Positions 1 to 32,000 of a stretch of DNA of 32,000 bases are shown here, piece after piece. The translations under genes and the position numbers were made by a program. Position 1 is the first letter of the stretch; each line of letters opens with the position of its first letter. The notes beneath the pieces were generated by a model. The model was not told the DNA's origin. It saw only the letters and a program-made list of their open reading frames with translations, and did not search any database. This DNA is from Candidatus Harpocratesius repetitus (GTDB taxonomy: Archaea > Asgardarchaeota > Lokiarchaeia > Sigyniarchaeales > Promethearchaeaceae), in the NCBI GenBank assembly GCA_021498095.1, contig JAIZWK010000001.1:750001-782000 (forward strand), read 5' to 3'.

Positions 1-98
1 TTAATATGTAATTCTTTTGAATCTATCAAGTCTTGATTAAAAGTTTCTTCAATATATCTCAATTGTCTATTTAAATTTGTATAAAAAATAGAAATGAA

Positions 99-581
99 CT
101 AAACCCAATCTCTTTTTTCCATATAATCATTCCTAAGTTTAAATCCTAATTTTTGGTATAGTGATTTTCCTATGTCAGTAGCATGGAGAGTAGCAACTGA
201 GATATTATGTTTTTTTAGATATGCGATAATAGATCTCATAATTTTTTCTCCAATTCCCTGTCTACGATATTCTTCAATAACCACAATATTCATAATATAT
301 CCTATTTTTCCAGATAAATTACTTGGTCCGGGAGGATGTCTATCTACAACTAATCCTCCTGCCCCAATTGGCTGTTTTTCTTGTATTATCGCAATCCATC
401 CTATAAACTTAGAAGAAGGAACATTTTTTAAAAAATAATCTCTTGAATTACTAATTGCTTTATCCCATAATTGTTTATCAGAATAACAACTCATCGATTC
501 AAACATTATTCTTCGTAATTTTAACAATTCATCTATATCATCTAAAGTACATTGACGAATGCAAATTTCCTCTTTCTGCAT
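99..581 (-). CDS. GNAT-family N-acetyltransferase
   Basis: 160-aa ORF with acetyl-CoA-binding motif A (VVIEEYRRQGIG) and motif B (LHATDIGKSLYQKLGF). Confidence 0.9.
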   Translation of the reverse strand: MQKEEICIRQCTLDDIDELLKLRRIMFESMSCYSDKQLWDKAISNSRDYFLKNVPSSKFIGWIAIIQEKQPIGAGGLVVDRHPPGPSNLSGKIGYIMNIVVIEEYRRQGIGEKIMRSIIAYLKKHNISVATLHATDIGKSLYQKLGFKLRNDYMEKRDWV

Positions 582-633
582 GATAAAATCGCACTTTTAT
601 AGTTTTGTTGATAAAAATCATATATAATTAATT

Positions 634-944
634 AAGGGTATTTTAAATTTCAAAGATTCAAAGTTTTTCATTTCATCATCTTAATTCTTCCGACTCAAAT
701 CCAAAATATCCTTCCTTATTTTTTGTCGATTTTACCAAGGTGCCAAATTTAAGATATGTAATTCAAAAATTATAATAAAATCGACTTCAGATTGAAGAAT
801 TTATAAACAGGATGATAAATTTTTAATAAATTTTTTGAAAAAATCGAGTTCGACAAAAAAAAATTGCGATATTTCAAATTTAAGTCGGATATATATAAAT
901 GATATTCAAAAAAGCGTTTAAATTAAAAAAGATAAAATATCCTC
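634..944. mobile_element. MITE-like non-autonomous element, copy 1 (311 bp)
   Basis: Reverse complement of 16602-16913 at ~93% identity (hand count ~22 substitutions + 1 indel). Ends AAGGGTATTTTA...TAAAATATCCTC. Flanked by 4-bp direct repeat AATT (630-633, 945-948). No ORF. Confidence 0.8.
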
Positions 945-1326
945 AATTAGAATAATTGTTTCATCAATAATTTAGGTTGTATAATTATGATGCTTTTAAT
1001 CTTTTAATAAAGAATTCTATATCAAGGAACTAGAGTTCTTTTCTTAAATGTGTAATAGAATTTATATCTTTTACTTAATATTTCAGCTGTAGTTAAACTT
1101 ATATTAAAGATTATTTGTATGCAAAATTCATAATGTTTTTCTCCATTTATTCATTTTCAAAGGTTTTCGTTATATTTGATTGGCTTGATCATAATAAAAA
1201 ATTTATTGAAAAATATAGTATAATAATTTTATAAATAGTAATCGAAAATGACGAAGTTTTAGCATATATAATTGAGAAAAATGTAAAAATGGAATAAAAT
1301 AATTGTAAAACAGTCCGTGAATTTAA

Positions 1327-1432
1327 TAGCGAGAGGGGGATTTGAACCTCCCGATCTCAGGGTTATGAGCCCTGCAGCCTAGACCAGAATTGCCTACAAT
1401 GCGCGCTGCATTGGCACCTAGCCCATCTCGCT
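1327..1432 (-). tRNA. Initiator tRNA-Met (CAT) with ~29-nt intron in the D-loop
   Basis: Acceptor stem AGCGAGA/TCTCGCT with A1:U72 and discriminator A. Anticodon arm CAGGG-CTCATAA-CCCTG with three consecutive G:C pairs (initiator signature). T-loop TTCAAAT. Insertion ~1389-1417 folds as a hairpin. CCA not encoded. Confidence 0.9.
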
Positions 1433-1742
1433 ATAGAAAAACAGATTATGTGATATGAAGACGCGGGGGCTATTAAGATTTTCGGGTATTGGCTAGTAAT
1501 AATAATAGGAATGCAGAATGAAATTTTAGAGAGGCAATAATTTCTTCAATACTTCAAGTTCAAGAGGATTGGATTGAAAATAAGAAATATATACTGTAAT
1601 CAGCGTTTTTTATAATGTTTGGTTAGCGTTTGAGTATATTTAAAGAGAAATTCGATTAATTAAATATGATAATATAAGGAATAAAAAGATAGAGAATTTG
1701 TTAATATTATAAAATTTAAAACAAAATTTTGAAAGAATAGAT

Positions 1743-2537
1743 CTAAGTGTCATTTTCTGCCAATAACAACAATGCATCGCTGCAATTCAAAGAAAATGTT
1801 TCTTTTTGATAATTTTCCCATACGTTTAGTAATTTAAGATTCAATTGTTTGAATATTTCTTCTATTTCTGGGAGGGTAATTAATGGCCAAAAAGATTGCA
1901 TTGTTTGAGTGAAAACTTTGTTACTCTCATAAGAGTGGTAGCATTCGACAAAATCTACAAACATTTTACCTGTGTCATAATCAGGCGTGAATCGTATAAT
2001 TTTATAATAATTGTCTCCAGATGGTGCGGTATAAATAGGTGAAGCAACATATCCTGATCGTGGTTTTGAGTTGTTCTAAATCTGCATAAAAAAGAATCTG
2101 TGAGGAGTTAGGAGTTGTGATACTTTTTCAAAAACTTTGAAGGGATTATATTTTTGCATAATCAATAACATAGAATTTCCAAGAGAAAAAACAAAATTGA
2201 AAGAATTAGGTTTTAAATCATTATATCTTGTATAAAATCTTTTTGAATAAACTTGACTCTTTTATGATTCTTTTCTTTTATCTTATTGTCAGAATTCACA
2301 ATTTTTGAGCAATCGCAATCATTTGATCAGAAATGTCAATTCCGATAAAATAATCATTTGGAATTTATTTGAAAGAATATTAATATATTGAGCTGGACCA
2401 CAACCTAAATCGAGAATATTACGTGGAGTATCGTAAGTGTTTATAACATTTGATAAAATATTAGATAAAAAGGGAATTTCGCGTTTTAATCGTTTGTTCC
2501 AGTTAATAGTATGAAGGTAAATTTCAGCTAATAACAT
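1743..2537 (-). pseudogene. Disrupted class I SAM-dependent methyltransferase (resembles glycine/sarcosine N-methyltransferase type)
   Basis: Motifs ILDLGCG, IGIDISDQMI, VKFIQKDF, FSLGNS and MQI*N join into one gene via three single-base deletions (~2360, ~2304, ~2220) and one in-frame TAG (2076-2078). Confidence 0.8.
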
Positions 2538-2604
2538 TCTCAAATGATAGAAGGATTATGGAGCAAAGAAACATTTAGAATAATATAAAATGCAGATAAA
2601 TTGA

Positions 2605-4458
2605 TTGTTTAAAGTAGATAAAAAGATTGTTAAAAGATCAAAATGGAATAATCTTGAAAGAATGAAACAGAAGGAATTTGAAAACCACATTTTTCTGCAA
2701 GACAGTAGGGACATGCACCAATTGCCTGATAATTCCATTCATTTAATGGTCACCTCGCCACCGTATAATGTAACTAAGCAGTATGATGAGAATCTGTCAC
2801 TTTCAGAATATTTGCAACTCATTAGGGGTGTTTTGATAGAAGTTAATCGGGTGTTAATTCCTGGTGGAATTGTAGCATTAAATATTGCAAATGTAGGTCG
2901 TAAACCATATATTCCACTGAACTGTTATTTTATAGAAATACTTTCTGAATTGGGTTATGAAATGCTTGAAGAAGTAATTTGGGATAAAGGTGCTAGTGCT
3001 GGAGGGAGTTGTGCATGGGGAAGCTGGAAATCAGCATCAAACCCTTCATTACGGGATGTTCATGAGTATATAATCTTAGCTAGAAAACCTGGTACTCCTC
3101 ATGAGCCGTATATTAAATTAACTAAGGAAGATTGGAGTTTTTTTCCTAAAGCATTAGACAATAAGCCACTCAAAATTAACTTTAACGAATTATTTTCGAA
3201 TATATGGCAAATAGGGACTGAAAGTGCACAACAAGTAAACCATCCTGCGCCATTTCGGGTAGAATTACCGTTTCGCGTGATTGAATTGTTCACAAGAAAA
3301 GGAGATATTGTGTTAGATCCATTTATTGGCTCTGGATCGACTGCACTAGCAGCATTACAAGCAGAACGTAAATATGTTGGTTATGAAATAAATTCTGATT
3401 ATGTTCAAATTTCAAAAAAAAGAATTAAGAATCAGATGAATTATAAATCTGATTTTGAAAAGAAATGTAAAAAAATAGAAGAAATAGGAGGAAAAACTGG
3501 CTCAGAGAGAAAAGAAGAAGTGTTGTTAAACATAAAGGCTAAAAGGGAGAAAAAAACAAAAGTAAAGAGAACTAAAACACAAGATTTTGGGGTTTCAATA
3601 CGAGAAAGCCATGATTCTACTCTATTTTATTCGTCTCGACTTTATCTTGGACTGAAAATTAATGAAAAACAACCAATTATTGATAATTCCGCCGAATTGA
3701 CCCATAAAATTTATTCAAACTTCTCTATTTTGACAGAGGATCAATTACAAATCATTCCTGATAATTCAATTCATCTTTTTATAACTAAATTCCCAAGTTA
3801 TAATATAGATAAATCAGAATCTCTTAATATTTGGAAGGATAGAGTCCAAAATTTTATGGAACAAATAAAAAGAACATTAATTACTGGAGGAAGAATGGTT
3901 ATTCTCTGTGAAAATTCATTAACACGAAGGATTCGAGAGAATGGAGAAAAAGTTTCTTCATTTTTTCCAATGCATAGGTTTATTACAAAAATACTTATAA
4001 ATATCGGGATAATTTTGCGTGGAAACATCATTTTGATACGAGATCGATCTCCCCTTCATGAATTCTCTAATAAATTAAAATCATCTTATGATTTGGCAAT
4101 TATTGGTAGTAAAGATGTTCTTAAACGGTTAAAACGAGATAAAAACAAGACTTGGGAAAAAACAGATACAATTTTGCGCGATCAATTCTTAGAATACACA
4201 AAATCTATTTGGTGGCCGAGAGAGGATTTGTTAAAAACATCACAACAAGCCTACGGCATTAACAATAATTTACCCTATTCTTCTATAATTGATTATATTA
4301 ATCGATTTATTCATTTGTATTCTTTTAAGGAAGATACCTTGTTACTAGGAATTTCACGTGAAACACTAAATTTAAAAAATTCAGCAAATTGGGAGGATTG
4401 GCAAGATTACCTTAAGATTTTACGAGAAAAAGTATTATTTTTAAAGATTAAGGACTAA
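2605..4458 (+). CDS. Beta-class amino (N4-C/N6-A) DNA methyltransferase fused to a degenerate second MTase domain
   Basis: Motif IV TSPPY (SPPY at 2755-2766) precedes motif I VLDPFIGSGST (from ~3310). The C-terminal half repeats the fold (PDNSIHLFITKFPSY; YSFKEDTLLL). The true start may be a downstream ATG. Confidence 0.85.
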   Translation: MFKVDKKIVKRSKWNNLERMKQKEFENHIFLQDSRDMHQLPDNSIHLMVTSPPYNVTKQYDENLSLSEYLQLIRGVLIEVNRVLIPGGIVALNIANVGRKPYIPLNCYFIEILSELGYEMLEEVIWDKGASAGGSCAWGSWKSASNPSLRDVHEYIILARKPGTPHEPYIKLTKEDWSFFPKALDNKPLKINFNELFSNIWQIGTESAQQVNHPAPFRVELPFRVIELFTRKGDIVLDPFIGSGSTALAALQAERKYVGYEINSDYVQISKKRIKNQMNYKSDFEKKCKKIEEIGGKTGSERKEEVLLNIKAKREKKTKVKRTKTQDFGVSIRESHDSTLFYSSRLYLGLKINEKQPIIDNSAELTHKIYSNFSILTEDQLQIIPDNSIHLFITKFPSYNIDKSESLNIWKDRVQNFMEQIKRTLITGGRMVILCENSLTRRIRENGEKVSSFFPMHRFITKILINIGIILRGNIILIRDRSPLHEFSNKLKSSYDLAIIGSKDVLKRLKRDKNKTWEKTDTILRDQFLEYTKSIWWPREDLLKTSQQAYGINNNLPYSSIIDYINRFIHLYSFKEDTLLLGISRETLNLKNSANWEDWQDYLKILREKVLFLKIKD

Positions 4459-4581
4459 AAAAGATAATTTCATTCAAGAAAAAATTAAGTATTTTCCTAA
4501 AAATATCTGCTTTTAAATTGCTTTGAAAGTTAACTATTATTAGAGATATTGGTAAAGGATCGAGTTAGAAAATACATATAT

Positions 4582-5469
4582 ATGGTGGAAAATATGAGTA
4601 TTGAAAATCTTTCAGAGGGTGGTTCTCGCTTTCAAAAAAATCCTGCTTTACATGTATTTATCAAAGATTTAGATGAAGGACAATGGATTGACGAAGAAAA
4701 GATGGTGTCCACTCGTTATGGGCGTGTAAAGAGAGTGAGGGTGTGTGGAACAATCATCTATAGGAAAGATTCTATTAACGAGAATCAAGAAGATTCCTTT
4801 TTGGATGATTCTTTTGGACAAAATTCTCGAATCTCTTTTCAAATTGATGATGGAACAGGTCGAATATGGGTTACTATATTTGGAATTGAAATTGAGGATT
4901 ACAAATTTATTCAAAAAGGAATTCTAATTGAAGTCGTAGGAAAAACGCGCCAATATCGCAATAAAATCTCTTTAGTTGGTGAATACGCCAAGAAACTCTC
5001 AGATCCAAATTGGGAAACTTATCATATGCTAAAAATACTCACACGTCGAAAGCTAAAACCTAAATATGAAATTGAAAAAATCGAAACACCCTCTTTTTCT
5101 GATTTTGATTTTGAATCAAATATTCTTCAAGATTCAACTCCTTCTAACTTGGATCCTATAGAAATTAGCGATGAAATAGATATGCAAACTATCGGAAAGG
5201 CAACTAATCCAATATATAATGATGAGAAAATTGAAGAGTTCTCATCAAAAAATGAGTCTTTCTCTTCAAATGATCCTTTTGAGAAATTAAATATTTTAGA
5301 TAAAATCGTTGAATATATCAAAGACAATGATAATGATGATGGTGTTGCAATTACTGAGATTCAATCAGCACTAAACTTAGATTTGACTGCACTTAAGACA
5401 CATTTAAATCAATTAAGTCAAGATATTCGTATTTATAAGACTAGTGATGGGCATTATTCTGCTTATTAA
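4582..5469 (+). CDS. RPA2/RPA32-like ssDNA-binding protein (OB fold + acidic linker + C-terminal winged helix)
   Basis: OB motifs VRVCGTI, FQIDDGTGRIWV, IEVVGKTRQY. C-terminal DGVAITEIQSAL...LNQLSQDIRIYKTSDGHY resembles the RPA32 winged helix. Confidence 0.8.
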   Translation: MVENMSIENLSEGGSRFQKNPALHVFIKDLDEGQWIDEEKMVSTRYGRVKRVRVCGTIIYRKDSINENQEDSFLDDSFGQNSRISFQIDDGTGRIWVTIFGIEIEDYKFIQKGILIEVVGKTRQYRNKISLVGEYAKKLSDPNWETYHMLKILTRRKLKPKYEIEKIETPSFSDFDFESNILQDSTPSNLDPIEISDEIDMQTIGKATNPIYNDEKIEEFSSKNESFSSNDPFEKLNILDKIVEYIKDNDNDDGVAITEIQSALNLDLTALKTHLNQLSQDIRIYKTSDGHYSAY

Positions 5470-5558
5470 GAAAAACAAGATTTAATTATTAGAATAAATC
5501 AAATGAAAGCTATTTCTTTTTCAGAAATTTTTTTTGGAAGGAAACCTTTTATGCAGTA

Positions 5559-5969
5559 ATGGACGAGAAAGAATACCTTGCATTGGTAGATCGAGCATTT
5601 GAAAAAATCCCCGAAGGTTTTCATGAAACTGATCGTTGGAAAATTCCTACGGCCCGATTGGAGTTTGAGGGGAAAAATACAATTATTGTGAATTTTAAGG
5701 ATATTGTGGAATCGATAAAACGGGATGAAAAACACTTTATTAAATATATTTTACAAGAAGTAGGGACTGCAGGAAATATTAAAGGTAACAAAGCAATTTT
5801 AAAAGGAAAGCAGAAACTACGAACAATTAATCGTTTGATTAACAATTACTGTGAAACCTACGTTATTTGTGAGACGTGTGGAAAACCAGATACCATTATT
5901 TTGAAGGAAGGAAGAAATCATCTATTGGTGTGTCAAGCTTGTGGAACACGTCACCCTATAAAACTTTAA
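5559..5969 (+). CDS. eif2b: Translation initiation factor aIF-2 subunit beta
   Basis: EGKNTIIVNF, Zn ribbon YVICETCGKPDT...CQACG, 136 aa. Confidence 0.95.
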   Translation: MDEKEYLALVDRAFEKIPEGFHETDRWKIPTARLEFEGKNTIIVNFKDIVESIKRDEKHFIKYILQEVGTAGNIKGNKAILKGKQKLRTINRLINNYCETYVICETCGKPDTIILKEGRNHLLVCQACGTRHPIKL

Positions 5970-6000
5970 AGCCTTTTTTGAAGGTTTTTCTCTTTTTTTC
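5968..6000 (+). terminator. Possible hairpin/oligo-T terminator after aIF-2 beta
   Basis: AAAGCCTT-TTTTG-AAGGTTTT stem followed by a T-rich tract. Confidence 0.3.
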
Positions 6001-6090
6001 TTCGAGTTTTTCTAATGAATATTTTCCAATTTAATGATAGAGAGATTAATTGGGAGAGCAAAATAAGAATGAAAATATGAGAGAGTAAAA

Positions 6091-6429
6091 TTGAGTGATA
6101 ATAATATGAGTACTACAGAAAATAGCGAAGAAATTATGTGTTATATTAAAATTCATCATCAAAGTAAGGATTCAGTCGTTGCTGCTTGTGATAAGGATTG
6201 TTTAGGTCAGAAACTGAAAGAAGGTAAATTTCAGTATCATGTTTCAGAGGGGTTTTTTAAGGGAGAATTACTTCCTATCTCCAAGGTAGTTGCATTATTG
6301 CAAAAATCGACCAATTTTAATGTAGTTGGTGAGAACATAATAACCAAATTGGTTGAATTGAAAATAATCCATCCAGAAGGTGTTTTAGAAATCGAAGGAA
6401 TTCCAATTGCTTTGAAAATGATTTTTTAA
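6091..6429 (+). CDS. DUF424 family protein
   Basis: VVAACDKDCLG, VSEGFFKG, NVVGENII, IEGIP match this archaeal family; usual neighbour of aIF-2 beta. Confidence 0.85.
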   Translation: MSDNNMSTTENSEEIMCYIKIHHQSKDSVVAACDKDCLGQKLKEGKFQYHVSEGFFKGELLPISKVVALLQKSTNFNVVGENIITKLVELKIIHPEGVLEIEGIPIALKMIF

Positions 6430-6523
6430 CTTATAAAAAAAATTTATTTCTTAATTAGCTAATTACATATAATAATATATAATAACATTTTATTTCCATA
6501 AAAGGATTGAAGAGAGAAATTTT

Positions 6524-7465
6524 ATGAAATTACGAAAATTTTGTTCAAAATGTGGTGCTAGCATAGAAAAGGATGAAGATCTATATCCTGGCTTTCTCTG
6601 TCAAAATTGTTATGGAAAAGAAGAAATAAAAATAAATTTTCCCCAAAAAATTCAATTGCGCCAATGTTACTTATGTTCTGCAATTTCATTACGAATTGAT
6701 GATAAATATCTTGATTGGCAGTATCTTCCTGAAGGAGAAATTGAAATGGATTTTTTAAGTGGTTTAATCTATGAATCTTTAATTTTTCCAATAGAAGATA
6801 GATATCAGATTCATTGTTCTCTATTTATTCCTCATAATATTTCATTTTCTCAAGAAAAAAATATTATACTTCATATTGAGAGTCGAAATAAAGAAGATGT
6901 TTTAGTTAACAATACTCAATTGGAAATTCAAATGAAAAAAATCCAATGTCCTTACTGTGCTCAAAAATCAGGTGGTAGATTTGATGCAATTATACAAATA
7001 AGAATTCAACATCCAAGAGACAATCCTATGTTACAAATCATTTTGGATGAAATTCATCATATAGAATTTGATGAGCATCAGAAAAATTTATCATTTTTTA
7101 TCACCAAAGTAGAATGGACAAAAAATGGTTTTGATCTTAAAATTAGTAATAATGCTATGACAAGAGCATTAGTTCATAGACTTCGTTCTAAATTTCCTTT
7201 TGAAATTAAATTTTCAAAAAGATTAATGGGAATTGATCATGAAACAGGTACCAGATTATATAGACAATCCACCCTTCTTCGTTTAATTCCAGTACGTAAA
7301 AACGATTTATTATTGTTTGATGGATATAAATACCAAGTAAAAAACATCACTCATAATAAGGTAATTCTAACCTCATTACCTGGTAAAAAGGTTAAACAAC
7401 TCAATTTCGACCAGTTTCAGAAAAAAAAATGGAACCTTATTGAAAACGAAAAGGAACTGGAATAA
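6524..7465 (+). CDS. nmd3: NMD3-family ribosome maturation protein
   Basis: CxxC pairs (CSKC, CQNC, CYLC, CPYC), GGRFDAIIQIR, and KLMG/RLYRQS-like segment. Confidence 0.85.
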   Translation: MKLRKFCSKCGASIEKDEDLYPGFLCQNCYGKEEIKINFPQKIQLRQCYLCSAISLRIDDKYLDWQYLPEGEIEMDFLSGLIYESLIFPIEDRYQIHCSLFIPHNISFSQEKNIILHIESRNKEDVLVNNTQLEIQMKKIQCPYCAQKSGGRFDAIIQIRIQHPRDNPMLQIILDEIHHIEFDEHQKNLSFFITKVEWTKNGFDLKISNNAMTRALVHRLRSKFPFEIKFSKRLMGIDHETGTRLYRQSTLLRLIPVRKNDLLLFDGYKYQVKNITHNKVILTSLPGKKVKQLNFDQFQKKKWNLIENEKELE

Positions 7466-7483
7466 AAAGGATGTGAAAATCGC

Positions 7484-8281
7484 ATGGTTGAAGATAAACT
7501 TGTTGATAGACTTGATCAAAAAAAAGATAAGCAACGAATTAAAAGAAAACGAAAAAAGGAAGAACGAATGGCTACTGGGGGTGTATTTGATAAATATACT
7601 ACAGAAAATATTAATAAATTGCAAGTTAAAGGAATTATTAAAGAATTTGTAGGTATTATTTCTGCAGGAAAGGAAGCAAATGTATATTTTGCAACCGGGG
7701 AGAATGGTCAACCTATTGCTGTTAAAATATATAAAATTGACCCCCAAAATACTAAATGGATGAAAAATTATATTATTGGTGATCCACGCTTTAAAAAGAT
7801 TGGTAGTTCTACTCATAAAATCATATATACTTGGAGTAAAAAGGAATTTAAAAATTTAAAACAATTGTTACGTCATGGTATTCCTGTTCCAAAACCTATA
7901 ATGTGTGTAGATAATGTTTTATTAATGGAGTATATTGGAGCACCTAATGGAACTCCAGCGCCTAGATTAAAAGACGTTGATGATTTATTAAATCCTTTCG
8001 AAATATATGAGAAAATTGTTCAATATATTGAAGAAATGTATCTAAACGCTCATTTAGTTCATGGAGATTTAAGTGAATATAACATTTTAATGTGGAATGG
8101 TTTACCAACAATAATTGATGTTTCTCAAGCAGTATCTACTTATCATATTAATGCTCCTGTTTTTCTTAAACGAGATATTATTAATATATACAACTTTTTT
8201 AGCGATTATATCGATAAGGATGATATGGATTCAGTTGAAATTACATACGGGAAAATTTTACAAAAATATCATTCACAATGA
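7484..8281 (+). CDS. rio1: RIO1 atypical Ser/Thr kinase
   Basis: ISAGKEANVY, AVKIY, HGDLSEYNIL, IIDVSQAV. Confidence 0.95.
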   Translation: MVEDKLVDRLDQKKDKQRIKRKRKKEERMATGGVFDKYTTENINKLQVKGIIKEFVGIISAGKEANVYFATGENGQPIAVKIYKIDPQNTKWMKNYIIGDPRFKKIGSSTHKIIYTWSKKEFKNLKQLLRHGIPVPKPIMCVDNVLLMEYIGAPNGTPAPRLKDVDDLLNPFEIYEKIVQYIEEMYLNAHLVHGDLSEYNILMWNGLPTIIDVSQAVSTYHINAPVFLKRDIINIYNFFSDYIDKDDMDSVEITYGKILQKYHSQ

Positions 8282-8334
8282 TACCTATAGTACATTCGCA
8301 TAAACGATTTAACCTATGAATTATTCTTTTTCAT

Positions 8335-8916
8335 ATGGCATTCTTTAAAGATCGATTGGCTGTTGCTATCGGTAAAAATGGTGAAACTAAAAAATTACTA
8401 GAAGACCAAACAGGCACTAATATTACAATAAACAGCAAAACAGGAGAATACCATATCACAGCAAAAAAGGATTTTCCAATTTCAATAGAAAATCCAGAAT
8501 TTCAAGATCCAAGTATTCGAGTTTATACCGCGCAATCTATTCTTAATGCCATAAATTACGGATTCAATCCTCAAAAGGCATTAAAACTATTGGATGCTGA
8601 GAACATTTTTGAATTAATTAATTTAGAACAGATTGTAGGTCATTCAGAACGAAAATTACGTCGAATGAAAGGGCGGTTAATTGGCGATCAAGGAAAAATT
8701 AGACAAGATATAGAAAAATACTCAAAAGTGAATCTTTCCATTTATGGAAAATATTTGGCATTAATCGGAGAATTTGATTCAATTAAAATAGCAAAAAAGG
8801 CAATTAATATGATCCTCCAAGGTGCTCCCCATAAAACTGTAATTAATTATTTACATGAAGAATACCAAAAGAAAAAACAGCAAGAATTTACTGAAATGTG
8901 GAAACCAACATTATAA
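8335..8916 (+). CDS. Dim2/Pno1-like KH-domain pre-rRNA processing protein
   Basis: Two KH GxxG loops (IGKNG, IGDQG), GAPHKTV; directly follows rio1. Confidence 0.9.
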   Translation: MAFFKDRLAVAIGKNGETKKLLEDQTGTNITINSKTGEYHITAKKDFPISIENPEFQDPSIRVYTAQSILNAINYGFNPQKALKLLDAENIFELINLEQIVGHSERKLRRMKGRLIGDQGKIRQDIEKYSKVNLSIYGKYLALIGEFDSIKIAKKAINMILQGAPHKTVINYLHEEYQKKKQQEFTEMWKPTL

Positions 8917-8981
8917 TTAATAATTATTTCAATGTAATAAGATAGATTTTTAACAAGATTTTTAATTTTTTGGTAATCTTT

Positions 8982-10121
8982 TTAATATAAATTCAAATTT
9001 TCTTCATTTATTGAGCGGATTTCACTAATATTGAAGAATTCATCTGCTAAAGAAGGTCGTTGTGGATTAAACTGCTGTGTGAATTCAGGTTTGATAAATG
9101 TATAATTTGAGTTTCCTAACATTTGGGGTGATTTTACACCTGTAATTAATAACATAACTCTAATTATTCCTGTTAAATTTGGATCTACTCTCGCTCCCCA
9201 AATCACTTGAGCATTCGGATCCATTCGCTCAGTTATTAATTCTGCTACACGCGTTGTTTCAATTAATGTGAGATCATTTCCTCCGGAGACATGAATAAGT
9301 GCACCTTTCGCTCCAGATATATCAAAATCAAGTAGAGGGGAGTTAAGGGCATCTTCAATAGCTTCTTCGACACGATGTCTTGGATCATCACCCTCACCAA
9401 TTCCCACTATAGCCATTCCTGCAGAACTTAAGATTGTTCGAATATCAGCATAATCTAAATTAATAAGAGATGGTAAAGAAATAGTTTCAGTAATTCCTTT
9501 AACCATTGTGGCCAAAACTTCATCTGCTAAACTAAATGCTTCGGTTATTGGCAAATCTGCAGCAATTTCTAATAAACGGTTATTGTCTATTAATACAAGT
9601 GTATCTACATAATTTTTAAGAGCATTAACTCCTTCTTTTGCTCTTGAAACACGTTTCATTTCTGCTTGAAAAGGCATGGTAATTACTGCTACCACAATTG
9701 CACCTTGATTTTTTGCAATTTGAGCAATGATTGGTGCACTTCCTGTTCCTGTTCCTCCTCCCATTCCGCAAGTGATGAAAACTAAATCCCCTTCTTGCAA
9801 TATTTTTTCTAGTTCTACATAGGATTCTTCTGCAGCTTTTCTACCAATTTCTGGTTGTCCTCCTGCACCTAAACCACGAGTTAAGTTGCTTCCAATTAAC
9901 AACTTAAAGTGAGCATGGACTGCTTCTAAATGTTGTCTATCCGTATTAATTGCTACACATCTAGCTCCCCGAATTCCAATTTTCATTAAACGATCTACTG
10001 TATTATTACCAGCTCCACCACATCCTAGAATAAGGATGTTAGCTTGACCAATTTCTGTTTTAAAAACATCCGTTTTTTTTGCATTTATATTTATAGGGGA
10101 GGTAGTTAGGTGTTGTTTCAT
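8982..10121 (-). CDS. ftsZ: Cell division GTPase FtsZ
   Basis: GCGGAGNN, AINTD, GMGGGTGTG, T7 loop INLDYAD, IWGAR. Confidence 0.97.
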   Translation of the reverse strand: MKQHLTTSPININAKKTDVFKTEIGQANILILGCGGAGNNTVDRLMKIGIRGARCVAINTDRQHLEAVHAHFKLLIGSNLTRGLGAGGQPEIGRKAAEESYVELEKILQEGDLVFITCGMGGGTGTGSAPIIAQIAKNQGAIVVAVITMPFQAEMKRVSRAKEGVNALKNYVDTLVLIDNNRLLEIAADLPITEAFSLADEVLATMVKGITETISLPSLINLDYADIRTILSSAGMAIVGIGEGDDPRHRVEEAIEDALNSPLLDFDISGAKGALIHVSGGNDLTLIETTRVAELITERMDPNAQVIWGARVDPNLTGIIRVMLLITGVKSPQMLGNSNYTFIKPEFTQQFNPQRPSLADEFFNISEIRSINEENLNLY

Positions 10122-10209
10122 GCGATCCGATCCTTCACTTGACGTATAGGAAAAAAAAAGCTATCTCGAGTTTTTAGATGTGATAATATCTACGTATATA
10201 TAAGAAAAA

Positions 10210-11463
10210 TTAAGAATTAGGAAATATAAGGGAGTTTGATCTAGTTTTGTATTCAATAATTTGTTTTTTACTCAGAAATAGGATATTTGGAAAGGAATAA
10301 GGAAAGCGTGTTGACCATGTTAACGCATATGCCCCCACATTGGCGATAACTATAATATCACCACGTGATACCGATTTTGTGAAATTATAATTTTTAATTA
10401 AAATATCTTGATCTGATGGGATGTTTCCCATAAAATCAAACGGACTATTTGGTGCTTCTGTGATTCTGGTTGCATTATAAAATCTTAAAGATGATTTCAT
10501 AAATTTAGGAATGTAGTTATTTCCAATATTAAGAAAGACAACTTTATGGATGGGATCAACCCGTATAACTTCAGCGATACAAAATCCTGTGTCTTCGACA
10601 ATAAATCTTCCAGGTTCATAAAATATAATGGAATTTTGGAATCCTGCTTGGTAAAGCATGTTTTTACATCCAACTAAATATGTTCGAAATTCTTTTTCTT
10701 TCAAAGAATCTGCATTGGAAAATCCTCCCCCAATATCTAGAATTTTTGAAGACAATCCTGATATTTTTTTTATTTTTTGAACAATTTCAATTAAATTCTT
10801 CATGTTCTCTTCATATTGAAGCCATGTTTTTAATCGTGTTCCAAAATGAGATAAAACTCCTGCATATTCAACATTTGTGTTTTTTTTAAATATTTCACTT
10901 ATTAATTTATATGTTTCTTTATTATTATGTAGTCCATGACGGCTGGTATATTTTTTTGTCTGAAATTTAAGGAGTATTTTTGGACAATAGTTGGAATTTG
11001 CTCCTAAAATTTTAGTAATTGTTTGAGAAATGCGGGATATATCAATTAAATCATATATAACTATATAAGGAATTTGCATTTGAACAATTTGCATTAAGAA
11101 TTTATCAGGGAGATAAGGACCACCAACAATGATCTTTGTATGGTCAAATCCAATTCTTTTCAGCATCTGAAGTTCAGTTAATGAGACAATTTCAGCACCA
11201 AACTGCTCTTCTTTCACAATTTCAGCTGTTTTTTGAAGATAATTTGATTTTACAGAATAAAAACCCTGTGACTGAGGGAAAATCTCTGAAAATATTGAGG
11301 AGATATAATTAATATTTTCTTGAATTTTCTCTTCGAGGAAAAGGAATATAGGTGTTTCCCACTTTTTAGCTAAATCCAAACATGAAAAATTACCAATTTT
11401 TAATTTTCCATCTTCTACATTTACATATTTATTTCCATATAACCGTTTTTTCTCTTTTCCCAT
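10210..11463 (-). CDS. Fold-type III PLP decarboxylase (LysA/ODC family), atypical C-terminal motif
   Basis: YSVKSN (PLP Lys), HFGT, DIGGGF, EPGRF, GAY; GNIPSDQD replaces GPxC[ED]xxD. Confidence 0.8.
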   Translation of the reverse strand: MGKEKKRLYGNKYVNVEDGKLKIGNFSCLDLAKKWETPIFLFLEEKIQENINYISSIFSEIFPQSQGFYSVKSNYLQKTAEIVKEEQFGAEIVSLTELQMLKRIGFDHTKIIVGGPYLPDKFLMQIVQMQIPYIVIYDLIDISRISQTITKILGANSNYCPKILLKFQTKKYTSRHGLHNNKETYKLISEIFKKNTNVEYAGVLSHFGTRLKTWLQYEENMKNLIEIVQKIKKISGLSSKILDIGGGFSNADSLKEKEFRTYLVGCKNMLYQAGFQNSIIFYEPGRFIVEDTGFCIAEVIRVDPIHKVVFLNIGNNYIPKFMKSSLRFYNATRITEAPNSPFDFMGNIPSDQDILIKNYNFTKSVSRGDIIVIANVGAYALTWSTRFPYSFPNILFLSKKQIIEYKTRSNSLIFPNS

Positions 11464-11509
11464 AAATTTTTCCTCTTGCTAATTTGATATTTTGTTTATT
11501 TTAATTTAG

Positions 11510-12868
11510 CTATAAATTATTACTATTCTTGGAATGAATTAACTCATGATATTTTTTGAGAGTAAGTTCTGAAATTTTTGTCCAATTATTATTCAAAATC
11601 ACTTTATTATAACCTAATTCTCCCATATTCTTCTTTAAAGAGGAATTTTGAAGAATTTTTATTATCGTTTTTGCTAATTGATCAATGTTATCGAATTCAA
11701 CCACCAAGCCATCTTTATTAATATTAACAACTTCGTGCATGGCTGGAATATTCGCTGCAATCACTGGAGTCTTTGTTGCCCATGCTTCTAAATATGCTAT
11801 TCCATAGGCATCTGATCTACTGGGCATGCAATAAACATCAGCTAATTGAAAGGCTCCGATCTTTTTTTTATCATACATTCCTGTGAGATTTTCAGGTGAA
11901 ATATTGATAATCTTAATGTTTGTTGCCTTTTTTTTTATTTCAGCTAATTGATAATTAAATGCAGTTGTTGAGGGGCCAATAAAGACAACGCTAAACTGAT
12001 GGATTTTTTGTATTAACAAGGGAATGCTTTTTAATAAAGTCAATGCCCCTTTTTCATAATTTTTATATCCACAGAATAAAATCACTGGTGATTTAGGCTG
12101 ATAAATATTAATAAAATGGGAACGGTAATCATCTTGATTAAATCGGTTTGTATCTACTCCCATTGTTAAAATTTCAATCTTATTCTCATCAATTCCATTC
12201 GATATTAAAACATCTTTTTCATATTTAGTGCAAGCAAAAATACAATCGAAGATCTTTAAAATTTGATAAAAAATTGGTTTTTGATATCTAATATTTGCAA
12301 AATGTAGAAATGGTGTAATGCATGATGGTATTTTATAATATTGGGCAATAAGCAAACTGTATATAATATTTAGATATGGTAAATATGTGCAATGAATGAT
12401 ATTTGGTACAAATTTCAATGAATTTTCAAATTGTTCGTGGAATAGATCATATATAAATTCAGGAAGAATAGGTCCATTTTTAATAACATCTTTTAAATCA
12501 TTTTCATCAAGGTTTAGGTATTGTTTTGTTAGTTCAAAGAGCATTGAATATATATTTTTTTCATATTTTTTATTTGAAGGATGAGAATCAGAATTAAGAA
12601 CACGGTATCGATGAATCTTAAGATTTTTATATTGGCTAAAATATTTATGAGAAGTATCAATCGTTCTTCCATGTCCATGTAGGGATGCAAAATCAATAGC
12701 TGTTGAAGTGATAACTGAAACTTGTATTTTTATCTCTAAGGTTGATTTCTTGGATGATCTTCGAGAAATCCTTAAAAATTCTCTTCCAAGTCTTTCTAAT
12801 AAGAAATCTCCACCACTAATAGCTGGAAAAAATCGTGTAGGAAATAGCAAAATGTTTAATTGTTCCAT
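11510..12868 (-). CDS. GT4-family glycosyltransferase
   Basis: FFPAISGG, MGVD, YKNYEKG, PSRSDAYGIAYLEAWATKTPVIA. ATG at 12868 preferred as start. Confidence 0.9.
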   Translation of the reverse strand: MEQLNILLFPTRFFPAISGGDFLLERLGREFLRISRRSSKKSTLEIKIQVSVITSTAIDFASLHGHGRTIDTSHKYFSQYKNLKIHRYRVLNSDSHPSNKKYEKNIYSMLFELTKQYLNLDENDLKDVIKNGPILPEFIYDLFHEQFENSLKFVPNIIHCTYLPYLNIIYSLLIAQYYKIPSCITPFLHFANIRYQKPIFYQILKIFDCIFACTKYEKDVLISNGIDENKIEILTMGVDTNRFNQDDYRSHFINIYQPKSPVILFCGYKNYEKGALTLLKSIPLLIQKIHQFSVVFIGPSTTAFNYQLAEIKKKATNIKIINISPENLTGMYDKKKIGAFQLADVYCMPSRSDAYGIAYLEAWATKTPVIAANIPAMHEVVNINKDGLVVEFDNIDQLAKTIIKILQNSSLKKNMGELGYNKVILNNNWTKISELTLKKYHELIHSKNSNNL

Positions 12869-12934
12869 TTTAATTCTACAGCCACTCAACAAATTCTACA
12901 ATATTTTATTAAAGTTATTTCTTATGATAAGTTG

Positions 12935-13315
12935 ATGAACCTTTTTGATGAATTAAAAAATGAGGGAAAATTAACTGGTTCCTTGGTTGTAAAATTCCAA
13001 AAAACATATGGTAAATTATTCTTTCGATCCTTAGAATTACTGCAAAATGGTGCAGTTTCAATTCATAAAAATATTTTTCTTCCATCTAATTTAGTGATTT
13101 GGGCAGTTCAAGGGAAATCAGGTTATTATTTATTATATCCTGGGATTTTTTGTCAATGTCACAATTTTTTACTTGATTATATATATAGAAAACAGAAATT
13201 TGGGTTCTGTAAGCATTTGTTTGCTCAAAAAATGGCCGAAAGTCTCAATATTTTTAAAATTCACGAACATTCTGATAAAGATTATCAAAATTGGATGAAA
13301 CAATTCTTGCCTTGA
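12935..13315 (+). CDS. SWIM zinc-finger protein
   Basis: CQCHNF...CKHL (CxC-xn-CxH). Confidence 0.75.
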   Translation: MNLFDELKNEGKLTGSLVVKFQKTYGKLFFRSLELLQNGAVSIHKNIFLPSNLVIWAVQGKSGYYLLYPGIFCQCHNFLLDYIYRKQKFGFCKHLFAQKMAESLNIFKIHEHSDKDYQNWMKQFLP

Positions 13316-13646
13316 AAGATTTCCACTTGATTAGTATATTTTAATAATATTATTCTTTCATTTTCAGTGGTTATTAATATTAAAAAACGACTTTATTCGA
13401 CATAAATAACAGTATTTATTTTTAGTAATAATAAAATATTTTGAAGCTTAAACCAGAATCATGTCGACAAAAAACGACAAATAATGTTATTTATATTATT
13501 CTGAAGATTTCTCTTTTATGCATTTTTTTTCCGTTTTTTATTTAAAATAATAAACCAATAAATATTACTATTTATCATAATATATACTAATTAATACTCC
13601 TTCATACTAATCAAAACGAAAAAAAGAAATTAATTATGGGTCAAGA

Positions 13647-14600
13647 TTGAGTAATAAAACGATGTCGCCACAAAAAAAAGTAACTCCTCAATCATTCATT
13701 TGTATGAAAGAAAAACAAGAAAAAATAACTGTTCTAACAGCATATGATTATATGATGGCAAAAGCTTTTGATTATTCTGGAATTGACGCTCTTTTAGTTG
13801 GAGATTCTATGGGAATGGTTATCTATGGAAGAAACAGTACATTAAAGGTAACTTTAGATGATATTATCAGACATACTTCTGCTGTTGCACGAGGTTCTGA
13901 ACATGCAATGGTAATTGCTGATATGCCTTTCATGAGCTTTGCAACTCCTGAAATTGCTTTATTAAATGCCGGAAAAATACTTCAAGAAGGTGATGCTGAT
14001 GCAGTCAAAATTGAAGGAGGCCATGAACGAGTCGCAACTGTAAAACTTTTGACTTCTAATGGAATTCCAGTAATGGGTCATATTGGATTAACACCTCAAT
14101 ATTATCATCAGTTAGGGGGTTATAAATTACAAGGAAAAACAGCAAAAGCTGCAGAAAAATTACTTGAAGATGCTATTTTATTAGAAGAAGCAGGCACCTT
14201 TTCAATTGTATTAGAGATGGTTCCTTGGCAAATAGCTCGAGAGATTTCTCAACATCTTCATATTCCTACCATCGGAATTGGTGCAGGTAGTGGTTGTGAC
14301 GGACAAGTTTTAGTTGCACAAGATATGTTAGGTTTTTCTAATTCTAAGAAGTTTAAATTTGTTAAACAGTATGCAAATATTTGGAAAACCATGGTAGATG
14401 CCGCTGAGGCCTACATACATGATGTGAAAACTTTATCATTCCCAACAACAGATAATAGCTTTAACATTTCTGAAACAGAGTATTCGGAGTTTCTTCATCT
14501 CATATCTCAAGATTTAAAAATTCTCTCCCGTAAAAAAAATAAAAATGAAAAAAGTACTAAATCAGATAGTAGTTCTATCGGTAAAATTTATGGAAATTAG
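13647..14600 (+). CDS. panB: 3-methyl-2-oxobutanoate hydroxymethyltransferase
   Basis: LTAYD, LVGDSMG, ADMPF, AVKIEGG, GHIGLTPQ, GIGAG, DGQVLV. Confidence 0.97.
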   Translation: MSNKTMSPQKKVTPQSFICMKEKQEKITVLTAYDYMMAKAFDYSGIDALLVGDSMGMVIYGRNSTLKVTLDDIIRHTSAVARGSEHAMVIADMPFMSFATPEIALLNAGKILQEGDADAVKIEGGHERVATVKLLTSNGIPVMGHIGLTPQYYHQLGGYKLQGKTAKAAEKLLEDAILLEEAGTFSIVLEMVPWQIAREISQHLHIPTIGIGAGSGCDGQVLVAQDMLGFSNSKKFKFVKQYANIWKTMVDAAEAYIHDVKTLSFPTTDNSFNISETEYSEFLHLISQDLKILSRKKNKNEKSTKSDSSSIGKIYGN

Positions 14601-14623
14601 AACTAATCAGGATTTGGCCCAAA

Positions 14624-15592
14624 GTGGGAGAAAAGCAAAATATTTATGTGGGAACCTGTGGTTGGGTATATCAACCGGATTGGGTTGACATTTTTTACCC
14701 TAATTTTCTTGCTTCTTCGTTATACCTAGAATATTATTCAAGTATATTTAATTCAGTTGAGATTGATAGTAGCTTTTATTATACACCAAAAAGGGAAACA
14801 GTGGAGAAATGGTGCTATATTACGCCTAATTATTTTCGATTTAGTGCAAAAATTAACCAAAAAGTTACTCACATTGCAAAATTAGATCTAAGAAAATGTA
14901 AAAATGATTTAATTCAATATCTTGAAAATTTCCTTCCAATGGAAGCTGAAAACAAACTGATAGCTCATTTAATTCAATTACCACCAAGTTTTTCATACGA
15001 AGAAAAGAAAGATAAACAGAATTTTGAAGACTTTATTTCATTTTGGTTAGAATGGCGGGAAAGTCGTGGAAGAGAACTTTTAGGGGATAAAACTTCTAAA
15101 AATTCATGGCAAGGGGTCGTGGAATTCCGAAATAAGACATGGATACGAGATTCAATTATGGATTTACTTTCTGATTATCAAATCGGATATTGTGCTGTGG
15201 TTGAGCCGTTACTTCCTCCTACATTCATAAATCCTGTTAAAGATTTACTTTATCTAAGGTTTCATGGTTATGGTAAAAATCCATGGTGGAATTATCTATT
15301 TAATGACACAGAATTAAATCAATGGGCCAGAAAAATCAGTATTTTTCATACAGATAATCCTTCAACTAAAATTGCTGCCTATTTCAATAATCATTTTAGT
15401 GGATACGCCGTTAAGAATGCACTTGATATATTACCCAAGCTTAATCTTAAACCCCAACAACCAGTTAAACTTGTACAAGAAAATTTTCGAAAAAAACATA
15501 AATCAAAAAAAAGATATTCCCCATCTCCAAAGAATAAAAATCCAAATTTATCCAAAAAAAATAGATTAGACAATTGGTTCCAACTAAAATAA
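14624..15592 (+). CDS. DUF72 (YecE-like) TIM-barrel protein
   Basis: GTCGW, VEIDSSFY, QLPPSF, VEFR, YLRFHG, YFNNHFSGYAVKNA. Confidence 0.92.
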   Translation: MGEKQNIYVGTCGWVYQPDWVDIFYPNFLASSLYLEYYSSIFNSVEIDSSFYYTPKRETVEKWCYITPNYFRFSAKINQKVTHIAKLDLRKCKNDLIQYLENFLPMEAENKLIAHLIQLPPSFSYEEKKDKQNFEDFISFWLEWRESRGRELLGDKTSKNSWQGVVEFRNKTWIRDSIMDLLSDYQIGYCAVVEPLLPPTFINPVKDLLYLRFHGYGKNPWWNYLFNDTELNQWARKISIFHTDNPSTKIAAYFNNHFSGYAVKNALDILPKLNLKPQQPVKLVQENFRKKHKSKKRYSPSPKNKNPNLSKKNRLDNWFQLK

Positions 15593-15605
15593 AGAGAAGA
15601 TATGT

Positions 15606-16586
15606 ATGAAAATATTAATTATTGGAGCAGGATCTTTAGGATGTCTTTTTGGGGCAAAACTTGCCTTGAATAATCATGATGTTTATGCTATAGGTTCAGA
15701 AAAAATATATAAAAAAGTGTATGAAGAAGGTCTATTTTTTCAAGAATTTAATAAACCTGCTGAAAAATTAACACATATTCACTTTTTTGCTTCTCAGAAT
15801 GAGTTTCTAAATGAAAAAATTAATCAATCAAATTTTGATCTCTGTATAATTTCCTGCAAAGCTTATTCACTTTCTCAAATTACTTCTCAATACGAATCAT
15901 TAATCTCACAATTTCAGAGTGTGTTTTTACTTCAAAATGGATTGGGTAATGAAGAAATTTTGAAAAGTAAATTTCCTAATCTTAAGATTTATCGAATTAT
16001 TTCTTCAATGGGTGCAATGCTTGAAAATTATAATCATATTATTCAAACTGGAGATGGATTGAATTTTATCTGTAGAATTTCAAATTTGACCCATGAAAAT
16101 AACACAGAAGGAAATCGAGAAGAAGTCAAAATTTCTGAAATTATTCGAAATTTTAATAAAGCAGGTATTTCAATTAAGAAAGCAAAGAATTCACTTAAAA
16201 AAATATGGGAGAAAGCTATAATTAATATTGTAATTAATCCTCTTGGAGCACTCCTAAATGAGAAAAATGGAAATTTATTGAATAATCCATATTTTTGGAA
16301 ATCTGCTGAACATTTGATTCATGAAATATTGATGGTAATGGAAAGTTATCAGTTACCCTTTGATTCATTTGATGAAATTCATAAAAAAATCAAAATAGTC
16401 TTAGAAAAAACAAAAGATAATAGTAATAGTATGCTTCAAGATCTTAGGAGAAATAAACCAACAGAAATTGAGTTTTTAAATCAGAAAATAGTTGATCTTG
16501 GTAAAAAAAGAAAAATTGCCACCCCTTTTAATAAAACGATTGTAATCTTAATAAAAGCACGGGAATTTTCCTTAAAAAATCATTAA
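15606..16586 (+). CDS. panE: 2-dehydropantoate 2-reductase
   Basis: GAGSLG, KAY, LQNGLG, WEKAIIN, NSNSMLQDL, TEIEFLN. Confidence 0.9.
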   Translation: MKILIIGAGSLGCLFGAKLALNNHDVYAIGSEKIYKKVYEEGLFFQEFNKPAEKLTHIHFFASQNEFLNEKINQSNFDLCIISCKAYSLSQITSQYESLISQFQSVFLLQNGLGNEEILKSKFPNLKIYRIISSMGAMLENYNHIIQTGDGLNFICRISNLTHENNTEGNREEVKISEIIRNFNKAGISIKKAKNSLKKIWEKAIINIVINPLGALLNEKNGNLLNNPYFWKSAEHLIHEILMVMESYQLPFDSFDEIHKKIKIVLEKTKDNSNSMLQDLRRNKPTEIEFLNQKIVDLGKKRKIATPFNKTIVILIKAREFSLKNH

Positions 16587-16601
16587 TATATTTTATTATT
16601 T

Positions 16602-16913
16602 GAGGATGTTTCATCTTTTTTAATTTAAACGCTTTTTTGAATATCATTCATATATATCCGACTTATATCTGAAATATCGCAATTCTTTTTTTGTCGAACT
16701 CGATTTTTTCAAAGAATTTGTTAAAAATTTACCATCCTGTTTATAAATTCTTCAATCTAATGTCTATTTTATTATAATTCTTGATTTACAAATCTTGAAT
16801 TTAGCACCTTGGTAAAATCGACAAAAAATTAGGAAGGATATTTTAGATTTGAGTCGGGAGAATTAAGATGATGAAATGAGAAACTTCGAATCTTTGAAAT
16901 TTAAAATACCCTC
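16602..16913. mobile_element. MITE-like non-autonomous element, copy 2 (312 bp, inverted relative to copy 1)
   Basis: GAGGATGTTTCA...TAAAATACCCTC. Flanked by 4-bp direct repeat ATTT (16598-16601, 16914-16917). Lies between convergent gene ends. Confidence 0.8.
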
Positions 16914-16933
16914 ATTTCTAAAAAATGAATTTT

Positions 16934-17473
16934 TTATGAATAATCTTTTTCATATACAACTTGACTGACTCTTCGTCTTCTAACTTGAAAATCATGATCT
17001 AATTGTGCTACAATTACATGTTCTGGATTTCCATGAACATATGAAATATCAACAACAGGATCCTTAGATTCTAAGACTAATTTTTTTGGAACTGGCATGA
17101 GGATAGGTTTTGATCCACACATGTTACATTCAATTAAGATATATTTAATTGATTTGGTTTCCTTTTTTGCTAAAATCCGCATTTGTTTTTTATCAATATC
17201 TACTTTAATTGGTTTTTTTTTAGGTGCTGGTGGAATTCCTAAGGTGGGATCTAATTTTTGATTCGATTTTGAAGATATTGAATTATTATTTAATTTAGTT
17301 GGAATTGCAAGTAGTTCTTCTTTTTCTTTAGAAATTTCATAATTTTTTAAGAACATAATAAAAACATTATCCCAACCTATTTCTTGCTCTTTTTGGGTTT
17401 CTTGTAAATCTTTTTTAATTTCCGTCAATTTTTCCCAGATTTCTTTCGTGACTGTAATTTTTTTTAAGGTCAT
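16934..17473 (-). CDS. Hypothetical protein: ribbon-helix-helix-like N-terminus plus putative C2H2-ligand metal-binding C-terminal domain
   Basis: KKITVTKEIWEKLTEIK...WDNVF resembles RHH. C-terminal CNMC...HGNPEH. Confidence 0.55.
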   Translation of the reverse strand: MTLKKITVTKEIWEKLTEIKKDLQETQKEQEIGWDNVFIMFLKNYEISKEKEELLAIPTKLNNNSISSKSNQKLDPTLGIPPAPKKKPIKVDIDKKQMRILAKKETKSIKYILIECNMCGSKPILMPVPKKLVLESKDPVVDISYVHGNPEHVIVAQLDHDFQVRRRRVSQVVYEKDYS

Positions 17474-17582
17474 TCCCTCTCTCACGTGAGTAATTACTTT
17501 TTTATAATGTAATTAAATTTTTTTATAATTTAAAGCAGTCGATAAATTCATTAAGTTACAACTCCATAATTATTTCGATTGT

Positions 17583-18083
17583 TTGATGAAACATATACGT
17601 TTAAGGAGTTTTCCAACAAAATGTCGTTATTGTGGGAAAATGATTCTTTATTGGGAAAGCACGCGTGGAGCAAAAGTTTTCTTTAATCTCCCTATTTATG
17701 GCAAACCAATTCGACACCTATGTCGAAAATCAAAAAACTTAAAAAATCCACCAATAATTAAAGAAACCGCTCTCGATCATTTAAAAAAAAAACTTGAAAA
17801 GCAGTCATTTCAATGCCCTGTTTGTGGAAAAATTTGTTCTACAGAAAAAGCTTTAAATAATCATATTCATCAAATGCAGAAATATGATGATCCTCATGCA
17901 GAATTCTCAGAAATGCTTGAGTTCATAGATTTTAATGAAAACTCACTAAACTTTAAATCTAATCCCCAAAGTTCTTTCAAAACGAATCATTCTATTAAAA
18001 CAATTCAAGACAGATTTATTTTAAAAACACACCGAAAAGAAGATAAAATCAAATTTGAAAATCTTATTAGGCGAAAGAAATAA
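17583..18083 (+). CDS. Double zinc-finger protein (CxxC...HxC and C2H2-like)
   Basis: CRYC...HLC and FQCPVCGKICSTEKALNNH...H. Confidence 0.65.
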   Translation: MMKHIRLRSFPTKCRYCGKMILYWESTRGAKVFFNLPIYGKPIRHLCRKSKNLKNPPIIKETALDHLKKKLEKQSFQCPVCGKICSTEKALNNHIHQMQKYDDPHAEFSEMLEFIDFNENSLNFKSNPQSSFKTNHSIKTIQDRFILKTHRKEDKIKFENLIRRKK

Positions 18084-18127
18084 ATTATAAACAACGAAAA
18101 AATACCCTAAATGGAGAAGTTAAAATA

Positions 18128-18772
18128 ATGCCTATCGATTTTGAAGGAATCTGTAATGAACTTTTCTCAAAACAACTTATTATTGCTGCTGTTGTTTCAA
18201 GAAAAAATGGAGAGATTGTATATATTTCCCCAAATTGGGAAATTGACCCCTCCGATTTGGCTCAGTGCATAAGTAAATGGCAATCTCATTCACAATTTTT
18301 AAAATTACAAGATGTTAAGTATTCTCTATTAATGAACACTGCTGAATATTTTTCGGGAGTTAACTATAAAGATCGCACTTTCCTTTGTGGTGCTATTTCT
18401 CCTGATCCAGAAGATCAATATGTAGTTATAGGATTTGCCCCTGCAGGGGTTGATGGAAGAAGTGCTTATGTTGATGTTGTACGAGCTGCAAACAAAATGC
18501 GTGAAAGTGGTTCTTATGTTGATGAATCTCAATCATTCGGAAAGTATGATGAAACTCCAGTTCAAGAAGGAACTGATACAGTTTCAGCAGCTAGTTCTTC
18601 TGGAAGTGTAAATCCCGCATTATTAGAGGAGATTAATGGTTTTCTTACGTGGATCAATGATCCAAATGGTCTTGCAGGATATATTCAGTATTATTTAGAT
18701 CAAAATGATGAGACTGTTTTAGCCAAGTTAGCACAAGCTTATCAAGATTTCAGAAATGTATTTGGTTTTTAA
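18128..18772 (+). CDS. Asgard profilin-like protein with C-terminal extension
   Basis: Residues 1-125 follow the Loki-profilin pattern as I recall it: helix, AVVSRKNGEIVYISPNW, LKLQDVKYSLL, two further strands, C-terminal helix. An acidic linker and a ~54-aa helical domain follow. Confidence 0.7.
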   Translation: MPIDFEGICNELFSKQLIIAAVVSRKNGEIVYISPNWEIDPSDLAQCISKWQSHSQFLKLQDVKYSLLMNTAEYFSGVNYKDRTFLCGAISPDPEDQYVVIGFAPAGVDGRSAYVDVVRAANKMRESGSYVDESQSFGKYDETPVQEGTDTVSAASSSGSVNPALLEEINGFLTWINDPNGLAGYIQYYLDQNDETVLAKLAQAYQDFRNVFGF

Positions 18773-18856
18773 ATGAAATAAATGCAAATTTTTTATTAAC
18801 AAATTTTCCTTTTTTTCAAGAAAACTATAAAAAAAATGATGTGGATTGAAATTAAC

Positions 18857-19537
18857 ATGGATTTAACCTTATATGTTAAGCACGATGACGATTTTGTCGA
18901 AACTGAGAAAGTCAAGCCCAATGAACTCTCTCTTGTACTGGACAAAGATAAAAAAGAAATTTTTGTTTATCGTCCAAAAGATCAAATTATCTATGATGAA
19001 TATGAATCTGAAGAACTATATAATCAAATTTTAAACAAATTTCTCAATCCAAATATCATTCTATTATCAAATCTTAAACCATCAGAAAATGAAACAGAAC
19101 AAATTCAAAAAATAAAGGAATTTATTCTTGCAGCCCAGCCTTCTCCTTTCTTGTTCAAAATTGGGAATTTTTTTCAAAATCTTTTTTTATTTAGAAAAAT
19201 TCGTCGCAATATTGAAATATTCCAAAATTATCAACAATCAGGTGTATGGCGTCGTCGACTATCTAATCAAACAAATCTCCGTAAATTAAGCATTTTTAAT
19301 GTTATTTTATCATTAATCATATCAATAATATCAATATTAATAATATTCTTAGCAATTAAACCTATATATTATTCTCATTTTTCCATAGAATCTCTTCAAT
19401 TTTGGTTGGAAAATTTAACAATATATGAAGGATTGATATTCTTCTTTTCACTTGTGTTATTATTTGTCAATTTCATTTTTGTATTGTTTCCATTGAAATT
19501 TCCAATTAAACCAAAAAAATATTCACAACTAAAATAA
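18857..19537 (+). CDS. Two-TM membrane protein with putative degenerate gelsolin-like N-terminal domain
   Basis: LYVKHDDDFVE...LVLDKDKKEIFVYRP...ENETEQ pattern. Hydrophobic stretches at aa ~151-174 and ~197-220 (track numbering). The CDS itself is well supported; the fold call is tentative. Confidence 0.45.
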   Translation: MDLTLYVKHDDDFVETEKVKPNELSLVLDKDKKEIFVYRPKDQIIYDEYESEELYNQILNKFLNPNIILLSNLKPSENETEQIQKIKEFILAAQPSPFLFKIGNFFQNLFLFRKIRRNIEIFQNYQQSGVWRRRLSNQTNLRKLSIFNVILSLIISIISILIIFLAIKPIYYSHFSIESLQFWLENLTIYEGLIFFFSLVLLFVNFIFVLFPLKFPIKPKKYSQLK

Positions 19538-19611
19538 AGTTACTAATTAAGCTATAGGCGGATATTTTTTCTATAAAAATTAAAAGCGATTATTTTCACA
19601 TCACCTATAAC

Positions 19612-20565
19612 TTGAATTTTAATTCGAATGCTTTGGGTAAATATTCTTCTTCAAATGATTTATTTTCAGAGAAATGTCCTTATTGCCTAAAAGAAGAAAG
19701 CATTGTAGATCCCCAACGGGGTGAACGAATTTGTTCGAATTGTGGTACAATTCTTGAATCAAGATTAATCGATTCTCAGGCAGAATGGAGAGATTTTCAT
19801 CAAGATATCAATAATTCAAGATCTCGGGTTGGGTTACCATCATCTTTAATACTTCATGATAAAGGTCTACCAACCGTAATAGATAGTCGAGATTATGATG
19901 CAAAAGGACAAAAACTATCACCTCGAAATCGTCAAATGGCTTATAAGTTAAGAAAGTGGCAGATACGTCTTAATATCCAAACTTCTAGAGATCGAAATCT
20001 CTCTATTGCAATGTCAGAACTAATTCGTGTTTCATATCAATTAAATCTAACAAAATTAGTTCAAGAAACCGCTGCTTTATTATATAGAAGATCTGTTGAT
20101 ATGAATATCATAAAGGGAAGAACAATTGAAAGTATGGTTGCTGCATCATTATATACATCTTGTCGACTATTAAACATTCCAAAATCATTAGATGAAATTT
20201 GTGATATAACTTCGGTAACAAAACATGATTTAAGCAAGAGTTATAGAGTAATTGTTCATTACATGCATTTACGTATACCAACGATTATTCCTGCTCGTTT
20301 TGTATCAAAATTTGCTCATGTTTTAAAAATATCTCCTGAATCTCAATATCAAGCAGCAAAAATTCTGCGTTTTGCTCAGCAAAAAGGTATTACTTCTGGG
20401 AAAGATCCAAGTAGTCTTGCGGCAGCATCATTATATTTAGCAACTCTTTTATCAGGAGAAAACAAAACCCAAAAAGAAATTGCTGAAGTTGCTAAAATTA
20501 CTGAGGTAACAGTTAGAAACCGCTACAAAGAGCTAATGAATTCACTAAACTTAAAAATTAATTAA
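19612..20565 (+). CDS. tfb: Transcription initiation factor IIB (TFB)
   Basis: Zn ribbon CPYC...CSNCG, EWR B-reader, two cyclin repeats (GRTIESMVAASLY; GKDPSSLAAASLY), TEVTVRNRY. Confidence 0.97.
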   Translation: MNFNSNALGKYSSSNDLFSEKCPYCLKEESIVDPQRGERICSNCGTILESRLIDSQAEWRDFHQDINNSRSRVGLPSSLILHDKGLPTVIDSRDYDAKGQKLSPRNRQMAYKLRKWQIRLNIQTSRDRNLSIAMSELIRVSYQLNLTKLVQETAALLYRRSVDMNIIKGRTIESMVAASLYTSCRLLNIPKSLDEICDITSVTKHDLSKSYRVIVHYMHLRIPTIIPARFVSKFAHVLKISPESQYQAAKILRFAQQKGITSGKDPSSLAAASLYLATLLSGENKTQKEIAEVAKITEVTVRNRYKELMNSLNLKIN

Positions 20566-20620
20566 TTTTAATTATATAAATATTCTTTTAGAAATAGAAA
20601 AAATTTTCATTTGATTTAAC

Positions 20621-20770
20621 TTATATTGCTTTAACTCGTTTTATTACCTGTGGTCGCTTTTTATATAAGACACGAGCACCACAATGTGGGCATTTTACTC
20701 CTGGTAATTGGCTTAATTGCTCTCTGGTGACTTCTTTTTGACAATCTTTACTTGCACATACATAGACCAT
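20621..20770 (-). CDS. rpo12: DNA-directed RNA polymerase subunit P (Rpo12); absent from the ORF track
   Basis: Hand translation MVYVCASKDCQKEVTREQLSQLPGVKCPHCGARVLYKKRPQVIKRVKAI* (49 aa), with the Rpo12 motif CPxCGxRVLYKxR. Confidence 0.9.
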   Translation of the reverse strand: MVYVCASKDCQKEVTREQLSQLPGVKCPHCGARVLYKKRPQVIKRVKAI

Positions 20771-20818
20771 ATTTCTTTAAATATCGGATAAAGTTTAAAT
20801 TTTTCGATATAATCAAAT

Positions 20819-21364
20819 TCAAGAAACTAATAGGATATTTTCGAAATCTTCCGGATTTTTGGTAGTTTGGAGAATATTCAATATGGGAACTCTATGTAAC
20901 TCCATGTGGTGTATAAAAAATTCATAAGGCCAATATCCAATAATATAATCTTCTTGAGACTTAAGACGGGCGATTAAATAACCTTCTCTTATCTCATTTT
21001 CAAACTTTTTTTTATTAGAAGTTGATTCGCTGGAGGGTTGTTTTTCTTCTTTTTTTATCACTTTTTTTTTTGTTCGTAGTAGAATATAGTAATTTTGGAT
21101 TTGCATTTCTTTAATTTGACCATATGTAATTACTTCTACTATGTTATTAAGTGAATAGGCTTTTTTTTTTCGAGTTAGTTCATTATAATTCATTAAAAAA
21201 TTTTGAAAATTATCAAATGATTCAACCAATTCAGTATGATAAAAGAAGGTTAGATTCCAATTTTTATCGATTTCATATCCCTTTCCTTTAAAATATACCT
21301 TAAACACACCGTCTTCTTTAAGATCTCCTTTGAGATCATTTTTGGGATCTTCTAGCTTCTTCAT
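20819..21364 (-). CDS. Hypothetical protein
   Basis: 181-aa ORF filling the space between rpo12 and the HD gene; no motif recognised. Confidence 0.7.
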   Translation of the reverse strand: MKKLEDPKNDLKGDLKEDGVFKVYFKGKGYEIDKNWNLTFFYHTELVESFDNFQNFLMNYNELTRKKKAYSLNNIVEVITYGQIKEMQIQNYYILLRTKKKVIKKEEKQPSSESTSNKKKFENEIREGYLIARLKSQEDYIIGYWPYEFFIHHMELHRVPILNILQTTKNPEDFENILLVS

Positions 21365-21470
21365 TTTCTTTGGTAATAAATGTGGGCTGATAACTTAAGA
21401 ATTTTTGTGGATTCTATTCTGAAATCGAAGCTTTTTAAAAAAAAGAGTTCACAACATAATATGAGAGCAA

Positions 21471-22736
21471 GTGTCAAAAAACACACAAAAAATTTTAAAA
21501 ATTAACGATCCAATTCATGGATTTGTAATATTTCCCAATTTTATACGTAAAATCGTTGATTCAAAAGAAATTCAACGATTAATGCGAATTCGACAACTTT
21601 CTGGAACTAATCATGTATTTCCTGGTGCAAATCATACAAGATTTGAACATTCGTTAGGTGTGGCTGCTTTAGCTCAACGTCTTTTAAATAATTTAGTTAC
21701 TTATCATGGTGTGGATCTTTCTTCTGATGATATAAACAACTGTGTGATTGCTGCTCTCTGTCATGATGTCGGCCATGGTCCTTTCTCTCATAATTTTGAA
21801 AGTATCTTACTAAAGTACAATAATCGAGATCATGAAGATTATACGGAATGGATTATAACCGACTCAGAATTAGGTGATATCATTAATAATCTAGGCTATG
21901 ATAAAAAATTCATTGCTGATGTAGCTACAGGTAGAATTCTTTCAAAAGGAAATACTAAAGGAGCATTAATTTCACAAATTCTCACCAGTGCAGTAAATGT
22001 AGATTCTATGGATTACTTGCTTCGTGATAATTATCACTGTGGAACTGAAGGAAGACCTGTGGACATAAATCGTCTTCTTCTTTCTATTGATCAATTGAAT
22101 GAAACTATTTTAGGAATTGATATTAATGCATTGATTGCTCTCGAAGGTTACCTTTTATCGAGAATAAGTTCATTTCGTACTATTTATTTCCATAAAACCT
22201 GCCGCGCAGTTCAAATTATGCTATCAGAAGCAATTGATCAACTAGTACAAGAAAAAAGAATTTTAGATTATCACACTCCAGATGATTATACACAATGGGA
22301 TGATTATGTTCTTTGGACAGAATTAATTCGATCAAAAAGTGCCAAACCTATGATTCAAGCAATTCAAAAGCGTGAATTACTAAAAAGTTGTTATGAATCT
22401 CGAATTGAGATGGCTGATCTTAAAATTAATATTATTGAAATTAAGGAAAAATTATCAGAAAGATCAAAGATTCCAATAAAAAATATTTTTATTGATCTTC
22501 CCAGTTCACCAAATGTTCCATATAATCATATCAGTCAAACCCGTCCGAATGAAATTTATACCTTTAAACGAACTGGGAATGGTGAAAAAAAATTAGTTAA
22601 ACTTGAAGATTACTCTCTTTTTTTTAATCATTTTAAGGGTCACCTTCAATTAATTCGAGTATACACGTGGCCTAAATACCGTGTTCAATTAGGTCGTACA
22701 TGTAAAGAAATACTCGGTAAACCGAAATTCAGTTAA
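21471..22736 (+). CDS. HD-domain phosphohydrolase (dNTPase/SAMHD1-like)
   Basis: DPIHG, RLMRIRQL, HTRFEHSLG, HDVGHGPFSH, DYLLRD, VYFHK-like IYFHK. Confidence 0.9.
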   Translation: MSKNTQKILKINDPIHGFVIFPNFIRKIVDSKEIQRLMRIRQLSGTNHVFPGANHTRFEHSLGVAALAQRLLNNLVTYHGVDLSSDDINNCVIAALCHDVGHGPFSHNFESILLKYNNRDHEDYTEWIITDSELGDIINNLGYDKKFIADVATGRILSKGNTKGALISQILTSAVNVDSMDYLLRDNYHCGTEGRPVDINRLLLSIDQLNETILGIDINALIALEGYLLSRISSFRTIYFHKTCRAVQIMLSEAIDQLVQEKRILDYHTPDDYTQWDDYVLWTELIRSKSAKPMIQAIQKRELLKSCYESRIEMADLKINIIEIKEKLSERSKIPIKNIFIDLPSSPNVPYNHISQTRPNEIYTFKRTGNGEKKLVKLEDYSLFFNHFKGHLQLIRVYTWPKYRVQLGRTCKEILGKPKFS

Positions 22737-22808
22737 AATTCTTTTGATTAATGAATGTATTCGTACAATATCAAAGTTTATTGCTAATGTGGAATACTTT
22801 TTATCAGT

Positions 22809-25187
22809 ATGGCTAAAAAATCTCGTCCTCCCTATCTCGGTAAGGTTTGCTTATTTTGGTGTGATAATTGTGATTTACCCCTATTTGATAATTATCCTTG
22901 TAACCGATGCCATTCTTCTCCAAGACAAGTAAAAATATCACCTCCTGGAGATGTCCGTCCTGCATTTTTTCATGATTATCAACTTTTACAAAAAGTAATA
23001 AATAGGGATTATGGTTTAATTGGAGAAGTACTTTTTCCAAGTAATAAAGTGATGTTATTAAACCGAATTGGAGGGGTTGACCGTACAGACGAAGTTATTA
23101 TATCGGGACAAGTTGTAGGACAGTTTTATTATGACCCATTCAAAATGGATTATTTCTTCCATCCACGATTGATTGGTGGAAAAATGATTTCTGACATTTA
23201 TTCTTCCGTAATGCAGCATAAATCATCATTGTTTGCACAACCAAAATCTATTTGGCTTAATGGTGATGGTGAATCTTTTTATTATCAAGGAAAATCTATA
23301 TTAGTTCCTGGAGTTTACAATTATTCTCAAGATATTAAAGTGGATGATTATATCTTGGTTTATTCAGCGGATTCTGGAAATTATATTGGAATTAGTGTAG
23401 CAAAAGCCTCTTCACAAGAAATCTCCGCTATGATAAAATCTGGTCGTGGGAACGTGGCAAAAAATCGTTTTCATATAAAATCTGCTTCTGAGACTCTCTT
23501 TTTTTCTCAAAATATAAAAGAAAAGATTAAAAATTCAAAAGATTTAAGCAAATTTCATGACTCAACTAATTCCAGCTCAAAGAGCACTACAAACACTTTA
23601 AACACTTCAAAAATCTCAGATATTTCCCTTACTCCATTTTTCACAGAGAATGCTGAAGAAATCAAAAAAATGAATACTATCTTTTCTATTAACATTAGTC
23701 AAAATTATCTTGGCAAAAACTTAGATACTGAATCACTCGAATTTATTAATCCAGAGCATTCCAAATGGTTAAATTCCCTTCTTTCATCCACTCAACTATT
23801 AATTCATCAACAAAATCTCCTAAATCTTTATCGAATTTATTTTGCAAATTATTCATTTATTCAAGAAAAGATTTCTAAAGCTATCAAATTTATACGAAAA
23901 ACTGTAAAAAATGTAAACAAACCTCCTGCTGTTGCATATTCGGGAGGTAAAGACAGTTTGGCCGTTCTTCTACTCGTTTATCGCGCTCTTGGGCCTAAAT
24001 TTAAAATCTTTTTTGCAAATACAGGCATAGAATTACCAGAAGTTGAAGAAAATGTCCAAAAAGTAGCCGAAGTCCTTAAGATGGAGGATAAACTGTTAGT
24101 TAAAAATGCTGGACGAACCTTTTGGGAATTATTACCTAGTTTCGGCCCTCCAGGAAGAGACTATCGATATTGTTGTCATTCACTCAAAGCCAAGCAAATA
24201 ATGAGCTTGATTCAAGAATTATATAATGGAAAGAAAGTGTTGAGTTTTCTCGGACAACGGCAGTATGAATCGTTAAATCGGGCTCAATCTAAGAGAATTT
24301 ATGTGAATACATTCATTCCACTTCAAATTGCAGCAACACCCATTAAAGATTGGATTTCGCTCTTTTTATGGGTTTTTATTGTATGTGAACCTGTATTTGC
24401 TCACAATAGTGATCAAAATCAAATAATACTCGATATTCCCATCACACCCCTATATTTTTCTGGACATGAAAGACTTGGATGTTATCTCTGTCCAGCATCG
24501 AATTTGGCCACCTTTGATTTACTTCAAGAGACTCATCCTATTCTACATTCTGAATGGTTCTCTTACTTAACTAATTATGCTGAAAAATATGGACTTCCTG
24601 CTGAATGGGTTAAATATGGTTTATGGCGGTATAAAAAACTACCTCCACAGTGGAGAAATTTACTTACTGAAAAAAAAATTCAATATCAGTTTCATAACCC
24701 TTCCCCCAATCATGATCTTCAAATCTCCATAACTAAAGGTTTTTCTCCATGTCTTCAGACAGGATATTCTGTTAAAGGGCGATTTTCTCAAGTTATTGAG
24801 TTAGCTCATTTAGTCGATTTTCTTCCCGCATTAACCTCTGAATTTGAATATGATAAAGAAATTGATGTTATATCAGGTCGTGGCTCTTACAAAAAGCTTA
24901 AGTATCGTTTCAACCTTTTTTCGGATGGGTCAATATTTCTTTTAAGTCCAGAGCGCAATTTTGATTATCAATCATGGTTTCAATATTTGTTCACAACTGT
25001 CTATCGTTCTTTCTTTTGTAATCAGTGTGAAACATGTATTAACGTATGTCCCACACACGCCATCAAGCTCACAGATTCTCAAATTATTATAAACCCTACA
25101 GTATGTACTTCGTGTAAAATGTGCATTTCTCATTGTCCCTATTTTCAAATTGGAAAATCTGTAGTGAATCGTTTATTCTTGAACTAA
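22809..25187 (+). CDS. Archaeal PAPS/APS-reductase-like protein with Zn ribbon, PUA domain and C-terminal 2x[4Fe-4S] domain
   Basis: CDNC...CNRC, DVRPAF, PUA (GKSILVPG), AYSGGKDS, YCCHSLK, RLGCYLCP, CNQCETCINVCP/CTSCKMCISHCP. Confidence 0.88.
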   Translation: MAKKSRPPYLGKVCLFWCDNCDLPLFDNYPCNRCHSSPRQVKISPPGDVRPAFFHDYQLLQKVINRDYGLIGEVLFPSNKVMLLNRIGGVDRTDEVIISGQVVGQFYYDPFKMDYFFHPRLIGGKMISDIYSSVMQHKSSLFAQPKSIWLNGDGESFYYQGKSILVPGVYNYSQDIKVDDYILVYSADSGNYIGISVAKASSQEISAMIKSGRGNVAKNRFHIKSASETLFFSQNIKEKIKNSKDLSKFHDSTNSSSKSTTNTLNTSKISDISLTPFFTENAEEIKKMNTIFSINISQNYLGKNLDTESLEFINPEHSKWLNSLLSSTQLLIHQQNLLNLYRIYFANYSFIQEKISKAIKFIRKTVKNVNKPPAVAYSGGKDSLAVLLLVYRALGPKFKIFFANTGIELPEVEENVQKVAEVLKMEDKLLVKNAGRTFWELLPSFGPPGRDYRYCCHSLKAKQIMSLIQELYNGKKVLSFLGQRQYESLNRAQSKRIYVNTFIPLQIAATPIKDWISLFLWVFIVCEPVFAHNSDQNQIILDIPITPLYFSGHERLGCYLCPASNLATFDLLQETHPILHSEWFSYLTNYAEKYGLPAEWVKYGLWRYKKLPPQWRNLLTEKKIQYQFHNPSPNHDLQISITKGFSPCLQTGYSVKGRFSQVIELAHLVDFLPALTSEFEYDKEIDVISGRGSYKKLKYRFNLFSDGSIFLLSPERNFDYQSWFQYLFTTVYRSFFCNQCETCINVCPTHAIKLTDSQIIINPTVCTSCKMCISHCPYFQIGKSVVNRLFLN

Positions 25188-25273
25188 ATTAATCCCAATA
25201 AAAGACAAAAAGAAGCTGAAAAATAATCAACAAAAAGGATTAATGGTTATCTGCTCTATAAAATAGTGATTTA

Positions 25274-26581
25274 ATGCAAAATTTTCCTGATAATCAAGAA
25301 TTACAACTTGTTAAAAAGCGTAACTTAGTGATTTTATTTTTAATGAATTTAATTCAAGGATTTGGCTTTTCGCTATTTTCAGTGGTGTATCAACCGTTTC
25401 TATTCCAAATTACTGGTTCAACAACGATGATAGGATTAATTGTAACAATCGGAGGTATAATGCAATTTCTTCCTCAACATTTAGCAGGGAAATTTTCTGA
25501 TCGACATGGACGAAAGATAATGATAGGAATTGGCTTGTTGGTTATAGCAGTTGGGTTGATTCCATTGAGTTTTTCAACGAGTTTGATTTTTGTTGTCATT
25601 GGCAGCGTTTTTTTTTACTTAGGGTTTGGAATCTTAGATCCTTCTTTACAAAATTTTGTGAATGAAAATAGTGCTCAAAAACGGGGAGGTTTTTCCTATG
25701 GTTTAATGTTTTTCTCTTATTTTGGAGGGAATATTGGAGGAAATTTATTGATTACATCATTGGGTGAAGATTACACTGCCCAATTTTATTTTCAGATTTT
25801 GATTTATATAATTTTGGTTGAATGGTTGCTTCAATTTATATTTCTTAATGATCAGTGGCATCGAATAATCAAGGGTAAAATAGATCAAATGGATAAAACA
25901 CTAAGTGTTTATTCATTAAGCGGGCAAGAACTTAAAATGGAAATATTAAATGGAAAACAATTAGCTAAACAGCCCGATTTTCACCCTACACAGATTTCTA
26001 TAGTGAAAATTATTTTTAATAACAAGAAAGTGAGAAATTCTATCATATTTTTTACCATGGATACCTTTTTTTGGGGAACTTCTTTAGCCATTTACAATGG
26101 TGGATTAGTCGCAAACTATAATTTAAGTAAGGAAGATTTGGCAGTTCTACTCTTAATATTTAATATCTCAAATTTAGTTTTGCAAATACCTGCAGGACAT
26201 TTTGTAGATAAAATTGGTAAACGGAAGGCATTAATTCTGAGTGAATCGATAGGATTGATTTTCTTCTTTTTGAATATTGTTTCTTGGCTTTTTCAAGATC
26301 AAATTCTTATGCCTTTATTGATAATTGCTCAAATAATGTTCGGATTTTTAGTTGCTTTATTTATTCCTGCAATGTTCATGGTTACAACGAACTTGGATGA
26401 GCATAGAACAGCTGAAGCATATGGAGTAGTGAGTGTTGTAAAAGGGTTAGCTTTTATGCCGACAGGTCTTCTTGGTGGTCTTTTAATTGATCATGTGCAT
26501 TATATAGCCCCTTTTATCTTCACAATTGTTGGAATTTTTATAGAACTTTGGTTTTTAGTTAAGTTTTATCCTCAAGATTAA
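25274..26581 (+). CDS. MFS transporter
   Basis: About 12 hydrophobic segments; motif A GKFSDRHGRK and repeat GHFVDKIGKR. Confidence 0.9.
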   Translation: MQNFPDNQELQLVKKRNLVILFLMNLIQGFGFSLFSVVYQPFLFQITGSTTMIGLIVTIGGIMQFLPQHLAGKFSDRHGRKIMIGIGLLVIAVGLIPLSFSTSLIFVVIGSVFFYLGFGILDPSLQNFVNENSAQKRGGFSYGLMFFSYFGGNIGGNLLITSLGEDYTAQFYFQILIYIILVEWLLQFIFLNDQWHRIIKGKIDQMDKTLSVYSLSGQELKMEILNGKQLAKQPDFHPTQISIVKIIFNNKKVRNSIIFFTMDTFFWGTSLAIYNGGLVANYNLSKEDLAVLLLIFNISNLVLQIPAGHFVDKIGKRKALILSESIGLIFFFLNIVSWLFQDQILMPLLIIAQIMFGFLVALFIPAMFMVTTNLDEHRTAEAYGVVSVVKGLAFMPTGLLGGLLIDHVHYIAPFIFTIVGIFIELWFLVKFYPQD

Positions 26582-26784
26582 TTATTAAATCAAATTTTTA
26601 AAAAAAATAATTATTTGAATAGATTAGAGCGATCAAGCGATTAAGCAATTATTTGATCAACTAATGCAGTTATTAATTTATCAATTTTATACGAATTTGC
26701 TACATAACGATAATATAGATTTGCATTTTATAGAAAAAGTAAAAAAAATTTTCTTTTCGTGTAAATATAAGAATTAAAAAAAAA

Positions 26785-28020
26785 TTAAGATTTCAAAGTT
26801 CGCTGAGCTTCATGCCATGGTGTATCCTTTATAATAAAGGTCAAAACTGAAGCAATTCCGAATAAAACTGCCACAACATACATCAAAACAGCAGGAGGAA
26901 CAGCAAGAAGAATTATTCCTCCAAGTTGTCCTAACATCATTAGCATACCATTTGAACTTTCTTCTGGAGCGGGATACGTAATTTCTGCTCCATAGGTCAA
27001 CCCAACAGGAAGTGCTGCCACTAAGAAAAATCCATATATCAAAGCAAGCATATTTACAACCCAAAAAGACTGAATTAATATTAAAGCAATATTTAATGGA
27101 GTGCAAATGACCAATGCTAAAATTAGGAATACTTTCCGCTTATGTTTCGCATCTGAGATTGCTGAAATAATTATAGCACCAAATACTCCCCCAATAATCA
27201 TAAATCCACTAATTATTCCTGAATCGAAACTTGGATCAAAAATTAAGTCGATTACTGTTGTTATTGCATTAAATGATCCTAACCCAAAGAAAAGTATAAT
27301 CAAGAGATAAATAAAATCCTTTATTTTTAACATCTCTTTATATCCGGTGGTAACTAAGGCTTTACTTTTATCAGCATAAGCATTCGGTGGGTGTTCTGGC
27401 TTGTCTTGTATGAAAACTAGATATAAAATCATTCCGATTATGCTTGCTATTCCATATCCAAGTAAAAGTGGAGGAAAGCCATTTTCCATATTATCTCCGA
27501 TATTTAATATTTCAGGAAGCATCATTCCAATTATAACACCAAGAAACATTGAGATTGTTCCTAATCCTGAAGCAGTTGCTTTTTCTTTTTCTGGAAACCA
27601 ATTCGCAGCCAATTTTGTAAAAGAATTGAGCACAAATGGTTGGCCAATAGCCATCATTATTTGAGCAATCATTACTATTATAAAATTTCGAGCAAAAATT
27701 CCTCTAATTAAAGCAAAGACACCCGTGAGAATGACGCCAATTCCAACTCCCCATTTTAATCCATATTTATCAATTAACCAGCAAGCAGGAAAATTAACTG
27801 GAATATAAGCAATCATAAAGACACCAGTCAACCCCCAGACAATCGCATTTTGCGAGACATGGTAAAAATCCGCCACATCTTGAGTAATTGGGGCAAATGT
27901 AATCCAACCAATCTGGGTAATGATCCCCATCAACATAAAAATACCTAAAACAACAAAGCGATATTTAGAAGCAATATAATTTTCTGAATTTTCTGAATTA
28001 CCTAAATTTTCACTCGCCAT
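26785..28020 (-). CDS. MFS transporter, SLC49/FLVCR-like
   Basis: WITFAPI, WLIDKYG, ANWFPEKE, EITYPAPEESSNG; ~12 TM segments. Confidence 0.85.
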   Translation of the reverse strand: MASENLGNSENSENYIASKYRFVVLGIFMLMGIITQIGWITFAPITQDVADFYHVSQNAIVWGLTGVFMIAYIPVNFPACWLIDKYGLKWGVGIGVILTGVFALIRGIFARNFIIVMIAQIMMAIGQPFVLNSFTKLAANWFPEKEKATASGLGTISMFLGVIIGMMLPEILNIGDNMENGFPPLLLGYGIASIIGMILYLVFIQDKPEHPPNAYADKSKALVTTGYKEMLKIKDFIYLLIILFFGLGSFNAITTVIDLIFDPSFDSGIISGFMIIGGVFGAIIISAISDAKHKRKVFLILALVICTPLNIALILIQSFWVVNMLALIYGFFLVAALPVGLTYGAEITYPAPEESSNGMLMMLGQLGGIILLAVPPAVLMYVVAVLFGIASVLTFIIKDTPWHEAQRTLKS

Positions 28021-28074
28021 ATTTCATATTCTTTGCAAAATTATTTAATTTTTTACATAAATCAACGATTTTTT

Positions 28075-28455
28075 TTACAAGGAACCCCGCACTTTTGAAT
28101 AGAAAAAGATTAAATCTCGAATTGCGGGATGTTGCGAATTGATTCGAAAATAACGTGGTGGTGTTTGGGCATGTGTTTCAATAATACGTTCCTCTATAAA
28201 TTCCTGCGCTAAGAGATGATCTAGGATACGTTTCGCTGAACTTTTAGAACTATTAGCTGCACGCGCAATTTCTGAAATATTCAACCATAACGGCTTAGGG
28301 TTAGGATTTTCATCACTATAAGTATTTTCTTCTTTGAATAAAAGTTGTAGCAGAGTTTCAAGAATGTGAACTTGAACAGTATCACCGAAAAGTCGTGGAA
28401 GATAATGTGGAGAATCATCAAAATTAGGATCAGATCGTACACGATGAGAAAACAT
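28075..28455 (-). CDS. Winged helix-turn-helix protein
   Basis: LNISEIARAANSSKSSAKRILDHL followed by a beta-wing (EERII...RYFRIN). Confidence 0.75.
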   Translation of the reverse strand: MFSHRVRSDPNFDDSPHYLPRLFGDTVQVHILETLLQLLFKEENTYSDENPNPKPLWLNISEIARAANSSKSSAKRILDHLLAQEFIEERIIETHAQTPPRYFRINSQHPAIRDLIFFYSKVRGSL

Positions 28456-28833
28456 TTAAAGAAAAATTTCCCGTGCAGATTCTTAAACTTTTCTAACCCT
28501 ATTAACTTTTATAGATAAAGAAATCAAGAAAAAAGCCCGGTTATCAAGTTGTTATTTGATTTTCTTAAGGAATATTAAAATTAGCATATAAATATTTGAA
28601 GATTACTACCTAATAAATTAATTAATTGTAATTAGGTGGATAAAAATTAATATTAATTAAGCTCAAGAAATTAGACAAAAGTTAAAGAATTTAATTTTAA
28701 TTTCTCTGCAATTCTCCTTCTATATTAGAAAATAAGATTTAGAAATGAATAAAAAATGATTGCTAAAAAATAATCAACACTGAATTAATAAGTATTTATT
28801 ATTTAGCTTGTTTTCGCCATGATAATTACGATG

Positions 28834-29067
28834 TTATGCACCTGCAAGTTTGGGTAATAGCAAAATCATCACAACCATCACTACAGCGATCACGACGAAT
28901 TGAATTGTACTTTTACGACTTTTACTTTTATCGGCCTTTGTATAAGATTCTTTACACTCTGTTGAACAAAAATCTTGTCCTAAAGGGATGGCACGCCCGC
29001 AAACAATACAATGTTTATGAGGTTCATATCGACGACTTTTTAATGATTCTTTCCACGATTTGGACAT
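28834..29067 (-). CDS. DUF2116-like Zn-ribbon membrane protein
   Basis: EPHKHCIVCGRAIP...FCSTEC plus a C-terminal TM helix. Confidence 0.85.
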   Translation of the reverse strand: MSKSWKESLKSRRYEPHKHCIVCGRAIPLGQDFCSTECKESYTKADKSKSRKSTIQFVVIAVVMVVMILLLPKLAGA

Positions 29068-29230
29068 AAGAGCTCATGTAAGTCAAGGGATGGAAGGGTT
29101 TAAAATTATTGGATGAAGGTGAAAAGGAGAATATTAAGAAATATGATTAAATTTCTAATCAAGAGTAAAAAGATAAAAAATTTTAGGAACAATACGTTAT
29201 TTATTTATTGTTGATAATCTCCACATCGGG

Positions 29231-30055
29231 GTGATAAAAATAAGCAGTTGGATAGGAATTACAGATCGATTGAACCGTCTTTTTAATCCTTTGTCGGGGA
29301 AAACCTTTATCGTCCCGATGGATCATGGAATTACACAAGGCCCACTATCGGGTCTAATAAATTATGAAGAAAAAATCAAACAATTTGCAGAAAATGGCGT
29401 TAATGCAATTATAGGACACGCTGGATTAATTCTTCGTAGGAAAGAAAATACTCCTTGGACAATTCCCTTTATACTGCATATTAGCGCCAGCTCAGACTTG
29501 TCATCAGATCCAAATCATAAAGTATTAGTGAATACAATCGAAGAAGCGATTCGATTAGCGGCTGTAGCTGTTTCGGTTCATATTAACATTGGAGGAAAAG
29601 ATGATGGTTTTATGCTCGAAACATTAGGTAATGTAGCTCGTGAGTGCCGTAAATGGGGTATGCCCCTAATTGCAATGATGTACCCACGAGGAGAGAATAT
29701 CTCTTCACAAGGAGAATATGCTTTGGAGAATGTAAAAAAAGTAGCACGGATTGGAGCAGAATTGGGTGCTGATATCGTGAAAACAAATTACACAGGCGAT
29801 ATTGATTCATTTAAAGAGGTAGTTAAGGGTTGCCCAGTTCCTGTAATCATCGCTGGAGGTTCTGAAACAACACCAAAGAAATTGGTTACAATGGCGTGGG
29901 AATGTATACAAGCAGGAGGTAAAGGTGTGTCTTTTGGTAGAAATTTATTTCAATCACCACAACCAGCAAAATTAGCCCATGCAATCAGTTTAATTGTCCA
30001 TGAAGGTAATTCAGTGGAAGAAGCACTTCAAAAAAGCAATTTATCTAATTTTTAA
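29231..30055 (+). CDS. DhnA-type class I aldolase (ADH synthase AroA' / fructose-bisphosphate aldolase family)
   Basis: [50 protein letters not shown]. Confidence 0.9.
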
Positions 30056-30065
30056 GGAAAAAAAA

Positions 30066-30506
30066 ATGTCAAAAAATTCAATAAATTCATCCAAAAATGC
30101 ATCAAATTCATCTAAAAATTCACCAAATTCATCCGAATTCGATCCCTCTAAAATCCTCTCTATAAAATCCCAATCCATAATAGAAAAAAAAGGTATTCGA
30201 ATAACAGTGGTGATTTATAATTTACATAACGGATATTTGATGCTAATAACAGATCAAGATACATTTGGCTTGGGAACATTAAGTATAAGCATTCCTCCCA
30301 ATGAAATTAACGATAGATCAATTGGAACTCCCTTATCGACTTTTGGATTAAAATATACAACTCTTACAAATATTATTGGTAAACGTGCCAGTAAAATGCT
30401 AGGTAAACCAGTATTAACCATGCTGTCGCTACAAGAACATGATATCCCTCTAAAGATTCTTCAAAAAATAGTAATGGATACTGTGGCAGCTGCCCTTGAA
30501 TCCTAA
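30066..30506 (+). CDS. Proteasome assembly chaperone 4 (PAC4/PSMG4)-like protein
   Basis: LGTLSISIP...LSTFG...IGKRASKMLGKPVLTMLSL resembles the PAC4 pattern as recalled. ATG at 30066 preferred. Confidence 0.5.
   Translation: MSKNSINSSKNASNSSKNSPNSSEFDPSKILSIKSQSIIEKKGIRITVVIYNLHNGYLMLITDQDTFGLGTLSISIPPNEINDRSIGTPLSTFGLKYTTLTNIIGKRASKMLGKPVLTMLSLQEHDIPLKILQKIVMDTVAAALES
30072..30134 (+). repeat. Three tandem imperfect 21-bp repeats encoding KNSINSS/KNASNSS/KNSPNSS
   Basis: aaaaattcaataaattcatcc / aaaaatgcatcaaattcatct / aaaaattcaccaaattcatcc. Confidence 0.85.
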
Positions 30507-30570
30507 TGTATTAAATATTTTTATCATTCCCTTCTGAAATGTGAATATAAATACTTTTATCCAAAATTAA

Positions 30571-31236
30571 CTATTGAAAATAATGTTCTGTGCTTAAAAA
30601 GGGAATAAGTGCCATTTGAATCCCCCATTCGGCAAGATCCATGCGTTTTACTAATGAATGGGAAAAATATCCTACTGCACCTCCCTTATTTCTAATTTTA
30701 GGATCACCAGAGATTTGAGTCATTACATCTGCCAACTCAAGCTTACGATTGTTTATTATTGCTTTAGTTATCGATGGAGGGTACATCCACCCTGGACTAG
30801 TTCCAATACTAACTTGATTATTTTCATTTATTATTACACAAAGAGAATATGCAAGATAGCCTGATGGAATTAAAGGATATGCAACTAAACCCGCTTCAAT
30901 TCCAATAAAGAAGGAAAAATGATATGTATCTTGAAAAATAAGGGATTTATTGGGAAATTTCGATGAATCATTATGTGAATCTGATGAATTATTAAAAGAA
31001 TGAAACCAATTTCGGATTTTTTGAGCTCGCTTCAAAGCACCAGAATAAAGTTCTTGAAATCCAATTGGTTGCGCAGGAATTTCTGTTTTAGCATGATGAG
31101 ACACTACTTGAACATATGAACTCGGAAAAAAACGGGTAAAAACACGCTCAACGGCTCTTTCTTTTAAGATATTAGCCGTTCCCACTGCAGCTAATATTTT
31201 TTTTCCTTGATATCTTCCACTATTAGTTATATTCAT
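30571..31236 (-). CDS. yjjX: Inosine/xanthosine triphosphatase (YjjX/DUF84 family)
   Basis: VGTANILK, PAQPIG, GALKRA, IGIEAGL, KGGAVGYFS, ALIPF. Confidence 0.85.
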   Translation of the reverse strand: MNITNSGRYQGKKILAAVGTANILKERAVERVFTRFFPSSYVQVVSHHAKTEIPAQPIGFQELYSGALKRAQKIRNWFHSFNNSSDSHNDSSKFPNKSLIFQDTYHFSFFIGIEAGLVAYPLIPSGYLAYSLCVIINENNQVSIGTSPGWMYPPSITKAIINNRKLELADVMTQISGDPKIRNKGGAVGYFSHSLVKRMDLAEWGIQMALIPFLSTEHYFQ

Positions 31237-31353
31237 GTTCTTTACTAATACGATTAAATATTATTTATTAAAAATTCTTCACACTTTAGAAGAAATTTAC
31301 TTTAGCTTTAAAAGAAGAATTAACCGAAATGATTATTTTTTTTCCTTTCTCAT

Positions 31354-31890
31354 TCATTCCATCTGCTCTGCAAAATATACCAACCACTTTGCCATAGCTA
31401 CAAACATTTGGTTTACATTCAAATCCAATTTGGCAGAGCACATTACATTCATTAAACATTGCGCATCTTCTGCATATTGCTCCGCTGTTTCTGTATCAAC
31501 TTCATGATTAGGCAAATCATACTTATTTCCCACTAAAATTATTGGAATCATGCCGGCATTCTGACGGATGATACGTAACCATTCAGGAATCTGTTCGAAT
31601 GTAGAATAATCAGTTAAATCATAACAAATGAATGCCCCCGATGCTCCACGACAATAATCACCTAAAAGAAAACGAAAACGTTCTTCTCCTGCAAAATCCC
31701 AAAGCTGTAGTCTAACATTTTCTCCAGAATCAAGTGTTACATCTTTCACAGAAAACGCTGCACCAATGGTCATCTTATGGTCTTCTACGAAGCGTCCTGA
31801 AACGTAACGCTCAATTAATGCAGTCTTACCTACACCACCTGCACCTGCGACGATTGTTTTGAAAATCCAGTTGCTAGACACAATATTCAC
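31354..31890 (-). CDS. Rab-like small GTPase (Ras superfamily)
   Basis: G1 GAGGVGKT, G2 TIG, G3 LQLWDFAGEERF, G4 GNKYD, G5 CSAK; no C-terminal Cys motif. Confidence 0.93.
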   Translation of the reverse strand: MNIVSSNWIFKTIVAGAGGVGKTALIERYVSGRFVEDHKMTIGAAFSVKDVTLDSGENVRLQLWDFAGEERFRFLLGDYCRGASGAFICYDLTDYSTFEQIPEWLRIIRQNAGMIPIILVGNKYDLPNHEVDTETAEQYAEDAQCLMNVMCSAKLDLNVNQMFVAMAKWLVYFAEQME

Positions 31891-32000
31891 TTAAAGTTGA
31901 TTATAGGAACAAATGAGAGCTTCTCAATAATAAGGAATACAAGTGTAAATAAATGCCTTTCGGGTCAAAAAACGAATTCGTAGCTTTATACACTAAACCA

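Follow-up and report, generated by a model that had tools for sequence, protein, structure and literature searches.

An Odin-like profilin with a C-terminal three-helix domain, absent from Pfam and NCBIfam, that is predicted to self-associate

The window analysed here is a whole stretch of 32,000 nucleotides (32 kb; G+C ~30%) and corresponds to positions 750001-782000 of a source genome that consists of one closed contig of 4,361,485 bp. It contains a gene for a profilin with an additional C-terminal module, which we refer to as the tailed profilin. This gene, its parts and its close neighbours are located as follows.

16934..17485, reverse strand: protein with a CxxC ... HGNP-H ... LDHDFxVRRRR C-terminal domain (recurs in the neighbourhood)
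17583..18083, forward strand: small C2H2/zinc-ribbon protein of 166 aa (weak Pfam zf-C2H2 matches)
18113..18116, forward strand: GGAG, Shine-Dalgarno-like, 12-15 nt before the ATG (read from the sequence)
18128..18772, forward strand: gene of the tailed profilin, 214 aa plus stop codon, ATG start (ORF list and translation)
18128..18502, forward strand: profilin domain, aa 1-125 (phmmer, AF2, Foldseek)
18503..18607, forward strand: disordered acidic/Ser-Thr linker, aa 126-160 (AF2, conservation)
18608..18769, forward strand: three-helix tail module, aa 161-214, with an F-G-F end (AF2, profile, homodimer prediction)
18789..18816, forward strand: T-rich stretch (T6, T4, T7) just past the stop codon (read from the sequence)
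18836..19537, forward strand: putative gelsolin-like N-domain (~100 aa) followed by transmembrane helices (synteny, hhalign, profile)

Archaeal RNA polymerase stops at oligo-T, and the T-rich stretch behind the gene is a possible archaeal terminator. The three-part layout that the sequence-only reading had proposed for the protein (profilin, acidic/Ser linker and helical C-terminal domain) was borne out by the ORF, the orthologues and the AF2 model. The same architecture is kept in ~30 full-length homologues of 205-216 aa with 52-79% identity, which speaks firmly against a chance ORF, a frameshift or a mis-assembly; a fusion of ORFs through a frameshift or assembly error is ruled out by the collinearity of these ~30 orthologues together with the closed genome. 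All public copies that we saw are annotated as 'hypothetical protein', and two relatives carry a precomputed PF00235 label. B35_Pro2 of Lokiarchaeum ossiferum, accession UYP46280.1, is enriched in Co-IP (2025 Lokiarchaeum motility preprint). Among the cluster members no accession for L. ossiferum B35_Pro1 or B35_Pro2 was present, only MAG entries named 'hypothetical protein'.

A phmmer search against all PDB chains returned only two sequences, both of them Asgard profilins: actin-bound Odin profilin (5zza_P, E 1.1e-8) and a Thor profilin (7pbh_A, E 1.6e-7). The Pfam model PF00235 aligned with aa 1-125 over model positions 16-126 of 127 (E 0.005) at 17.4 bits, below its gathering score of 25 bits; such sub-threshold scores are usual for Asgard profilins. 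AF2 modelling of the full-length protein with an alignment of 31 homologues showed a pLDDT of 84-95 over residues 1-120 and revealed the secondary structure H5-14, E20-24, E30-33, H41-52, five strands over 57-104 and H110-122. The profilin fold has been described as an antiparallel sheet of ~7 strands between N- and C-terminal helices, in which a 3-strand motif replaces half of the central helix of roadblock proteins (Tran et al. 2024, PMC10933270). The AF2 model displays this topology, and the phmmer matches provide the corresponding sequence similarity. A Foldseek search against the PDB detected 53 matches below E 1e-3, and the best 50 of these 53 were all profilins, with 5zza_P at the top (TM 0.84, rmsd 1.9 A over 119 columns) and the Loki profilin-1/-2 entries next. 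Roadblock and longin chains, the alternative against which the sequence-only reading had set its profilin call, were absent from the best 50 of the 53 significant matches, and the call is supported. A roadblock/LC7 or longin fold is ruled out by the five strands that follow one another from helix 2 to the C-terminal helix, and is also countered by the listed Foldseek matches being profilins only. The N-terminal domain is a genuine, Odin-like profilin. The Asgard profilins characterised so far are single domains and bind actin. From its homology to profilins crystallised with actin (5ZZA, 5ZZB, 5YEE) we infer that Lokiactin monomers are its most likely ligand. The source genome encodes three proteins of the actin family, with the Lokiactin gene at G000:C1:377031-378140 on the reverse strand, and a single gelsolin, which has two domains (2DGel). 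Polyproline is bound by Heimdall and Thor profilins, but reportedly not by those of Loki and Odin (PMC8410842).

Two more profilins, both lacking the tail, were detected in the source genome with a custom profile; the Pfam profilin model matched the tailed profilin alone, and weakly, so that the custom profile was needed for these paralogues. One of them, 127 aa in length, is orthologous to Loki profilin-1/-2 (5yed_A, E 2.7e-23). The other (L018:1375-1845, forward strand; G000:C1:850254-850724) is more divergent and ~127-156 aa long, has weak PDB matches (E 0.01 to Thor profilin) and may carry an N-terminal extension if an upstream GTG start is used. The tailed profilin is an extra Odin-like paralogue beside these two. 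Because the characterised Loki and Odin profilins work as single-domain proteins and the genome has two tail-less profilins of its own, the tail is dispensable for basic profilin function.

The structures of Odin profilin (5ZZA) and of Loki profilin-1/-2 (5YED, 5YEE, 5ZZB) reportedly go back to Akil and Robinson in 2018. The tailed profilin shares their fold and sequence homology, with the KYS strand motif and the R-A-A-N motif of the C-terminal helix in common; these proteins are, however, single domains of 119-136 aa, to which the tailed profilin adds a linker of 35 aa and a folded module of 54 aa. Heimdall LC3 and Thor profilins (6YRR, 7PBH) possess N-terminal extensions (Survery et al. 2021, PMC8410842), which modulate ligand binding (PMC8410842), and are likewise Asgard profilins with a possibly regulatory appendage. 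A survey of 256 Asgard profilins, its alignment trimmed to 118 columns, described N-terminal extensions only, of up to 25 residues (PMC8410842). Whereas the Heimdall and Thor extensions are N-terminal, at most 25 residues long and disordered, the tail described here is C-terminal, folded and common to other protein families. In the 2025 Lokiarchaeum motility preprint, profilins are described by their likeness to Odin profilin, and C-terminal extensions are mentioned for gelsolins only. A published C-terminal domain on Asgard profilins was not found in the full-text literature searched, which comprised neither Akil & Robinson 2018 (Nature) nor Ponlachantra et al. 2023 (Bioessays). Within that literature, the tailed profilin carries a domain family that is described nowhere, in agreement with the earlier remark that the extra module was not known to have been described.

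The linker contains 7 D/E, 1 K/R and 12 S/T residues, its pLDDT is below 50 over residues 129-160 of the AF2 model, and its length varies between orthologues. The tail consists of helices at residues 163-177, 182-192 and 195-212 (AF2). Among 27 orthologues the mean identity is 38% for the linker and 70% for the tail, the latter being equal to that of the profilin domain; the mean entropy is 1.81 bits for the linker versus 0.83 and 0.90 bits for the flanking domains. Folded alone with an alignment of 50 sequences, the tail reached a pLDDT of 93.5. This value and the difference in identity between tail and linker indicate an autonomous module under selection. Its core pattern of ~55 aa can be written as E-x3-F-L-x-W-I ... 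G-L-x2-Y-I-x-Y-Y-L ... L-x3-Y-x2-(F/L)-x2-(I/V)-F, in which W175 and G181 are invariant across 50 diverse members. Pfam and NCBIfam searches with the tail alone revealed no family, only a chance match to UxaC (E 0.047). In a Foldseek comparison of the tail model with the PDB no match fell below E 9, and the highest Z that VIA-align assigned among 48,161 chains was 4.8, in the range of common arrangements of helical bundles. A shape search of the ESM Atlas detected only hypothetical clusters of Promethearchaeota (TM 0.70), and a feature search in the same resource gave no usable match. The tail defines a domain family that neither Pfam nor NCBIfam contains and for which the PDB searches gave no convincing counterpart.

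To analyse self-association of the tail, two copies were folded together in three runs with the tail's own alignment (A3), alongside 3 controls. The homodimer score was 0.64, and the best of the 3 controls reached 0.01. The score mark applied is reached by 20/30 solved homodimers and by 1/23 solved monomers, counts that hold here only roughly because the tail's own alignment was used, and up to ~19 in 100 monomers may reach it. The three homodimer runs agreed in at least 93% of contacts, with a partner pLDDT of at least 83, and recall of a known structure by the predictor is an unlikely source of the pass, since the searches for solved structures resembling the tail were negative. The predicted interface is symmetric and large, with ~91 contacts and 33 of 58 residues per chain, and packs helix 1 (I169, F172, W175) against helices 2 and 3 of the partner (I186, L198, L201, A202, Y205). 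Its conserved positions E168, F172, W175, L182, I186, L198, L201 and Y205 are mostly aromatic or aliphatic. For the helical positions of 50 diverse tails, the entropy was 1.49 bits at the interface versus 2.46 bits elsewhere (Mann-Whitney p 3e-4), a test that is confounded since the interface positions include residues kept as the hydrophobic core of the domain itself. Against a dimer, the prediction rests on the confidence that one structure predictor assigns to itself, and AF2 also gives a confident monomeric bundle for the tail. Altogether, the modelling supports homodimerisation of the tail; of the three roles suggested for the module in the sequence-only reading (a second actin-binding site, oligomerisation or partner docking), oligomerisation alone thereby gains support, in silico.

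A tail profile, which recovers the tailed profilin of the source genome at E 1.2e-33 (hmmsearch), was run on 301 Asgard genomes, a sample in which related genomes are not independent. It matched 6/6 genomes of the source family and 69/69 of a second family of the same order, 0/2 genomes of the other two families of the class, and gave one marginal match (E 4.6e-4) among 223 genomes of other classes. Most complete genomes of the order have two or three copies of the tail, typically one or two tailed profilins and a stand-alone copy of 52-54 aa. Its match in every sampled genome of the order, together with a conservation equal to that of the profilin fold, makes a decorative role of the tail unlikely.

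Searching 1.84 billion representative proteins with the tail profile returned 59 proteins, of which the weakest few, including two very long short-repeat proteins, look spurious. Their architectures, read from the sequences and a Pfam scan, are the following.

Profilin, acidic linker, tail: P0001 and orthologues
Profilin, Lys-rich linker, tail (second paralogue, ~221-246 aa): P0061, P0076
Ras-family GTPase, polyproline linker, tail: P0046, P0047, P0055
GTPase, tail, gelsolin repeat, start of a profilin: P0063
LRR, tail: P0065
Tail, polyproline, profilin, zinc ribbon: P0052
Stand-alone tail of ~50-90 aa: many short proteins

Two additional architectures come from the genomes: a 474-aa protein with GTPase, polyproline, zinc ribbon and tail, and the 728-aa protein with zinc ribbon, profilin and tail described below. 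Some members of the family combine GTPase, polyproline, tail, gelsolin and profilin in one chain (in P0063 the start of a profilin). Large tail fusions are rare, with 3 open frames above 300 aa among ~150 listed genome matches. The residues that form the predicted contacts are kept in every architecture class, including the mini-protein, which makes cross-pairing of different tail-bearing proteins plausible. Polyproline is the classic profilin ligand in eukaryotes, and the proteins with GTPase, polyproline and tail may for this reason be profilin clients as well as tail partners. In the source genome the stand-alone tail is a 52-aa protein with an F-G-F end (G000:C1:2015320-2015478, reverse strand; L008:1498-1656). 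In 6 genomes of both families this mini-protein lies between a DEAD-box helicase and a divergent zinc-finger protein of the DnaJ type (CXXCXGXG); the helicase (888-970 aa, with DUF5814) is encoded downstream on the same strand.

Several further features of the family were observed. Small CxxC zinc ribbons and stretches of polyproline link the Ras-family GTPase to the tail in L073:814-2238 (forward strand; G255:C172), P0046, P0047 and P0055. A 728-aa protein (L072:91-2277, reverse strand; G192:C47) consists of a zinc ribbon, a profilin-like domain, a degenerate tail and Lys/Pro-rich KKPPKVVFTE repeats, and ends in a long helical C-terminal region of no known family. The second paralogue of the tailed profilin, with the Lys-rich linker, is preceded on the same strand by a conserved protein of 460-478 aa without Pfam match in 4/5 genomes checked (L062:3735-5117, reverse strand; L065:1082-2518, forward strand).

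Our favoured reading, in which we place somewhat more than even confidence, is that the tailed profilin is a profilin paralogue, here of a Lokiarchaeia-type Asgard archaeon, made bivalent by a dimerisation or docking module, or joined by it to other tail-bearing proteins. The 54-residue tail, held on a disordered acidic linker of ~35 residues, would pair with a second copy, and the resulting dimer would be bivalent, presenting two profilin heads for actin monomers on flexible tethers. If the tail also pairs across proteins, profilin-actin could be brought to other tail-bearing proteins, and the free mini-protein of 52-54 aa could act as a competitor. Small portable helical modules that join signalling or cytoskeletal proteins by self-association include SAM, PB1 and the dimerisation/docking domain of PKA RII; the tail would follow the same logic, whereas no homology to them was detected and, in the genomes searched and one marginal match aside, the tail is restricted to one archaeal order. 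Against this reading, fusions with GTPase, gelsolin and LRR domains are rare, the characterised Loki and Odin profilins work as single domains, and the genome has the two tail-less profilins described above.

An extended form of this reading, which we regard as tentative, takes the tail as a homo- and heterotypic docking domain that would connect profilins, Ras-like GTPases, LRR proteins and proteins with gelsolin domains in a single hub for actin assembly in this Lokiarchaeia-type order, titrated by the free 52-aa copy. If true, such a hub would be a prokaryotic counterpart, in its logic, of the coupling from GTPases to profilin-actin through formins and WASP in eukaryotes.

It is unlikely that the tail is instead an actin-binding headpiece. 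Such a headpiece would attach laterally to Lokiactin filaments, or to a second monomer, and profilin, GTPases and LRR proteins would thereby be anchored to the cytoskeleton. Like the villin headpiece (PF02209), the tail is a small module of three helices that forms the very C-terminal end of an actin regulator and is preceded by a flexible, here disordered, linker, and it is fused to two kinds of actin binders, profilin and gelsolin. Binding to the side of actin has also been proposed for domain X of Thor 1DGelX, which is described as a predicted coiled coil attached to a gelsolin (Akil et al. 2020, PMC7444086). Compared by its description only, domain X is likewise an Asgard-specific helical C-terminal appendage of an actin regulator. 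The villin headpiece, however, binds F-actin as a monomer, whereas the tail is predicted to self-pair and has no sequence match to it: when aa 150-214 were scanned with Pfam, even a limit of E 10 yielded no villin headpiece, only the chance UxaC match. The fold searches showed no clear match of the tail to any fold. The villin headpiece is not among the rows listed by VIA-align, a listing in which the absence of a family does not count against it, and an entry for the F-actin interface of alpha-catenin/afadin reached Z 4.0, no better than dozens of unrelated rows. Also against a headpiece, the most conserved residues of the tail lie in the predicted self-interface, and the stand-alone copy adjoins the genes for the DEAD-box helicase and the DnaJ-type zinc-finger protein rather than actin genes. 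A headpiece would be compatible with dimerisation, and a dimer of this kind could bundle filaments.

The neighbourhood of the gene bears on another proposal. The flanking genes are archaeal, with TFIIB at 19612-20565 and PanB, DUF72 and ApbA upstream. In both families, the gene immediately upstream of the tailed profilin encodes a homologue of the small zinc-finger protein. Downstream follows the membrane protein, whose start is likely the ATG at 18857, ~27 nt past an A/T-rich TATA-like box. Its closest named relative is a protein of 'Candidatus Harpocratesius sp.' with 89% identity. In L004-L006, and in at least 8 genomes, an orthologue of the membrane protein is encoded immediately after the tailed profilin. 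The soluble N-domain of the membrane protein covers about aa 8-110 (window 18857 to ~19170). Alignment of this N-domain with the first domain of the 2DGel of the same genome by hhalign gave a probability of 56% (E 1e-4), in register. The profile of the membrane protein also matches single-domain proteins of 83-109 aa, which are gelsolins of the Odin type; in 2 of the 3 that were scanned the Pfam gelsolin repeat scored just below its cut-off, and the 83-aa protein matches PDB chains of adseverin, villin and gelsolin at 3e-6 to 5e-5. These sequence comparisons are suggestive of a single gelsolin/cofilin-type domain at the N-terminus of the membrane protein. To our knowledge, no membrane-anchored gelsolin-like protein has been characterised so far.

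A 307-aa protein of a distinct family (L053:138-1061, reverse strand; G165:C6) displays a gelsolin-like N-terminus followed by several transmembrane helices. A Pfam scan of this protein gave no gelsolin match, and similar open frames of ~290-320 aa occur in several genomes. These sequences suggest a small family of membrane-anchored gelsolin-like proteins in these archaea. The CxxC ... LDHDFxVRRRR domain, for which no Pfam or NCBIfam family was found, is fused to the membrane gelsolin-like protein in L004 (391 aa, L004:5771-6946), a hint, of the Rosetta-stone type, of a functional link between the two. In L005 a separate gene of 147 aa just downstream probably corresponds to this domain, judged by gene order only, and in 3 genomes of one genus the domain lies directly downstream of the tailed profilin (L067:3389-3892).

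The tail might accordingly serve to dock its proteins onto some other partner that they have in common, such as this gelsolin-like membrane neighbour, which would place profilin-actin at the membrane; we consider this quite unlikely. The membrane gene follows the tailed profilin in the source family and in part of the second family, wherever the profile detects it, the N-domain of the neighbour looks gelsolin-like, and a module common to several otherwise unrelated proteins would fit recruitment to a hub. However, the whole region is syntenic, with PanB, DUF72, ApbA and TFIIB conserved too, so that adjacency is weak evidence of a functional link, and some second-family genomes have an aspartate-semialdehyde dehydrogenase gene at the downstream position instead. 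Between the two genes lie T-runs and a TATA-like box, which suggest separate transcripts and a promoter of its own for the downstream gene; co-transcription as a firm claim was rejected on these grounds. Docking to such a partner is compatible with dimerisation of the tail.

Improbable is a role of the tail in membrane targeting by its aromatic residues, as a stand-in for the lipidated C-termini that are missing in Asgard small GTPases. Asgard Rabs have no C-terminal extension (Tran et al. 2024, PMC10933270), the tail contains 9 aromatics in 54 residues, and its position at the C-terminus of a Ras-like GTPase past a long linker is reminiscent of the hypervariable region of prenylated eukaryotic Rab and Ras proteins. 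The module is, however, acidic (7 D/E versus 2 K/R), which is unfavourable for anionic lipids, and it is predicted as a compact bundle with its aromatics buried in the core or the dimer interface. Most improbable of all is an intramolecular role, in which the tail would fold onto the profilin domain of its own chain and cover the face that binds actin or ligands: although the linker is long enough to reach any face and ligand binding by Heimdall and Thor profilins is modulated by their N-terminal extensions (PMC8410842), the full-length model (pTM 0.57) has a disordered linker and shows no confident docking, and the module also occurs on non-profilin proteins and alone.

The reading of the tailed profilin as a paralogue made bivalent, or joined to other tail-bearing proteins, by its C-terminal module would have consequences beyond this gene. 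A dimeric or GTPase-joined profilin would give an answer, testable at the bench, on placement and signalling coupling without formins, WASP and Arp2/3. The tail family also labels a set of 'hypothetical' proteins as probable cytoskeleton-linked factors, and the tail may be how these Asgard relatives of eukaryotes join actin regulators together.
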